The translations under genes and the position numbers were made by a program. A stretch of DNA of 61,764 nt, the filler included, from Nitrospinota bacterium (lineage in GTDB: Bacteria > JAUXIQ01), in assembly GCA_030620925.1 (NCBI GenBank). It is 8 parts of 8 records of this genome, joined end to end, with 100 filler letters (N's around TTAATTAATTAA, not from the genome) between each part and the next. Parts side by side here need not be neighbours in the genome. Positions count along the whole stretch, not along the records: positions 1 to 4,658 come from JAUXIQ010000210.1; 7 more parts are not named here. The stretch is one strand, 5' to 3'. Shown in pieces: positions 1 through 61,764 of the stretch. How positions within the stretch are numbered: the stretch's first letter is position 1; each line of letters begins with the position of its first letter. The notes beneath the pieces are model-generated. The model was not told where the DNA came from. It was given only the letters and a program-made list of their open reading frames with translations, and did not search any database.

Positions 1-155
1 AAGACCTGGTGCTCCTCATCCTGGCTTTTCTGGTTCCCTATTTCGTGCCCATCCCCTTGATACTTCTGGCCATTTTCACCAGTTTCATTCAGGCGTTTGT
101 CTTTGTTTTACTCTCCATGATATACATCGCGGGTGCGCTGCATGAAGCCCATTAA
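1..155 (+). CDS. atpB: F0F1 ATP synthase subunit a, C-terminal fragment (5' truncated by window edge)
   Basis: Frame 3 reads DLVLLILAFLVPYFVPIPLILLAIFTSFIQAFVFVLLSMIYIAGALHEAH*; IQAFVF-LL-YI is the subunit a C-terminal signature; lies upstream of atpE. Confidence 0.9.
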   Translation, partial: DLVLLILAFLVPYFVPIPLILLAIFTSFIQAFVFVLLSMIYIAGALHEAH

Positions 156-227
156 TCGTAGCTAATTGCGGCGTGAGACGTAACAAATGAAATAATTTCT
201 TCGTTGAATTAAATTGGCGTCGATGGT

Positions 228-248
228 AAGGGGGGCGCAAGCCCCCTT
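228..248 (+). other. Intergenic GC-rich hairpin with GCAA tetraloop between atpB and atpE
   Basis: AAG-GGGGGC-GCAA-GCCCCC-TT; no U-tract, so more likely an mRNA stability/processing hairpin than a terminator. Confidence 0.45.
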
Positions 249-321
249 GTAGTGTCTGAGAGTTACCAATTTGCATCTTTTTCGCTTTGAGCAAACGGAA
301 TTTCGGAAGGGAGGAAAGTAG

Positions 322-675
322 ATGACTAAAAAGCTCGTAATTCTCGCCCTGGTCCTGGCTGTTGCCTTCATTGTGGTCCTGCCGGTGGCCATGGCGGCTG
401 AAGAGGGAGCGGCAGTCGACAAAACCGCTAATCTCAAGTACTACTATATTACTGCATTAGCCTGCGCTTTTGGCATAGCTATCGCCGCCTTCGGTGGTGC
501 GCTGGGCCAGGGACGCGGTATCAGCAGTGCTGTGGAGGGTATTGCCAGAAACCCCGGAGCAGGGGGGCAGATACAGACGGCCATGATCATCGGTCTGGCG
601 CTTATCGAATCGCTGGTTATCTACACCCTGGTTGTCGCGCTTATCCTGCTCTTTGTCAATCCTTTCGGTTTGTAG
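322..675 (+). CDS. atpE: F0F1 ATP synthase subunit c with N-terminal hydrophobic extension
   Basis: [14 protein letters not shown] glycine motif, IARNP loop, [10 protein letters not shown] ion-binding helix; GGAGG RBS. Confidence 0.95.
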
Positions 676-737
676 TATATAGGACTTTCGGCTTAAATAC
701 TCGGCCTATTAAGAAGGGAATATATTCCCCCCGGACT

Positions 738-917
738 AAAAGGGGCTGCTGGAAACACAGGTGACGGCATTCGAGCTATCGAGCTGAAGCGATTTCCCTG
801 CGAAAGTTGCTCTGAATCGGGCTAAGCACTGGTTCTCCGCGGGGCGTTCTCTAATACTTCCGGACTCAACTCACCGGCCGTCTTTATCATCTGTGGCATA
901 TAGCAGTCCCTTTTTTT
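738..917. ncRNA. Candidate ~180-nt rod-shaped structured RNA (6S-like size and shape, family unassigned)
   Basis: Nested end-to-end pairing: AAAAGGGGCTGCT/AGCAGTCCCTTTT, CACAGGTGA/TCATCTGTG, CGGC/GCCG, CCCTGCG/CGCGGGG; no ORF; wobble pairs do not fix the strand. Confidence 0.45.
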
Positions 918-929
918 ATGCAGAGGGAT

Positions 930-1364
930 CAAGGTGGAAAAGACGGGCTTCTTTGAGCAATTTCCGACTTGGGGAGAAGAGTCTCTCTTAACCGCCAAGA
1001 GGCGTTAGCGAAATGAAAAGGCCAGCGGCTTCGGAAGCGGTTAAAAAACCTTTTTATCTTCCCGACCTCCTCCCCTGCCCAAAAGGAGGCCCGAAATGCT
1101 TCCACCACTGGCCTTTATCTTATACTTTGTAAACCCCTAGTTATGGGGGAGGGGGAGGGGCGGCAGACTCAAGAACCTATGTCAACCTTTTATACCACCA
1201 AAGGGAAGGGGGGAAACGTTCAAAGAGAACACCCTAAAGTGTTCGTAACCCTCTCTGTGGTTTATTTGGGTCTTGGGGAGAAACCCATCCCTTGAGCCCC
1301 CGCTACCCTCCACACCACTCTTTTACACTCTATCAAAAAACTGCAGTACTCAGTTAGAATTCAC
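930..1364 (-). ncRNA. Candidate sigma54-dependent structured non-coding RNA (boundaries approximate)
   Basis: Directly downstream of a consensus sigma54 promoter; no credible ORF; several long helices whose G-U wobbles work on the minus strand; repeated TTCTCCCCAAG motif. Confidence 0.55.
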
Positions 1365-1374
1365 CTTTATAGAG

Positions 1375-1390
1375 AGCAAATAGAGTGCCA
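1375..1390 (-). promoter_or_regulatory. Sigma54 (-24/-12) promoter
   Basis: Minus strand TGGCAC-TCTAT-TTGCT, an exact match to TGGCAC-N5-TTGCW. Confidence 0.8.
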
Positions 1391-1427
1391 AAACATGGCA
1401 AATTGCATTATTTTCATCGAGTAAAGT

Positions 1428-1440
1428 TAAGTGGTTGATA
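1428..1440 (-). promoter_or_regulatory. IHF binding site
   Basis: Minus strand TATCAA-CCAC-TTA matches WATCAA-N4-TTR; lies between the sigma54 promoter and the putative enhancer sites. Confidence 0.6.
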
Positions 1441-1496
1441 TATAAAGATAATTATAGCACCGTGGCAAGCGAAAAAAGTATCCTTATTTTCATGTT

Positions 1497-1543
1497 TTCT
1501 CGATATTGAGAATTTTCGACGATTATTTTCTATTTCTGAGAAA
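1497..1543. promoter_or_regulatory. Putative tandem enhancer-binding-protein sites (UAS)
   Basis: Palindrome TTCTC-GATATT-GAGAA (1497-1512) and related TTTCTATTTCTGAGAAA (1527-1543), about 105-155 bp upstream of the -24 box. Confidence 0.45.
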
Positions 1544-1654
1544 CCTTTTTAAACCACTGCCCCTCCGATGATCGCTGTCAAACGCTCGATAAATATGCCC
1601 ACTCCCCGGCTATAAAGCATCATGCGGTCAGGCCGATAGATGGAAAAAGGCGAA

Positions 1655-2506
1655 TCAGTCGTGAGGGATGGGCAGGAGCTTACGGTAATAAAATAGCGCC
1701 GCAGCGGCACACAAAGTGAAAATTAAAATGCCCACGCCGATTTTTTTGCGATTTCTCAGCTCCTCTTTCAGCTCTTCGACTTCCTGAGCTATGGTGTCGG
1801 CTTTCACCTTTAAAGATTCAGTCTGCTCTTTTATATTGTCCATGGAGAACGTATGGAAAACTGACCCCACCGTGGCGTCCTGGGCTTGAACGCTGTTTAA
1901 CTGGTCTTCCACCCCCGACGGCAGGTACGCTCTGTACTTTTCGACAAGATCGGAGACCTGTTCCAGCCTATGCCTGGCCTCCACTATCAGTGCCTCGATC
2001 ACCTGCCCTCTGGGGGTTTCATGACACATGGCACACACTTCCTGCCGAATCTTCGCCAGCGACGTGCGTTGCACGCTATGGCTGGTATGGCAGGTAACGC
2101 AATTGGGAATGCCCATGGCGCCATGATTGCTATTCAAATAATTGTCTTTAATAGTTACATGGCATTTGCCGCAAAATTCGGGTATCTCCTCCTCGGAAGG
2201 TTTCCCTATAAAACCTACCTTCAGCGCCGCTTCCGGTGATGCTTTATGGGCCCGCCAGCTTAAGTCGGCATCTTTAGGGTCCCCCCCGTGGCAGGAGTCG
2301 CAGGTGGTTCCCACCTCTTGATGGATGCTCTGCTTCAGGAGCTTCACAGGTTCACCCCTGGGGCCGCTCAACTTGGAGTGACATAAAATACAGGAGTTAT
2401 CAGAAAAGTCTTGAGCCAGCGCCTTCTCCATTCCCAGAAAAACTGCGGAAGCAAGTATCAGGGCGATAAGCATCCTCCCCGAAGTTATCTTCTCCATTAT
2501 CGGCAT
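1655..2506 (-). CDS. Membrane-anchored pentahaem cytochrome c
   Basis: Signal peptide, five CxxCH motifs (CILCH, CDSCH, CGKCH, CVTCH, CAMCH), coiled coil, C-terminal TM helix. Confidence 0.85.
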   Translation of the reverse strand: MPIMEKITSGRMLIALILASAVFLGMEKALAQDFSDNSCILCHSKLSGPRGEPVKLLKQSIHQEVGTTCDSCHGGDPKDADLSWRAHKASPEAALKVGFIGKPSEEEIPEFCGKCHVTIKDNYLNSNHGAMGIPNCVTCHTSHSVQRTSLAKIRQEVCAMCHETPRGQVIEALIVEARHRLEQVSDLVEKYRAYLPSGVEDQLNSVQAQDATVGSVFHTFSMDNIKEQTESLKVKADTIAQEVEELKEELRNRKKIGVGILIFTLCAAAALFYYRKLLPIPHD

Positions 2507-2519
2507 TCTCCATCAGCTA

Positions 2520-2927
2520 TCAGGAATATTTCCCCCAGAGTGTTAAAGCTATAAAGGCGCTAATTACGACAATGCAAACAGGGGTAAAAATGGGTCTTTT
2601 TGCGGGATGCCGTCTTTTGCTTTTCTCCCAAAAAGGCAGAAACAATATGGCCAAACCCAAAATGCCCTGAACAGCCATTCCCGCCAATTCGTTAGGGACA
2701 ATCTTCAACATCTGATACGGAGCGAGGAAATACCACTCCGGTTTTATATGCGCCGGGGTATTCATGGGGTCGGCAGGCTCATGTATCCCATGGGGAAGGA
2801 ATATGGTCAAAGTGAAGAGCACCGCCAGGAACACGAAGAAAGCCACTCCGAACTTGAGCAGCTCATGAGGGTAAAAGGGCTCTTCATGGTTAGTATCAGT
2901 CGATTTTGAATTATTATCCACCGCCAT
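2520..2927 (-). CDS. petD: Cytochrome b C-terminal subunit (subunit IV-like)
   Basis: PADPMNTPAHIKPEWYF contains the PEWY Qo motif; three TM helices. Confidence 0.9.
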   Translation of the reverse strand: MAVDNNSKSTDTNHEEPFYPHELLKFGVAFFVFLAVLFTLTIFLPHGIHEPADPMNTPAHIKPEWYFLAPYQMLKIVPNELAGMAVQGILGLAILFLPFWEKSKRRHPAKRPIFTPVCIVVISAFIALTLWGKYS

Positions 2928-3013
2928 TGTGGGTCACCTCTTTACAACGTCATCCTTGTATAATGGTTTCCAGCCCCGGGCAGGAGCGCACCTTTCTCGA
3001 AAGAAGAGGCGTC

Positions 3014-3688
3014 TCAGAAGGGGCCCGCCACCCCCGTCCTCCTTATCATCACGAAATGCCACCCGGCAAAGGCGCTTATCATTGCAGGCAAAACCACCAC
3101 GTGCAAGGCGAAGAACCGGGTAAGAGTAACTCCGCTGACCTGCTCGCTTCCCCGCGACATTCTGACCATCCATTCCCCTATTATCGGTGCTGAGCCGGGC
3201 ATGTTGGTACCCACCGTTGCTCCCCAGTAGGAGAGCTGAGTCCAGGGGAGGAGGTAGCCGGTGAAACTGGTTATGAGGGTGAGACCGAAGAGGAAGATGC
3301 CTGAAATCCAGTGCAACTCCCTCGGTTTCTGGTACGCGTTGTAGAAGAGCACCCGCACCATGTGGGCCATAACCAATATTATCATGGTGTTGGCCCCAAT
3401 GGAATGCACTCGCTGAATGAGCCAGCCGTAGGGCACCTCTTTTACGATGAACTCGATGCTGCCGTAAGCCAGTTCGGGCGTGGGCTTATAGTACATCATG
3501 AGGAACACGCCGGTTACCACCTGAATGATGAAAATAGTCAAAGAGAGCCCGCCCAGGCAGTAGAGCCAGTTTATATGGGGTGGCACCATCTTCTTGGTGG
3601 TGTTCTTTTCGAGCTCTTCCTTTATGGTAAAACGCTCCTCCAGCCAATCCAGCAGAGCGCTATCCTTTTTGCTGGCGAACATTTTCAA
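3014..3688 (-). CDS. petB: Cytochrome b6-like (cytochrome b N-terminal subunit)
   Basis: NWLYCLGG, GWLIQRVH, AHMVRV, TGYLLPW, RFFALH haem-ligand motifs. Confidence 0.92.
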   Translation of the reverse strand: MKMFASKKDSALLDWLEERFTIKEELEKNTTKKMVPPHINWLYCLGGLSLTIFIIQVVTGVFLMMYYKPTPELAYGSIEFIVKEVPYGWLIQRVHSIGANTMIILVMAHMVRVLFYNAYQKPRELHWISGIFLFGLTLITSFTGYLLPWTQLSYWGATVGTNMPGSAPIIGEWMVRMSRGSEQVSGVTLTRFFALHVVVLPAMISAFAGWHFVMIRRTGVAGPF

Positions 3689-4131
3689 ACACCTCCCAAT
3701 ATAACCTTGCCCCCCGCAACCCTGACGGGGAATTTTTCAAGTGGCCGGGGAGGGGGCCCCGCCAGTACATTTCCGTCAGTATCGAATTTCCCTGCATGGC
3801 AGGGGCAGAAGAGAATGCCTTCCTCTTCCTGCCATTTCACAATGCATCCCAGATGAGGGCATACCGCCGTAAGCGCAATATATCCCCCGCCTGTATTGAT
3901 GACCACCGCGGGGTTGCCTTTATAATTAATGAGAACAGCCTTGCCGGGCGGCAGATCAGCTTCCGCAATCTCCACTCTGCCCTCGCCCTCTTGCTGCTTT
4001 ATCGGCTGCAGGTATCTCACAAAGGGATATGTCACCCCGGCAACAGTGGCAATACCAAAAAATCCTATCAACCCTTTGATAAACTTTCTTCTTTTCGACA
4101 ATGCGTCCGAATCAATTGTCCCGTCAACCAT
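3685..4131 (-). CDS. petC: Rieske 2Fe-2S protein
   Basis: Tat-like KRRKFIK plus TM helix; CPHLGC and CPCH Rieske boxes; GPPPRPL. Confidence 0.92.
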   Translation of the reverse strand: MVDGTIDSDALSKRRKFIKGLIGFFGIATVAGVTYPFVRYLQPIKQQEGEGRVEIAEADLPPGKAVLINYKGNPAVVINTGGGYIALTAVCPHLGCIVKWQEEEGILFCPCHAGKFDTDGNVLAGPPPRPLEKFPVRVAGGKVILGGV

Positions 4132-4162
4132 TTCTCTTCACTTCCTGCATCGCAAACCACCA

Positions 4163-4658
4163 TCATTTGAGTATCCGGGAACTATCGGAGGACATCTCGA
4201 CCTCCATCCTCCCTTCCTCAAGCAGAAGTGGCTTATACAGATAAGATACCTTAGCTTTCGCCTCCACCGGTTTGCCTCTGGGAATCGAGAAAAAGAAATG
4301 TTCTCTCCTTCTCTCCCCGGGAGACAATCTGTTGTCGGAAGCGATCTTGGCGGATTTTAACAATATAAGGCTGTCTCTGGTCAATTCATTGCCTTCCTTA
4401 TCGAGCATGGTCTTTTTATAAATTCGCTGATCGGTGAGAACCAGACCTCTATCGGTCTTAACTGAAACGGTTAACACCAGCATCCGGCTGGGAATCCCCG
4501 TGGGGACCATGTGTCCGGAGCCTTTATTTATCACTTCGATGGTTACGCGGACCTTATCCGCCTCCACGGCTACCTCGATTATCTTTACTTCAACCGCCTT
4601 CTTGAGCATGGGGATGGAATGGCCGCCACTAACATCGTGCCGGTTGATCACTCCCCTT
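4163..4658 (-). CDS. C-terminal part of a probable multihaem cytochrome c-type protein (5' truncated at contig end)
   Basis: N-x-GSGHMVPTG-x-P-x-R and DNRL-x-P-x-E motifs typical of the C-terminal domain of such cytochromes; CxxCH motifs are not inside the contig. Confidence 0.6.
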
Positions 4659-4758
4659 NNNNNNNNNNNNNNNNNNNNNNNNNNNNNNNNNNNNNNNNNN
4701 NNTTAATTAATTAANNNNNNNNNNNNNNNNNNNNNNNNNNNNNNNNNNNNNNNNNNNN
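4659..4758. other. Artificial contig linker; identical linkers at 9357-9456, 33911-34010, 38928-39027, 42265-42364, 54206-54305 and 58701-58800
   Basis: 100-nt N-run containing TTAATTAATTAA, which has stops in all frames. Confidence 0.98.
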
Positions 4759-5719
4759 AGCTGAGCAGATAGCAGACTATTTCAGTAAAAACGACGGTCT
4801 GCTGGCCAAGGCGGACCTTGAGGAATGCAGCGCCCAGTGGGTGAGCCCGCTGTTCACGGACTATATGGGGCACCGGGTCTGCGAGCTCCCGCCCAACGGG
4901 CAGGGCCTGGTAGTGCTGGAGGCGTTGAACATTCTGAAAAAGTTCGATCTCTCAGAGTTGACGCACAATTCAGCGGAATACTTACATGCTATGATAGAAG
5001 CCACCCAGCTGGCCTTCACCGACGGACTGGAATTCGTGGCAGACCCCGACGCAGTCTCCATCCCCCTGGATCGGCTTCTCTCTCAACAATACGCGGAGGA
5101 GCGGGCTCAATTGATAGACGCCGACAGGGCGATCGAGCGGCCCCTGGCGAAAAATCCCGCCCTGAAAGGTGATACCACTTACTTTACGGTGGTGGATAGG
5201 GATTTAAACGCGGCCTCCTTCATAAACAGCATTTTTCATTCCTTCGGGTCCGGCGTGGTGGCCGGCGAAACGGGCGTCTGCCTGGGGAACAGGGGCAGCC
5301 TGTTCTCGATGGAGGAAGGCCATCCCAACGTCATAGCCCCCAGAAAAAGGCCCTACAACACCATCATTCCAGCCATGATACTGAAGGGCGACAAACCGGT
5401 AGTCTCCTTCGGGGTGATGGGTGGATTCATGCAGCCTCAGGGCCATCTTCAGGTGATTTCCAACCTGTTGAATTTCGGCATGAACATCCAGGAAGCCATC
5501 GAGTCGCCGCGCTACCGTATCATGGAAGGCGGCGGGCTGGCATTGGAAAAAGGCATAAGCCCCGCAGCGGAACAGTCTCTGGCGACGAAAGGGCACGACC
5601 CGCAGGACAGCCGGGGTATCTTTTTCGGGGGTTCACAAGGTATAATAATAGACTATGACCGGGGCGTGCTGGAAGGGGGCTCGGACCCCCGGATGGACGG
5701 GTGCGCTCTGGGATGGTGA
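4759..5719 (+). CDS. ggt: Gamma-glutamyltransferase (5' truncated)
   Basis: ELPPNGQG, GDTTYF (catalytic Thr), FGSGVV, NRGSLF, KRPYNTIIP, GVMGGFMQPQGH, GSDPRMDG. Confidence 0.93.
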
Positions 5720-5749
5720 ATTTCAACAATGAATTTGAGGGAGATAGAA

Positions 5750-6232
5750 ATGCGAATTATTGTAGTCCTATTGTTGGTTCTGGTCTTTGTTACAGGAGCG
5801 GCAATAGCAGATTCTAAATACGAATACATCTACAGGCAAATGACTTTGGAGTATGAGATGGTAGTCAAAAGAACGGGGTCCCTGGACGATTTAGCCGTTT
5901 TCAAGGGCACGGTCTATAATAACGGTGATAAAGAGATAAGGCTCGTGGAGGTAACCGTCCAATTTCTGGACCGATTCAACAACCCTTTCAAGGAAGTAAG
6001 ATATTACCCCGTGAAGTATTATAAATATATCGTGGGTTCGGCCGGGGCTTCTTTGGAAGCGGAGTACCAGATCGATTTTAGTTATATTTGCAGGGATTGC
6101 CCCATAGAGTGGTTTCATAATTTCGATGCAGAGATCACCGAAATCGAGTTTGTTAAATCGGGGTTTGCTGTGGAGCATCTCTATAACCCGTTCCTGGTGA
6201 TCTACAAAAAGATTCAATCCATCAAAGATTAA
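5750..6232 (+). CDS. Secreted protein, FxLYD-like domain
   Basis: GAGG RBS, signal peptide, GTVYNNGDKEIRLVEVTVQFLD motif. Confidence 0.6.
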   Translation: MRIIVVLLLVLVFVTGAAIADSKYEYIYRQMTLEYEMVVKRTGSLDDLAVFKGTVYNNGDKEIRLVEVTVQFLDRFNNPFKEVRYYPVKYYKYIVGSAGASLEAEYQIDFSYICRDCPIEWFHNFDAEITEIEFVKSGFAVEHLYNPFLVIYKKIQSIKD

Positions 6233-6469
6233 ACCATCGGCCCCAAGCCTATTAGAGAAGTCCAATAAACCAGCCCATAGAAGACCTCCAGTATCAGCCT
6301 GCGTCCCGGGAGGCCCCTTGGCGGAGAACAGTCCGCTTCAACCCGGAATCATCGAAAAAACTCATGGAAGTATGCCGGATTACATACCAGACCTGTTCCC
6401 GAATATATATTCTATGATGAAGTATTAGAGCGAGAATAACCAATTATTCGCATAAGGAAAGAGGCCAAC

Positions 6470-7021
6470 ATGAAGTTGAGAAATGCCGGGCTTGCGACTC
6501 TGATTTTGTCGGCCACGGTTATCAGCCTGTTTATGTTTGCGGGCAGCGCTCTCCCAGGAACCGACCCCCGGGACGCCATGGGCATAACTAAATTCGAGAA
6601 GCCTGAGAAGGCCCCGGAATTTACATTGAAGGATATAAACGGAAAAAAGGTCAGCCTGAGAGATTACCGGGGAAAGGCCCTGTTCGTGACCTTCTGGGCC
6701 ACCTGGTGACCGACCTGCAGGAAGGAGTTTCCTTCCTTGCAGAGCCTTTACGAGCGCTACAAGGACAGCGGGTTCGAGATACTGGCCGTTTCCGTGGACG
6801 ATAGACCAGCGGCGGTGCCTGAATATATGAAGAAGATGGAGCTAACCTTCCCCGCCCTGCTGGATAACAGGAAAAAGGTGGCCAGACTCTACGGCTTCTG
6901 GTCCACGCCGACCACCTATTTCGTCACCCGTGAAGGGATGATAATAGGTTCACGGATAGGGGGCAGAGAGTGGGACAGCGAAGCGGCCGGGAAGTTCATG
7001 GAATGGTTCCTGGAGCAGTAA
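6470..7021 (+). CDS. TlpA/ResA-like thioredoxin-fold selenoprotein (UxxC), 183 aa through in-frame UGA at 6707-6709
   Basis: ORFs 6470-6709 and 6737-7021 are in frame; the join reads FWATW-U-PTCRKEFPSL, the WCxxC active site; SECIS-like hairpin follows. Confidence 0.88.
6715..6742 (+). promoter_or_regulatory. Putative bacterial SECIS element
   Basis: CTGCA-GGAAGGA-GTT-TCCTTCC-T-TGCAG; the G-initiated apical loop starts 17 nt after the UGA. Confidence 0.7.
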
Positions 7022-7139
7022 ACAAAGGGTAGAGGTTTTAAAAGGGCGCCGGTAATGACGCCCCTTCATGCTTGAAATGAAACGGGCGGGCATGGCGCTC
7101 TTCCGAGGTGCCTGCCCGCCTGTTTTTACTCTCCGCCTG

Positions 7140-8108
7140 TTACATGGCGTTTATCTGTTTTCTGATTTCCTCGGCCTCGCTGACTATGTCCTGGACTACA
7201 TCTTTTATGGGCTTGACTTCGTGGATGAGCCCGGCCGCCTGCCCCACGGCGAAAGTGCCGCCGTTAAGGTCTCCGCTTAACATGGCTTCCCGACCCACCT
7301 GACCGCTTATGATGGTCATGAGCTCTTCCAGGGTGGCTCCCTGCTCTTCCATCTGGGCCACTTTCTCAGCGGCTTCGTTGCGCATGACTCTGGCTGCGTT
7401 CCTGATGGAGCGCTCTATCATCATTGTATCGGTTTCCTTGGCGCCTACCAGCCACTCTTTGAAGTTGTTGTGTATTACGCATTCCTCGGTGGCCACGAAG
7501 CGGGTGCCCATAACCACGCCTTCCGCCCCCAGGGCCAGGGCGGCCAGCATGGTGCGGCCGTTGGCTATCCCTCCCCCGGCAATCACGGGGATATTGAGCG
7601 TCTCTGCGGCCCGGGGTATGAGCACGAAAGTGGTAACGTCATCCATGCCCGGATGACCGGCGCACTCGAAGCCCACTATGGTCACCGCATCGGCCCCCAC
7701 CGACTGAGCCTTCTGCGCGAACCGCACCGCGGGAACTTTGTGTATCAGTTTGATACCGGCCTCTTTCAGAGGCGGCACGAAGGGCTCCGGGCTGCGGCCG
7801 GAGGTCTCCACCACGGGGATTTTTTCGTCTATGATAACCTCGAAGTATTGGTTGGTCATATCCTCCGCCGCCAGACCGGGCAGCATGGAGACGTTGACAC
7901 CGAAGGGCTTATTTGTGAGCTCTTTGGCCTTATGGATTTCGTCGCGCAGCTCCTGCTTGCTGGGGAAGGAGGCGGCCGTGATGAATCCCAGGCAGCCTGC
8001 CTCACTGACCGCGGCAACGAATTCCGCCTTGGCCAGCCACTGCATCCCACCCTGAAGTATGGGGTAATCTATACCCAGCATCTCGGTGAGTTTAGTCTTG
8101 AAAGACAT
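7140..8108 (-). CDS. Nitronate monooxygenase / FabK-like FMN-dependent oxidoreductase
   Basis: YPILQGGM, KPFGVN, GFECAGHPG, PVIAGGGI, GAEGVVMGTRF. Confidence 0.9.
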   Translation of the reverse strand: MSFKTKLTEMLGIDYPILQGGMQWLAKAEFVAAVSEAGCLGFITAASFPSKQELRDEIHKAKELTNKPFGVNVSMLPGLAAEDMTNQYFEVIIDEKIPVVETSGRSPEPFVPPLKEAGIKLIHKVPAVRFAQKAQSVGADAVTIVGFECAGHPGMDDVTTFVLIPRAAETLNIPVIAGGGIANGRTMLAALALGAEGVVMGTRFVATEECVIHNNFKEWLVGAKETDTMMIERSIRNAARVMRNEAAEKVAQMEEQGATLEELMTIISGQVGREAMLSGDLNGGTFAVGQAAGLIHEVKPIKDVVQDIVSEAEEIRKQINAM

Positions 8109-8194
8109 GATTCGCTCCTTTTATGGCGTGAAGGAAAAGTTGTGCGTCTCACAGGTTTTTTAACAGCTTTGTATGCTTCGCTCAAGTTTAAATA

Positions 8195-8356
8195 TTACTC
8201 CAGGCCCTGATAATCCGTCTCACCACGGTCTGCGGACTCGGTAAGGCCCTCCATGAAGGAGCCCGGCCCGAAGGCTTTAACCAGACCCCCTATGCCGACT
8301 GTTTCGGCCCGGTCTATCTGTTTGACAGGTTGTTTAAGGTACTCCGATTTTTTCAT
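8195..8356 (-). pseudogene. Short ORF resembling the N-terminus of deoxyhypusine/homospermidine synthase (remnant)
   Basis: MKKSEYLKQPVKQID...GLVKAFGPGSF then terminates; resemblance by eye only. Confidence 0.3.
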
Positions 8357-8529
8357 TTGCCCCTGTATAACACAACACATTTTGAGGGTCAAGCCTGTTT
8401 TATTCAGCTCTTAATCGCAATATAAAAACCCGGGAAAAATACTTCTATTAACTTGAATAATTAAATTATTTTTCTTATTTTTCATTCCAAATTTATGGGT
8501 GTGAAAAAGCTCGCCAAACCCAAAAAATT

Positions 8530-8559
8530 TTGATTAATCCGTGCCCATTGTGCTACTAT
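8530..8559 (+). promoter_or_regulatory. Putative sigma70 promoter of the TatD gene
   Basis: TTGATT-N18-TACTAT with extended -10 TG, in AT-rich intergenic DNA. Confidence 0.45.
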
Positions 8560-8620
8560 TTGTCTGTAAAGAAACGAGAATATGAAAATTTATATCATTA
8601 CATAGAGAAAGGAGGGAACC

Positions 8621-9356
8621 ATGCTTATCGACTGCCACATCCACGTGGATTCCTACCGGGATGAAGACCTGAAAGGCGCTCTACAGCGTGCGCAGGCCAG
8701 TGGAGTCACCAAGTTCATCGGTGTCAGCGAAAGCTTGGTTTCCGCCAAGCTCACAGTGGCGGCGGCGGTAGAGAACGATGGGCTCTATGCAGGGGTGGGA
8801 ATTCATCCCTGGCAAGCTGACACGGTGGAAGCTGATACTTTACAACAACTTGAGGAAGTGGCTCAAAGCACCGATAAAGTTATATGTATAGGAGAAATAG
8901 GGCTCGATTACCAGGAAGCACAGCAGCCGGGCCCGGATGAAGCAATACCCCTGGCCCCCACCAGGCAGGTAGGGACGGTGGTGCAGCAGGAGGTCTTTGC
9001 GGAATTGATAAAACTCGCTAAAGCGTTGCAATTGCCTCTCAACGTCCACAGTCACAGGACATCATCCAAGGATATCCTGGAGATTCTTGCCGGAGAGGGC
9101 GCTGACGATGTGGGAGGGATGATTCACGGTTACCAGGCCAATGCAAAGTGGGCCGCACAAGCCTGGGAAATGGGTTTCTACGTATCGATTGGGCTTCCCA
9201 GCGTGCACCCTGATGCGGATCGTCTCCGCTCGGTTCTGAAGGATATTCCGCTGGAGCAGATGCTGCTGGACAGCGATTCTCCGGCCACGCTCATCAAAAC
9301 CGGCGAAGCCGAATATCCCAATGATATGGACAAGCGTAACGAGCCCATGAACCTCA
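8621..9356 (+). CDS. TatD family hydrolase (3' truncated)
   Basis: LIDCHIH, GIHPW, IGEIGLDY, LNVH, MIHG, LLDSDSP. Confidence 0.9.
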
Positions 9357-9535
9357 NNNNNNNNNNNNNNNNNNNNNNNNNNNNNNNNNNNNNNNNNNNN
9401 TTAATTAATTAANNNNNNNNNNNNNNNNNNNNNNNNNNNNNNNNNNNNNNNNNNNNATCCGCGCGGGTCTCGCGCAATTACGGATTTTTATTAACCGCTT
9501 TACCGCCCCTACAAATCTGTGGTAACACTGGTAAC

Positions 9536-10396
9536 ATGGTTAACAAAAAACTCATAACTCGCTCCGAATTTGCCCGCCTCGTTTCCGTGTCCGCCGCTTC
9601 GGTGACGAAAGCCTGCGATAGGTCCCTCCTGCCTGCTTGTGTGGGGAAAAAGATAGACTTAAATCATGCAGCGACTAAAAAGTATCTCAAGAAAAAGAAG
9701 GACGAAGCGGACGAAGAGATCCTTGCGACCGGTTTGGACTCAAGATACGAAGAGGCGATACAGCACTGTAGAGAGACGGGCAAATATTCCGAGCGGTCTA
9801 TCTCCCTCGGGCTGGAAATTTCCCGCCCCAGGGCCAAGAAAATAGTGGGTATGATGAAAGCGGCTGGAGTTGTACCCGAAAAAGGGGAGCCCCCACCGAT
9901 AATTAAGCGGCCCGCCAGAGTCATAAAAGGCCATACTGCCAAAAGGAACACCAAAAAAGCCGAAGCCCTCCAGAAGATAGAGCCCCCTGGCGTAGAACAC
10001 GGGAGCACCGTCCACGAGATCCCAGCCGAGATAGAGAAGTTTGTGGACATGACTCTCCGGGAGCTTATCGCCCGCTTCGGCACGGATTATGCCTTCAATG
10101 ACTGGTTGAAAGCCACAAAATCCATTGAGGACATAAACGAGAAGCGCCTGAAAAATGCCCAGACCCGGGGGGAGCTGGTAAACCGGGACTTGATCCAGGT
10201 TGGGGTCATAGAACCAATTGACTCCGTTTTTATAAACCTCCTAAGTGATTGCTCCCGGACACTCGCTACCCGGGTCCCAGTCCTATCAAAGAGTGGGGAA
10301 ACCGCCATTGAAATAGAACGGTATATCTCGGGCTACATAGGGAAATTTATCAATCGGGCTAAAGCCGATATAAAAAAGGTTTTACAAAATGCATAG
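9536..10396 (+). CDS. Probable terminase small subunit
   Basis: N-terminal HTH (ITRSEFARLVSVSAASVTK), RGELVNRD motif as in Nu1-like proteins; overlaps the large terminase start. Confidence 0.65.
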   Translation: MVNKKLITRSEFARLVSVSAASVTKACDRSLLPACVGKKIDLNHAATKKYLKKKKDEADEEILATGLDSRYEEAIQHCRETGKYSERSISLGLEISRPRAKKIVGMMKAAGVVPEKGEPPPIIKRPARVIKGHTAKRNTKKAEALQKIEPPGVEHGSTVHEIPAEIEKFVDMTLRELIARFGTDYAFNDWLKATKSIEDINEKRLKNAQTRGELVNRDLIQVGVIEPIDSVFINLLSDCSRTLATRVPVLSKSGETAIEIERYISGYIGKFINRAKADIKKVLQNA

Positions 10397-12380
10397 CATA
10401 AGCCACGTAGGCTCCGATTGGTTGCTCGACCAGATATCCGACCTAACCGAAAACATAGAGCACATAACACCGGTTGAGTTCAATGAGGCCTACCGATATT
10501 TACCGAAATCTGTAACGGCGATTTCGGGTCCGCTGAGTTATGACGTCAACCCCTTTATGCGGGAAATAGTAAACTGCGCGGACGTAAACTCGCCAGTGCG
10601 GGAGGTAAGTTTAAAGAAGGGTGTTCAGATAACATACTCGACCCTTCTTGAGTCTATCGCCTTGTATTTCATAGCCCATATAAAAACCGACCCCATGATG
10701 TACGTATCTGCCGACAAAGAGCTCGCCAACGCCCGTATTGAAAATAACTTTATCCCCATGTTGAACCACTCAGGTTTTGGGGACAGCATCCGGTCAAGCG
10801 ATACCGGGAATACCCGAAAGACCGGAAAAACTAAAGACCACCTGCAGTTTGTAGGCGGCGCATATTTGGTCCCCTTTGGAGCGAAGAACTCCGATAAAAT
10901 GCGAATGTACTCGATGCTGTTAATGATGAAAGATGAGATAGATGCCTGGCCGCTGACCGTGGGAAAAGATGGGGATCCCGACAAGCTGACGGACGCGAGG
11001 TGCCGAGGGTACTGGGAGCGCCGGAAAATTTTCCGAGGGAGCACCCCAACCATCAAGGGCGTGTCTAAGATCGATGCGGCATACCTACGGGGGGACCAAC
11101 GAAAATACATGGTTAATTGTAAAAAGTGCGGGTTTCCGCAGGAACTGCGGTGGCATACCTTAAACAATGAGACCGGAGTAGAAGGGGGTTTTAAGTGGGA
11201 CCTGGAAGACGGGGTTTTAGACCTTGAGTCAGTGCGGTATTGCTGCCAGCATTGTGCGGAGCCCCATTTTGAGCACGACAAAGAGCGGCTGTTCTCAGAA
11301 AAATATGGGGCCGAATGGGTGCCCACAGCCCGGCCCCAGGAGCCGAATATCCGGTCGTACCACCTACCCGCTTTTTATTCCCCCATTGGCATGGCCCCGT
11401 GGTACTCACTCGTAGCGGATTACCTCGAGTGTTACGATGTGTTTACTAAAAAAGTTATAGATATTGGTAAATACCAAGTATTCTACAACAACATTCTGGC
11501 CGAGCCGTTCAAGATCACAGGGGCGACGATACGTCTTACTCACGTATCTCCGCACCGCCGAGCGGTTTACCGATTTGGGGAGATCCCGAACACCTACGCT
11601 GGAAAGTACAGCGGCTCCCCCGTCCTCCTCCTTACCTGCCAGGTGGATGTCCATAAGAACTTTTTGGCTGTATCAGTTAAAGGGTGGTGCCGGGATTCTA
11701 TCTGCTACATTATAGATTACTTTAGACTCGAGCATAGTGGAGATGAGGAGGACGACGGGTGCGCGGGGGTAACGAGTCCTACCTGGGGGCAGCTCCGGAA
11801 AATTATTGAGGAAAAAGAATACGTCGCGGACGACGGCAAAAAGTACCGCATAATCCGAACCCTGATTGACGCGGGATACGCTAACGACACCGTTACAACT
11901 TTCTGCTCTGACTATTCCTCCGGGGTTTACCCGGTTTTGGGCCGAGAGCGCCCCGCAAAAAACCAGAAAATAACAGAGTTTGCTGAGTTCAAGACCCAGT
12001 CTGGGACCCTCGGGTATAGGATCCTGGTTGACCACTATAAAGACCGGCTGGCCCCCGTGCTGCGGAGAGAGTGGGCGGAGGAGGAGGGGCCGCAGAAACC
12101 CTACCATTTTAACGCCCCCGTAGATATAACAGACAAGCAGCTTACAGAGCTTACCAAGGAAATACGTCGAGAGAAAAAAGACGACAGAGGGACGGTAACC
12201 TACGAATGGTACCGCCCCGGCAACGCCCGGAACGAGCTGTGGGACTTAGCGGTATATGGCTATTGTGGAGTTGAGATCCTCGCCTGGAACCTATGCATTG
12301 AGCACTTCAAACTCGAAAAGATAGACTGGGGGCAGTTCTGGGAGTATATCGAAAAAGAAAAACTTTACTTTGTTGAATAG
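10389..12380 (+). CDS. Terminase large subunit, lambda GpA type
   Basis: KKGVQITYST Walker A variant, MKDEID Walker B, GSTPT, CKKC/CQHC Zn motifs, QVDVH nuclease Asp, RNELWDL. Confidence 0.93.
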   Translation: MHSISHVGSDWLLDQISDLTENIEHITPVEFNEAYRYLPKSVTAISGPLSYDVNPFMREIVNCADVNSPVREVSLKKGVQITYSTLLESIALYFIAHIKTDPMMYVSADKELANARIENNFIPMLNHSGFGDSIRSSDTGNTRKTGKTKDHLQFVGGAYLVPFGAKNSDKMRMYSMLLMMKDEIDAWPLTVGKDGDPDKLTDARCRGYWERRKIFRGSTPTIKGVSKIDAAYLRGDQRKYMVNCKKCGFPQELRWHTLNNETGVEGGFKWDLEDGVLDLESVRYCCQHCAEPHFEHDKERLFSEKYGAEWVPTARPQEPNIRSYHLPAFYSPIGMAPWYSLVADYLECYDVFTKKVIDIGKYQVFYNNILAEPFKITGATIRLTHVSPHRRAVYRFGEIPNTYAGKYSGSPVLLLTCQVDVHKNFLAVSVKGWCRDSICYIIDYFRLEHSGDEEDDGCAGVTSPTWGQLRKIIEEKEYVADDGKKYRIIRTLIDAGYANDTVTTFCSDYSSGVYPVLGRERPAKNQKITEFAEFKTQSGTLGYRILVDHYKDRLAPVLRREWAEEEGPQKPYHFNAPVDITDKQLTELTKEIRREKKDDRGTVTYEWYRPGNARNELWDLAVYGYCGVEILAWNLCIEHFKLEKIDWGQFWEYIEKEKLYFVE

Positions 12381-12397
12381 TTGGGTATATTAACGCT

Positions 12398-12652
12398 ATG
12401 GACATACTTTTCGTACAGGCCCGTATCGACGCCACAAAACTTCTGATTGTAGCCTACGAAGACGCCGCCCTCGCCGTCGGTTCCGGTGGGGTAGAGTCCT
12501 ACACGCTCGACACCGGGCAGAGCCGGCAAACGGTAACTAAACTCGATCTCGATAAACTCAACACCACAATTGACAGCCTATACAACCGATGTGCAACGCT
12601 TGAAGCTCGCCTAACCGGTTCCGGATCGCTGACTGTGAGGCCTGCATGGTAA
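12398..12652 (+). CDS. Head completion / gpW-like protein
   Basis: 84 aa between terminase and portal; SYTLDTGQSRQTVT hairpin typical of gpW-like adaptors. Confidence 0.65.
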   Translation: MDILFVQARIDATKLLIVAYEDAALAVGSGGVESYTLDTGQSRQTVTKLDLDKLNTTIDSLYNRCATLEARLTGSGSLTVRPAW

Positions 12653-14301
12653 GAGACTTAGCCCAAAAAGCCATAGACAGTTTATACTACAGGTTCCACC
12701 CCCCGGAAGAGCCGGCCAAAGCGATTACCCCGGACGACATGAACCCTTTTGCTATGGCCACCCCTTTGTCTGTACTTTCTGATTTTAACGGGGACAAATT
12801 TCCCGGGGGCTTCGGGCCTACTCAACTATTCACGATGGACTACTGGACCCTGCGGGCGAGATCTTCCCAACTATTCGAGGAAAATCTGTACGCCCGGGGC
12901 CTTGTTCGGCGATTGATAACCAACGAAATAAACACCGGGCTCGCCCCGGAGGCTTCCCCGAACGAGGAGATAATAGGCGTCGCCGAGGATAGTTTAGCAG
13001 ACTGGACCGAAATGGTAGAGAACAGGTTCGCTATCTGGGCTAAGAATCCGGCGGTTTGTGACTGGTCTCATCAAGATACCTTCGGGGCTAAGCAGCGGGC
13101 CGCACGGCTGGAGGCTTTAGTTGCTGGGGACGTGCTCTGCGTGCTTAGGGTAAACCCTAAAACAAAGCTCCCGGCGGTCCAGCTTATCCGAGGTGAAAAA
13201 GTAAGATCCCCTTTCGACTCGGCTGGGAGAGTACGAAAAGGGAATAAAATAACCGAAGGTGTCGAAACTGACCCCAACGGCCGACAGGTTGCGTACTGGG
13301 TAACCCAGGAAGACGGAAGCAGCAAGAGGCTCCCGGCATTCGGAGAGAAATCAAAGCGCCGTATTGCCTGGCTCGTCTACGGAACAGAGCACCGGATAGG
13401 CGAGGTGCGGGGAACTCCACTCCTTTCCCTCGTGCTCCAGTCCCTCAAAGAAATTGATCGATACCGAGACTCTACCCAGCGTAAGGCTGTTATAAACTCC
13501 ATTCTCGCCATGTTCATCGAGAAAGGTGAGGGTAAAATGGGGACGCTTCCCGTTCAGGGGGGCGCTGTACGTAACAGCAAGGTCGAAGTGACGGACAGTG
13601 ACGGCACAAGCCGGGATTTTACAATGTCAAGCCAGATCCCCGGGCTGGTAATGCAGGAGCTCCAGACAGGTGAAAAACCCGTGGCTTTCAGGTCGCAGGG
13701 AACCGAAGAAAGTTTCGGTGTTTTCGAGTCGGCGGTAATGCAGGCGGTAGCGTGGGCCAATGAGATGCCCCCTGAGATCTTGACACTGGCTTTCTCGAAC
13801 AATTACTCCGCATCCCAGGCGGCTATAAACGAATTTAAAATTTACCTCAATAAAATATGGGGCGAGTTCGGGGACGCGTTCTGCGCACCCATCTACGTCG
13901 AGTGGATGCTGTCCGAAACGCTTCTCGGGAACATAAACGCCCCAGGACTGTTAGAGGCCTGGCGTGATCCAGCCCAGTATGCCACTTTCGGGGCTTGGGT
14001 ATGGGCCGACTGGTATGGGTCCATAAAACCCTCTACAGATATGCTGAAGCAGGTAAAAGGTAGCGAAAAGGCCATAGCGAACGGGCTAACAACCCGTGGA
14101 CGTGAGTCCCGGGGGCTCACAGGCTCTAAGTTCACAAACAATGTTAAAAAACTTAAGCGGGAAAACGCCCTACTGGCGGACGCCGCGAGACCCATGATGG
14201 AACTCGAAGCAGAGTTCGGGCCGGCTATAGCGGCGAGGGCGATTGTTGCGCTTGAAGATGCCACGGCTGACCTTTTAGAAAGGACGGAAGATGGAATGTG
14301 A
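12646..14301 (+). CDS. Phage portal protein, lambda family
   Basis: LRARSSQL...NLYARG, GEVRGTPLL, NYSASQAA motifs; 551 aa. Confidence 0.92.
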   Translation: MVRDLAQKAIDSLYYRFHPPEEPAKAITPDDMNPFAMATPLSVLSDFNGDKFPGGFGPTQLFTMDYWTLRARSSQLFEENLYARGLVRRLITNEINTGLAPEASPNEEIIGVAEDSLADWTEMVENRFAIWAKNPAVCDWSHQDTFGAKQRAARLEALVAGDVLCVLRVNPKTKLPAVQLIRGEKVRSPFDSAGRVRKGNKITEGVETDPNGRQVAYWVTQEDGSSKRLPAFGEKSKRRIAWLVYGTEHRIGEVRGTPLLSLVLQSLKEIDRYRDSTQRKAVINSILAMFIEKGEGKMGTLPVQGGAVRNSKVEVTDSDGTSRDFTMSSQIPGLVMQELQTGEKPVAFRSQGTEESFGVFESAVMQAVAWANEMPPEILTLAFSNNYSASQAAINEFKIYLNKIWGEFGDAFCAPIYVEWMLSETLLGNINAPGLLEAWRDPAQYATFGAWVWADWYGSIKPSTDMLKQVKGSEKAIANGLTTRGRESRGLTGSKFTNNVKKLKRENALLADAARPMMELEAEFGPAIAARAIVALEDATADLLERTEDGM

Positions 14302-15091
14302 TACACTGATTTTTCAGCAAAACCAGTCTAAGATAGACTTTTCCAGTGCGGTATCCATGGGCTTGGTCAAAGGTGTTATCCCGGAAAATAAATTCGGGCA
14401 TTGCCCGGACGCAGCCGCCGTCGCCACCGACGTGTGGGAACGGGGCGCAGCCCAGCCCCTATATATCTTCCCCGACAGTAGTGGGGAAGCCTTAGAAATG
14501 GTTTCCGCGAATGCTTTAGACACACAGGAAATTGTGGTTATAGGTTTGGACGAAGCCGGGATAGAGAAAGTCGAAGTACTCGCGTTAACAGGTACCACAC
14601 CTGTACCCCTCCCTGGGCTATGGTCAGCAGTAAACCGGGCTTTCAATGACGGCAGCACACCTGTACTGGGCGAGGTATTGGTTCAAGGAGACGGGACCAC
14701 CAGCATTAACATTTTCGCGGCAGTGTGCAGTGTATGCCAGCAGACGTCCCAGGCAATATACACAGTGCCGTCTAATAAAGTGGCGGTGGTACGAAGTTTT
14801 GTGGCTACAATGAACAAGCCTTTAGGGGCTACTGTCGCCGCAATTTTCGCCCTACAAACCGCCCGCCCAGGTAAAGTTTTTAGAACCCAGGCGCGTTTTG
14901 GGCTACAGGAAAATGGGACCAGTAACCAAAGTTTTGATCTGCCCGTCTCAGGACTCGCGGGTCCTTCTTTTAAAATTAAATTCGTGGCGGAACCCAGTTC
15001 CGGCCCGGCGGACCTTTCGGCACAGTTCTCCCTATTAATCGTAGAAAAAGAACTGATTCCGAAGAATGTTTTAGCGGCTTTAGGAGCGTAA
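14291..15091 (+). CDS. Hypothetical phage protein between portal and protease
   Basis: 266-aa ORF coupled to both neighbours; beta-rich; KFG...DVW...IGLD pattern. Confidence 0.7.
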   Translation: MECDTLIFQQNQSKIDFSSAVSMGLVKGVIPENKFGHCPDAAAVATDVWERGAAQPLYIFPDSSGEALEMVSANALDTQEIVVIGLDEAGIEKVEVLALTGTTPVPLPGLWSAVNRAFNDGSTPVLGEVLVQGDGTTSINIFAAVCSVCQQTSQAIYTVPSNKVAVVRSFVATMNKPLGATVAAIFALQTARPGKVFRTQARFGLQENGTSNQSFDLPVSGLAGPSFKIKFVAEPSSGPADLSAQFSLLIVEKELIPKNVLAALGA

Positions 15092-15094
15092 AAT

Positions 15095-16150
15095 ATGGCT
15101 AAAAAAGTTACACTCGAAGGCGAAATCGGAGGGGAGGTCGGCACCTGGGAGGTCAAGAACTTACTCAGGGAAGCAGGCGGTGAAGATATTCTTGTGAACT
15201 TCGCCTCCCCCGGCGGCTCCGTATTCACTGGCCTTAAAATATTCAACCTCTTTAAAATGTACGAAGGCAATGTAGACTTCCACCTCATCGGGGAAGCCGC
15301 AAGCATGGGCTCCTATATCCCACTGGCCGGACGTAGGATAACAGCCGAGCCCAATGTGGTCTACATGATACATAACGCCCGCTCGTTCGCCGGCGGGGAC
15401 CACAACGCGCTGAGGAAAAGGGCGGATATAGTAGAAGGTCTTTCCAGTTTGCTAAAAAACGAGTATGTTAAACGTACAGGCATGGCCGAGTCTAAAGTCC
15501 GGGCCATGATGGACGCCGAGACTTTCCTGTTTGGACCAGCAGCGGTAGAAGCTGGGTTCATAGACGAGATTATAGGCGAGCCAGACGCCGACCCGAACGC
15601 AAAAAGCATACACGTAGCGACAGCGAAAGAAGCGTTCGAGGCGTGTATGACTAAATTACAAAATGAGAAAGCGGACGATTACGAAAAAGCCGCTGCCATG
15701 CTTATAGACCCCGTGGCCCGCACGCGCACGGAACCTGAAACCTCGGCAACCGGGGAAATTGAAAAGGGGCAAACGATTATGACACTTGCAGAACTTAAAG
15801 CGCAACACCCGGAACTCTGCGCGGCACTGCTCAAAGAGGGTGCCGAGGCCGAGAAGGACCGGGTAGGGGCATTTCTTGTCTTCGGAGAGGCTTCCGGGGA
15901 TATGAAAACCGCAATCGAAGCCATTAACAGCGGCTCGGAAATGACCGCAACACTATCCGCCAAGTTTACGATGGCGGCAGTTGCTAAAAGAGACACCCAG
16001 GACCGAACCACCGATGACACGGACGCGGCCGGCGCTCTCGACGAGGTTGATACCTCTACCGATGACAAAGCCAAGGACGCAACCGCAAACGCCGCTCTAA
16101 TGGCTAACGTCTCCGAAATCTGTGGAGTTGAACTGGGGGTGAAAAAATGA
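15095..16150 (+). CDS. ClpP-type prohead protease with C-terminal scaffold region
   Basis: SPGGSVF, AASMGS, YMIHNA, GFIDEI; MTLAELKAQHPEL scaffold-like segment. Confidence 0.9.
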   Translation: MAKKVTLEGEIGGEVGTWEVKNLLREAGGEDILVNFASPGGSVFTGLKIFNLFKMYEGNVDFHLIGEAASMGSYIPLAGRRITAEPNVVYMIHNARSFAGGDHNALRKRADIVEGLSSLLKNEYVKRTGMAESKVRAMMDAETFLFGPAAVEAGFIDEIIGEPDADPNAKSIHVATAKEAFEACMTKLQNEKADDYEKAAAMLIDPVARTRTEPETSATGEIEKGQTIMTLAELKAQHPELCAALLKEGAEAEKDRVGAFLVFGEASGDMKTAIEAINSGSEMTATLSAKFTMAAVAKRDTQDRTTDDTDAAGALDEVDTSTDDKAKDATANAALMANVSEICGVELGVKK

Positions 16151-16530
16151 TGGAAGTCACAAACAACGCCCCCGCCGGAATCGTGGTCTGGGAGCCGGTA
16201 TTTGACGCAGATACCCTTCTTGCCGCGGGCGCGGTAACTTATGCAGCCGGAACTCTTCTGGGCCGGATTACCGCGAGTGGTAAGCTCACTCACTATGCCT
16301 CGGGGAATGCCGACGGCTCCGAGATTCCGGTAGCGGTCCTGCTTGACGCCGAGGTATTTACGGGTGCGGGCGAGATCCCGTTCCGTCCGATACTTGCCGG
16401 CAGACTTAAAAGGGTTGATCTCGTAGCCCACGGCGTCGGCGCAATCACTCAGGCAGAAGCGGACCAGCTCAGGGACTACAGTATTATTGCCCTGTCTACC
16501 ACCCAGCTTGCATCCCTCGATAACCAGTAA
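16147..16530 (+). CDS. Head decoration protein
   Basis: GTLLGRITASGK...DGSEIPVAVL pattern; directly upstream of the major capsid gene. Confidence 0.85.
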   Translation: MMEVTNNAPAGIVVWEPVFDADTLLAAGAVTYAAGTLLGRITASGKLTHYASGNADGSEIPVAVLLDAEVFTGAGEIPFRPILAGRLKRVDLVAHGVGAITQAEADQLRDYSIIALSTTQLASLDNQ

Positions 16531-16542
16531 GGAGTACGGAAA

Positions 16543-17628
16543 ATGACGGTAGAAATTACAAGAGAAGGGTGGTTGCAGCTATACATCCAGATGCGGAGCC
16601 CTAACGGGTTCCTCTCCCGAATGTTTACAATCAAACCGGGCGGAGTTTACAACGGCGGTAAGGTCGCCATTGATATTCAGCGCTTCGGGGAACAGGTCGC
16701 CATTGCAATCAAAAAATGCACCGGCCCGAACCTGAACGACTTTGATATCTTCACCACTAAAGAGTTTGAACCCCCCTCGTACGGAGAGGCGTTTCCCTTG
16801 GACGTGTGCGACCTCGTAGACCGTATGGCCGGGGTTGACCCGTACACAGCGGCATACACGGAATACGCGGGCCAACTGGTGGCTAAAATGGCCCAGGGGT
16901 TCATACTCATCGACGACAAGATCAAGAGGGCCGTGGAGTTGCAGGCGTCTCAGATCCTCCAGACCGGAACACTGGTCCTCACGGACGAGAACGGCGCCAC
17001 GGTTTACGAGATCGACTTTAAGCCTAAGACTACACATTTCCCCACGGTTACCATCGACTGGGACCAGGCGACCTCTACCAAGATCGCCGACCTCCAGGCT
17101 CTGGCGAATATTATCCGGGCGGACGGTAGGATCGACCCCAACCGTCTCATTTTCGGAGAACTGGCCTTAAGTCTGTTTCTGTCGGATGAGGACATAAAAG
17201 CTCGGCTCGACAACCAGCGTATGGAGCTCGGACAGATCGCACCCGAGATGGTAGATTCGGGAGCCACCTTCTACGGCTTCGTCTGGGTCGGTACCTACCG
17301 GTTTGAAATCTGGGCGTATCCTGACACCTATGAGGACCCCCAGACGGGCGACCCAGTCAACTACGTTGGAACGGATAAGGTCATTATGACCTCTACCCGG
17401 ACCCGACTGGACATGGCCTCCGCGCGGGTTCCTCTGCCTCTCGGCCCTGATCCCCGTGTGGCGAATCTGGTTCCCGCTCGAATGAGTTCCAGGACTGACG
17501 GTTTCGACGTGACGCCCAACGTCTACACGACCCCGAACGGCAAGCAGATCATGGGCGAGCTTGAGTCGAGACCCCTCCTTATTCCGGTTCATATTGACGG
17601 GTTTGGCTGTTTGGACGTAATCGCGTAA
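16543..17628 (+). CDS. Major capsid protein, lambda gpE-like
   Basis: 361 aa; position; RAVELQASQILQTG and ESRPLLIP motifs; AAGGAG RBS. Confidence 0.88.
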   Translation: MTVEITREGWLQLYIQMRSPNGFLSRMFTIKPGGVYNGGKVAIDIQRFGEQVAIAIKKCTGPNLNDFDIFTTKEFEPPSYGEAFPLDVCDLVDRMAGVDPYTAAYTEYAGQLVAKMAQGFILIDDKIKRAVELQASQILQTGTLVLTDENGATVYEIDFKPKTTHFPTVTIDWDQATSTKIADLQALANIIRADGRIDPNRLIFGELALSLFLSDEDIKARLDNQRMELGQIAPEMVDSGATFYGFVWVGTYRFEIWAYPDTYEDPQTGDPVNYVGTDKVIMTSTRTRLDMASARVPLPLGPDPRVANLVPARMSSRTDGFDVTPNVYTTPNGKQIMGELESRPLLIPVHIDGFGCLDVIA

Positions 17629-17634
17629 ATTACC

Positions 17635-17659
17635 GCCCGGAACGGATGCCGTTCCGGGC
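17635..17659 (+). other. Perfect 11-bp hairpin after the capsid gene
   Basis: GCCCGGAACGG-ATG-CCGTTCCGGGC; no U-tract. Confidence 0.55.
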
Positions 17660-17671
17660 ATAGGAGATAGA

Positions 17672-17860
17672 ATGGCTAAAGAAAAAGTAGAGAAAAAAGT
17701 AGAGGTCAAAGCGTTCCCATTTTCAGTCGCTAAAGGTAAAGCCCTGACTACCAAACGGGGGATTCTCGGCGAAGGTAAAGAGGTCAAGCCCGAGTACGTA
17801 GCGGGCGGAGAGGCCACCCTCGCCCGGCTCACCGAAGCCGGGTATATTGTGAAAGGTTAA
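17672..17860 (+). CDS. Small hypothetical virion-associated protein
   Basis: AGGAG RBS, 62 aa, directly after the capsid gene. Confidence 0.7.
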   Translation: MAKEKVEKKVEVKAFPFSVAKGKALTTKRGILGEGKEVKPEYVAGGEATLARLTEAGYIVKG

Positions 17861-17863
17861 AGT

Positions 17864-18247
17864 ATGGGACTCCGGGAAATAGCAGAGGCGGACCTGTCGG
17901 TCATTCTGGCTGATAATCTGTGCGGTTTCAGCTGGCCGATCACGGTAACAGATCCGGCCGGGACTTCAGTTTCCCTCGGCGGGTTCTCGGATGATATCTC
18001 GCAGATTATCGATCCAGATACCGGGCAGGCAGTAAGCGGTCGGCTGGCTTCAGCGGCGCTCAGCATATCGGCCCTTACGGCCGCCGGGCTCGGCTTGCCT
18101 CAGGGGATAGCGGACTCGGGGTCCAAACCCTGGCTTGTGGCCTTCGATGACATTAACGGGAATCCTTTTACCTTTAAGGTCAGTAAGTCAAACCCAGATA
18201 GGGCGCTGGGCGTCGTGATATGCCTCTTGGAGCTGTACACCGCATGA
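17864..18247 (+). CDS. Probable head-tail joining protein
   Basis: 127 aa in the neck-gene position. Confidence 0.6.
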   Translation: MGLREIAEADLSVILADNLCGFSWPITVTDPAGTSVSLGGFSDDISQIIDPDTGQAVSGRLASAALSISALTAAGLGLPQGIADSGSKPWLVAFDDINGNPFTFKVSKSNPDRALGVVICLLELYTA

Positions 18248-18909
18248 TTGATATCCTAATAGACAAACAAGACTCGTTCGAGGTCGTCAGGGACCAATTA
18301 GCGGCCATTTTAGTTTCCGAAGTCGCAAACCAAATGGCCTTGGCAGTTACCGCCGGAAAAGATCCAGCCGAATGGGACCTCCGCATATTTACCGAACGGT
18401 CGAACCCGTGGGAGCAATTCCTGAACAACCAAACAGACCAAAGCCCCCTGGTAAACGTCTGGTACGACAACTCTAATTTTGACCCCAAGGCCAGCAACGT
18501 ATCGGAGCGCCAGAAAACCGAAGCGGTATTTAATATCGATTGTTACGGGTACGGTCGAAGCGCCGATATACCGGCCGGGGGTCACACCCCCGGGGATCAA
18601 GACGCAGCTTTTGAAGCCCAGAAAGCGTTACGGCTGGTTCGTAATATTTTAATGTCGGCCGACTACGCGTATCTCGGCCTAAGGAGCTTTGTGTGGTCCC
18701 GGTGGCCGCAGTCTATAACAGTTTTCCAACCCCAAATTGACGCCCGGCAAATGCAGCAAATAGTGGGCGCCCGGTTCGCACTCCGGGTAATTTTCAACGA
18801 GTTCGCCCCCCAGATAACGGGCGAGACCTTGGAATTGGTATCGATAGATGTTAAAAGAACAGAAGACGGTCAAGTAGTTATGGAGGCCGATTATATTTAC
18901 CCTTTGTAA
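18244..18909 (+). CDS. Probable neck / tail terminator protein
   Basis: ATGA overlap with the upstream gene; directly before the sheath gene. Confidence 0.6.
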   Translation: MIDILIDKQDSFEVVRDQLAAILVSEVANQMALAVTAGKDPAEWDLRIFTERSNPWEQFLNNQTDQSPLVNVWYDNSNFDPKASNVSERQKTEAVFNIDCYGYGRSADIPAGGHTPGDQDAAFEAQKALRLVRNILMSADYAYLGLRSFVWSRWPQSITVFQPQIDARQMQQIVGARFALRVIFNEFAPQITGETLELVSIDVKRTEDGQVVMEADYIYPL

Positions 18910-18923
18910 AAGGAGCATTAAAT

Positions 18924-20423
18924 ATGGCACTTAGCAGCGCCGTAGACGCCTCCGCCGTCGCGCGGGTTCTCGGCATTAAAACAGTTTTTAAGGATCTACG
19001 GGGCGGGGGCATTCTGTTTTTGCCCCAGCGGGTAGCCGTAGTGGGGCAGGGTTCGTCGGTCTCGGTGTACGGTACCACAAAGCGCCAGGTGACCAGTGCG
19101 GTGGAGGTGGCCACGCTTTACGGCTTCGGCTCTCCCCTCCACCTGGCGGCCCGGCAGCTTTTCCCGGTGAATGGGGACGGGGTCGGAACGATCCCGGTAA
19201 CAGTTTACCCTCTGGAGGATGACGGCAGCGGCGTGGCTTCGGCCGGAGATATTACTCCGGCCGTAGCGCAGACCGAAGCGGCCGCGTATATCATCAAGGT
19301 TAATAACATCGATTCGGAAGCTTTTGTAATTCCGGCTACAGGCGCTACAGTTGCCTCGGTTGTGGCCCAAATGACGGCCGCTATCAACGCCGTACTCGAA
19401 ATGCCGGTTATTGCCACAGACGGCGCCACGGTCTGCAACCTTGCCTCTAAGTGGAAAGGCGCCAGCGCGAACGGTATTGTTATAGAAGTTGTGGGCTCAA
19501 CCACAGCGGGTACCACTTTCGCAATTACCCAGCCTACCGGCGGTTTGGTAAATCCGGATGTAGACGACGCACTGAACCAGGTCGGAAACGTCTGGGAAAC
19601 CATGATGCTGAACTGTCTGGATGTTGCGGACACCGTCACTCTCGACAAGTACCAGACGTTCGGGGACGGACGGTGGGGCGCTCTTGTACGAAAACCCTTG
19701 GTTGTGTTCTCAGGCGAAACAGGAGCAGTAGTCAACACAGCTATAGCCGTCCCTGACGCACGCAAGACAGACAAAGTAAACGTCCAGCTCGTCGCTCCTG
19801 GATCTGTAGACCTCCCCTTTGTAGTAGCGGCCCGCCAGCTTGCCCGGATCGGGGTGGTGGCGAACAACAACCCGCCACAGGATTACGGTAGCCAGGACGC
19901 CACAGGGCTCACACCCGGAACGGACGGAGAGCAGTGGACCTACCCCCAGCGGGATCAGGCAGTTAAGGCCGGGAGTTCCACGGTTGAGGTTAAGGATGGT
20001 GTGGTCAATGTGTCGGACACTGTCACCTTTTACCACCCGACGGGGGACCCGATTCCGGCGTATCGATTCGTGGTGGACATTGTCAAACTTCAGAACATTC
20101 TCTTTAATCTGGATCTGATTTTCGCTACCAAAGAATGGGACGGGGCCCCGCTCATCCCAGACGACCAACCCACGGTAAACCGCTCAGCTAAAAAGCCAAA
20201 GACGGCGGTGGCGGCGGTTGCATCCATGCTGGACAGCCTCGGCTTGAACGCTCTTATAAGTAACCCGGAAACGGCTAAGGCGAACACGTTCGCCGAGATC
20301 GACGCCCAGAATCCGAAGCGGTTGAACCTGGTTACTACCGTTCAGCTTTCCGGCAATTCAAACATAATTTCAGTTGACCTCGAATTTGGTTTTTTCTTCG
20401 GGACCCCAACGGTCGTAGCGTAA
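18924..20423 (+). CDS. Tail sheath protein
   Basis: 499 aa; LYGFGSPLHL, SKWKGASAN, EIDAQNPKRL; AGGAG RBS. Confidence 0.88.
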   Translation: MALSSAVDASAVARVLGIKTVFKDLRGGGILFLPQRVAVVGQGSSVSVYGTTKRQVTSAVEVATLYGFGSPLHLAARQLFPVNGDGVGTIPVTVYPLEDDGSGVASAGDITPAVAQTEAAAYIIKVNNIDSEAFVIPATGATVASVVAQMTAAINAVLEMPVIATDGATVCNLASKWKGASANGIVIEVVGSTTAGTTFAITQPTGGLVNPDVDDALNQVGNVWETMMLNCLDVADTVTLDKYQTFGDGRWGALVRKPLVVFSGETGAVVNTAIAVPDARKTDKVNVQLVAPGSVDLPFVVAARQLARIGVVANNNPPQDYGSQDATGLTPGTDGEQWTYPQRDQAVKAGSSTVEVKDGVVNVSDTVTFYHPTGDPIPAYRFVVDIVKLQNILFNLDLIFATKEWDGAPLIPDDQPTVNRSAKKPKTAVAAVASMLDSLGLNALISNPETAKANTFAEIDAQNPKRLNLVTTVQLSGNSNIISVDLEFGFFFGTPTVVA

Positions 20424-20433
20424 AGGAGGCCAC

Positions 20434-20817
20434 ATGCCAGCAGTTGGTGGGAGTATTGAATCAGTGAACCTCAAAGGCCGAGAGTTTCCGGTAGCCGCAG
20501 ACGCGGAAGCCCAGCGGAAGCTCGGGGGCTTTGAGAATGAAGTGCAGGCGAACGGGGACGGTACGGCACGTTTGATTAAAACGAGAGTCCCTTTATCCTT
20601 GGATGGGCTTACGGTCGAGATCGACGACAGCCGGGGGGATCACGAGTTTCTCCAGGATCTGTCGAATGAGAACGACTTCTGGCCTATTGCAATTACCTAC
20701 GCTTCTGGGGTAACGTATCAGGGAACGGCCCAGATCACAGGCGAAACCCAGGCCAGTAGTCAGAACGCCACGGCGGCGGTTTCGTTCATGGGCCCAGGGG
20801 TTCTCAGCAAGCAATAA
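20434..20817 (+). CDS. Tail tube protein
   Basis: 127 aa directly after the sheath gene; GGAGG RBS. Confidence 0.8.
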   Translation: MPAVGGSIESVNLKGREFPVAADAEAQRKLGGFENEVQANGDGTARLIKTRVPLSLDGLTVEIDDSRGDHEFLQDLSNENDFWPIAITYASGVTYQGTAQITGETQASSQNATAAVSFMGPGVLSKQ

Positions 20818-20906
20818 AAATAAATAGGGATATGTCGTGCGGGCCACCCTATCCCTCCACTCGGTTAGCTCCGGGGCACGGCATCAACTATAATAGGGTG
20901 GTAAAA

Positions 20907-21320
20907 ATGGAATGCAAAATCGCTAAAGAAGTGGCGGAAGCAGAGTTCGAGAAGTGGGCCGAGGATATGGACCTTGACCACGACACGGACGGAATGGACG
21001 CAGAAGACCTGACCGCGTTTAACAAGCAGAAGAACCGGATCGTACGCTCCATCATGCAGGGTGCGCTCGTTTTCAACGACGACGGGGAAGCAGTATTCAC
21101 CCCGCAGCACAAAAACGCTAAGAGTACCGACCCGATCACCTTCTACGAAAGCGACGGCGCATCTCTAAAAGCTATGGACGGGAAAAAGAAAAATCAGGAT
21201 ATGTCGAAAACTTTTGCGGTAATGGCAGCCATGTGCAAGGTCCCGCCCGTTACGCTCGTTAACCTCATAGGCCCCGACCGTAAAGTGGCAATGGCGCTGT
21301 ACGCGCTTTTAATGGATTAG
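20907..21320 (+). CDS. Tail assembly chaperone (G-like)
   Basis: Acidic 137-aa ORF between tube and tape measure genes. Confidence 0.75.
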   Translation: MECKIAKEVAEAEFEKWAEDMDLDHDTDGMDAEDLTAFNKQKNRIVRSIMQGALVFNDDGEAVFTPQHKNAKSTDPITFYESDGASLKAMDGKKKNQDMSKTFAVMAAMCKVPPVTLVNLIGPDRKVAMALYALLMD

Positions 21321-21532
21321 TCAATACCCCTCTGGTCCGATATGGTGTTGACGCAAAACTACCGAACGGGGGCCATGTGTCTGGGGTGGTTTATACCGAA
21401 ATGTTCTACCAGATTTGCCGGGACTATTCGACCTTACCCGACATAAGAACTATAACGGCGAGCGAAATCAGATTTTTCTACAACGGCCTAAGGGCAGAGC
21501 TAAGAGAACACACGAAACCAAAAGGGAAATAA
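21320..21532 (+). CDS. Tail assembly chaperone extension (T-like), probably made by -1 frameshift; missing from the ORF track
   Basis: The -1 frame is open 21284-21532 (…VYTEMFYQICRDYSTLPDIRTITASEIRFFYNGLRAEL…) and stops just before the tape measure ATG at 21534. Confidence 0.6.
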   Translation, partial: VNTPLVRYGVDAKLPNGGHVSGVVYTEMFYQICRDYSTLPDIRTITASEIRFFYNGLRAELREHTKPKGK

Positions 21533-21533
21533 A

Positions 21534-23504
21534 ATGGCCGGTCGTTTCTCAGTCGAAGCAGTATTCAAAGCCGTGGACCGGGTGACGGCCCCCGTTTCCA
21601 AGATGCAAAACCGCGTAGGGAAATTCACGCGGTCCACCGAAAAAAACTTCCGTAAGTTAAATAAATCTGTAGGCAAATTTACCGACGGGATAAAGCAAGG
21701 CGCAATAGCAGTCGGCGCCGCCACCGCGGTCATGGCCGTGGCGCTCACTTCTGTTGTGGCCACGGGTGCGGAGTTTGAACAGACCATAGTCAATGCCGCC
21801 GCTAAGTTCCCCGGAGAGATCCAGAAGGGCAGCGCCGCGTTTAAAGGCCTGGAGGACGCAGCCAAACAGACAGGCAAGACGACGGAGTTTTCGGCCAGTC
21901 AAGCAGCTGGCGCGCTTAACTTTTTAGCCATGGCGGGTTTTGACGCTGAATCGGCGGTAGCTGCCCTACCTGGGGTCGTGGATTTAGCCACAGCCGCCGG
22001 AGTAGATTTAGCCACAGCCACGGACATAGCTTCCGACTCGCTCGGAGCGTTCGGGCTGGCCACGAAAGACCCTATCCAGCTGGGCAAGAACTTAGCCCGA
22101 GTCAATGACATCCTCGCCAAAACTTCCACGTCAGCAAATACTACAGTCGAAGGTCTGTTCGAAGCCATAAAAGAGGGGGGTCCGATTGCGGTAACCTCTG
22201 GGGCTTCCATGGAAACGTTCGCCGCTCTCGCCGGGGAATTGGCGAACGCCGGTATAAAAGGGAGCCAGGCGGGGACCACACTTAAAAACATGTTCCTCAA
22301 ATTAGCCGCGCCTGCAGGTGACGGCGCCAAACTTCTGGAGCGTTTCGGGGTTCAAACCCGGGATACTAACGGGGACATGCTTGATATTGTTGATATCCTC
22401 GGGAAGCTGGACACCTCGCTGGGGGGTTTAGGGACGGCGGAAAAGTCCGGAGTTTTAGAGGCCATATTCGGTAAGATTCCACTCGCCGGGGTAAACGTTC
22501 TCTTAAAATCTGGATCTAAAAAACTGAATGAATATAGAGGGGAACTGGAGGCCGCTTCCGGAGCCTCGGCTAAAATGGCCGGGGTTATGCGGGACACTTT
22601 ACAGGGCCGTTTAAACTCCCTATCCTCTGCGGTAGAAGGTGTAAAAATATCCATTTTCAGCATGACGAGCGGCCCCCTCTCTGATGTTATCGATAAGACT
22701 ACAGAATGGGTACGGGTAAACGAGGGTCTAATCTCCTCCAAAGTTGGCGGGTTCCTGGCCATGATCATCAGTAACTTCGATAAGATCGTTACGTGGACCA
22801 AACGGATCGGCGTAGGGTTTGCTGTTTTTCTGGTACTTGCGGGGGTACTAAAAACCTTTATAGTCGTACTGACAGCGGTGAATCTGGTAATGGCGCTGAA
22901 CCCGGTAGGACTCATGGTTCTGGGAATTGTGGCCTTGATAGCCGCCATAGCTCTGGCCGTCGCGGCTATTATAAAATGGAAAGACGTTATAATAGGGGCT
23001 TTTTTGGGTATGTCCGACTCGGTACTGGTAGTCGCTGGGATAATCGGCAGCTTTGTAATCGGGCCAATGGCGTTACTTATGGCCGCCGGTCTCCTGTTGA
23101 TAAAAAACTGGGAACCTGTAGGGGAATTTTTCTCCAGTCTATGGGGCGGAATAGTAGAAATGTTCGATAAATCTGTGGGCAGGATTCTCAAAGTGGTGGA
23201 TAAAATAAAAAGCGTAGCCGCGAGTGTAAGCAAGTTTTTACCTGAGGGGGAGACCCGTCCGGGTATCCTCGGATTTACCGGCGGTAGCCCCCTGCTGTCG
23301 GACGGGAGCGACGGAGCAGAGGCAGGCGGCGGCGGTGCCGACCCTCAGGTGGTATCTCCTCAGGAACGGGTTGCCGCCAGTATCGAAGAACGGCGAACAA
23401 CCAGCAGCGCTGAAGTTACCATCCGAGACGAGACGAAACGGGCGGAGGTCACAGGTGGATCGCTCGGACCAGGGTTGAACCTTATAAGCTCAGGAGCATT
23501 TTAA
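21534..23504 (+). CDS. Tail tape measure protein, TP901 core type
   Basis: TTEFSASQAAGALNFLAMAG, GIKGSQAGT, hydrophobic C-terminal half. Confidence 0.93.
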   Translation: MAGRFSVEAVFKAVDRVTAPVSKMQNRVGKFTRSTEKNFRKLNKSVGKFTDGIKQGAIAVGAATAVMAVALTSVVATGAEFEQTIVNAAAKFPGEIQKGSAAFKGLEDAAKQTGKTTEFSASQAAGALNFLAMAGFDAESAVAALPGVVDLATAAGVDLATATDIASDSLGAFGLATKDPIQLGKNLARVNDILAKTSTSANTTVEGLFEAIKEGGPIAVTSGASMETFAALAGELANAGIKGSQAGTTLKNMFLKLAAPAGDGAKLLERFGVQTRDTNGDMLDIVDILGKLDTSLGGLGTAEKSGVLEAIFGKIPLAGVNVLLKSGSKKLNEYRGELEAASGASAKMAGVMRDTLQGRLNSLSSAVEGVKISIFSMTSGPLSDVIDKTTEWVRVNEGLISSKVGGFLAMIISNFDKIVTWTKRIGVGFAVFLVLAGVLKTFIVVLTAVNLVMALNPVGLMVLGIVALIAAIALAVAAIIKWKDVIIGAFLGMSDSVLVVAGIIGSFVIGPMALLMAAGLLLIKNWEPVGEFFSSLWGGIVEMFDKSVGRILKVVDKIKSVAASVSKFLPEGETRPGILGFTGGSPLLSDGSDGAEAGGGGADPQVVSPQERVAASIEERRTTSSAEVTIRDETKRAEVTGGSLGPGLNLISSGAF

Positions 23505-24767
23505 ATGGCATGGAATGACCGGATAAGAGAAGCTGCATATACCTCCCCGAGCGGCATCCGCCAGCCGTTCATTTACGAAAATGTAACTCAAGTATGGGAT
23601 AAGAAGACCGAGGGGTTTAACTTCCCCGATGCGGACGGAACGTTTGTTCAGGATAACGGACGATCGGGGCGACGCTTCCCTCTTAGGGTTATATTTTCCG
23701 GCGGGGACCACGATACCGAGGCTGAAGCGTTTGACGCACTTTTGGTAGAGAGGGGAACCGGGACCCTGGACCACCCCATGTACGGCACGGTTTTAGTTGT
23801 TCCGTTCGGGGCTATTACCCGTAGGGACGACCTCAAAACCGCGGCTAACCAAACGATATTTGAGGTCACTTTTTGGGAGACCATAGACCTCGTCTACCCG
23901 ACGGCTCAGACCGACCCGGCGAGCGCGGTGCTCGCTTCGGTGGAGGAGTACAACGAGGCAGCTGCCGAAGAACTTGCGGACGGCCTGTCTCTGGATACGG
24001 CGGTGGAGCGGGTCACGTCTAAGAATCAGGTACTGGCCCTCGTTGACACGGTAAAGTCTGGCCTGCAAGCGGTGGCGGACATTACAGAAGAGGTACAAAA
24101 AGAGTTTGACGCCATTGTGGATTCAATAACCAATGGAATAGACTTACTCGTGGGCGCACCCGTAGCGCTTGCCCTCCAGGTAACCCAAATGATCCAGGCG
24201 CCCGGGCGGGCCCTCGCGAGCATAAAATCTAAAATTGACGCCTACCAAAATCTAATAACCCGTATTGTCTCTGGGGCCCCTGGGTCTCCTACCAGCCCCG
24301 GGGATGAGGGGGAACCCGCACTCGCTGAGACCACAAACGCTCTGAGGACCGCCGACCTCTACGCGTCCAGCTACGTCACGGGATCCATCGTTTCGACCGT
24401 TAACAACCAATTTTTCTCTAAGACGGAAGCCCTCGAAGCCGCCCAGGAGGTACTCGCCCAGCTTGACGCGGTGGTGGTTTGGAGAGACGCCAATTTTGAA
24501 GCACTCGAAGAGATCGACACGGGCGGGTCATATCAAAAGCTCCAGGAGGCGGTAGCCCTTACCGCCGGTTTTCTGGTGGAAATCTCCTTCACGCTTAAAA
24601 CCGAACGCAGGATAGTGCTCGACCGCGACCGGACTATGATTGACCTTGTGGCCCAGCTCTACGGGGCGGTGGATTCGGAGCTCGATTTCTTCATAACTTC
24701 AAACGATCTAAGCGGCTCCGAGATTTTAGAGTTGCCCGCAGGCCGGAGGATAGTGTACTATACGTAA
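23505..24767 (+). CDS. DNA circularization / tail protein, Mu gp43-like
   Basis: MAWNDRIREAAY, FVQDNGR, GTLDHPMYG motifs. Confidence 0.8.
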   Translation: MAWNDRIREAAYTSPSGIRQPFIYENVTQVWDKKTEGFNFPDADGTFVQDNGRSGRRFPLRVIFSGGDHDTEAEAFDALLVERGTGTLDHPMYGTVLVVPFGAITRRDDLKTAANQTIFEVTFWETIDLVYPTAQTDPASAVLASVEEYNEAAAEELADGLSLDTAVERVTSKNQVLALVDTVKSGLQAVADITEEVQKEFDAIVDSITNGIDLLVGAPVALALQVTQMIQAPGRALASIKSKIDAYQNLITRIVSGAPGSPTSPGDEGEPALAETTNALRTADLYASSYVTGSIVSTVNNQFFSKTEALEAAQEVLAQLDAVVVWRDANFEALEEIDTGGSYQKLQEAVALTAGFLVEISFTLKTERRIVLDRDRTMIDLVAQLYGAVDSELDFFITSNDLSGSEILELPAGRRIVYYT

Positions 24768-24789
24768 TATATTGTAACAAAAGGGGCGT

Positions 24790-26010
24790 ATGGGAAACTA
24801 CATCACAACTACGGGGGACACTTTCAGTCTTGTCTCTCGGAAAAAATACGGAACAGAACAGGAAGCGTCCCGCATAGCCCGGGCCAACCCCGGGACAACT
24901 GAACCCCTCCAAGTCGGTACCGTTCTCGTGATCCCGCCTGTGCCCCGAGACCTCGCGCAAAACGCCCCGGCGGATAGACCAGACGAGGTAGCCCTTTTAA
25001 TAGACGGGGTGCGGTTCCGGTTCTGGGACTCGGTGAGCATAACCCGCTCGATTGATATCATGGACACTATCACATTCGGGACCCCTTTCGATCCGGACGC
25101 CCCTGGTTTCAAGGAGAATTTCCGCCCTATGAGTTTCAAACCCGTAGCGGTGACGGTCGGCGGTGAACCTCTTTTCACAGGAACCATGGTGGGGGTTGAC
25201 CCATCTTTACAGAACAACAGCAAAACCCTATCCGTCAGCGGGTACTCTCTGCCGGGGGTCTTAAATGACTGTACTATGCCCTCAAGCTCCAACCCCCTCG
25301 AATACAACGGGCTCACACTCCAAGAGATAGCGACCAGTGCGGCAGGAGTGTTCGGCCTACAGGTAGAGTTTGACGCCGACCCAGGACCGGCATTCGAAAG
25401 AGTAGCAGCGGACCCAGCTCAAAAAGTGCTTAAGTTCTTATCAGGGTTAGCCGAGCAGAGAAACCTCGTGGTCACTGATACTGCCGGGGGTGCGCTCAGT
25501 TTCGTACAGTCTGTCCAGCCAGGTAACCCAGTAGCGATCCTGGAGCAGGGGGAGGCACCGTTACTCGGCGTGACTCCAACTTTCAACCCCCAGTCGTACT
25601 ACAGCCACATAACGGGGCTCACTAACACTATCGTCGGGATTGTCGGGCCTCAGTTTACCGTTAAAAACCCCCTACTGACCGGAGTACTCCGGCCTCTCAC
25701 GTACCGGCCAGCGGATACCCGGGATTCAGAGATCCGAACATCCGTTGAAACAAAAATGGGGCGGATGTTTGGGAACGTTGCGTCCTACTCGGCGGCCGTT
25801 GCAACCTGGAGAGACCCGAGCGGGGCCCTCTGGGAACCTAACACCACAATCAGACTGACTGCGCCGGGTGCTATGATCTATAACCCCTATGAGTTCGTGA
25901 TACGGTCGGTGCAGTTTGACCGGTCGGCGACCTCCGAAACGGCCGTTTTGAATTTAGTTCTACCGGGTTCATTCAGCGGAGAGATACCGGAGGCGCTACC
26001 ATGGGACTGA
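24790..26010 (+). CDS. Baseplate hub protein, Mu gp44-like, with N-terminal LysM-like domain
   Basis: YITTTGDTF...IARANP...LQVGTVLVIP LysM; FWDSVSITRSID; GALWEPN. Confidence 0.82.
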   Translation: MGNYITTTGDTFSLVSRKKYGTEQEASRIARANPGTTEPLQVGTVLVIPPVPRDLAQNAPADRPDEVALLIDGVRFRFWDSVSITRSIDIMDTITFGTPFDPDAPGFKENFRPMSFKPVAVTVGGEPLFTGTMVGVDPSLQNNSKTLSVSGYSLPGVLNDCTMPSSSNPLEYNGLTLQEIATSAAGVFGLQVEFDADPGPAFERVAADPAQKVLKFLSGLAEQRNLVVTDTAGGALSFVQSVQPGNPVAILEQGEAPLLGVTPTFNPQSYYSHITGLTNTIVGIVGPQFTVKNPLLTGVLRPLTYRPADTRDSEIRTSVETKMGRMFGNVASYSAAVATWRDPSGALWEPNTTIRLTAPGAMIYNPYEFVIRSVQFDRSATSETAVLNLVLPGSFSGEIPEALPWD

Positions 26011-26606
26011 TATCGAGAGTTTTATCTTTTACCCGGATTGTCGGAAACTCGGCGAACGTCTCGGACGTGAAAGCGGACCCGGGCGGCGGTCCGAATATTA
26101 CAATGGGACATTTTGCCCCGGCTGGGGACGACTCTTTCCCCATAGATACGGACTACGTAGTATCGGTAGGGGTACCCGGGAGCGGAAGGCAGGCGGCGGT
26201 GGGGTACGCCGACCCCCTGAACACGCCGAAGGCTCTGAAAGGGGATAAACGGATTTACGCGCGGAAGGCGGACGGGTCTGTTGGGGTCGATTTGTGGCTA
26301 CATGCTGACGGAACGGGCCGCCTGGAAAACTATAACGGGTCGGTTACTCTCGCGCCGGACGGTACGCTGACTCTTTTAAATTCTAACGGTTCGTACACGG
26401 TCGGGGCGGACGGGTCCCAAACGGGGGCAAATGGGGCCGGCTCCTTCGGGCTCCTGGCAAATGGGGACTTTGTAGCCAACGGCGCGGTGATCTCAGCCGC
26501 AGGTGCCGTCACAGATGCCTCAGGTAAGACGCTCGGAACGCACGCACACCCACAGGACAGCGACAGCAACGGAGATACTCAACAGGACACGGGAGGCCCA
26601 CTGTGA
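26001..26606 (+). CDS. Baseplate spike protein, Mu gp45-like
   Basis: Gly-rich beta-repeat C-terminus ending in an HxH (THAH) tip motif. Confidence 0.8.
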   Translation: MGLISRVLSFTRIVGNSANVSDVKADPGGGPNITMGHFAPAGDDSFPIDTDYVVSVGVPGSGRQAAVGYADPLNTPKALKGDKRIYARKADGSVGVDLWLHADGTGRLENYNGSVTLAPDGTLTLLNSNGSYTVGADGSQTGANGAGSFGLLANGDFVANGAVISAAGAVTDASGKTLGTHAHPQDSDSNGDTQQDTGGPL

Positions 26607-27046
26607 CCCAGCAAGGAGACGTTTTACTCTTTCAAACTATAGACGACGGTGATATGCTTGTCGAAAATGGTATAGCCCAAATGTCCGGAGGTTTAGAAAC
26701 CACTGTATACCTGTCTATGTTCGGGGGTAACGAGGACGACCCGGGGCAGTCTGACACTACCGAAACGTGGTGGGGCAACCTGGACGAGATCGACCCGGCA
26801 CGGCAGTACCGCAGCGCAACCCAGAATCTGCTACAGGCGTTACCTGCTACGGCCCGGAACTTGAGGCGGGTAGAGGATGCGGCCGAAAGTGACCTCGCCT
26901 GGATGGTTACAGAGGGGGCGGCGTCTGCGGTCAAGACTGAGGCTACCATCCCAGCACTTAACCGGGTTCAGATCGACGTAAACATTGTGGCTATAGGTGG
27001 GGAAGAAACTTTCACGTACATTGAGAATTGGAAATCCGCAACATGA
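26603..27046 (+). CDS. Baseplate protein, Mu gp46-like
   Basis: GLETTVYLSMF, WWGN, DLAWMV motifs. Confidence 0.82.
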   Translation: MTQQGDVLLFQTIDDGDMLVENGIAQMSGGLETTVYLSMFGGNEDDPGQSDTTETWWGNLDEIDPARQYRSATQNLLQALPATARNLRRVEDAAESDLAWMVTEGAASAVKTEATIPALNRVQIDVNIVAIGGEETFTYIENWKSAT

Positions 27047-28239
27047 GTTTAGATACCCCAACAACTAAAGAGATTAGCGACAACATAATCGCCCAGCTTG
27101 AGGCGTCTTTAAACCAAACGATTCCGCTATTGCCTAAGTCTTTTATGCGGGTGTTGTCGAAAGCTATCGCCGGCGTTTTTATCCTCCTGTATAAATACGC
27201 TGGATTTATCTTTCTACAGATGTTCGTTCAGACCGCCTCGATTAAAGACACCGTAGTCCTCGGCGTAACAGTTAGCCCCCTCAAATTTTGGGGCCGGCTT
27301 ATAGGTATTGGGGATCCGGTACCGGCTACAAACGCGGAATTACTCATCGATATCACAGTGGAGACCCAGGCGGGAGTTCTGCCGAGCGGTTCGCCGCTGA
27401 TACGGTCTGATACGGGTGTAACGTATTTAACAATCGGAGCGGTTGCGCTCAACGCCGCAACGGTCCAGGCCGTAGCGCGGGCCGCTTCGGACCAGACGGG
27501 CGGGGGTGGGTCAGGTGTTATCGGAAACTTAGAACCTGGGGACATTATCTCTTTTGCTAACCCCCTGCCGAACGTAGCCCGTAACACTGTTGTGACCTCC
27601 CAAGTAGGCACCGGGGCCAATGCTGAGAGTACAGACGCTTACCGGCAACGTATCATAGACCGATTTCAGAAACGCCCACAAGGTGGGGCGTACGCAGACT
27701 ATGAGCAGTGGGGGGAAGAAGCTGCCGGGGTGATAAACGTTTACCCATACACAAGCGATTGCCCTGGCCAAGTTGACGTATACTGCGAGGCGACCGTAGC
27801 CAGTTCGGGAGACCCAGACGGGATACCCTCGTCGGCCCAACTGCAGGCGGTTTTAGACTCCATCGAATTTGACGAGAACGGACTGGCCACGAGGCGCCCG
27901 GCGAACGCATTGGCCAATGCGTTTCCCATCACCCGGACTGGCTTTGACGTTAAAGTGGCGGGCCTAATTACGGATAACCTGGCACAAGTTCAAGCGGGCA
28001 TAGAGTCGGGTGTAACAGAATACTTTCTTGGGAGAGAGCCTTACATCATCGGCTTATCAATCCCGCCCCGCCGAGACCGAATAACCGAGAGCGCCCTGGG
28101 GGGTATTGTAGAAGACATTGTAAGCGCGTCTGGCGGCGTGTTTGCTGGCATAGTGCTAACCCTCCTAACCGAACCCGTGACTATATACACTCTTGGGATC
28201 GGAGAGAAGGCGAAAGCTGAGTCGGTGGTTTTCGTATGA
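27043..28239 (+). CDS. Baseplate J / Mu gp47-like protein
   Basis: GANAESTDAYRQRI...PQGGAYADYEQW. Confidence 0.88.
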   Translation: MSLDTPTTKEISDNIIAQLEASLNQTIPLLPKSFMRVLSKAIAGVFILLYKYAGFIFLQMFVQTASIKDTVVLGVTVSPLKFWGRLIGIGDPVPATNAELLIDITVETQAGVLPSGSPLIRSDTGVTYLTIGAVALNAATVQAVARAASDQTGGGGSGVIGNLEPGDIISFANPLPNVARNTVVTSQVGTGANAESTDAYRQRIIDRFQKRPQGGAYADYEQWGEEAAGVINVYPYTSDCPGQVDVYCEATVASSGDPDGIPSSAQLQAVLDSIEFDENGLATRRPANALANAFPITRTGFDVKVAGLITDNLAQVQAGIESGVTEYFLGREPYIIGLSIPPRRDRITESALGGIVEDIVSASGGVFAGIVLTLLTEPVTIYTLGIGEKAKAESVVFV

Positions 28240-29051
28240 CTTTCTTAAATATTTTTAAGCACCTACTACCGAACGCCCGCGCGTGGAGGATAACCACGGA
28301 TAAGCGGTTACGGGAGTTTTTTACGGGGTTATCGGGTACAGGTGCCGACGTTAAAATATTTATAGATAGGGTCTGGTCAGACCTGAGCCCACAGTTAACT
28401 CGGGAGTTATCAAAATGGGAAAACCAATTCGGCTTACCTGGGACTAATCTATCCGATCAAGAGAGGCGGGATCGATTAGAAGCTACTTGGAAAGCTTTAG
28501 GTGGCCAGGATCCCCGGTATATTCAAGACACCCTACAATCGAATGGGTTTGAAGTATACGTCCACGAATGGTGGGAGCCAGGTACGGAAGCGGCTGTGGG
28601 GGTCAAGGGGTGCGCCACCCCCCGCAACCCTTTGACTTGGTTACGGCGTGGGTTTTTTTCAAGCTCTCTTTTAGTTGAATGTGGCGAGCCTTTCGCTGAA
28701 TGTGGCGAGCCTTTCGCCGAATGTGGTAACAGCTTAAACCCCCAAGGGTACCCGCTCGTTAATAAAGTTTTACAAACAACACCGGATTTAATATGCTTAG
28801 CTGGTGAAGTAGTTATGGAATGTGGGGAACCGGACGCCGAGTGTGGTAACTACTTCGGATTTGTGGACTCTATTCGAGAGTATATAGTCCCGGGTAACCC
28901 AGATAAGTGGCCGTACTTCCTGTACATCGGAGGTGAGACGTTCGGAGATCTCGCGCAAGTTGAGCCCAATAGGCGGGACGAATTTGAAGCGTTATGTCTG
29001 AAGATCTGCCCTTTACAACAATGGCTCGGCATTTTGGTCGAATACACCTAA
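28236..29051 (+). CDS. Baseplate wedge protein, Mu gp48/DUF2313-like
   Basis: HLLPNARAW, LSKWENQFGLP, GGQDPRY motifs; ECGE repeats. Confidence 0.78.
   Translation: MTFLNIFKHLLPNARAWRITTDKRLREFFTGLSGTGADVKIFIDRVWSDLSPQLTRELSKWENQFGLPGTNLSDQERRDRLEATWKALGGQDPRYIQDTLQSNGFEVYVHEWWEPGTEAAVGVKGCATPRNPLTWLRRGFFSSSLLVECGEPFAECGEPFAECGNSLNPQGYPLVNKVLQTTPDLICLAGEVVMECGEPDAECGNYFGFVDSIREYIVPGNPDKWPYFLYIGGETFGDLAQVEPNRRDEFEALCLKICPLQQWLGILVEYT
28677..28726 (+). repeat. 21-bp tandem repeat (about 2.4 copies) encoding ECGEPFA
   Basis: GAATGTGGCGAGCCTTTCGC(T/C) twice, then GAATGTGG. Confidence 0.9.
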
Positions 29052-29062
29052 GGAGTGTACAA

Positions 29063-31234
29063 ATGGGACTAAACCCCGAAACGCAATTCCCTGGAAAAAT
29101 AGAACCCTCGAGCCCCGAGTACCCCTATGGGGAAGCAAGAAATGTCACGGTATCTGGAGACGGAACCGGAACCCCGTGGATCGCAGCCCTCACGAACGAC
29201 TTATTTGGGCTACAGCAAACCCTACTCTCTGAGGCTGGCATAGTGCCAAGCGGGAACCCAGATACAGTGGTAGATTCGGACTATTTTAATGCGTTCCGGT
29301 TGTTATTCGGTAGAGCGGTTAAAAACATTGTGGACTTAAGACTCGAAGAAGGTGTGGCCCAGGGGCAGCTCATGGACGTTTTGGGCCACACGGTAGCTGG
29401 CGACGGCGGTGGCGGGCCCCCCAGAACGTGGAATGTGGGCGCAGGTCAAATAGACGACGGCGTCAGCATAGTGGTACCCGGTGGCATTATCGGAACCCCG
29501 TCCACGACGGGTGCCTGGGTTTGGCCCGAAGGTTCTGTGGTCTCCTACCGCGCGTGGGGCGGCATAGTTGAGGCCGTTACCGGGATAGGATCAAGTCAGG
29601 TCAAACTTACCATAGACGCCCCCTTCGAGCTTGCAGCGGATCTGGTCGTCCCCCGGAACATAGAGTTGATCTGGAACATTAACTCCCTGGCCTCGGCTTC
29701 TGGGCCTTTTACCCTCACCTTGTTACGGCGGCCGAGAGCTGGAAGATACCAACTTTTTGACGAAACCGTAACGGCGCAAGCGGGGTCAGGTCTGGGCCAG
29801 AAGTTCCCATCTGGACATGCTGAGTGGTGGGGGTTGTCGGAGGCGGGTACTGACGCCTTGAACTCCATAGCGCTCCAGGCCTCCGTAGACAACGCCAGCT
29901 CATGCGCCTGGCCTGCGGGCACGTACGCTTACGATGTGGGGTTAGTTATAGACACTGCCGGTAAATGGGGTGGGCTATCCTCTTGTGGCGCGGCGGGTAA
30001 CTCCGGCGGGGAACCCGACGTAAACACCACGCGGATAATATATACTGGAACCGGTCGAGGCATCGACGTCGTTGGCTCAGGCACCGAGGGTAAGGAGAAC
30101 ATCCATCTGCACGATTTCTCACTGTGGGACGGTAGTGGGTTCCTGGCATCCGCCGGGCTCTACTTAGGTTCGGGGGTTTTGGTAACAAAAAGCAGTTTTA
30201 AAAATATCCACCTTAAAAACTTCCAAAAAGTGGGTGCGTTCGGGCTTGAGATCGGGAAGTGTTTGGAAAGCATATTTGAGAACGTTTATGCCCAGGATTG
30301 TTATGACGGTATAGGGTCTTTAAACGGAACCATGACAACACTTAATTTTACCAGTTGCTGGTCCCGTACAAACCTGCGATATGGGTGGAGTTTTAATAGT
30401 GCTGTAGGTAACGGGAGCAGTTTCTATAATTGTCTGGCTGAAGGGAACGGCGACGCGGGGCTCGTATTAGACGGAGTCCGTTCTATGGATTTCATAAACT
30501 GGTATTCCGAGGCTAATAACCTTACCAGTTTCACGACACCGATTATTATTGGCAACAGTACTCTCGCCAACAACATACGTTTCTTCGGTGGCACAATAGA
30601 CGATGCCGTGGGCGGAACTTCAGTACGCCTGGATAACGCCGAACGTGTGGTCTTTTATGATATGTCCCTAACTACTTTTAACAACGGGTTTATGACCGCC
30701 TCGGCCAACACTTTGCAGTGCGCATTTTACACCACATCTGGAGCGGGTTTAGTCGCGGGGGTAGCTTCGGGCGTTAACGTCGTAGATGCAAAACTCCGAG
30801 ACTCGGTTCGCCCGTCTTTCTTAGCCAATATCACCGCCTCTCAGAATAACGTGACTGGGGACGGAACGTCTTATGACTTAACGGGGCCTATATGGACCGA
30901 AGACCACAACGTGGCCTCCGGCTTTACGAACGGTACCTTTACCGCCCCTATAGTAGGTAACTATAGTTTTAGTGGGATCTGGAACCTGAGAGGTCTAACC
31001 GTGGCCCATACGAATATAATACTCCAGTTAGTAACCACGGGGGGCACCTACCTTATGGGGCTGTATGGGTCTGGGGCAGCTAACGTATCTGGCGACTTAG
31101 CCTTGGCCGGTAGCCTTTGCAGTGTTCCGATGGATTTAGGGGATACCGCTATTTTAAATGTAATAGTCCAAAATGGTACCATAGTCGTAGATATTGACCC
31201 GACAACTATTTTTTCCGGTTTTTTAAATCCCTAA
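29063..31234 (+). CDS. Tail fibre/tailspike with beta-helix region and C1q-like C-terminus
   Basis: AAGGAG RBS; N-terminal anchor (GDGTGTPW); DALNSIALQA...PAGTY beta-helix start; Asn/Gly-rich coils; PSFLA...FTAPIVGNYSF. Confidence 0.8.
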   Translation: MGLNPETQFPGKIEPSSPEYPYGEARNVTVSGDGTGTPWIAALTNDLFGLQQTLLSEAGIVPSGNPDTVVDSDYFNAFRLLFGRAVKNIVDLRLEEGVAQGQLMDVLGHTVAGDGGGGPPRTWNVGAGQIDDGVSIVVPGGIIGTPSTTGAWVWPEGSVVSYRAWGGIVEAVTGIGSSQVKLTIDAPFELAADLVVPRNIELIWNINSLASASGPFTLTLLRRPRAGRYQLFDETVTAQAGSGLGQKFPSGHAEWWGLSEAGTDALNSIALQASVDNASSCAWPAGTYAYDVGLVIDTAGKWGGLSSCGAAGNSGGEPDVNTTRIIYTGTGRGIDVVGSGTEGKENIHLHDFSLWDGSGFLASAGLYLGSGVLVTKSSFKNIHLKNFQKVGAFGLEIGKCLESIFENVYAQDCYDGIGSLNGTMTTLNFTSCWSRTNLRYGWSFNSAVGNGSSFYNCLAEGNGDAGLVLDGVRSMDFINWYSEANNLTSFTTPIIIGNSTLANNIRFFGGTIDDAVGGTSVRLDNAERVVFYDMSLTTFNNGFMTASANTLQCAFYTTSGAGLVAGVASGVNVVDAKLRDSVRPSFLANITASQNNVTGDGTSYDLTGPIWTEDHNVASGFTNGTFTAPIVGNYSFSGIWNLRGLTVAHTNIILQLVTTGGTYLMGLYGSGAANVSGDLALAGSLCSVPMDLGDTAILNVIVQNGTIVVDIDPTTIFSGFLNP

Positions 31235-31248
31235 GGAGGCAAGTCCAC

Positions 31249-32157
31249 ATGTGGAACCCTTTCAGCATAGGTAAAATTGTAGAGGGGGTGGCGTCCGGCG
31301 CCGACTCCCTTATACAAACGTTTCGGGGCAGTACCCAGGAACGGGACCAGCAGTCCCACGACGAGTTCAACACGGTCCAAAAGTCGTTCGCAGCGGAGTT
31401 CAACGCTCGGACAAACCGTAGTTGGTGGGACTCGTTGTGGGACGGGTTTAATAGGATGCCGCGCCCGGTAACGTTCCTGGCGTTAGTGTACTATTTCCAA
31501 CTCGCCTATGCTGACCCCGCAAAGTTTCAGATTTTAAATGTCGTTCTTGACTCTATCCCGGATCGGATGTGGGGTATGGCATTTATGATTTTAGGTTTCT
31601 ATTTTACCTTAAAACATAGCCAGCGTATGCAGGAGACAAAAGGTAAGCTCGCCCAGAGTGACAAGGAGTTTGCTGCAATGCAAGGGCGGATAAAAGCTCT
31701 CCGGAGCCAGCCAGAAGCGCCCCAGGTGGAGCAGTTGCCGCCGGGGTATCTTACGGCCCGGTCTGAAATGGAAACAGGCGTACAGGAGATCAAAGGCGCC
31801 GAGGATAACCCCCGGATAGTTGAATACCATAAGGCTACAAGTCTGAAAGCGGGCAACGACGAAACCGCCTGGTGCTCCGCTTTTGTAAACTGGTGCATGC
31901 TGACCGCCGGGATAGCCCGAACAGATAAAGCGAACGCTCGCTCCTGGCTCGACTGGGGCGTACCTCTCACTGAGCCTCAGGAGGGATGTGTTGTGGTATT
32001 CAAGCGCGGCTCAGAAGCTTGGCAAGGCCACGTTGGTTTTTTCGTTGGATTTCAGGGGGACCAGGTGCTATGCTTAGGGGGTAATCAAGGTAACGAAATT
32101 AATATTTCCGGGTACTCTAAAAGTAGGGTTCTCGGATACCGATGGGCTAAAACTTAA
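31249..32157 (+). CDS. GTA-type 3TM-family holin fused to a TIGR02594 (NlpC/P60-like) cell-wall hydrolase domain
   Basis: N-half FAAEF...WDGFNRMPRP...IPDRMW...LGFYF; C-half EIKG...NPRIVEY...DETAWCSAFVNW...ARSW...GHVGF...LGGNQ; one continuous ORF. Confidence 0.82.
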   Translation: MWNPFSIGKIVEGVASGADSLIQTFRGSTQERDQQSHDEFNTVQKSFAAEFNARTNRSWWDSLWDGFNRMPRPVTFLALVYYFQLAYADPAKFQILNVVLDSIPDRMWGMAFMILGFYFTLKHSQRMQETKGKLAQSDKEFAAMQGRIKALRSQPEAPQVEQLPPGYLTARSEMETGVQEIKGAEDNPRIVEYHKATSLKAGNDETAWCSAFVNWCMLTAGIARTDKANARSWLDWGVPLTEPQEGCVVVFKRGSEAWQGHVGFFVGFQGDQVLCLGGNQGNEINISGYSKSRVLGYRWAKT

Positions 32158-32171
32158 ACAGGGGAGAGATC

Positions 32172-32234
32172 ATGGCACCAAAAGCCTCAGGCGGTAAAGG
32201 CAAAAAACGGCCTAAACCAAAGACTAAAAAATGA
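32172..32234 (+). CDS. 20-aa Lys-rich peptide MAPKASGGKGKKRPKPKTKK
   Basis: GGGGAG RBS; stop overlaps the next start (ATGA). Confidence 0.5.
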   Translation: MAPKASGGKGKKRPKPKTKK

Positions 32235-32695
32235 TTATAAATCTCCTGATATGTGCGGCCTTGTGTCTCGGTACGCTCCAGACCAAATGGTGGGACCGGT
32301 ACGCGGCGCTGTTTTTCTTGACGCCGGTAGTGCTGGTGAATGCAGTCGGTGAGAGCATACCAGGAGAGTTTTACTATTTTACATGCGCGGCCATGGATAG
32401 GGAGGTATTATTTTTCCTGGTAAGTTCAGGGCTATTTATCGAGCTGGCGTGTGCGGCCTTCGCTGCAATCGTATTAAGCTTTTTCGGGTGGGGGCTTTGG
32501 GTAGCCTACCAGCCGCCCACCTGCTATAATCTCGCGTCAACTCTATATTATATTTGGGTTCTGTCTATTTTGCTGAAAGGGAGCGGGGCGCGTGCAGGAA
32601 TTAAAAGCCTTCTTGATGATTATCGGCGGCCTGCTTTGGTTCATAGCCACGATTTACAGATGCTGGGCAAAGGTGGTGCAACGTGGACCGAATAG
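32231..32695 (+). CDS. Hypothetical multi-pass membrane protein
   Basis: 154 aa with several hydrophobic segments, in the lysis region. Confidence 0.65.
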   Translation: MIINLLICAALCLGTLQTKWWDRYAALFFLTPVVLVNAVGESIPGEFYYFTCAAMDREVLFFLVSSGLFIELACAAFAAIVLSFFGWGLWVAYQPPTCYNLASTLYYIWVLSILLKGSGARAGIKSLLDDYRRPALVHSHDLQMLGKGGATWTE

Positions 32696-32934
32696 AAACC
32701 TTGACCTCCTCCGGGACCGCTCTCGCCCTGGCGGGGAAAATTGTAGGGGTGATCCCTGACGTGCTGGCCTGCGTGGCCTTGGTGGTGGGTATAATCCTGT
32801 CAACCTGGCTCATACGTAAAGCTCGGGCCGATACGAAACTGGCCTTACAGAATGCGACATTGAAAGAGCTTGAGATTGGAATACTTAGAGAGCAGGTCCG
32901 CCCTGTGTCGGAGCGGACCCGCGAAGAGGATTAG
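32683..32934 (+). CDS. Small membrane protein, possible holin or antiholin
   Basis: 83 aa, TM helix plus charged C-terminus. Confidence 0.55.
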   Translation: MDRIETLTSSGTALALAGKIVGVIPDVLACVALVVGIILSTWLIRKARADTKLALQNATLKELEIGILREQVRPVSERTREED

Positions 32935-33179
32935 TATTTAGGGGCGGCCCGGTCGGGACCTTGTTCCTTATCTGTTTTAAGAGATATAACTACTTCGGGG
33001 AGTATCTCCAGCCGGTTTGAGTCGAACCAGTGGGGCTCCGGTTTCTTGTTGGGATCGTCGGTTTTAGGTGAGACTAAATATTGGTCGCAGCCGGTAAGGT
33101 ATTGGCAGAAACCTACGATTATCCCGCTAAAACCTGTTACAATGTCTGTACATTTTTTCCCTAAGTTTCGGTTTTTCAT
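32931..33179 (-). CDS. Hypothetical phage protein, SH3-like fold pattern
   Basis: LGKKCTDIVTGFSGIIVG...YLTGCDQYLVSP...WFD; GGAGG RBS. Confidence 0.75.
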   Translation of the reverse strand: MKNRNLGKKCTDIVTGFSGIIVGFCQYLTGCDQYLVSPKTDDPNKKPEPHWFDSNRLEILPEVVISLKTDKEQGPDRAAPKY

Positions 33180-33183
33180 ATCT

Positions 33184-33354
33184 CTAAACCTCCTTGTCTG
33201 CTTCGAAAAAAGAATAGATACACTCTACGTCAGAGCACCCCCAGGTAATACCGTTCTGTTTGGGTTCTCCGTGAAGGGGTTTTCCACACGTATCGCAGGT
33301 TAGGAGTGCGAGGGCCCTCTCCGCCTTGTCAAAATCTTCGTAGAAATCTGCCAT
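33184..33354 (-). CDS. 56-aa Zn-ribbon-like phage protein (not in ORF track)
   Basis: MADFYEDFDKAERALALLTCDTCGKPLHGEPKQNGITWGCSDVECIYSFFEADKEV; AGGAGG RBS; fills the gap between neighbours. Confidence 0.65.
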   Translation of the reverse strand: MADFYEDFDKAERALALLTCDTCGKPLHGEPKQNGITWGCSDVECIYSFFEADKEV

Positions 33355-33357
33355 GGT

Positions 33358-33579
33358 TTACTCCTCCTTAAAATTACATTCATTGTCATAAATCCCTTTA
33401 TAGTCCGGCCGGCCTATGCTCGGGTCGTTGCTTTCTTTCCGTAGCCGGACCATTTCACAGTAGTTTTGCCGGGTATGCTTGGCTATTTCTGCCGGGGTGG
33501 GGGACGTCCTCTCTGCCCTAATCCCCACCCCTATGCAAAAACATAGGGCGAACAGTACGAGTTTTTCCGTGAGGTTCAT
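33358..33579 (-). CDS. Hypothetical phage protein with N-terminal hydrophobic segment
   Basis: 73 aa; YCEMV...PDYKGIYDNEC; coupled to the upstream gene. Confidence 0.65.
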   Translation of the reverse strand: MNLTEKLVLFALCFCIGVGIRAERTSPTPAEIAKHTRQNYCEMVRLRKESNDPSIGRPDYKGIYDNECNFKEE

Positions 33580-33910
33580 ATCCCCCCCATTTCCCCAACT
33601 CTATGAAACTGGTTAACATAATCTCTAATCGCCGAGAGTATGGCCTTTTCCTCGTCCGTGACGTCTTCCGCGTGCTTCAAAAGGCTGGCGAAATGATATC
33701 CAATTTGTCTCCGTTGTTTCAGGTCAGTTTTCATCTTTAAAGAACCGCACCAAAGCGGCAAACTTGAAAAGTCAAGGTTCGCCCGGGTCAGGTCCGCCCG
33801 GGTCAGGTTCGCCCCGGTCAGGTTCGCCCGGGTCAGGTTCGCCCAGGTCAGGTCCGCCCGGGTCAGGTCCGCCCGGGTCAGGTCCGCCCAGGTCAGGTCC
33901 GCCCGGGTCA
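33576..33910 (-). CDS. Pentapeptide-repeat protein (5' truncated)
   Basis: A(D/N)LT(R/W/G) repeats continue in frame into LDFSSLPLWCGSLKMK...YHF. Confidence 0.88.
33770..33910. repeat. 15-bp tandem repeat (about 9 copies) encoding the pentapeptide repeats
   Basis: GGTCAGGT(C/T)CGCCC(G/A/C) units running to the contig end. Confidence 0.92.
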
Positions 33911-34010
33911 NNNNNNNNNNNNNNNNNNNNNNNNNNNNNNNNNNNNNNNNNNNNTTAATTAATTAANNNNNNNNNNNNNNNNNNNNNNNNNNNNNNNNNN
34001 NNNNNNNNNN

Positions 34011-34456
34011 GCGCTGTCCAGTTTGTTTCCGGGTAAGGGGACCAATCGTGAGGCCGCCTTATTCAGCGCCGGGGCATCCACTCCGATCTCTTCAGCCAAG
34101 TTATCTATAAAATCCTGGCTTAGAGGTCGATCAGGAGAAATACTGCCCATGACGATATAACCCATAATCTCATCGTCCATTATGATGGGGACTTCAATAT
34201 GTTTCAGGCCAGCGGCACAGATGCCACTCTGGATTTCTACCTTATTGCGAATCGTCCTTTCGGCGGCCACGCTTTTGCAGATTTTCATACCTTTCGGCGT
34301 ACTCCTTACGATTTTACAAAAATCGGGTAGTCCATTTTCTTCAGTTACCCGATCCCCGTCACTATCATGGACATGGAGAGTAAGACCGGTAAGGGCATGA
34401 AAATCGTCCTGGATATCCTGTAACAGCCTGGCGTTTAGTAGGTCTATTAACCTCAA
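34011..34456 (-). CDS. PocR ligand-binding domain protein (3' truncated)
   Basis: LQDIQDDF...TGL; FCKIVRSTPKGMKIC; ICAAGL...VPI. Confidence 0.85.
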
Positions 34457-34563
34457 CTTTCCCCCCTTCCCAATCGGGAAGCGAAAAATTATCTATCCTT
34501 TTATATTAAAGGCAGAATATCCATCCAAGTATGATCACTCTTGATCCATACCTTCTCCACATG

Positions 34564-35178
34564 CTACTTTATTCCTGACAGTTTCTTAAAAGGCTGATCC
34601 ACGGTTAAACCCATCATCTTGTAAATCCAACTTATAAATTCAAACATGTCGATCGGTTTCGGCAGACAGTGGTCAGCGCCGCACTTTTTGATCTTCTCAA
34701 TATTTGCGGACGAATAGAAGCCGGTTATGGCCAGGACCTTTATATCGCTGGTGTCGGGATCATTTTTCAGATTAGAGCAGACCTGAAACCCGTCCAGACC
34801 GGGCATCATGAGGTCCAGGACGACCAGATGGGGCTTAAAGCTGTAAACCAGTCTGCCGGCATCGAAACCGTTTTCGGCTGTGGCAAGCTCGAAATTTTCG
34901 TTGATTTCTTCAAGGAACTTAACGATGGTTTTTAAAAGATCGACGTCGTCGTCTACGATCAATAGCTTCTTTGAAGTGTCTGTCGATAACCTGTCTCCGC
35001 GCATACCGGAGGTTGTGAGGAAATCATCCATGTCATTTTTTTTGATGCGCCTGTGTCCCCCCGGCGTTTTATACGACTCGAGGATCCCTTTTTTTATCCA
35101 GTTCCGTATTGTGCTGTTATGAACACCGCAATAATCTGCGGCTTCAAACGTGGTAAAGACCTTTTTACTGTTTTTCAT
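34564..35178 (-). CDS. Response regulator with N-terminal excisionase-type HTH
   Basis: FTTFEAADYCGV...YKTPGGHRRI; LIVDDD, LDLMMPGLDG, KP. Confidence 0.9.
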   Translation of the reverse strand: MKNSKKVFTTFEAADYCGVHNSTIRNWIKKGILESYKTPGGHRRIKKNDMDDFLTTSGMRGDRLSTDTSKKLLIVDDDVDLLKTIVKFLEEINENFELATAENGFDAGRLVYSFKPHLVVLDLMMPGLDGFQVCSNLKNDPDTSDIKVLAITGFYSSANIEKIKKCGADHCLPKPIDMFEFISWIYKMMGLTVDQPFKKLSGIK

Positions 35179-35614
35179 GACTCAAAGTGTCTCCTCTTAA
35201 AATTCCAATTAATATAATTATTATCGGAATATTTATATAATTATTGAGGGTAAAATGACCTTTTTGTTGTAATTGTCATAAGAAAATCCATTATCAGGTG
35301 TAATCAGGTGCAATTATTGTTAGGAATGATGTTTATATTCTTGAAATTAGGGCTTAGTACCTGCGCGGACCGATTTTTCGAGAAGGATTGAAATTGGGGT
35401 GTATGGAGTCAGGAAATAGCGAGTATTGCCGGGATTTCAGGGGGAAAGGTTTTATATTGAGCGGATTTAGCTAATGAACGCAGTTTCAGTCGGTGCGTTA
35501 CATTGAGCATCTATGAAAAATATAAATAGGAAGGTTCTGCTCGACAGTGGAAAAAGCACTGCTGCCGGCCCCGCGGCCCTATGCAGGCACGAGGCCGGTC
35601 GCAGTGCCTGTTTA

Positions 35615-36292
35615 TCATGCGGCGGCTGTTTCTTTTTCGAAGGTGAACCCCAGCCTTTCGCAAATGGTTTCCGCCCGGCTGTAGCAGGCCTCTCTGATCT
35701 CATCAGAGGATAGCCCCACGTCCTCCCACAACTCGTCAAAGCGGATGGGCAGCGCCAGCCAGTAATTTCGCATGGCCAGGATCTTTTCGTTGATTCGTTT
35801 CTGCATTCCGAGCCGCTCCCGGGGAGAAGCCGCTTCGAGGACTTTCCTTATCTCCTCTACTGCGTAACCTGTCTGCCTGTTTTCCTCTTCTATGGGAAGA
35901 TCCAGAGCCTGCCTGGTCCGGGCGTCGGCTTTCTCGTAGACTTTCTCCACGGCCGCTATGCCCACCCCTTCGATGGCCAACTGCAGGCAGGTTAAAAAGT
36001 CGAACCATTCCATTTCCGCCAGCTCATCCCTTATCCGCGTATATAACTCCGGGGGGATTTTATCTTCCATAATGATTCCCAGCTCAGCCAGGCGATCCTT
36101 TTGCAGAAGATAGTGCTTCCTCTCTTCTTCCACCTGGAGGGCCATGTTAAGCTTGGCTTCTTTGTCTTCTTCCATGAGCATACGTTTAGCGCAGGCTTCC
36201 ATGGATAGGAAATCGATTTGTGCGTAAACGCTTATCAATTCGACAACGGCTGATTTATACCTTTGGTCGCTGTTCATGTCCTCTTCCTTCAT
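35615..36292 (-). CDS. Ferritin-like (di-iron carboxylate fold) protein
   Basis: Helical; EEERKH, IEGVG, EEENRQ spacing typical of the fold. Confidence 0.65.
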   Translation of the reverse strand: MKEEDMNSDQRYKSAVVELISVYAQIDFLSMEACAKRMLMEEDKEAKLNMALQVEEERKHYLLQKDRLAELGIIMEDKIPPELYTRIRDELAEMEWFDFLTCLQLAIEGVGIAAVEKVYEKADARTRQALDLPIEEENRQTGYAVEEIRKVLEAASPRERLGMQKRINEKILAMRNYWLALPIRFDELWEDVGLSSDEIREACYSRAETICERLGFTFEKETAAA

Positions 36293-36582
36293 GGTTGTTA
36301 CCGGGTTTTGCCGCCTCAGGGCGAAATAAAACTATTTTTGTCCTGTATAGGTTTTAGTTTATATTGAGGTAGTTATTTCGGCAAATATTTTTTTGAACAC
36401 TTTGTCTATGGAAGGGTAAAAGAAAAGGTAATGCCTGACGATTTGGAACTGATTTGACCTGTAATTCAGCTATTTAGATGAGCAAGCACAAAAGTTCAGG
36501 GGGAGCGCGCCCCGCGGCAGGCGGGGATTAAGGGGAGGGGGTATTTGAAAGCGCAAAAGAAAGCGGGTTTCCTCGGGTAGGC

Positions 36583-36897
36583 GAGATTCTTCGCTTCGCT
36601 CAGAATGACAGGATACTGCGTAGGGGCAGGTCGGACCGTGCCCTGGCTGAAAATAGTCTTACTTATTCAGTATTTATTACCGAATTCGTAGAGACAATTC
36701 ATGAATTGTCTCTACAAGAGGTTATACTTTACATGTTACTCAGGTTACTAGAGTCTCCCTCCCGTGAGGGGAGGGAAAAAGGGAGGGTGAACATGGGCGA
36801 CCGGCTGTTGCCCCTACGACACCCAACGCCCCCAGAAATTTCCCGTAGGGGCGGGTTTCAAACCCGCCCTATTGGGGCGTATGCAATACGCCCCTAC
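36583..36897. repeat. Cluster of REP-like palindromes
   Basis: GAGATTCTTCGCTTCGCTCAGAATGACA; GTAGGGGCAGG...; perfect 28-bp palindrome 36688-36715; GTAGGGGCGGGTTTCAAACCCGCCCT; GGGGCGTATGCAATACGCCCCTAC. Confidence 0.75.
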
Positions 36898-37046
36898 AAT
36901 CGCGCGGGACGTTGACAAAAAACCGCCTGCTTCTTGGCAGGCTCGAAGCCAATGTAACTGTTTGTTCTGTAAACATAAAAGCAACATATCACAGTAGAAG
37001 TTCTTTAGGTATTACCTGAGAAAATGCAGATGAATAGAGGAGGGTT

Positions 37047-38141
37047 TCAGACGTTGAACCGGAAAAGTATAATGTCGCCGTCCCGAACTTCGTAATCTCT
37101 GCCCTCGGTATGCACCAGGCCCTTCTCCCGCACCGCCTGGTAGGAGCCGTGCTCTATGAAGACCTTATAGGGAACGACCTCGGCCCGGATGAAGCCGCGC
37201 TGCATATCGGTATGTATCTTCCCTGCGGCCGCAGGGGCTTCAGTGCCCCGGGGGACCGCCCATGCCCGCACCTCGTCGCTGACGATGGTGAAGAAGGTGA
37301 CCAGGTCCAGCACCTGATAACCCACCTTTATCAGCCTTTCGACGCCCGATTCCTCCAAGCCTAATTCTTGAAGGAAGTCGCCCGCTTCGTCCCTGTCCAG
37401 CTCAGAGAGCTCCGCTTCCAGCTTACCGAATATTGTTATGGTCTGGCAGCCATCGGCGGCGGCGGCTTCTTCCACCTGGGCCCTGTATCTCTCTACGGTC
37501 GGTGTCGATTCCTCCCCGCAGTTTGCGATGTAGATGGTGGGCTTGGCGGTGAGCAGGCGGTACTCGCCTATATGTTCTTGATCCTCTTTAGAGAGGTCTT
37601 GCAGGCGCACCAGGATGCCATCGTTGAGAGAATTTTCTACCTTCCGGAACGTAACCATGGCCTCAGCGGCTTCCTTGTCGCCCCCCTTCACAAGTTTTTC
37701 TGTTTTGAGCATCGCCCTTTCCAGCGTTTGCAGATCGGCCAGGATGAGCTCTGTTTTGATGGTTGCGATGTCTTCCCCGGGTGAGATTTCAGGGGCTACG
37801 TGGGCCACATCTCCCGCCTCGAAGCATCGCACGGCGTGAAGAAGCGCATCCACCTCCCTGATGTGGGCCAGGAACTGGTTCCCCAGCCCCTCTCCCTTGT
37901 GCGCACCTTCTACCAACCCCGCAATATCCACGAACTCCAGGCTTGCGGGGGTTAACTTTTGCGGTTTGATGAGGTCCGCCAGTTTATCCAGGCGCTCATC
38001 GGGGACAGGGACGCGGGCCATGTTGGGCTCGATGGTGCAGAACGGGTATTTCTCTGCCTGGGCGTGTGAAGCGCTCAGCGCGTTGAAGATGGTTGACTTC
38101 CCAACGTTGGGGAGCCCCACTATGCCACAGGAGAAGCCCAT
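37047..38141 (-). CDS. ychF: Redox-regulated ATPase YchF
   Basis: GIVGLPNVGKST, YPFCTIEPN, DIAGLV, GLGNQFL, AGKIHTD, FRFNV. Confidence 0.97.
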   Translation of the reverse strand: MGFSCGIVGLPNVGKSTIFNALSASHAQAEKYPFCTIEPNMARVPVPDERLDKLADLIKPQKLTPASLEFVDIAGLVEGAHKGEGLGNQFLAHIREVDALLHAVRCFEAGDVAHVAPEISPGEDIATIKTELILADLQTLERAMLKTEKLVKGGDKEAAEAMVTFRKVENSLNDGILVRLQDLSKEDQEHIGEYRLLTAKPTIYIANCGEESTPTVERYRAQVEEAAAADGCQTITIFGKLEAELSELDRDEAGDFLQELGLEESGVERLIKVGYQVLDLVTFFTIVSDEVRAWAVPRGTEAPAAAGKIHTDMQRGFIRAEVVPYKVFIEHGSYQAVREKGLVHTEGRDYEVRDGDIILFRFNV

Positions 38142-38254
38142 GGAAAGGCCTGAAGAGAAGAAAGATTTAAAATCTTGAGGGGCCTTTCGTTTGCAAAAAG
38201 ACCCCCCAAAGTGTCTCAAATCGTACCAGACTCTATAGGAGTCTAATCTTTCGA

Positions 38255-38927
38255 CTATCTTAAGAACAGCGGGGCGAGCACCAGGGACACCACGGCCATC
38301 AGCTTTATCAAAATGTTCATGGAGGGTCCGGAGGTATCTTTGCAGGGGTCTCCGACGGTATCCCCCACCACGGCGGCCTTATGGGCGTCTGACCCCTTCC
38401 CGCCCAGGTTACCCCTTTCGATGAACTTCTTGGCGTTATCCCAGGCGCCTCCACCGTTGGACATGAACAGGGCCAGGAGCACTCCGACCAGCGTGGCGCC
38501 GGCCAGCATCCCTCCCAGGGCTTCCGGCTTCAAAACCAAACCCACGACGATGGGGCTCACCACGGCGGTCACTCCGGGGATGATCATCTCCCGCAGGGCG
38601 GCGTTAGTGCTGATGGAGACGCAGCGGGCGGAATCGGGCTTGGCCTTTCCCTCCATGAGGCCGGGTATCTCCCGGAACTGCCTGCGAATCTCGTTGACCA
38701 TCTTGAAGGCGGCCTTACCCACCGATTTCATGGTCTGGGAAGCGATGAAGAAGGGTATCATGCCTCCGATGAACAGGCCGATGACCACCCGGGAGTTGGT
38801 CAGGTCTATTGATTCGAGCCCCACGGCCTTGGTGTAGGCGGTGAAAAGCGCCAGGGCGGTGAGTGCCGCGGAGCCTATGGCGAATCCCTTCCCGATGGCC
38901 GCGGTGGTGTTGCCCAGGGCATCGAGA
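38255..38927 (-). CDS. hppA: Membrane-bound pyrophosphatase, K+-dependent type (5' truncated)
   Basis: [43 protein letters not shown]. Confidence 0.95.
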
Positions 38928-39027
38928 NNNNNNNNNNNNNNNNNNNNNNNNNNNNNNNNNNNNNNNNNNNNTTAATTAATTAANNNNNNNNNNNNNNNNN
39001 NNNNNNNNNNNNNNNNNNNNNNNNNNN

Positions 39028-39509
39028 GCTCCGTGGAACAACCTGTACCGAAAAAAGACTTCAGCAGCTTGCAGGAATTAGCCCTGAAGTCTGAAATACC
39101 GATCGTGGCGGACGAATCCGTGTGCACCTTGAAAGAGCTGCGAGAAATGCTGGCACTCGATTTTCCCTTTATCCTGAACCTCAGGCTGTCAAAATGCGGC
39201 GGCTTTCTCAATTCGCTTGAAATATACCGGGAAGCTGCAGCAAAAGGAGTATCCTGCCAGCTGGGCTGCCAGGTGGGGGAAACGGGTATCCTATCCGCCC
39301 TGGGCCGACGCCTGGCCGGAGCATTACCCTTCATCCATATCGAAGGATGTTTCGGCACCCACCTGCTGAAGGAGGACATAGTGGTCGAAAACCTGACCTT
39401 CGGCAGAAAGGGCCGTGTGGCTTCCCTTAAAAGGCCCGGGCTGGGCGCCACCCCGATAAAAGTCCTGCTGGAGAAATATACCTCCGATCAAATAGAGGTG
39501 AGCCAATGA
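39028..39509 (+). CDS. Enolase-superfamily (dipeptide epimerase/muconate cycloisomerase-like) C-terminal fragment
   Basis: EQP, PIVADES, NLRLSKCGG, GCQVGET, PGLG. Confidence 0.85.
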
Positions 39510-40132
39510 TATATATTCAGCAATCCTGGACGATAATCCCCGGCAAAGAAAAAGAATACGACAATCTGGCGAGAAAAGAGAGTGTCGAGCTTTTCTCCCG
39601 CCATACAGACGTAAAGATAGTAGGCGCCTGGAAGTCTTTTTTTAACGACAACATCATTCACTCGGTTCTGGCCCTCATAGATTTCAACGCCATCCAGCGT
39701 TTCTGGGCCGACCAGACGCACAGGGATTTCAGGCACAAACTTCTTCGGCTGGTCTCCGACTACCACTATTGCATTCTGACCACCACCGGAAGAGTGGACC
39801 GGTTTCTGAGCGACGGAACTGAAGCGGAGGTATTCCTCTACCAGTCTTACGACATCCTTCCCAAAAGCGTCGATGAATACGTTAGCCTGGTAACCACGGA
39901 AGTGCCACAGATTTTCCAATCCCACGCCGCCCCCCGCCTGTTGGGAGCCTGGCAGTCGATCTTCAGCCCCACCCACGTGGTGAGCGTCCTGGCTTTCGAG
40001 GACTTCGCAGCGCTCCAAATATACAGCGACACTCAGTTCGTCAAGGAGTTCACCGAAAAATCGCTCCGTATGGTCACCAACCACCATTCAGATATACTGG
40101 TGACCACCGGCCGCGTGGACGCCTTCAAATAA
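39506..40132 (+). CDS. Tandem NIPSNAP-like domain protein
   Basis: Two homologous halves (Q-S-W/Y-x-I-x-P...GAW-x-S-x-F...IL-x-TTGRVD). Confidence 0.75.
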   Translation: MIYIQQSWTIIPGKEKEYDNLARKESVELFSRHTDVKIVGAWKSFFNDNIIHSVLALIDFNAIQRFWADQTHRDFRHKLLRLVSDYHYCILTTTGRVDRFLSDGTEAEVFLYQSYDILPKSVDEYVSLVTTEVPQIFQSHAAPRLLGAWQSIFSPTHVVSVLAFEDFAALQIYSDTQFVKEFTEKSLRMVTNHHSDILVTTGRVDAFK

Positions 40133-40315
40133 GTCTTTGAGGGAAACCCTAAAAATCTTCGGAGTCTTTCAAATAAGGGCCGCGCCCTTTCGCCACCTAC
40201 CCATCTTGCCTTTCCGGCGGCTATCCGCTAAGCTAAGGATTCAGGCGGTTTTAAGAGATACCAGGGCTCCACCCCACGGAGCCTTTTCAGGTTGCCCGGG
40301 AAAAGGTTCAAAACA

Positions 40316-41884
40316 ATGGCGACTAACGGTCAAGAGGCTCCCACGCAGGGATTCGGAGAAGACCCCGCCGGTAAATGGTGGACGATGGCGGTCGTGGTCC
40401 TGGGGACCATAGTAATCTCCTTCAACGCTACCATACTGAACGTCGCCCTGCCCAAAATCATGTCCAACCTGCGGGTGGACGTTGAAGAAATAAGGTGGGT
40501 GATTACCGGCTTCATGATATCCATGACCATCCTCATGCCCACCATAGGCTGGCTGGGGGAGCGCTTCGGCAACAAGAACGTTTTCCTGGGCGGCCTGGCG
40601 CTGTTCACCCTGACTTCCATCCTTTGCGGGATGGCCTGGGATATCAACTCCCTCATCTTCTTCCGGGTGCTTCAGGGGATCGGCGGCGGCCCCATAATGC
40701 CCATGGGCATGGTGATACTCTACGAAACTTTTCCCCCACACCAGCGCGGCTTCGCACTGGGGGTTTACACCCTGGGCATGACCTTCGGGCCCGCCATCGG
40801 CCCCACCCTGGGAGGGTGGATAGTACAAGACCATTCATGGCGGCTGATCTTTTATCTCAACATCCCCATAGGAATAGCCGGTATTCTCCTGGGGAGCATC
40901 GCCCTCCCCAAAACCAGGAAAAGCGAGAGGAAACCGCTGGACGTCTGGGGTATATCCCTCCTGGCCCTCTTTCTGGTGACCCTCCTGGTGGGCCTGAGCC
41001 AGGGGAACATAGAGGGATGGGGATCCTCATACATAATCGGCCTCTTCCTGGTGGCGGCGGTTTCGGGCGCGCTGTTCATCCTGAGGGAGATAAAAACTCC
41101 ACTGCCCCTGGTGGAGCTGCGCGTTTTTAAAATTCGCAACTTCTCCATCATCTCAGGAGTGGCCATAATAAACTACTTGGGAATGATGGGGACTTTTTTC
41201 CTCATCTCAATATTCCTGCAGCGCACCCTGGGGTTCACCCCGCTGCGTGCGGGCCTGTTCATGCTGCCCACCGCGCTCACCATGGGCGGTACCTCCGTGC
41301 TCACCGGCAGGCTGTCGGACAGGGTAAACCCCAAATACCTCATCATAAGCGGCCTGGGCATGAGGGTGTGCTCCTTCTTCCTTTTCGCTACCGTCAATAC
41401 TCTCACCGGGCTGGGTGTGATCATGGCCATACTGCTGTTCCGCAGCTTCAGCGCCGCCTGGATAGTGACCCCCCTTTCCAACGCCGCCATGCAGACTCTG
41501 CCCCCTGAGCTCTATCGACACGGCTCAGGGATCCTGGCCCTCATGCGGGGGGTGGGAGGAAGCCTGGGGATCGCCATCACCACCACAGTGCTCACCTACA
41601 GGATATCCTGGAACGCCATCTCAAGCCTGGAAGCGGTGGACGCATCCTCCATAAGCATCAGAGAAGCCATGCAGCATCTCAGCCAATACCTGATGAGCGC
41701 TGGAGAGAGCACCGAGATGATACACACCAAATCGCTCCTCCTCATTGCCCGCAAAATCCTGGATCACGCCATCCTGAACGGCTATCAGGACACCTTTTTC
41801 TTTCTGGGCATTATATTCTCTATGGCCGTAATTCCGGCCCTGTTCATAAAGTTACCCAAATATACTAAAGAGAAACAGGTCTAA
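40316..41884 (+). CDS. DHA2 (EmrB/QacA) family MFS transporter
   Basis: NATILNVALP, GWLGERFG, RVLQGIGGG, GPAIGPTLGG, FYLNIPIG. Confidence 0.93.
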   Translation: MATNGQEAPTQGFGEDPAGKWWTMAVVVLGTIVISFNATILNVALPKIMSNLRVDVEEIRWVITGFMISMTILMPTIGWLGERFGNKNVFLGGLALFTLTSILCGMAWDINSLIFFRVLQGIGGGPIMPMGMVILYETFPPHQRGFALGVYTLGMTFGPAIGPTLGGWIVQDHSWRLIFYLNIPIGIAGILLGSIALPKTRKSERKPLDVWGISLLALFLVTLLVGLSQGNIEGWGSSYIIGLFLVAAVSGALFILREIKTPLPLVELRVFKIRNFSIISGVAIINYLGMMGTFFLISIFLQRTLGFTPLRAGLFMLPTALTMGGTSVLTGRLSDRVNPKYLIISGLGMRVCSFFLFATVNTLTGLGVIMAILLFRSFSAAWIVTPLSNAAMQTLPPELYRHGSGILALMRGVGGSLGIAITTTVLTYRISWNAISSLEAVDASSISIREAMQHLSQYLMSAGESTEMIHTKSLLLIARKILDHAILNGYQDTFFFLGIIFSMAVIPALFIKLPKYTKEKQV

Positions 41885-41897
41885 GGAGGTCAGCGAA

Positions 41898-42264
41898 ATG
41901 GAACTGAAACCCACCTTGCAGGATATCCGGCAGGCGGCGGAGCTGGTTCACAAACACGTTTCCCCCACCCCGCTCAGGCACTCGGCGGCACTCAGCAAAC
42001 TGGTGGGGGCGGAGGTTTACGTTAAATACGAGAACCACCACCCCATAAACGTGTTCAAGATCAGGGGCGCGGTCTACAAAATGTCCGTCATGGGGGAGGA
42101 AGAGCGGGCCCGCGGTGTGGTCACCGCCTCCACAGGCAACCACGGCCAGGCCATAGCCTACGGCGCGGCCCTCACCGGTTCTCATGCCACCATCTTCATG
42201 CCCGAGGTATCCAACCCCGAAAAAGTGGAATCCATGCAGAATCTGGGGGCGGAAATAGTGTTCC
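41898..42264 (+). CDS. Threonine/serine dehydratase family PLP enzyme (3' truncated)
   Basis: KYEN...FKIRGA, TASTGNHGQ. Confidence 0.9.
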
Positions 42265-42364
42265 NNNNNNNNNNNNNNNNNNNNNNNNNNNNNNNNNNNN
42301 NNNNNNNNTTAATTAATTAANNNNNNNNNNNNNNNNNNNNNNNNNNNNNNNNNNNNNNNNNNNN

Positions 42365-43902
42365 ACCTGATCCAGCAGATACAGAACATGAAGCGGGAGT
42401 TGATGGAAAAATACTCTGGAGACCCGGCGAGAGATGAAATCAAGCGCGAGCTGGAAAATTTCGATGAGAGACAGGTTCAAAAAATAAAAGACCTCATGGA
42501 GAAGCTGCGCCAGGCAATGAACGAGAAACAGGCTGCAGGTGAGGCCTTGCCCAAAGAGCAGTCCCGCGCGCTGGATCAGCTCACCAGCAGCGGAGACCGC
42601 ATGGGCCTTGAACAGCTCATGGAGAAACTTCAAGGCGACACCTCGCAAGGCCAGAGAGGTTTAGATGAGTTGCAGCGCGCTCTCGAAGAGGCCCTGAAGA
42701 AGCTGGAAGAGTCGGACCTTACTGACGAAGGAGAGAATCAACAGATGGAGCAGTTCGGCCAGCAGTTGCACGACCTGGCGGAGTTGAAAAAATTTCTCGA
42801 GCGCAACGTTTTCGACGGCCCTGAATCCCTCACGCTGGAAGAAGCCCGAAAACTAATGGAGAAGATAAACACCCTGGACCAACTGGAACAGAGCCTAAAA
42901 CAGACGCGCTGGGGCGGCGATCTGGAGGAGGTCGATGAAGAGCTTCTTGAAGAGTTGCTGGGAGAGGAAGCGCGCGATGCTTTCCAGCGCCTTAAGTCGC
43001 TCAAAACGATGCTGGAGGAAGCGGGTTTCGCCCGACGAAAAGGCGATAAGCTCGAGCTGACTCCCCGGGGAATGCGTAAGATAGGTGAGAAGGCGCTCAA
43101 AGACATCTTCTCCACCTTGAACAAAGACCATTTCGGAAAACACGATATGAGCAAAAGGGGCATGGGCGGCGTCCGTTCGGAGGATACCCGCCGCTACCAA
43201 TACGGAGACCCCTTCTCGGTGGACTTAAGCCGCACCCTCATGAACGCCCTCAATCGAACCGTACCGGGCGATCCGTTGACTTTAAACCCGGACGACTTCG
43301 AAGTATATCACACCGAATTCATGACCCAGAGCTCCACCGTCCTCATGCTCGATATGAGCTGGTCCATGGCCTGGTTCAACAGGTTTTACGCCGCCAAAAA
43401 GGTCGCCATGGCCCTCAAGGAGCTCATCCGCTCAAAATTCCCCAGGGATAAACTTCGCATAGTGGGCTTCTACGCTTACGCCAAAGAGCTGCAGTTCGAT
43501 GAACTTCCTTATACTACCTGGATGGAAGGAACGCTGGGGACCAACATACAGGAAGGATTAAGAATCTCCTCTAAGCTCCTGGAGCGGGACAGGGGTACAA
43601 ACAAACAGGTCATCCTCATTACCGACGGCGAGCCGACCGCCCACGTGGAAAACGGGCGCTTCTACTTCCAGTACCCGCCCAGCAGACGCACCATACTGGC
43701 CACCCTGCGCGAGGTTAAGCGCTGCACCAAGAGAGGCATCACGATCAATACCTTCATGCTCGGCGGGGAAGACTATATGGCTGACTTCGTCGCCCAGATG
43801 ACCCGGCTCAACAAGGGACGCGCCTTCTATACCACCCCCGAAAACCTGGGTAACTACCTCCTCGTGGATTACATTACGAACAAACGACAGAATATCCGCT
43901 GA
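42365..43902 (+). CDS. VWA domain protein (5' truncated)
   Basis: Coiled coil, then DMSWSM MIDAS, TNIQEGL, ITDGEPTAH. Confidence 0.88.
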
Positions 43903-44065
43903 TTATCGCGGAATCGTTCCGGGCGGTGAAAACCATTTCTGAAAAAGCCGATGGTTGGCCTTTGCGTTCGTGGGGATATTTTTTTGCATTAATCCCTTTG
44001 ATCCATAGAGAATTAAGAACGACGGGATATATTTAATATAAAAATTTTCAGAGAGGAGTAACGCC

Positions 44066-44587
44066 ATGAGTCTTGAAGGAAAACGAATAGCTTTACTGGT
44101 TGAGAACACGTATCAGGAGATGGAGGTCTGGTACCCTCTTTACCGGCTGCGTGAAGAGGGTGCTGAAGTGGTTACGGTAGGCTCCGGCAGCGCAGAAACC
44201 TACCACAGCAAGCTGGGTTATCCCGTCAACGCCGCCGCCTCCGCGGACAGAGTAACGGCAGCGGATTACGACGCCGTGGTGATCCCGGGCGGCTACGCCC
44301 CGGACATTATGCGCCGCTATCCCTCTATGGTACAACTGGTGCGGGATATATTCAATCAGGGTAAAATCGTGGCCGCCATATGCCACGCAGGCTGGATGCT
44401 ATGCTCGGCAGGCATCCTACAAGGTAAGAAAGCCACCTGCTTCTTCGCCATCAAGGACGACCTGATTAATGCCGGTGCCGAATACCTCGATGCAGCGGTG
44501 GTGCGAGATGGGAACTTGATAACCTCGAGGACGCCTGACGACCTGCCCGATTTCTGCAAGGAGATAATAAACGCCCTGAGGGAATAA
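44066..44587 (+). CDS. PfpI/DJ-1 family protein
   Basis: EMEVWYP, IPGGYAPD, AICHAG, LITSRTPDD. Confidence 0.93.
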   Translation: MSLEGKRIALLVENTYQEMEVWYPLYRLREEGAEVVTVGSGSAETYHSKLGYPVNAAASADRVTAADYDAVVIPGGYAPDIMRRYPSMVQLVRDIFNQGKIVAAICHAGWMLCSAGILQGKKATCFFAIKDDLINAGAEYLDAAVVRDGNLITSRTPDDLPDFCKEIINALRE

Positions 44588-44622
44588 TACCGGGAGAGCC
44601 GAGCACCTGTAAGCCATCGGCT

Positions 44623-44913
44623 TCAGACGAGCGTATTGTACAATATGTTCAATCCCTCGTCCGCGTCGAGGACCGGGTAGACTTTTACCTCGGCATATTG
44701 CATGATGGGGGCGATCTCCCTGAGGAGGTCCTGATGGTCTTCCGCCTCGATGAGTGAAAAGACTATGTTCTCCCCTACCACGCTGAAACGCACGATGGTG
44801 GTTGCCCCTCCTACATCCTTTCCCACCGGCCGGCGTGCTATCTGTCGCATCCCTGTTTCCACCACCGCCTTAGTCTGGTCGCACTCCCAGGAAACGGTTA
44901 CCATATATTTCAT
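44623..44913 (-). CDS. Small hypothetical protein (DUF3303-like)
   Basis: 96 aa; MKYMVTVSW...VKVYPVL; GGAGG RBS. Confidence 0.6.
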   Translation of the reverse strand: MKYMVTVSWECDQTKAVVETGMRQIARRPVGKDVGGATTIVRFSVVGENIVFSLIEAEDHQDLLREIAPIMQYAEVKVYPVLDADEGLNILYNTLV

Positions 44914-44948
44914 TGACCCCTCCCAGCGTTAGACAAAAATAATCCCGA

Positions 44949-45467
44949 TCAGAAAGTTATAAGCGTAAATACGTTATAATCTTTTAGCTTCTCGCGGCCG
45001 TTGAGAAAAGACAGCTCCACCATGAAAGCGAGTTCATGAATCCCCACGCCCAGCTTGCTCACCAGTTTCGCCGCTGCTCCCATGGTACCCCCGGTGGCCA
45101 GTAAGTCGTCCACCAACAACACCTTCTGCCCCGGCTCCAAGGCGTCTACGTGTATCTCCATCGAGTCGGTGCCGTATTCCAGCTCATAAGTCTCCCGGAG
45201 CGTATCATAGGGGAGTTTGCCCGGTTTCCGGATGGGCACCACCCCCGCCCCCAGTCTGTAAGCGAGCACCGAGACCAGAAGGAAACCGCGCGCCTCTATT
45301 CCCACCACCTTGTCTATTCCCGCCCCCTTATAACGATCGGCCATCAGGTCAACGGCGAGTTTGAAGGAAGAGGCGTCCCCCAGCAGAGGGGTGATGTCCT
45401 TGAATATGATGCCTTCTTTAGGGAAATCGGGTATATCCCTTATTTTAGATTTCAGCTCCTCGATCAT
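44949..45467 (-). CDS. apt: Adenine phosphoribosyltransferase
   Basis: [42 protein letters not shown]. Confidence 0.97.
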
Positions 45468-45482
45468 TCCTAGCCCCCTGTT

Positions 45483-45944
45483 TCAATACCTTAAAAACTC
45501 GAATGCCTTTTCTACCGCTTCCTCAGGGCTGCCGGCGGTCTGCACACCCTCTATCGATTCCCATCCGCCAATGGTGACAACAGGCACCCCCATCTTGAGG
45601 GCCAGGGCTATCTCGGAGAGAGTCCCATATTCGCCCGAGACCGCCACCACCGCATGGCAGCTCCTCACCAGCACCGCGTTCCTGGCATGGCCCATGTCCG
45701 TCGCTATCGGGATATCCACGTAGGGGTTCGCCTCTTTCACCGAGGAGCCGGGCAGGATACCCACGGTTAATCCCCCGGCCTCCCTTGCGCCCCTGCTGGC
45801 CGCTTCCATGACGCCGCCCAGGCCGCCGGTAAAAAGGGCTGCACCCTTTCCGGCTACCAACTGCCCCACCTGGTAGGCGATCTCCGCCGTGCGGGAATCG
45901 CACTTCGACGCCCCGATAACTGCAATATGAATTTTCGCTGCCAT
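45483..45944 (-). CDS. TIGR00725 family (LOG/SLOG-like) protein
   Basis: GGLGGVMEAA, VGILPG, ARN, GEYGTLSEIA. Confidence 0.9.
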   Translation of the reverse strand: MAAKIHIAVIGASKCDSRTAEIAYQVGQLVAGKGAALFTGGLGGVMEAASRGAREAGGLTVGILPGSSVKEANPYVDIPIATDMGHARNAVLVRSCHAVVAVSGEYGTLSEIALALKMGVPVVTIGGWESIEGVQTAGSPEEAVEKAFEFLRY

Positions 45945-46083
45945 TGATGAAATAATATATTTTTTTCCACCAACACAAAACAATAAAAAGCGAGGTCTTT
46001 AAAAAAACCTCGCCGCCATTTTAAATAACGGTCGCAATTGCTGCCAGCTTTGCGTCCTTTTTTTTTAGGTAATTATCCCATTT

Positions 46084-46283
46084 TTATTCGACTGTTTCGA
46101 TGCCTATAATTACCTGTTTAACTATCTTAGGATGTAAAATCCTTCCGCCATGGAACGGGATAACAATTCGTTTGTTCTCTTATATATATATTTTATGACT
46201 GCCCTTGCTTCTAACCATTTGAAACCGGCTTTCAGCAACATCGATTCTGCTTCCTGGGATGTTAAGCGAGGCGACTTAGGCAA
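46084..46283 (-). pseudogene. hicA: HicA toxin pseudogene
   Basis: MPKSPRLT...KAGF [frameshift] VRSKGSHKIYI* ENKRIVIPFHG...LHPKIVKQ; one frameshift and one in-frame TAA. Confidence 0.8.
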
Positions 46284-46500
46284 GGTCAACCTCTATGGTG
46301 GTGGTTAAAATCTCTTTACTTAAGGACTCCTTAATTTCCTCTTCGGATAGTGTTTCTAAATAAAGTTCTATAGCTTCTTTTATATTTGACATAACATCTT
46401 CTAAAGAGTCGCCTTGGGTCTGGCATCCTTCCAGTTCAGGGCAATAGGCATAATATCCGTGCTCGTCTTTTTCTATAACTATGCTGACCTTACAATTCAT
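46276..46500 (-). CDS. hicB: HicB family antitoxin (short form)
   Basis: GYYAYCPELEGCQTQGDSLEDVMSNIKEAIELYLE. Confidence 0.9.
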   Translation of the reverse strand: MNCKVSIVIEKDEHGYYAYCPELEGCQTQGDSLEDVMSNIKEAIELYLETLSEEEIKESLSKEILTTTIEVDLA

Positions 46501-46534
46501 TATCTTTCATTCTTTTCGCATCACATATTATTAA

Positions 46535-46612
<78 letters not shown>

Positions 46613-46663
46613 ACCCCAATATCTCTTCTTTCAGAGGCGGTGAGAAATTATACTCCATCCGTA

Positions 46664-47308
46664 TTATTCTTTCCAGCCGTAGTTTCCCACCAATTTTACG
46701 AATATGCAGCCGCTCAAGCTGAATCTTTCGAAGTCGTCTCCCCTGCGCACCACCTTTCTCAGAATCTGTGAATCAGACCCGCCCACGGGAATTAAGAGCC
46801 TGCCGCCATCCGCGAGCTGTTCCATAAGGGGGGGAGGAATATCAGGAGAGCCTGCTGAAACCACTATGGCTTCGAAGGGGCTCTCTTCTTCCCATCCCAG
46901 GGTGCCGTCCCCTACCCTCACGCATACATTTCGGATTCCCAGTTCTTCAAGCTTCTTCCGGGCATCATCGGCCAGCGACTCTTTCCGCTCCATGCTGTAC
47001 ACCCTGTCGGCCAGGCGGCACAATAAAGCAGTCATGTATCCGGAGCCGGTTCCTATTTCCAGCACCTTTTCTCCGCCTGTCAGCTCCATGGCTTCAATCA
47101 TCAGTGCCACCATATAGGGCTGGGAAATGGTCTGGTTCTCTCCTATGGGCAGCGGATTGTCATCATACGCCTTGTCCACCAACGCGGCGTCCACGAACCG
47201 GTGTCTCGGAACTTCTCTGAAGGCGTCAAGCACTCGCTTATCGCGGATGCTTCTTCCTGCCAACTGTTCCTGCACCATCCGCTCTGCTGCTAAGCGATAA
47301 TCTTTCAT
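46664..47308 (-). CDS. pcm: Protein-L-isoaspartate O-methyltransferase
   Basis: VPRHRFV, QTISQPYMVA, VLEIGTGSGY, GDGTLG. Confidence 0.96.
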   Translation of the reverse strand: MKDYRLAAERMVQEQLAGRSIRDKRVLDAFREVPRHRFVDAALVDKAYDDNPLPIGENQTISQPYMVALMIEAMELTGGEKVLEIGTGSGYMTALLCRLADRVYSMERKESLADDARKKLEELGIRNVCVRVGDGTLGWEEESPFEAIVVSAGSPDIPPPLMEQLADGGRLLIPVGGSDSQILRKVVRRGDDFERFSLSGCIFVKLVGNYGWKE

Positions 47309-47350
47309 GGTTTATCCCAGAGGAAAAACCTTCTTTCAGGATGGCCTCTC

Positions 47351-48730
47351 TCAGCCCAACCTTCTCAATATCTCCTTCCCGGCCAGCACTCCGGAGGCGG
47401 AAGACTGCACAACACCCCTGCTCACCCCGGCGCCGTCTCCAATAGCGAAGAGGTTTTGCACCTGGGTCTCCATGGAAGAGCTGAGCGCCAGCTTCATGGA
47501 GTAGAATTTAACCTCCACCCCGTAAATAAGCGTGTGCCGGGAATAGACACCGGGGGCCAGCTTGTCCATGGCCGTCAGCATCTCAAGAATATCCGTGAGG
47601 TATCTGTAAGGCAGCACGAAACTCAAGTCTCCGGGAGTGGCTTCCTGCAAGGTGGGCTTCACTGCGCCTCTGGCAACGCGCTCTTTAGTGGACCGGCGTC
47701 CCTTCAGGAGGTCTCCCAATCGTTGAACTATAACTCCTTCCCCGAGGAAGTTGGCAAGCCTGGCGATATATTTACCGTAGGATATAGGCTCGTTGAACGG
47801 CTCGGTGAAGCTGGTGCTCACCAGGATGGCGAAATTGGTATTGTCGCTGTTGCCGTTTTCCAGGCTGTGCCCGTTGACCGTGGACACACCGTTGTAAACT
47901 TCTTTTATCACTTCGCCGTAAGGGTTCATGCAGAAGGTGCGCACGCGGTCGTCGAAGTGTCGGGAGGTAAAAAGGAGCTTGGGCTCGTAGGTTACATCGG
48001 TGAGCTCTTTAAGCACTGAACCGCGCAGCTCCACCCTGACACCGATATCAACGGGGTTGCTCACCGTGCTCAGGCCCAGTTGCTCTGATACTCCGCTCAA
48101 CCATTCCGCACCCTGTCTGCCCGGAGCGAGAACAACATATTTACCCCGGTATTCTTCTCCCTTTTCGTCGACCACCCCCACTGCTTTGTTTCGCTCCAGC
48201 ACAATATCCCGAACGGACGTTTTGAAACGTATATCCACTTTATCCTGCAGGGATTCTTTTATATTCCGGAGCACTTGCGGACATCTGTCCGTCCCCATGT
48301 GCCTGATCCTGGTGGGAAGCAGTTTTAAGTCGCACTTCTCGGCTCGTTCCTGCAGTTTCCGCACCTCTTCGACATCGAGGCCATAGACTTTTTCCGGGGC
48401 CCCGAACCGGAGGTAGGAATCGTCCACATATTCCATGAGGGGGGTCAGCTCTTTCACGTCTATAAAGTTATGGAGAAAGCCGCCTACATCGGGAGAGAGG
48501 GTGAGTTTCCCGTCACTATACATCCCTGCTCCGCCCCATCCGCTTAAATCAGCTACGGAGCTGTTTCCCACTTCGGCGGAGTGGTCGAGATTGCCCAGCG
48601 AACTGCGCTGGTCTATATCCTCCCCTTTCTCCAGCAGGAGGACTTTAGCGCCCTCTTTTCTGGTCAATTCCAGGACGGTGAATATACCGGCGGGCCCGGC
48701 GCCGACTATTATGGCATCGTAAGTCTTCAA
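47351..48730 (-). CDS. NAD(P)/FAD-dependent oxidoreductase
   Basis: IVGAGPAG, GGAGMYSDGKL, RTFCMNP, GDGAGVSRG. Confidence 0.9.
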   Translation of the reverse strand: MKTYDAIIVGAGPAGIFTVLELTRKEGAKVLLLEKGEDIDQRSSLGNLDHSAEVGNSSVADLSGWGGAGMYSDGKLTLSPDVGGFLHNFIDVKELTPLMEYVDDSYLRFGAPEKVYGLDVEEVRKLQERAEKCDLKLLPTRIRHMGTDRCPQVLRNIKESLQDKVDIRFKTSVRDIVLERNKAVGVVDEKGEEYRGKYVVLAPGRQGAEWLSGVSEQLGLSTVSNPVDIGVRVELRGSVLKELTDVTYEPKLLFTSRHFDDRVRTFCMNPYGEVIKEVYNGVSTVNGHSLENGNSDNTNFAILVSTSFTEPFNEPISYGKYIARLANFLGEGVIVQRLGDLLKGRRSTKERVARGAVKPTLQEATPGDLSFVLPYRYLTDILEMLTAMDKLAPGVYSRHTLIYGVEVKFYSMKLALSSSMETQVQNLFAIGDGAGVSRGVVQSSASGVLAGKEILRRLG

Positions 48731-49476
48731 TGAGTTATTCTCCAGTCTTGGAGCTCGGCTATCGCCTTATAGTTGGTCAGATCGAGGTGTAAAGGGGTGA
48801 TGGATATGTATCCATCCCTTACCGCCTGTATGTCCGACTGCTCTTCTTCATGCCAGCCGAGATCGTTTCCTCCTATCCAGTAGTATTTCTGTCCCCGCGG
48901 GTCCGTCTTTTCTATTATGGAGTCCTCCCAGATGCGTTTCCCTTGTCGGGTAATCTTTATCCCTTTGATCTCATGGTCTTGCAAGTTGGGGATATTCACA
49001 TTTAGGAGAGAATCTTGGGGCATCCCTTTTTCCATGACCAGTTCAACTAATTTAGACGCAAAGCCGGAGGCCACTTTGTAATCGATCTTGTCTTTCCCGT
49101 CAACCGAAATAGCTACTGATGGAATGTCCAACAATGTTCCTTCGATGGCTGCGCTTACCGTCCCCGAATAGGTGATGTCGTCTCCCAGATTCCCCCCCTG
49201 ATTAATCCCGGAAATTAGCAGATCGGGTTTTTTCATTTTTAATATGGCGTTAACGGCAAGGTTTACGCAGTCGGTGGGGGTACCGCTTACTTGATACCAG
49301 TTATCAGCGGTCTTTTCTACCCGCAGCGGCCTGTGGAGGGTGAGTGAATGGCCAGCCGCGCTTCTGTCTCTGTCGGGAGCAACCACATACAGCTTGCCCA
49401 TTTTCCCAAGCGCCTTGTGGAGGTGCTTAAGCCCGTCGGCGTTAATTCCATCGTCGTTGGTGATTAATATTATCAT
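48727..49476 (-). CDS. surE: 5'/3'-nucleotidase SurE
   Basis: ILITNDDG, GTPTDCV, SGINQGGNLG, YSGTVSAA. Confidence 0.96.
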   Translation of the reverse strand: MIILITNDDGINADGLKHLHKALGKMGKLYVVAPDRDRSAAGHSLTLHRPLRVEKTADNWYQVSGTPTDCVNLAVNAILKMKKPDLLISGINQGGNLGDDITYSGTVSAAIEGTLLDIPSVAISVDGKDKIDYKVASGFASKLVELVMEKGMPQDSLLNVNIPNLQDHEIKGIKITRQGKRIWEDSIIEKTDPRGQKYYWIGGNDLGWHEEEQSDIQAVRDGYISITPLHLDLTNYKAIAELQDWRITH

Positions 49477-49650
49477 AAACCCGATCCAGCGTAATCTTCC
49501 CCATTTATATACTTCGGTTCTTCCAGAATACAATTTAACACTATACCTCATTAAACTTCACTCTTTTTTCATTTTTCCGTTGATTTTCAGATGGCAGCAA
49601 GGAAGGATATGGTTGATATCACTCATTCCGGGAGGGATGGGAAAGGTAAA

Positions 49651-49695
<45 letters not shown>

Positions 49696-49991
49696 ACGGG
49701 TACAGGGGGTTCCCATAACTCCCTGAAATCATTCAACTTATTGATTTTCTTAACTTCGAGTTGTAGAAACAATAGAATGAAAAGAAGCAAAAACATTAAT
49801 ACATGTCACATTTTGTCACGAAATAATGGACCAGAATACATGTGGTTGAGTGCCTGTTGCCGAAATTACTCCCCAGCTTGCTGTGGGGAGAGTTCATTCT
49901 TCTAACAAAAGCAGATTCATTGGTTCCTAGGTTATTCAGTTTCCTTAAATACCAAAAGCTGATAAACCTATTACGGCTCTATTTCCTGGAA

Positions 49992-50516
49992 GTGTCAACA
50001 ATTTAGTGTAAATTGCGTTTAATCTAATTGCTTAAAGAAGGGTAGATTGGCGCTCACCTTTCCGACCGGGTTTCCCTTAGTGCCCTCGTTCATATCTGAC
50101 TTGATCTTATTCGTGAGGGTTTCGATATCCAGATTTTATTGAAATTTTGCTAACTGTTAATAGTGGCAAGATATCGAAACTTTTTGCAAGAACTGACCGA
50201 CCACTAGATCTTGCGCCTCCCCCCCTTGAACCAAGAAGCTACCCTATGATCAGCTCAGGTTTAAAACCTTCCCGCCCATCGAAAACCTCCTCTTACCCCA
50301 AAGTAAGCCTATACCCTAACTTAACTTACTGGACCGGTTTATGGGGGGCAGGTCACCATGGAAATCGTTGCAGGTGAGTTCATCTGTAACAAGCTGTTGG
50401 CATTCTCCCTGAAGGAAGAACTACATTGGAGGTCAAACCCGGTCGGAAAGGTGGGCGCCAATCTACCCTTCTTCAAGCAGATAACCCAAAGAGAATGTAC
50501 ACAAAATTGTTGACAC
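49992..50516. mobile_element. Non-autonomous element bounded by 82-bp bipartite inverted repeats, containing an IS3-like remnant
   Basis: 49992-50073 vs 50435-50516: 19 bp (1 mismatch) + 18 bp divergent + 45 bp (2 mismatches); internal TGACCTGCCCCCC...GGTCCA end and a decayed orfA start on the minus strand. Confidence 0.7.
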
Positions 50517-50611
50517 CACAAAAAAAAAGGTTTTATTATGCTTTTCGAACATTTGGTAGGGGCTGAGTGGACGTGTAAATAATCTTCATTAATAAAAGTA
50601 AGGATGAAAAC

Positions 50612-51115
50612 GTGAAATCAACGATAGTAATTTTAATCGCATCGGCTTCTATCGTGATTGGTGGTTCTCTTTTTGCGGGCAAAGCAAAGGATGCTCAACA
50701 GATTACGTCGGAAGAGGAATCCGCTTCTGAGATGCTTTTTGGTTATCAGATCTTATCTCCTCGCGCCGGTGATGCGACCACCGATCTTCGGGTTGAAACA
50801 GGCTGCGATGAGGCAGAACCCCGTAAAGTGATCGTAAAGCTGGGCTGGAAAGTCGCCACGTCTCCGGGGTTGGAGCAGCGCGTTCTTCTGACAATATATA
50901 AAAACGGCTTGGTGACAGGCAAATTCGAATCGAGTGACGCTTTGTCGCCGGAACAGTCTTCACACGTTTTGGAAGGATTAGCCCCGGGTATCATTAACTA
51001 CTGGAGGGTCCTCACCCTTCAGGAGGATGGCTGGGTACCGAGCGAAACAGCGAGTTTCAAAGCGACTGTCTGCATAGCAGACTATGTATCACCACAACCG
51101 CACAAGGCTCAATGA
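50612..51115 (+). CDS. Secreted hypothetical protein with FN3-like pattern
   Basis: Signal peptide; KLGW...LEGLAPGIINYWRV. Confidence 0.65.
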   Translation: MKSTIVILIASASIVIGGSLFAGKAKDAQQITSEEESASEMLFGYQILSPRAGDATTDLRVETGCDEAEPRKVIVKLGWKVATSPGLEQRVLLTIYKNGLVTGKFESSDALSPEQSSHVLEGLAPGIINYWRVLTLQEDGWVPSETASFKATVCIADYVSPQPHKAQ

Positions 51116-51208
51116 GCATCTGTCAGTATGCGCCATGAGGTGATGTCATATACTCATCTTTTAGAATTGAATAGAAGTTGCTCGGAATCGAACAATTGGA
51201 GGTCAGTA

Positions 51209-54205
51209 ATGAAGGAAATTAGAGCAGCCTTGAGACCGTCTATTGCGTTTGCACTTCCTTCGTATCGAAAGCCCCTGACAATTCTTTTCATTGCCGGGAT
51301 AATAAGTGTGGCTATATTAATTGTATCGACACCTGTGTCGGCTTTGGTAACACTTGAAGAAATCAACCCCACCAATTCAGACCTGGATGCGGGGGGCAAC
51401 CCTGATCCCGCCAACCTTCAAGGCCCCGACCCCGATGGCGCCTCCGCCGGCCGCGTTAACGGTCTTGCAAGTGTCGCTGGTAACAATGATATATTCTATG
51501 CTGCCAGCGAATGGGGCGGGCTTTTTAAAACTGTAGACGGTGGATTGACCTGGGTTCGCCTAAACGGTCATCTTCCAGTCGCTACCTGGGATGTGGAGGT
51601 GGACCCGAACAACCCGTCTATCGTATATGCGACCTCTTTCTATGACGGTCGGCTTGATCCTAAATCAGGCATTCAGGTAAGCTATGACGGAGGAAACACA
51701 TGGCTGCGCATGTTGACGTCATACCCTGACCCAGACCTTGAAGGCACATCAGACGATAACACTCCCCCTGGCTTCGTCTGCAATAACAACCGCCGCACGG
51801 AACCTTCGGCATTCGGTATCAGCATCGACCAGGATAACTCCCAGAACGTCTACATCGGCACAAACTGCGGCCTGGCCATCAGCAATGACAGCGGCAGTAC
51901 ATGGGATTTTGTCGATCCCACACCGGCAGACACCGCTTCCGATATATGGGATGTGGTTGTGCACAATGGAATAATAGACGTCTGCGGCAATGACGGCCAT
52001 TTCCGCTCGACCGACGGTGGCTCCTTGTGGACGGTCGGAAGTGCGCTGCCGGGAGGCAATTGCACCCTCGCTATCTCACCGGATGAAGATTATGTCCTTT
52101 TTGCCACGGTTGGTACAAGTATTTTCGAGTCTGATGATGCCGGCGCGAGCTGGACGGCATTGCCCAACCCCAGACCGCAGGGGCGCATCCCGGTCATAAT
52201 AACCAATAACCGATCTGGAACCAACTTTGATCTCTGGTTTGGTGATGTCTCTCTGCACCGAAGGAGTTGTACCACTCCCTCCACTCCAGCCCCGGGCGGA
52301 GCGATCCGCTGCCCCTCTGTTCCGAACGGAACTGACGGGGTAGATAATGACGGTGACGGTAATACGGACGAGGCGGACGAAACCTGGTTCGGCCCTTTTA
52401 CCCGCTCAGTCGGTGCTCATGACGACGCTGGAGACCTTGTTTTCGACACCCAGGCTGCCGACGATGCCTGCCCGATGATTTTCTCCTCTGACGGCGGTGT
52501 CTACTATAACACTGATACCGGTGCAGGCTGTCATAATCCGAACTGGGAGCAGCCGAATGTTACACCGCGTGCGCAGTGGCTGTTTGCTATGGACGGTGCC
52601 GACCAACCGGGTGAGAATGATGAGGACCTTTATTTCGGCACCCAGGACATCGGCTCCTGGGCTACGACCGATGCAGGTGCGGCAAACCCTAGTTGGAGCA
52701 ATAAGGATTGTTGCGATGTGTTTGATATAGTAGCCGATTCTAACAGAGTTCTATATACTGTCTGTTGTTTTGGGGGCGCACGGGCAAACCGTCTTTTCAT
52801 GCGAAACAGTGGTATGACCGGTGGGGGTGAGATAAATAACTATCCGCCCGGCAATCTACCGGGGTTCAGGCCAGACAGTATCATAGACCAGTTCGGGGAC
52901 GATAAGTATGTTCTCGTAACCAGGAGCGGAGTATTCATTACCGATGATATCACCGACTCACCCATTACCTGGACACAACTCGATACCGGCCCTGCCAATG
53001 CATGCGGCGTACAGGCCTCCGTCGACGGCCTAGGCACGCCTACTTTTTACGTCCAGGCCGGAATCTGTAATGAAAGAACAATGGGTAACAACGGAGACCG
53101 GTTGTGGAAATATACCGGTACTGACCCCGGCGGAAGCTGGGTGCGTATCGACACGAATCTGCCTGGCGCCAGTCAGGGCGTCGGTATATTCGCTGCGGAC
53201 TCCAACGACCCCAATGAGCTTTATGCTTCCAATATCAGAACCCTCCTGGGTGGTGGTCCGCAGATGGTATTTTCAAATGATGGTGGTCTGACCTGGGAAA
53301 ACGATGCTGAACTGGATGACATGATGACCGCCGGAGGCTTCTTTAAGTACCGGACTGAACGGGGGCCATCAAACTTTACCCGGTTTCGAGGCTATCCTCA
53401 GCCGACCTTGCTGGCCGTGGACCCGGAAGCACCCGAAATCCTTGTGGCGGGTGGGCGAGATTCAGGCGTGTTTATCAGCGGGAACAGCGGCGAGACATGG
53501 ACTCTGGTGTCCGATCCGTTTGAATCCGATATTTCCGGTATTCCACATGTACCGAGACCGTGGTTCGCTTACTTCGATCATGACACGGCAGGCCAGACAG
53601 ACGTCTACATCGGCACACAAGGACGCGGTGTTTGGAGGCTTTCTTTTACACCACCCCCTGTCGCTGATGCTGATGGCCCTTACATTACCTTCGAAGGGGT
53701 GGACATCGCGTTGGATGGAACCGGCTCCAATGACCCGGACGGCGGACCATTGGATTACGCATGGGATTTAGACGACGACGGTGCTTTCGATGATGCCGGC
53801 ACCTCCACTCCGACTTTTGATATGGTCGGTCAGGACGGTGTTTTTCCCATCGCCCTCCGTGTGACAGATTCAGACACATTCACCGATATCGACGAAACCA
53901 ACGTAATAGTCTTAAATGTGGCGCCCGGTGTAAGCATTGGCTCTGATGCCCCTAAAGACGAGGGATCAATTTTAACAGTGAGCGGCACGGTTACCGACCC
54001 CGGCTGGCTCGAACTCCTGACGGCGACCATCGACTGGGATAATGGAACACCGGTACAACCCATCACAGGAACCTTGGAAAACGTAAGACCCGACGCAACA
54101 CTGGTCTTCAACACAACACACGCTTACGGCGACAACGATAATTACAACATCGAGGTATGCGGTTTCGATGACGATACTTCGACCTGCGATACGACCGCAG
54201 CGCAG
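51209..54205 (+). CDS. Large secreted BNR/Asp-box beta-propeller protein with PKD domains (3' truncated)
   Basis: Repeated S/T-x-D-x-G-x-T/S-W boxes; [17 protein letters not shown]...[20 protein letters not shown]. Confidence 0.85.
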
Positions 54206-54305
54206 NNNNNNNNNNNNNNNNNNNNNNNNNNNNNNNNNNNNNNNNNNNNTTAATTAATTAANNNNNNNNNNNNNNNNNNNNNNNNNNNNNNNNNNNNNNN
54301 NNNNN

Positions 54306-55055
54306 AATGACCAGGGGGCTTGCGAAAAGATGTATGAACTTGCCGAAGGGTATGTATGCGATGAAAGCCAATGATGCCAGGGCGTGAACGTACCACAGGG
54401 CCGTATGGGCGGAGGCCCAGTGCTCTCCAGGTGTGCCCGCCGCGGATATGAGGTGTCCCACGAAAGCGTAGCGGGTGACTTCGGGCGGTGTCCCCTCCAT
54501 GAGGAAGCGGAAACCTTCCGCCACAAACCCGCTGATAACCACCGCCGCCAGCAGGACGACTGCCGTCAGGTCTTCCGGGGTGTTCAGAAGTTGGGGGACT
54601 CTGACGGCTGTCCGGCGAAGGACGGCTATTACCACGCCGGCTATTATCATTGACCCTAACAGGTCGAACATCAGGGCCAGGTGTGGGAGGTCTTTCACGG
54701 CTTCCTCCCCCATTCCCCCGCGGATGTAGGACACTTCGATACCATCGAATATCATGAGGCCCAGGAAGCCCCACAACATGAGCGAATGCATTGCCCAGCG
54801 AGTCTTATCCTCCCTGAAGGATCGCCTCCCGGCGATGAAATCCGCCCCTATCGACTCCAGGATCAGAAGGACCTTCCGGGAGAGAAAGGCACCGGCCGTG
54901 ATACGCGCTATTCTGGCGCTTTTCTCCTGCTTGGTCAGACTCCTTTCCCCCTCCAGGCTCCCCTCCAACCATAAAGATATACGCCTGTACATACCGAGGA
55001 CGAATAGAGCCAGAAAGGGGATGGACATGATGTAGGCGGTGGTGGAAGAGGCCAT
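54306..55055 (-). CDS. NarI/DsrM/HdrE-like membrane b-type cytochrome (3' truncated)
   Basis: WAMHSLMLWGF, SGFVAEG, WYVH, YIPFGKFIH. Confidence 0.85.
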
Positions 55056-55291
55056 CAGCTGTCTTCTTCCTCCTCGATGTACAACCCCCGGGTGCCTTCT
55101 TCCTTCACGGTTTCCATGGGGTGGTTTTTCTTAGTGCAAAAGTTGGGGATGGTTACCAGGGCGGCCGGGCCGCAGTCTACCCGCACTTCCGCTTCTCCTG
55201 CTCCCCGGCTTCTGTTTTCCGCAATGGACCAGAGGGCCGACGGGTCGTTGCGTTTCAGCATGATGTTTAGAATCTTCATTGCTCCTGGCAT
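55055..55291 (-). CDS. Small TusA/YedF-like protein lacking the CPxP motif
   Basis: EVRVDCGPAALVTIPNFC...H...VKEEG resembles the TusA C-terminal half; GGAGG RBS; stop overlaps the next start. Confidence 0.5.
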   Translation of the reverse strand: MPGAMKILNIMLKRNDPSALWSIAENRSRGAGEAEVRVDCGPAALVTIPNFCTKKNHPMETVKEEGTRGLYIEEEEDS

Positions 55292-55814
55292 ACCTCCCGA
55301 AAACCATAATAATATAGCGCGATCGGGACAATTTAAACGAACGAGGGTATATTTGTCAATTTTATAAAAAATATCAGATTATCGACTTCTCCAACGAAAA
55401 TTCTTGGTGAAGGTCCATAAAGGAAGAGGCACAGAGATGCTTAAGCTGCGGATTCTGTTACGACTACAGAAACTGTTACACTTACTGAAACTTTTTGGGC
55501 TATCAAAATGCGTTAATAGCAGAAACGGAAAGCTTTTTCTCAATACACTGACATACAACATATAGTATTACATAGTTAAACTCTTATATGCGCGACCCGA
55601 ATGCCTCTGGCAGGACCCATGGTTAAAAGTTGCTCCATGAGAAACTTCTGAATGGCTTAGGCCTTCTCGCAAGATACTCCTTTGATCTTGGTTCAGAGCA
55701 AAGCTGTCTGATAGGTAGGGATTTGCAATATGCCTAAGACCGGCTACATCAAACACACCTAAATTTAGCCGCTGAACCTCTAATATTAGGGCACATTAGT
55801 CCTTAATTTCTTTG

Positions 55815-55858
55815 TTGACATCAAGGAGAAAGGTGAATAATATAGGGATAGGGGGTAT
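55815..55858 (+). promoter_or_regulatory. Sigma70 promoter with a G-tract resembling a CsoR-family operator half-site
   Basis: TTGACA-N17-TAATAT followed by AGGGATAGGGGGTAT. Confidence 0.55.
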
Positions 55859-55864
55859 CCGTAT

Positions 55865-56161
55865 ATGGAGAATGTCATGGAAGAAGAGCAGATCATTAAA
55901 GTGGAAAACAAGGAGGAAGCGCTTCGGAGACTTGAGCGTATCGAGGGGCAGGTACGAGGCATTAAAAAGATGATACGGGAGGACCGCTATTGCGTTGACG
56001 TCCTCACTCAGGTCTCTTCGGTGCACGAGGCCCTGCGCGGTGTGAGCAAGATCATAATGCGCAACTACCTGGAGGGCTGCGCCACACGAGCCATTAAGGC
56101 AGGCCAAGGAGGAAAGATATACGAGGAACTTATGGAAGTGATCTATAAGTTCGCCAAATAG
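55865..56161 (+). CDS. CsoR/RcnR family transcriptional repressor
   Basis: RLERIEGQVRGIKKMI...RYCVDVLTQ...NYLEGC. Confidence 0.92.
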   Translation: MENVMEEEQIIKVENKEEALRRLERIEGQVRGIKKMIREDRYCVDVLTQVSSVHEALRGVSKIIMRNYLEGCATRAIKAGQGGKIYEELMEVIYKFAK

Positions 56162-56189
56162 TTTCCGCATTTGGAATGGGGAGGGGGAA

Positions 56190-56672
56190 ATGAGAGTCAA
56201 ATTTGCAGTTATTTTTTTCGTCGCATTGCTCGTTTTTGCGGGCACGACTCTGGGCCAGCAGATGAAGATGGGGATGCAGGCGCCGGAGACGCCAGCGGAT
56301 GTCATCACCACCTTCGAAAAGCAGAGGGTGCATCCTGACCAGGCCATGGAGTTTGCGCGAATGCCTATGGGTAAAGACTTCTACGGCAAACTCATCAGTA
56401 AAGTGGATTTCGGTGACGGCGTATTCTTCTCCGTGAGGAAGGCAAAGATACTCCCTGGCGGGGACGTGGGGATAATGACCACCACCGAGATCTGTTACAT
56501 AGAGGGAGGCCTGGGCCTCATCATAGACGCGGAGGGTATGATGGAACCGAAGGTGGTCACCAGGGGGAGCTGGTTCACAGTGCCCGCAGGCTGGAAGCAT
56601 ACCCTGAGAAATATCGGTGAAGAGCCGCTCTACATGACCGTGATACGCGTGGGCCCGGAGGAGATACACTGA
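56190..56672 (+). CDS. Exported Met-rich cupin-domain protein
   Basis: Signal peptide; EICYIEGG and VPAGWKHTLRNIGEEPL cupin motifs. Confidence 0.8.
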   Translation: MRVKFAVIFFVALLVFAGTTLGQQMKMGMQAPETPADVITTFEKQRVHPDQAMEFARMPMGKDFYGKLISKVDFGDGVFFSVRKAKILPGGDVGIMTTTEICYIEGGLGLIIDAEGMMEPKVVTRGSWFTVPAGWKHTLRNIGEEPLYMTVIRVGPEEIH

Positions 56673-56691
56673 AAAGCCACAGAGGGAATGC

Positions 56692-57384
56692 GTGATGGAC
56701 ATATGGGGGCTGGTGGTACTGCCCCTCGGCTTCGGGCTCATCGGCTTTATTACCCCCTGCTCCCTAGGGGTGAACTTGATTCTGCTTGGGTATATTGCGG
56801 GCCGGAAGCGGCGCCAGAGACTTCTGATCACCTCTTCATTCACCCTGGTGCGGGCCCTGTTCCTGAGTGTCATGGGATTCTCGCTGGCCTTGCTGGGCAG
56901 GCAGTTCATGAGCTTTGAATCTGCCTATAAAAGTACTCTGGGCCTGATATTGATGGGGCTGGGAGCGTGGATAATCCTGGGGCAAATAAGGCCGCTGCCC
57001 ATGCCGTCGTTCCTGTCCGTTAGCAACCCTAAGCCCCGTGCCGGGTTGCGGGGTGTCGTGGGCCTGGGCATAGCCTTCGGCTTCACCGTGCCCGCCTGTG
57101 ACATGCCTTTCCTGATGGCGCTTCTGTCCAAGACGGTGCTTACAGGAAACCTTCAACATGGTCTCATTGCGCTGCTCATCTTCGGGTTGGGGACGTCTTT
57201 CCCACTCATAATAATAGGGTCATTCGAGGGTGCGAGTAACGTCCTGCTAAAACTTAAAAAAGGCTCTGCTGCTGCGGTCTCTACCGGTGGCGTCATATTG
57301 GTCTTCGCCGGGCTTTTAAATTTTTCGCCGGACATAATGAGTTTCGTGTTCAGCATCCCGGCGCGATTTTTGACCCTGTTTTGA
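56692..57384 (+). CDS. CcdA/DsbD-beta family membrane electron transporter
   Basis: Six to seven TM helices; GFITPC and VPAC redox cysteines; FGLG. Confidence 0.82.
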   Translation: MMDIWGLVVLPLGFGLIGFITPCSLGVNLILLGYIAGRKRRQRLLITSSFTLVRALFLSVMGFSLALLGRQFMSFESAYKSTLGLILMGLGAWIILGQIRPLPMPSFLSVSNPKPRAGLRGVVGLGIAFGFTVPACDMPFLMALLSKTVLTGNLQHGLIALLIFGLGTSFPLIIIGSFEGASNVLLKLKKGSAAAVSTGGVILVFAGLLNFSPDIMSFVFSIPARFLTLF

Positions 57385-57409
57385 TAGAACTAATTTCAGA
57401 GGGGAGGAT

Positions 57410-58063
57410 ATGAGAAACCATGAAATGAGGGTGTTGCATAGTCCCCTGCTCAACAAAGGCACAACGCTGGTGCTGGCAATAGCAATATTGGCCCTTATAG
57501 CGAGTAGCGTTACCGCAGCCACGGAAACATTCACCATGAGAGTGGATGGCATGAGTTGACCATTCTGCGAGAGGGCTGTGGAATCAGTCCTGAGAAAACA
57601 GGAAGGGGTAATAACGGCGGAGGCCACTTTCTGGAAAAAACAGGCGGTGGTGGAGTATGATCCGGATAAGATTACTCCCCGGGAATTGATCGAGGCCGTG
57701 AATGGCAATTCGCCCTATCGTGCAAGCAGGCTTGGGGGTTCATATCGATTTATGAGCCTGACGATGGAAGGGGATGGGGACAATAGAACAGAAGCACTCA
57801 ACGCCGTGGCGGACGTTCTACATGATTTACCCGGAGTTGAAGTGAGCGCCCTGGACCCGCCGAATGGGAAGCTCTATCTGAAGTACGCGACGGATAAAAT
57901 TTCCGTGGAAAATATAGTAGAAACGGCTAAAAGTAAAACAGGATATAAACTGGTGGCTAAATCCGGCGATTTGCTGGAGAAGGAAGAGGCCGCTATTGCA
58001 GAAGAAAGGGGAAAACTGTTCAAAAAATTCTTACGGCGCCTCATGGGGAAGGACGGTCAATAG
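57410..58063 (+). CDS. Exported HMA-domain selenoprotein (GMS-U-PF-C), 217 aa through in-frame UGA at 57557-57559
   Basis: GGAGG RBS, ATG 57410, signal peptide, TFTMRVDGMS-TGA-PFCERAVESVL in frame with ORF 57578-58063; second HMA-like domain has no Cys. Confidence 0.85.
57572..57591 (+). promoter_or_regulatory. Putative bacterial SECIS element
   Basis: AGGGCTG-TGGAAT-CAGTCCT, 7-bp stem; loop starts 19 nt after the UGA with G at loop position 2. Confidence 0.6.
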
Positions 58064-58077
58064 CGAGAGGCAACCCG

Positions 58078-58503
58078 ATGAAACATAAAAGTAGAAGTAG
58101 AAATATCACCCGAAGAAAGGCCGTACTCCACGCGGCCATTTACATACTGTTCTTGTTACTTCTGTATGTGTCACCTTCAATGGCCACTCACAAGGTGGAC
58201 CACCGCTTCACTGTTTTCGGGAAGGTACGGGAGGGGACCTCCTTTCCGGGGAAACCTCTGCCCGGCAAGATGGTGACCGTCACGTCCGCGAAAACGGGTG
58301 AGATACTGGCCACAGTTTTAACGGATAAGAAGGGCCGTTACTCCCACCTGCTTGATGTGCATAACCAGAACCGGGGCATGAGGATTGTGATAAGCAGCGG
58401 CGGGGCGCGGGAGGAGCTGAAGATAAGCTTCGATCCCTCTAACATAGTGAAAGAGAGGAAGGCGCGCGTGGACCTGATCGTTTTCCCCAAAAATGAAAAA
58501 TAA
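58078..58503 (+). CDS. Exported hypothetical protein, prealbumin/carboxypeptidase-regulatory-like fold
   Basis: Signal peptide, mature N-terminus THKVDH, GKV...TDKKGRY. Confidence 0.65.
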   Translation: MKHKSRSRNITRRKAVLHAAIYILFLLLLYVSPSMATHKVDHRFTVFGKVREGTSFPGKPLPGKMVTVTSAKTGEILATVLTDKKGRYSHLLDVHNQNRGMRIVISSGGAREELKISFDPSNIVKERKARVDLIVFPKNEK

Positions 58504-58549
58504 ACTTTTACAGAACATGAGCGCGTGGCGCGTAAGGGACAAAAAGGTC

Positions 58550-58700
58550 ATGAACAACAATTTTCAAGCAAAAACACTTCACCTCAAAATCGGCGGCTTA
58601 GCCTGCTCTTTTTGCGTGGAAAGCATTAAAAAAGCGCTGCGTAGAATCGAAGGTGTTCAAGAGGTAAACGTGAGTCTTTCCCACGAAGAAACCTTGATTC
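58550..58700 (+). CDS. HMA domain, probably the N-terminus of a P1B heavy-metal ATPase (3' truncated)
   Basis: LKIGGLACSFCVESIKKALRRIEGVQEVNVSL; start could be 58493. Confidence 0.75.
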
Positions 58701-58800
58701 NNNNNNNNNNNNNNNNNNNNNNNNNNNNNNNNNNNNNNNNNNNNTTAATTAATTAANNNNNNNNNNNNNNNNNNNNNNNNNNNNNNNNNNNNNNNNNNNN

Positions 58801-60192
58801 CACCACGCCCTTCCTCGGCGAGTAGTCCCCCCACTCTTCCAGTGGCGTGGCGGCGGGCAAGACCATGTCCGCCATGGCGGTCGTTTCGTCCTGAAAGCTG
58901 GACATGGCCACCTTGAAGGGGACGTTGCCCATAGCCTCTTTAAACCCCGAAGCCTGTGGCAGGTTATAAGCGGGGTTCACGCCGCTAAAGAGTATAAGGT
59001 CGACCTCTCCGGCCTGCATGGACTTGACCAGTTCCGCAAAGCGCCCGTACCCGGGCACTGTAGACAGCGCCGAATTTATCCCAAAGACCACCGTTTTTCC
59101 CACGTTGCCGCAGACATAATTGAGCAGGTTCGCCGCCACAGCGGCGTCCATCCCCACCTTGCCGCCGGCGGTGGTTGAGGGGCCCAGTGCCAGGCCCGGC
59201 CTCGCTTCGGCGAAGGCTCTGGCAAGTTTTAAAATAGTGGCGGCGTGAACGCCGGTGACGGACTGCACCTCATTGGGTGTGAAATCGCGGGACAATTTTT
59301 TCAGCAGGTCCCTCTCTTCCCTACCAAGCGGAGCGCTCCATCCTTTCTCGAGTATCACATGCACCACACCCATGGCCAGGGCGGCTTCGGTGCCGGGTCT
59401 GACCTGCAGCCAGTCATCCGCATTAGCGGCGGCAAGCGACAGGCGCGGCTCCGCGCTGACGAAACGCTTCACTCCATCCTCACGAAAACGGTGCATCTCG
59501 CCGAAGCCCCGGGAATACTCCACGGGTGAGAGCCAGCTATCTATGAAATCGGCCCCCAGGGAGAGGAGCATTTCAGCCTTATCTATCTTATATAGAGGAA
59601 CTTCTTCACGCCCGAAAGTCAGGCCGTTGGCCCCGCGCAGGGTCTCATAGGCGAAGGGCTCGTATACGTAATGCTCCCCAGGGCCGAGGAACTTCAGCCA
59701 ATCGTCAACCAATCCGAGCTGGCTGCCGGTGATGAGCGGGGTCACCACCACCGCTTTGCCATCCCCTCCCCCGATCTTTATAGATTTCAATTTCTCCACG
59801 AGCTTCTTCTCAGCCTCTTCCCAGCCGATCGGCTGGAAACCGCCATCGATGCCTTTGAAAAGGGGCTCCCTCAAGCGGTCGGGATTGTAGAGCCCCTGCA
59901 GCGCCGCCTGCCCCCTGGTGCACAGCGCCCCCATGTTCACCGGATGGTTCGGGTTCCCCTCCGCTTTTATCGCCCTGCCCTCCCGGCATTTTACGTGCAT
60001 GCCGCAGCCCGCCGGGCATTCCCTGCACACGGTGGCGTACCAGTTGGGGATACCGGGGGTGATTTCTTCGGGCGGAATCAGGTAGGGTATGAGGCGCCTG
60101 GCCTCATAGGCCTTGCTCTTTTCAAACAGGGCGAAGGCCCCCGAAAACGCGGTGTATTTAAGAAAACCTCTTCTGTTTATGCCCTTGCTCAA
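58801..60192 (-). CDS. Molybdopterin oxidoreductase family subunit, QrcB/ActB-like (3' truncated)
   Basis: Tat signal NRRGFLK; CRECPAGC...LCTRGQ; YNPDRL; DETTAMAD. Confidence 0.88.
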
Positions 60193-60205
60193 CTCGTCTT
60201 ATACC

Positions 60206-60700
60206 TCATCTGTGGCATGTGAAGCAGTCGATGCTGGCTTCGCGCTTCTTGTGGCATTTCAGACACCAGCCCATCTTGAGCGAGGAGAACTGCTCTATCT
60301 CAGCCATGGTCTCCACCGGGCCGTGGCACTCCTGGCACTTGACCTCCCCCAGCACGTGCCTCCGGTGGTTGAACTGCACGTGATCGGGCAGTAGATATAT
60401 GCGCACCCAGGGGATCGATTCCCCGTCGTTCCAGTATTGTTGAAGCTTCTTGATCTCCGGTTTGTCGATAGCGACTATTTTATGACACCCCATGCACTTC
60501 CTGACCGAGGGCACCCCGGCCACGGTGGACCTTCTGGCGTAGCCGTGACAGTAGAGACAGGGCACCTCATAATCACCGGCGTGTACCTTATGGCTGAAAA
60601 GGATGGGCTGTTGTGGAGCCTCGGCCAGGCTATATGCACCCGGCCATAACATAACCAGAGTTAAATACAAAATCGTTTGAATTTTCAAGGGTTTTCTCAT
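60206..60700 (-). CDS. Pentahaem cytochrome c, QrcA/ActA-like
   Basis: QPILFSHKVH; CLYCH, CMGCH, CQECH, CLKCH, CFTCH; LPDHVQFNH; MGWC. Confidence 0.92.
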   Translation of the reverse strand: MRKPLKIQTILYLTLVMLWPGAYSLAEAPQQPILFSHKVHAGDYEVPCLYCHGYARRSTVAGVPSVRKCMGCHKIVAIDKPEIKKLQQYWNDGESIPWVRIYLLPDHVQFNHRRHVLGEVKCQECHGPVETMAEIEQFSSLKMGWCLKCHKKREASIDCFTCHR

Positions 60701-61136
60701 GTTAAATCTACGGACGCAATCTAAACGTTATATATTAGACGTCTGTTATCCTATATTCCCCAAAAAACAAGCTCGTTTTAATTTTCTATATTAAAAACTT
60801 TACTTTTGTCAAGGCATTTTTTCTATTTTTTTTAAAAACCCTTATAACCTATTGTTCCAAAAGATTATCTTTATTCCCACAATACGAGAAATTAAATTAT
60901 ATTATTTTTGGCCCGTTTTACTGGCCATTTTTTCAGGCGTGCTCATAAATAATCCTCAATAATCCTCGGTCCGAGTTAATTTCCTTATAAATCGGTGAAA
61001 ATTATATATGCTGCAAACACCTTTATAATAATAAACCACTCCAAAGCCCTCCTCCATCTAATATCTTTTAACGCCGCTCATCCTTTTGATTCTGCGGGTG
61101 AACGTAAGACATATCCTGCCAATTGAAAGTACTTCA

Positions 61137-61164
61137 TTGACTACCATCAACAATGTGCTATAGT
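61137..61164 (+). promoter_or_regulatory. Putative sigma70 promoter
   Basis: TTGACT-N16-TATAGT with extended -10 TG. Confidence 0.45.
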
Positions 61165-61233
61165 GAGCGAAAATACTAATCAATCGTTTTACGCCATTGA
61201 TGTTTTAGTCGAGACTACGAAAAGGAGAGAGCC

Positions 61234-61764
61234 ATGGCGCCCCTCGAGGCAATAAACGACATCGCAGACACCATCTATAATCCTGCCGCGCGACAGTGGA
61301 AAGAGAAGGGGGGGAAGATCACCGGGTATTTCTGTTCCTACGTGCCTGAAGAAGTTCTGCACGCGGCGGGAACGCTCCCTTACCGGCTGAGGCCCATAGG
61401 CTGCAAGTCTACGGCCGAAGCTGACGCACTCATGTCCCCCTATAACTGCACTTTCGTCAAAAGCTGCCTGGAGTATGCTTTGAAGGGAGAATACGAGTTC
61501 CTTGACGGGCTAATTTCGTTGAACAGTTGCGACCATATCCGCAGGCTTTACGATATCTGGAAAGAAAAGGTGGGCTGTGACTACATGCATTTCTTAAGCG
61601 TGCCGCACAAGATCAATGAAGACGCCGTGCAGTGGTTCGCCGAGGAAATAGCCACCTTTTGCGACAGCCTCAAAAGTTCTTTCGATACAGAGATCACTGA
61701 AGAGAAGCTGAAGGATTCCATCGATGTCTATAACGAAAGCCGGGCGCTTCTCCAGGAACTGTAC
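61234..61764 (+). CDS. 2-hydroxyacyl-CoA dehydratase / benzoyl-CoA reductase subunit family (runs off window; not in ORF track)
   Basis: AGGAG RBS; WKEKGGKITGYFCSYVPEEVLHAAG...NCTFVKSC...NSCDHIRRLYD. Confidence 0.9.
   Translation, partial: MAPLEAINDIADTIYNPAARQWKEKGGKITGYFCSYVPEEVLHAAGTLPYRLRPIGCKSTAEADALMSPYNCTFVKSCLEYALKGEYEFLDGLISLNSCDHIRRLYDIWKEKVGCDYMHFLSVPHKINEDAVQWFAEEIATFCDSLKSSFDTEITEEKLKDSIDVYNESRALLQELY

Follow-up and report, generated by a model that had tools for sequence, protein, structure and literature searches.

A predicted sigma-54-controlled structured non-coding RNA between ATP synthase and cytochrome bc genes in an uncultured marine-sediment lineage

The predicted RNA locus lies on the minus strand in the gap between ATP synthase genes and a cytochrome bc operon, within the stretch of 61,764 nucleotides (61.8 kb) that was analysed as a whole and is called the window here. 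The source organism (genome G000) belongs to an uncultured marine-sediment lineage, described as deep-branching, a candidate phylum with two genomes known. This lineage is represented by two species genomes in the reference collection, and all pairwise conservation given below is between G000 and the sole other lineage genome, G001, which belongs to another genus. Besides the convergent atpE, no gene was found on the minus strand downstream of the predicted promoter; the stop codon of atpE is at 675, 335 nt past the 3′ rod of the predicted RNA, and G001 shares this layout. None of the 24 sequencing runs listed is of RNA; four DNA runs carry the locus in close strains (pieces 90–99% alike) and show the presence of the locus only. 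The features are collected in Table 1.

Table 1. Positions of the predicted promoter and RNA features, counted along the window
Feature	Sequence	Position	Strand	Remarks
Distal enhancer site (putative)	TTCTCAGAAATAGAA	1528-1542	-	Imperfect inverted repeat, N5
Proximal enhancer site (putative)	TTCTCAATATCGAGAA	1497-1512	-	Perfect TTCTC-N6-GAGAA palindrome, 5+5 inverted repeat
Candidate IHF site	TATCAACCACTTA (equals WATCAANNNNTTR)	1428-1440	-	Consensus match
Sigma-54 -24/-12 promoter (predicted)	TGGCACTCTATTTGCT	1375-1390	-	TGGCAC-N5-TTGCT; GG-N10-GC core, fits TGGCAC-N5-TTGCW
Predicted transcription start		1364	-	12 nt past the C of the -12 GC, by usual sigma-54 geometry
Variable 5′ leader of predicted RNA		1317-1363	-	46% identical to G001, 22 gap columns
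P1, 5′ strand (long closing helix)		1290-1311	-	Pairs with 1154-1174
Hairpin P1a	GGGUUU(CUCCCCA)AGACCC	1268-1286	-	6 pairs; 2 swap U-A/U-G between genomes and remain paired
Hairpin P2	includes GAACAC/GUGUUC	1222-1254	-	Two helices with 10 pairs; changes: 1 compensatory, 3 one-sided
Invariant 24-nt C/U-rich block	CGUUUCCCCCCUUCCCUUUGGUGG	1195-1218	-	Identical in G000 and G001
P1, 3′ strand		1154-1174	-	Pairs with 1290-1311
Small hairpin	CCCC(loop)GGGG	1134-1148	-	Stem invariant; loop sequence varies between genomes
3′ rod, probable intrinsic terminator		1017-1116	-	12-bp base stem, GGAAGC/GCUUCC and UUUC/GGAA helices
U-rich tail, inferred RNA 3′ end	UUUUCAUUU (with last stem U's)	1009-1016	-	Conservation ends here

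An enhancer, an IHF site and a -24/-12 promoter in this order form the standard sigma-54 layout. Such a unit had been described on the minus strand by an earlier, sequence-only reading of this DNA as two related palindromic sites, a consensus IHF site and an exact TGGCAC-N5-TTGCT; each of these elements was present at the positions given in Table 1 and is kept in G001, where the unit as a whole leaves a conservation footprint. The G001 counterparts read TTCTCATAAATAGAA (distal enhancer site, at the aligned place), TTCTCATATTCGAGAA (proximal enhancer site), AATCAATTATTTA (IHF site) and TGGCATTTTATTTGCT (promoter). The centres of the distal and proximal sites lie 146.5 and 116 bp upstream of the -24 GG in the window and 148.5 and 118 bp upstream in G001, with a spacing between the two sites of 30.5 bp in both genomes, and the IHF site is centred 45.5 bp (window) and 46.5 bp (G001) upstream of the GG. 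The distances of all four elements agree within 2 bp across the genera, and the two putative enhancer sites, at 116 and 146.5 bp and conserved in G001, are placed like sigma-54 enhancers, which are inverted repeats about 80–150 bp upstream. The enhancer block is 78.7% identical between the two genomes and the spacer between promoter and enhancer 54.5%.

Single motifs of the unit are only mildly unusual in the window. The sigma-54 pattern matches once in the 61.8 kb, and at least one match is found in 14 of 100 shuffles; its strict form occurs four times genome-wide (2.5 Mb), about the chance number by a hand estimate, each of the other three lying around 100 nt ahead of an ORF that has a ribosome-binding site. 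For the IHF pattern, 4 matches in the window compare with 1.76 expected. TTCTM-N5,6-GAGAA is expected 0.58 times in the window and matches three times, each time at this locus; 3 of 100 shuffles reach three matches. Among the five genome-wide occurrences of TTCTC-N6-GAGAA, only 1497-1512 lies in an AT-rich gap next to a second site. The unit stands above chance because its elements fall in order and orientation within 170 bp of the gap, and because all four of them are kept with their spacing in G001.

The rpoN gene, named by the sequence-only reading as one to look for, was found in G000 (438 bits) and in G001 (448 bits; cut-off 277.35). As for ihfAB, IHF-like genes are present: an IHF-beta-like protein scored 116.5, over the cut-off of 115, and an IHF-alpha-like protein scored 109.7, 1.3 bits below the cut-off of 111. 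Genes for enhancer-binding proteins (EBPs) are present too: a profile search of G000 with Sigma54_activat gave eight matches, four of them at E 4.7e-56 or better. Contig C22 of G001 begins this series with a sensor kinase (HK; dCache-HAMP-PAS) and an EBP, continues with a sigma-54 promoter and a response regulator, and reaches the RNA after the cytochrome bc operon, so placing an AtoS/AtoC-like pair of sensor kinase and EBP 5 kb upstream of the RNA on the same strand; this second sigma-54 promoter of the contig has TTCTTATATTTAAGAG about 109 bp upstream. G000 has an orthologue of the HK (69% identical, on contig C133), and no orthologue of the EBP was found in its assembly, where the best match is 45.7% identical. 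Because the orthologous EBP is absent from the G000 assembly, it is the arrangement in G001 and the one similar upstream site that point to the AtoS/AtoC-like HK/EBP pair of G001 as the putative activator of the RNA promoter.

Past the promoter, a core at 1010-1316 is 75.9% identical between the two genomes, as conserved as atpE (75.1%) and far above the flanking non-coding spacers (41.3% and 46.3%); cytochrome c is 64.8% identical. Sigma-54 promoters usually start transcription about 12 nt after the -12 element, and the predicted start was placed by this geometry. At the other end, the base stem of the rod (AAAGGCCAGUGG/CCGCUGGCCUUU, 12 bp) has one compensatory and one one-sided change, closes a rod of 100 nt and is followed by UCAUUU (GUUUUAUUU in G001), and the U-rich tail reads UUUGUUUUAUUU in G001. 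The rod carries an apical hairpin at 1066-1089 with a GGGCAG loop and has a folding energy of -54.3 kcal/mol in the window and -41.7 kcal/mol in G001, with an architecture that is alike. A length of 100 nt is atypically long for an intrinsic terminator hairpin, and a simple terminator scan did not flag the rod since its loop is too long. The rod together with its tail looks like a terminator, and therefore the predicted RNA most likely ends at this rod-plus-U-tract (1009-1116) with a length of about 355 nt. The 430–630 nt proposed in the sequence-only reading would accordingly be shortened. The DNA from 1009 down to atpE (335 nt in the window, 275 nt in G001) is not conserved, at only about 41% identity.

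This last stretch also bears on the idea that antisense transcripts of the convergent atpE-atpB genes arise from the promoter, with the structured element acting as a conditional terminator or a riboswitch-like leader that sets the amount of antisense RNA. The promoter does face atpE in both genomes, and its strand has no other gene downstream. However, a U-rich tail comes after the very stable rod in G000 and G001 alike, an alternative anti-terminator pairing is not conserved, the stretch that the antisense RNA would have to cross is the unconserved one, and no riboswitch was matched in Rfam, which together make this idea improbable. A little harder to accept is a conserved DNA-level or relic element that makes no functional RNA, with motifs that arose by chance in AT-rich DNA. 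Each motif is singly near chance, only two genomes are compared and the RNA is known from DNA sequence alone; against this, the four motifs keep their order and distances across genera while the spacers diverge, the core is as well conserved as atpE, and the element is single-copy in G000 and in G001 and was not found in the plasmids and phages searched.

The RNAalifold consensus for the minus strand has an energy of -95.8 kcal/mol and 79 pairs, all of which are kept in both genomes (158 of 158 cells paired, against 47–67% of cells in slid controls). It includes 3 compensatory and 10 one-sided changes, a covariation without statistical force because it comes from only two diverged sequences, from which the consensus structure itself was derived, and values as high as those observed arose in 58 of 500 shuffles. 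Transferring the fold of one sequence to the other breaks 14 of 95 and 10 of 89 pairs, in part because of a 2–3-nt misalignment around GCUUCC, a helix that MAFFT misaligns. Folded singly, the minus strand reaches -133.6 kcal/mol in the window (z -3.49) and -112.7 kcal/mol in G001 (z -4.06). The closing helix P1 consists of 23 pairs, of which 20 are invariant, two show one-sided changes, one a compensatory change (G-C to A-U) and none is broken. The pairings on which the sequence-only reading had relied hold up well in this comparison: G001 has a compensatory change in each of the pairings 1289-1299 with 1165-1175 and 1105-1116 with 1017-1028, it keeps the hairpin at 1227-1244 with one G-U for A-U change, and the inner CCUCC/GGAGG hairpin is invariant. 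Strain variants at 1068, 1226 and 1253 retain pairing, those at 1226 and 1253, within P2, turning G-U into G-C and A-U; variants at 1188 and 1196 break two central helices. These central helices are unsettled, and the single-sequence folds of both genomes disagree with RNAalifold there. The 5′ half of the C/U-rich block is mostly unpaired in the ensemble (Pu 0.5–1.0), and its 3′ half pairs with CCAC..AGGG in the single-sequence folds of both genomes.

The strand of the element can be judged from the same folds. On the plus strand it might be a long 3′ UTR of atpE or a terminator region whose hairpin works in both directions, and the sigma-54 unit would then be unrelated or vestigial. A T-rich run also follows the rod at 1017-1116 in that direction (TTTATCTTAT; TTTTTCTTCT in G001), the scan found no good terminator directly after atpE, and the plus fold of G001, at -108.3 kcal/mol (z -2.27), comes close to its minus fold. 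On the other side, the plus-strand consensus (-78.25 kcal/mol, 68 pairs) is 17.5 kcal/mol weaker, and the plus fold of the window (-108.4 kcal/mol, z -1.29) is equalled by 12 of 100 shuffles. About ten minus-strand pairs are G-U in one genome and would become A-C mismatches on the plus strand, in agreement with the earlier remark that the pairing works on the minus strand specifically. Moreover, the promoter geometry itself is conserved while the DNA from atpE to the rod is not, and a plus-strand element is thus quite unlikely.

The stretch contains ORFs of 43, 59 and 58 aa, none of them conserved in G001, so that the statement of the sequence-only reading that there is no credible ORF is borne out by the comparison and not by an absence of ORFs. 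The conserved core contains indels of 1, 2, 2, 5 and 2 nt, and peptide similarity between G000 and G001 appears in all six frames as frame-hopping runs of 13–38 aa (best 14 matches); because of these 1–5-nt indels and hopping matches, a conserved ORF, looked for as the finding that could overturn the non-coding reading, is ruled out between the two genomes. A small protein gene served by the promoter, such as the 43-aa ORF at 1182-1313 or the 59-aa ORF at 929-1108, is hardly credible even though the 13 residues EAFR[AT]SFWAGEE are common to G001 with 2/3 nucleotide changes synonymous, since the 43-aa frame is closed in G001 after 9–20 codons and has no start codon there, the 59-aa ORF shrinks to 20 aa when read from the equivalent G001 start and diverges past the shared stretch, comparable short matches occur in every frame, the indels are non-triplet, and no ribosome-binding site lies at a proper distance. 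The two sequences show what is generally looked for in a structured non-coding RNA, namely a conserved fold with compensatory changes, better than shuffles, and no conserved ORF. The view that the unit points at structured non-coding DNA rather than at a gene is thereby strengthened, the downstream core being conserved, covarying and free of a conserved ORF.

The element was not assignable to a known family, as the sequence-only reading had also found. Rfam covariance models run over 500-1900 gave at best 14.9–17.8 bits (E 2.4 or higher), where the gathering scores are 41–130, these sub-threshold matches being all to eukaryotic miRNA/lncRNA models or suhB, and a tRNA was the sole match at the gathering threshold in the whole window, with none at the predicted RNA. 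GlmY, GlmZ, CrcZ, Qrr, 6S, CsrB/RsmZ, RsaE, riboswitches and large ncRNAs are among the families whose gathering score was not reached. Of relatives, G001 is the only related genome, and both promoter and structure are kept in it. An exact 21-mer scan of genome contigs matched the G001 contig only. Five loci from a 19-mer scan of metagenomes were taken as chance because they have only 19–24 nt in common with the element, and two of them (L006 and L010) carry low-complexity eukaryote-like ORFs and have unrelated flanks. By blastn, 401 genomes yielded G000, G001 and seven genomes with matches of 22–39 nt, which were rejected as homologues since their per-genome E of 7.5e-4 to 8.5e-3 is at chance level for 400 genomes, and 41 genomes yielded the same two, G000 and G001. 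No homologue beyond the lineage was found in the genomes, metagenome contigs, plasmids and phages searched.

Taken together, the locus is probably a non-coding RNA gene of about 355 nt, running on the minus strand from about 1364 down to 1009 under the control of sigma-54, an EBP and IHF. Sigma-54 RNA polymerase would transcribe the RNA from TGGCAC-N5-TTGCT, starting only once an EBP of the NtrC/AtoC type has bound at both TTCTC..GAGAA sites, 116 and 146 bp upstream, and a bend made by IHF at 1428-1440 would join activator and polymerase. The transcript would fold into a multi-branched 5′ domain closed by the 23-bp helix and the 100-nt 3′ rod, the U-rich tail of the rod would end transcription, and the RNA would act in trans as the output of an HK/EBP signalling pair. 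We infer that the RNA is made, with these two ends, under an AtoC-like activator and for action in trans; its "regulatory" and "signal-activated" character, proposed by the sequence-only reading, is presumed in the same way.

As a best guess, the RNA would bind a partner through the partly exposed C/U-rich block and the GGGCAG loop. This partner is perhaps a protein to be titrated or scaffolded by the RNA, or, more tentatively, the G-rich ribosome-binding regions of mRNAs, bound without Hfq; the evidence does not separate the protein-binding from the mRNA-pairing mode. Crude target screens with the block in G000 and G001 gave no signal above a reversed-sequence control. Matches with at most two mismatches numbered 2 and 3 for the block (the RNA gene itself counted) and 3 and 2 for the backwards control. 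For the 11-mers GGGGGGAAACG and GGGAAGGGGGG, G000 has 8 and 9 occurrences (control 4 and 4) and G001 has 4 and 2 (control 1 and 2), the G001 sites preceding unrelated genes. A perfect 17-nt complement of the block lies within the CDS of a 2-oxoacid:ferredoxin oxidoreductase alpha-like gene of G000 (contig C30), and no block-complementary site with at most two mismatches was found in a similar gene of G001. Among 5769 candidate start regions ranked by a crude duplex screen, atpE came 723rd; the distribution was the same as with a reversed-seed control (mean -15.5 vs -15.1, best -35.2 vs -37.6), and no target was taken from this screen. Two known modes were considered and rejected. For an Hfq-dependent base-pairing sRNA, Hfq was found in neither of the two MAGs, each of which is 89% complete, so that its absence is likely, not proven; for a CsrA sponge of the CsrB/RsmZ type, the one good GGA motif of the window, AAGGGAUGG, reads AAGAAUAGG in G001, and CsrA was likewise found in neither of these 89% complete MAGs.

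A handful of proteobacterial cases, GlmY/GlmZ, CrcZ/CrcY and Qrr, represent sigma-54 activators whose target is a non-coding RNA and not a protein operon. GlmY and GlmZ are about 150–200 nt long. In Enterobacteriaceae, their sigma-54 promoters require for activation a response-regulator EBP at conserved upstream sites as well as IHF (PMC3045617). The chain from sensor kinase through EBP to non-coding RNA, GlrK-GlrR in that case, is similar to the one predicted here from sequence; however, two sites of the TTCTC..GAGAA type stand here in place of three GlrR sites, and the RNA is about 355 nt long, belongs to another phylum, has no Rfam match and comes from a lineage with Hfq in neither MAG. CrcZ and CrcY are closer in size, at about 400 nt, and CrcZ is defined by repeated A-rich motifs, which are not seen in the predicted RNA. 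These Pseudomonas RNAs are regulatory RNAs activated directly by a sigma-54 EBP of the CbrA-CbrB system with the assistance of IHF, their site order is EBP, IHF and sigma-N, and the CbrB sites are described as non-palindromic TGTTAC-type subsites (PMC6296734). As far as that description goes, the site order is that of the unit predicted here, and sequestration of a protein, as by CrcZ/CrcY, is one of the two modes considered above, whereas the sites here are inverted repeats and not of the TGTTAC type, and no Rfam match was obtained.

The Qrr sRNAs of Vibrio, under LuxO and sigma-54, illustrate a dedicated EBP with non-coding RNA as its main output, as proposed here. Qrr RNAs are about 100 nt long, multicopy and Hfq-dependent, in contrast to the single-copy RNA of about 355 nt predicted here, for which no Rfam match and, in the two MAGs, no Hfq were found. 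In sRNAs of the RsaE/RoxS type in Firmicutes, an exposed C-rich stretch can pair with G-rich Shine-Dalgarno regions without Hfq, which provides a model for the proposed mRNA-pairing mode. There is no homology with them, the predicted RNA is far longer and would be under sigma-54 control, and the crude screens described above lacked target enrichment.

Practical weight is limited because the organism is uncultured and only a putative function can be proposed. If the preferred reading of a sigma-54-controlled RNA gene is true, an RNA family unrelated to GlmY/Z, CrcZ/Y and Qrr would be wired like them in a deep-branching uncultured marine-sediment lineage, and it would provide a handle on the signalling of this lineage, with an HK bearing a periplasmic dCache domain, its activator, an enhancer of defined sequence and one target RNA. 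It would also be a candidate addition to the few structured bacterial RNAs of >300 nt that have no assigned family. A long shot beyond this is a new class of riboregulator, in which a lineage-restricted large RNA, encoded between genes of the respiratory bc-type complex and the Fo genes of ATP synthase, would be the dedicated, perhaps sole, output of the dCache HK/sigma-54 activator pair and, free of Hfq and CsrA, would retune energy metabolism, for example as an anti-Shine-Dalgarno mimic or a protein-binding scaffold. The invariant CCUCCUUUU/GGGGAGGAGG hairpin and the 24-nt C/U-rich block are hints in this direction.

Between atpE and a multihaem cytochrome c gene lies a new candidate gene, well supported, for a non-coding RNA under sigma-54 control. 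It sits within a gap of 979 bp (676–1654) on contig C157 (window 1–4658) of the source MAG, G000 (2.5 Mb, 445 contigs, 89% complete). Gene order flanking the gap is identical in G001, which belongs to another genus and is the only other species genome of the same phylum-level group in the reference collection. At least eight MAG contigs make up the window, joined by N runs at 4659–4758, 9357–9456, 33911–34010, 38928–39027, 42265–42364, 54206–54305 and 58701–58800, so that distances spanning these runs carry no meaning. The ATP synthase c subunit, 117 aa long in the window, is extended N-terminally by a hydrophobic stretch of some 45 residues ahead of its Pfam domain, which in G001 covers residues 48–111 of 119.

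Features of the candidate RNA locus, of the G001 region upstream of the cytochrome operon and of other strict sigma-54 matches (window positions unless a contig is named)
Feature	Location	Strand	Basis or remark
End of atpB, then atpE	atpE 322–675	plus	ORF call
Multihaem cytochrome c	1655–2506	minus	ORF call; Pfam on G001 orthologues
Cytochrome b subunit IV, cytochrome b, Rieske protein		minus	ORF call; Pfam on G001 orthologues
Distal enhancer site TTCTCAGAAATAGAA	1528–1542	minus	sequence read
Proximal enhancer site TTCTCAATATCGAGAA	1497–1512	minus	sequence read
IHF consensus TATCAACCACTTA	1428–1440	minus	sequence read
Sigma-54 promoter TGGCACTCTATTTGCT	1375–1390	minus	sequence read
Long closing helix	1290–1311 with 1154–1174	minus	single-sequence folds
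Hairpin and further helices inside closing helix	hairpin 1268–1286	minus	single-sequence folds
Small CCCC/GGGG hairpin	1134–1148	minus	single-sequence folds
100-nt rod	1017–1116	minus	single-sequence folds
Rod base stem, 12 bp, AAAGGCCAGUGG/CCGCUGGCCUUU		minus	one compensatory change
Rod helix GGAAGC/GCUUCC		minus	fold
Rod helix UUUC/GGAA		minus	fold
Rod apical hairpin CCUCCUUUU(GGGCAG)GGGGAGGAGG		minus	invariant
dCache-HAMP-PAS histidine kinase	G001, upstream of cytochrome operon	same as operon	best NCBIfam match AtoS, below cut-off
NtrC/AtoC-type EBP	G001, upstream of cytochrome operon	same as operon	candidate activator
Second sigma-54 promoter TGGCATGACCTTTGCT	L011 (G001:C22) 9380, within 9365–9500	minus	precedes single-domain response regulator
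Single-domain response regulator	G001, upstream of cytochrome operon	same as operon	follows second sigma-54 promoter
Other strict sigma-54 promoter	G000:C90 4608	minus	precedes ammonium transporter-like gene
Other strict sigma-54 promoter	G000:C95 3583	plus	precedes small Cys-rich protein
Other strict sigma-54 promoter	G000:C242 3513	plus	precedes secreted/porin-like protein

The enhancer, IHF and sigma-54 elements described in the sequence-only reading were all found on the minus strand. Each motif singly is weak evidence. Of 100 window shuffles, 14 contain the sigma-54 pattern. In the window itself the IHF pattern has 4 matches (1.76 expected) and the enhancer pattern 3 (0.58 expected), all three at the candidate locus. 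G000 as a whole has just 4 matches to the strict sigma-54 pattern, about the number given by a hand estimate of chance, and 5 to TTCTC-N6-GAGAA, of which only the one at the candidate locus lies in an AT-rich gap with a second site adjoining. The other three strict sigma-54 matches lie about 100 nt ahead of ORFs with ribosome-binding sites, and the motif therefore marks real promoters in this organism.

The decisive point for the predicted promoter unit is the comparison with G001, in which the four elements recur with order and orientation unchanged. Measured from the -24 GG, the proximal site lies 116 bp upstream in G000 and 118 bp in G001; the corresponding distances are 146.5 and 148.5 bp for the distal site and 45.5 and 46.5 bp for the IHF site, and the enhancer sites are spaced by 30.5 bp in both. 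The enhancer block is 78.7% identical between the genomes, whereas the enhancer-promoter spacer is 54.5% identical. Both genomes proved to encode sigma-54 (rpoN), and a Sigma54_activat search of G000 found 8 matches, including 4 with E of 4.7e-56 or better. The presence of ihfAB in G000 was borne out for an IHF-beta-like protein, the IHF-alpha-like one scoring 1.3 bits below the curated cut-off. A TATAAA hexamer (1366–1371, minus strand) lies 3 nt past the -12 element, with TATAAT at the equivalent place in G001. This may represent the weak -10 box of an overlapping sigma-70 promoter; a promoter/terminator scan found no -35 match for it. An overlapping sigma-70 promoter is described for E. coli glmY in an excerpt of PMC3045617. 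A small hairpin, TGCCATGTTTTGGCA (1386–1400, minus strand), overlaps the -24 element; it is terminator-like according to the scan and is not conserved in G001.

By the usual sigma-54 geometry, transcription would start at about 1364, 12 nt past the -12 GC. The first 47 nt or so after this position are poorly conserved (46% identity to G001), the core from 1316 to about 1010 is 75.9% identical (atpE, 75.1%; cytochrome c gene, 64.8%), and the 335 nt between the core and atpE are 41.3% identical. The blastn match to G001 in the gap covers window 1066–1316 only (78% identity, E 1.5e-50). Judged by indels and frame comparison with G001, the core is not coding, which agrees with the earlier statement that the region holds no credible ORF. 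The indels are of 1, 2, 2, 5 and 2 nt; a 43-aa ORF at 1182–1313 has no counterpart in G001, and a 59-aa ORF at 929–1108 shares only a 13-residue stretch with a G001 version that stops 39 residues sooner. In a six-frame comparison, the 14 best matches are short (13–38 aa) and hop between frames, in every frame and on both strands, as conservation at the nucleotide level would be expected to give.

Folded separately, the G000 and G001 sequences give the same architecture. The minus-strand RNAalifold consensus, derived from the same two sequences on which it was scored, has -95.8 kcal/mol and 79 pairs, every one formed in both genomes, with 3 compensatory and 10 one-sided changes, mostly G-U versus A-U or G-C; when partners are slid by 1–3 columns, pairing falls to 47–67%. 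The plus-strand consensus is weaker, at -78.25 kcal/mol with 68 pairs, and positions that are G-U on the minus strand break up its long helix, as expected from the earlier claim that these wobbles work on the minus strand only. The minimum free energy in the window is -133.6 kcal/mol for the minus strand (z -3.49, none of 100 shuffles as good) versus -108.4 for the plus strand (z -1.29); the corresponding G001 energies are -112.7 (z -4.06) and -108.3 kcal/mol (z -2.27). Close strains are represented by contigs from four DNA runs on marine, sediment and cold-seep metagenomes. Among their variants listed, to which 64 more are to be added, those at 1068, 1226 and 1253 are at paired positions and leave the pairing intact, those at 1188 and 1196 break pairs in the two weakest central helices, and all others are at unpaired positions. 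The shuffle control with two sequences is empty (58 of 500). When the fold is carried from one sequence to the other, 14 of 95 and 10 of 89 pairs break, in part because of misalignment around GCUUCC, and in the central part (about 1180–1260) the RNAalifold model differs from the single-sequence folds. Given the few sequences, these breaks and the differing central models, only four predicted parts are regarded as supported: the closing helix, the 1268–1286 hairpin, the outer part of the 1222–1254 hairpin and the rod.

The rod has a fold energy of -54.3 kcal/mol in G000 and -41.7 kcal/mol in G001, and is followed 3′ by UCAUUU and GUUUUAUUU, respectively, where conservation stops. We read rod and tail as a putative terminator, which would give an RNA of about 355 nt rather than the 430–630 nt proposed earlier. 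A simple terminator scan did not call the rod because of its loop limit of 8 nt. Read on the plus strand, the rod likewise runs into T-rich sequence, and it may stop atpE transcripts as well.

The Rfam search yielded no family assignment, in keeping with the sequence-only reading: the best matches score 14.9–17.8 bits, far under the gathering scores. The sole Rfam match at the gathering threshold in the whole window is a tRNA gene (46538–46612, minus strand). No homologues were found beyond G000, G001 and their close strains in the genomes, metagenomes, plasmids and phages searched, and no such RNA appears in the titles and abstract openings of part of the full-text literature on Nitrospinota and small RNA. 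According to excerpts of the respective papers, the sigma-54 promoter of GlmY/GlmZ requires IHF and has conserved sites upstream for the response regulator GlrR (PMC3045617), and CbrB, together with IHF, activates CrcZ/CrcY, which act by sequestering a protein (PMC6296734). The predicted circuit wiring is alike in both cases; the candidate RNA itself is unrelated to either. It would be a new RNA gene within a known kind of circuit, its transcript, ends, activator and function all being predicted.

For the activator, the kinase and EBP encoded upstream of the cytochrome operon in G001 are a lead, not a result. TTCTTATATTTAAGAG, about 109 bp upstream of the second G001 promoter and directly 3′ of the EBP gene, is related to the enhancer sites of the RNA and may be a site of the same activator. 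The kinase has an orthologue in G000 (69% identical, contig C133); an orthologous EBP is absent from the G000 assembly, the best match being 45.7% identical.

Searches of the two MAGs, each 89% complete, turned up no Hfq and no CsrA, and the one good CsrA-type motif in the window RNA is not conserved in G001. Two parts of the RNA are the most conserved: the GGGCAG loop and a 24-nt C/U-rich block (1195–1218) whose 5′ half the ensemble leaves mostly unpaired. The search for complementary sites turned up neither more matches than reversed-sequence controls nor sites conserved in G001. Since target screens were without signal, we commit only to an RNA that would act in trans and use these invariant parts to bind a partner. 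Both a protein and G-rich ribosome-binding regions are tentative choices of partner, and about equally likely. A perfect 17-nt complement of the invariant block (G000:C30:1546–1562, minus strand, locus L025) lies within the coding sequence of a 2-oxoacid:ferredoxin oxidoreductase alpha-like gene; no comparable site turned up in a like gene of G001 at up to 2 mismatches, and in sequence this rich in G the match may have arisen by chance. A crude duplex screen places atpE no higher than 723rd of 5769, and its reversed control does equally well. The ribosome-binding site GGAAGGGAGGAAAG before atpE (300–321, plus strand) is complementary to the C/U-rich block at 12 of 13 positions, and its counterpart in G001, by eye, is GAAGGGAGGAGA. 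Elsewhere in G000, a repeat starting GGGCAGGCCCCTGTGCCTGCCCAAATAATA is found on at least eight contigs (C20, C33, C132, C187, C271, C284, C373 and C402) and looks like a dispersed palindromic repeat.
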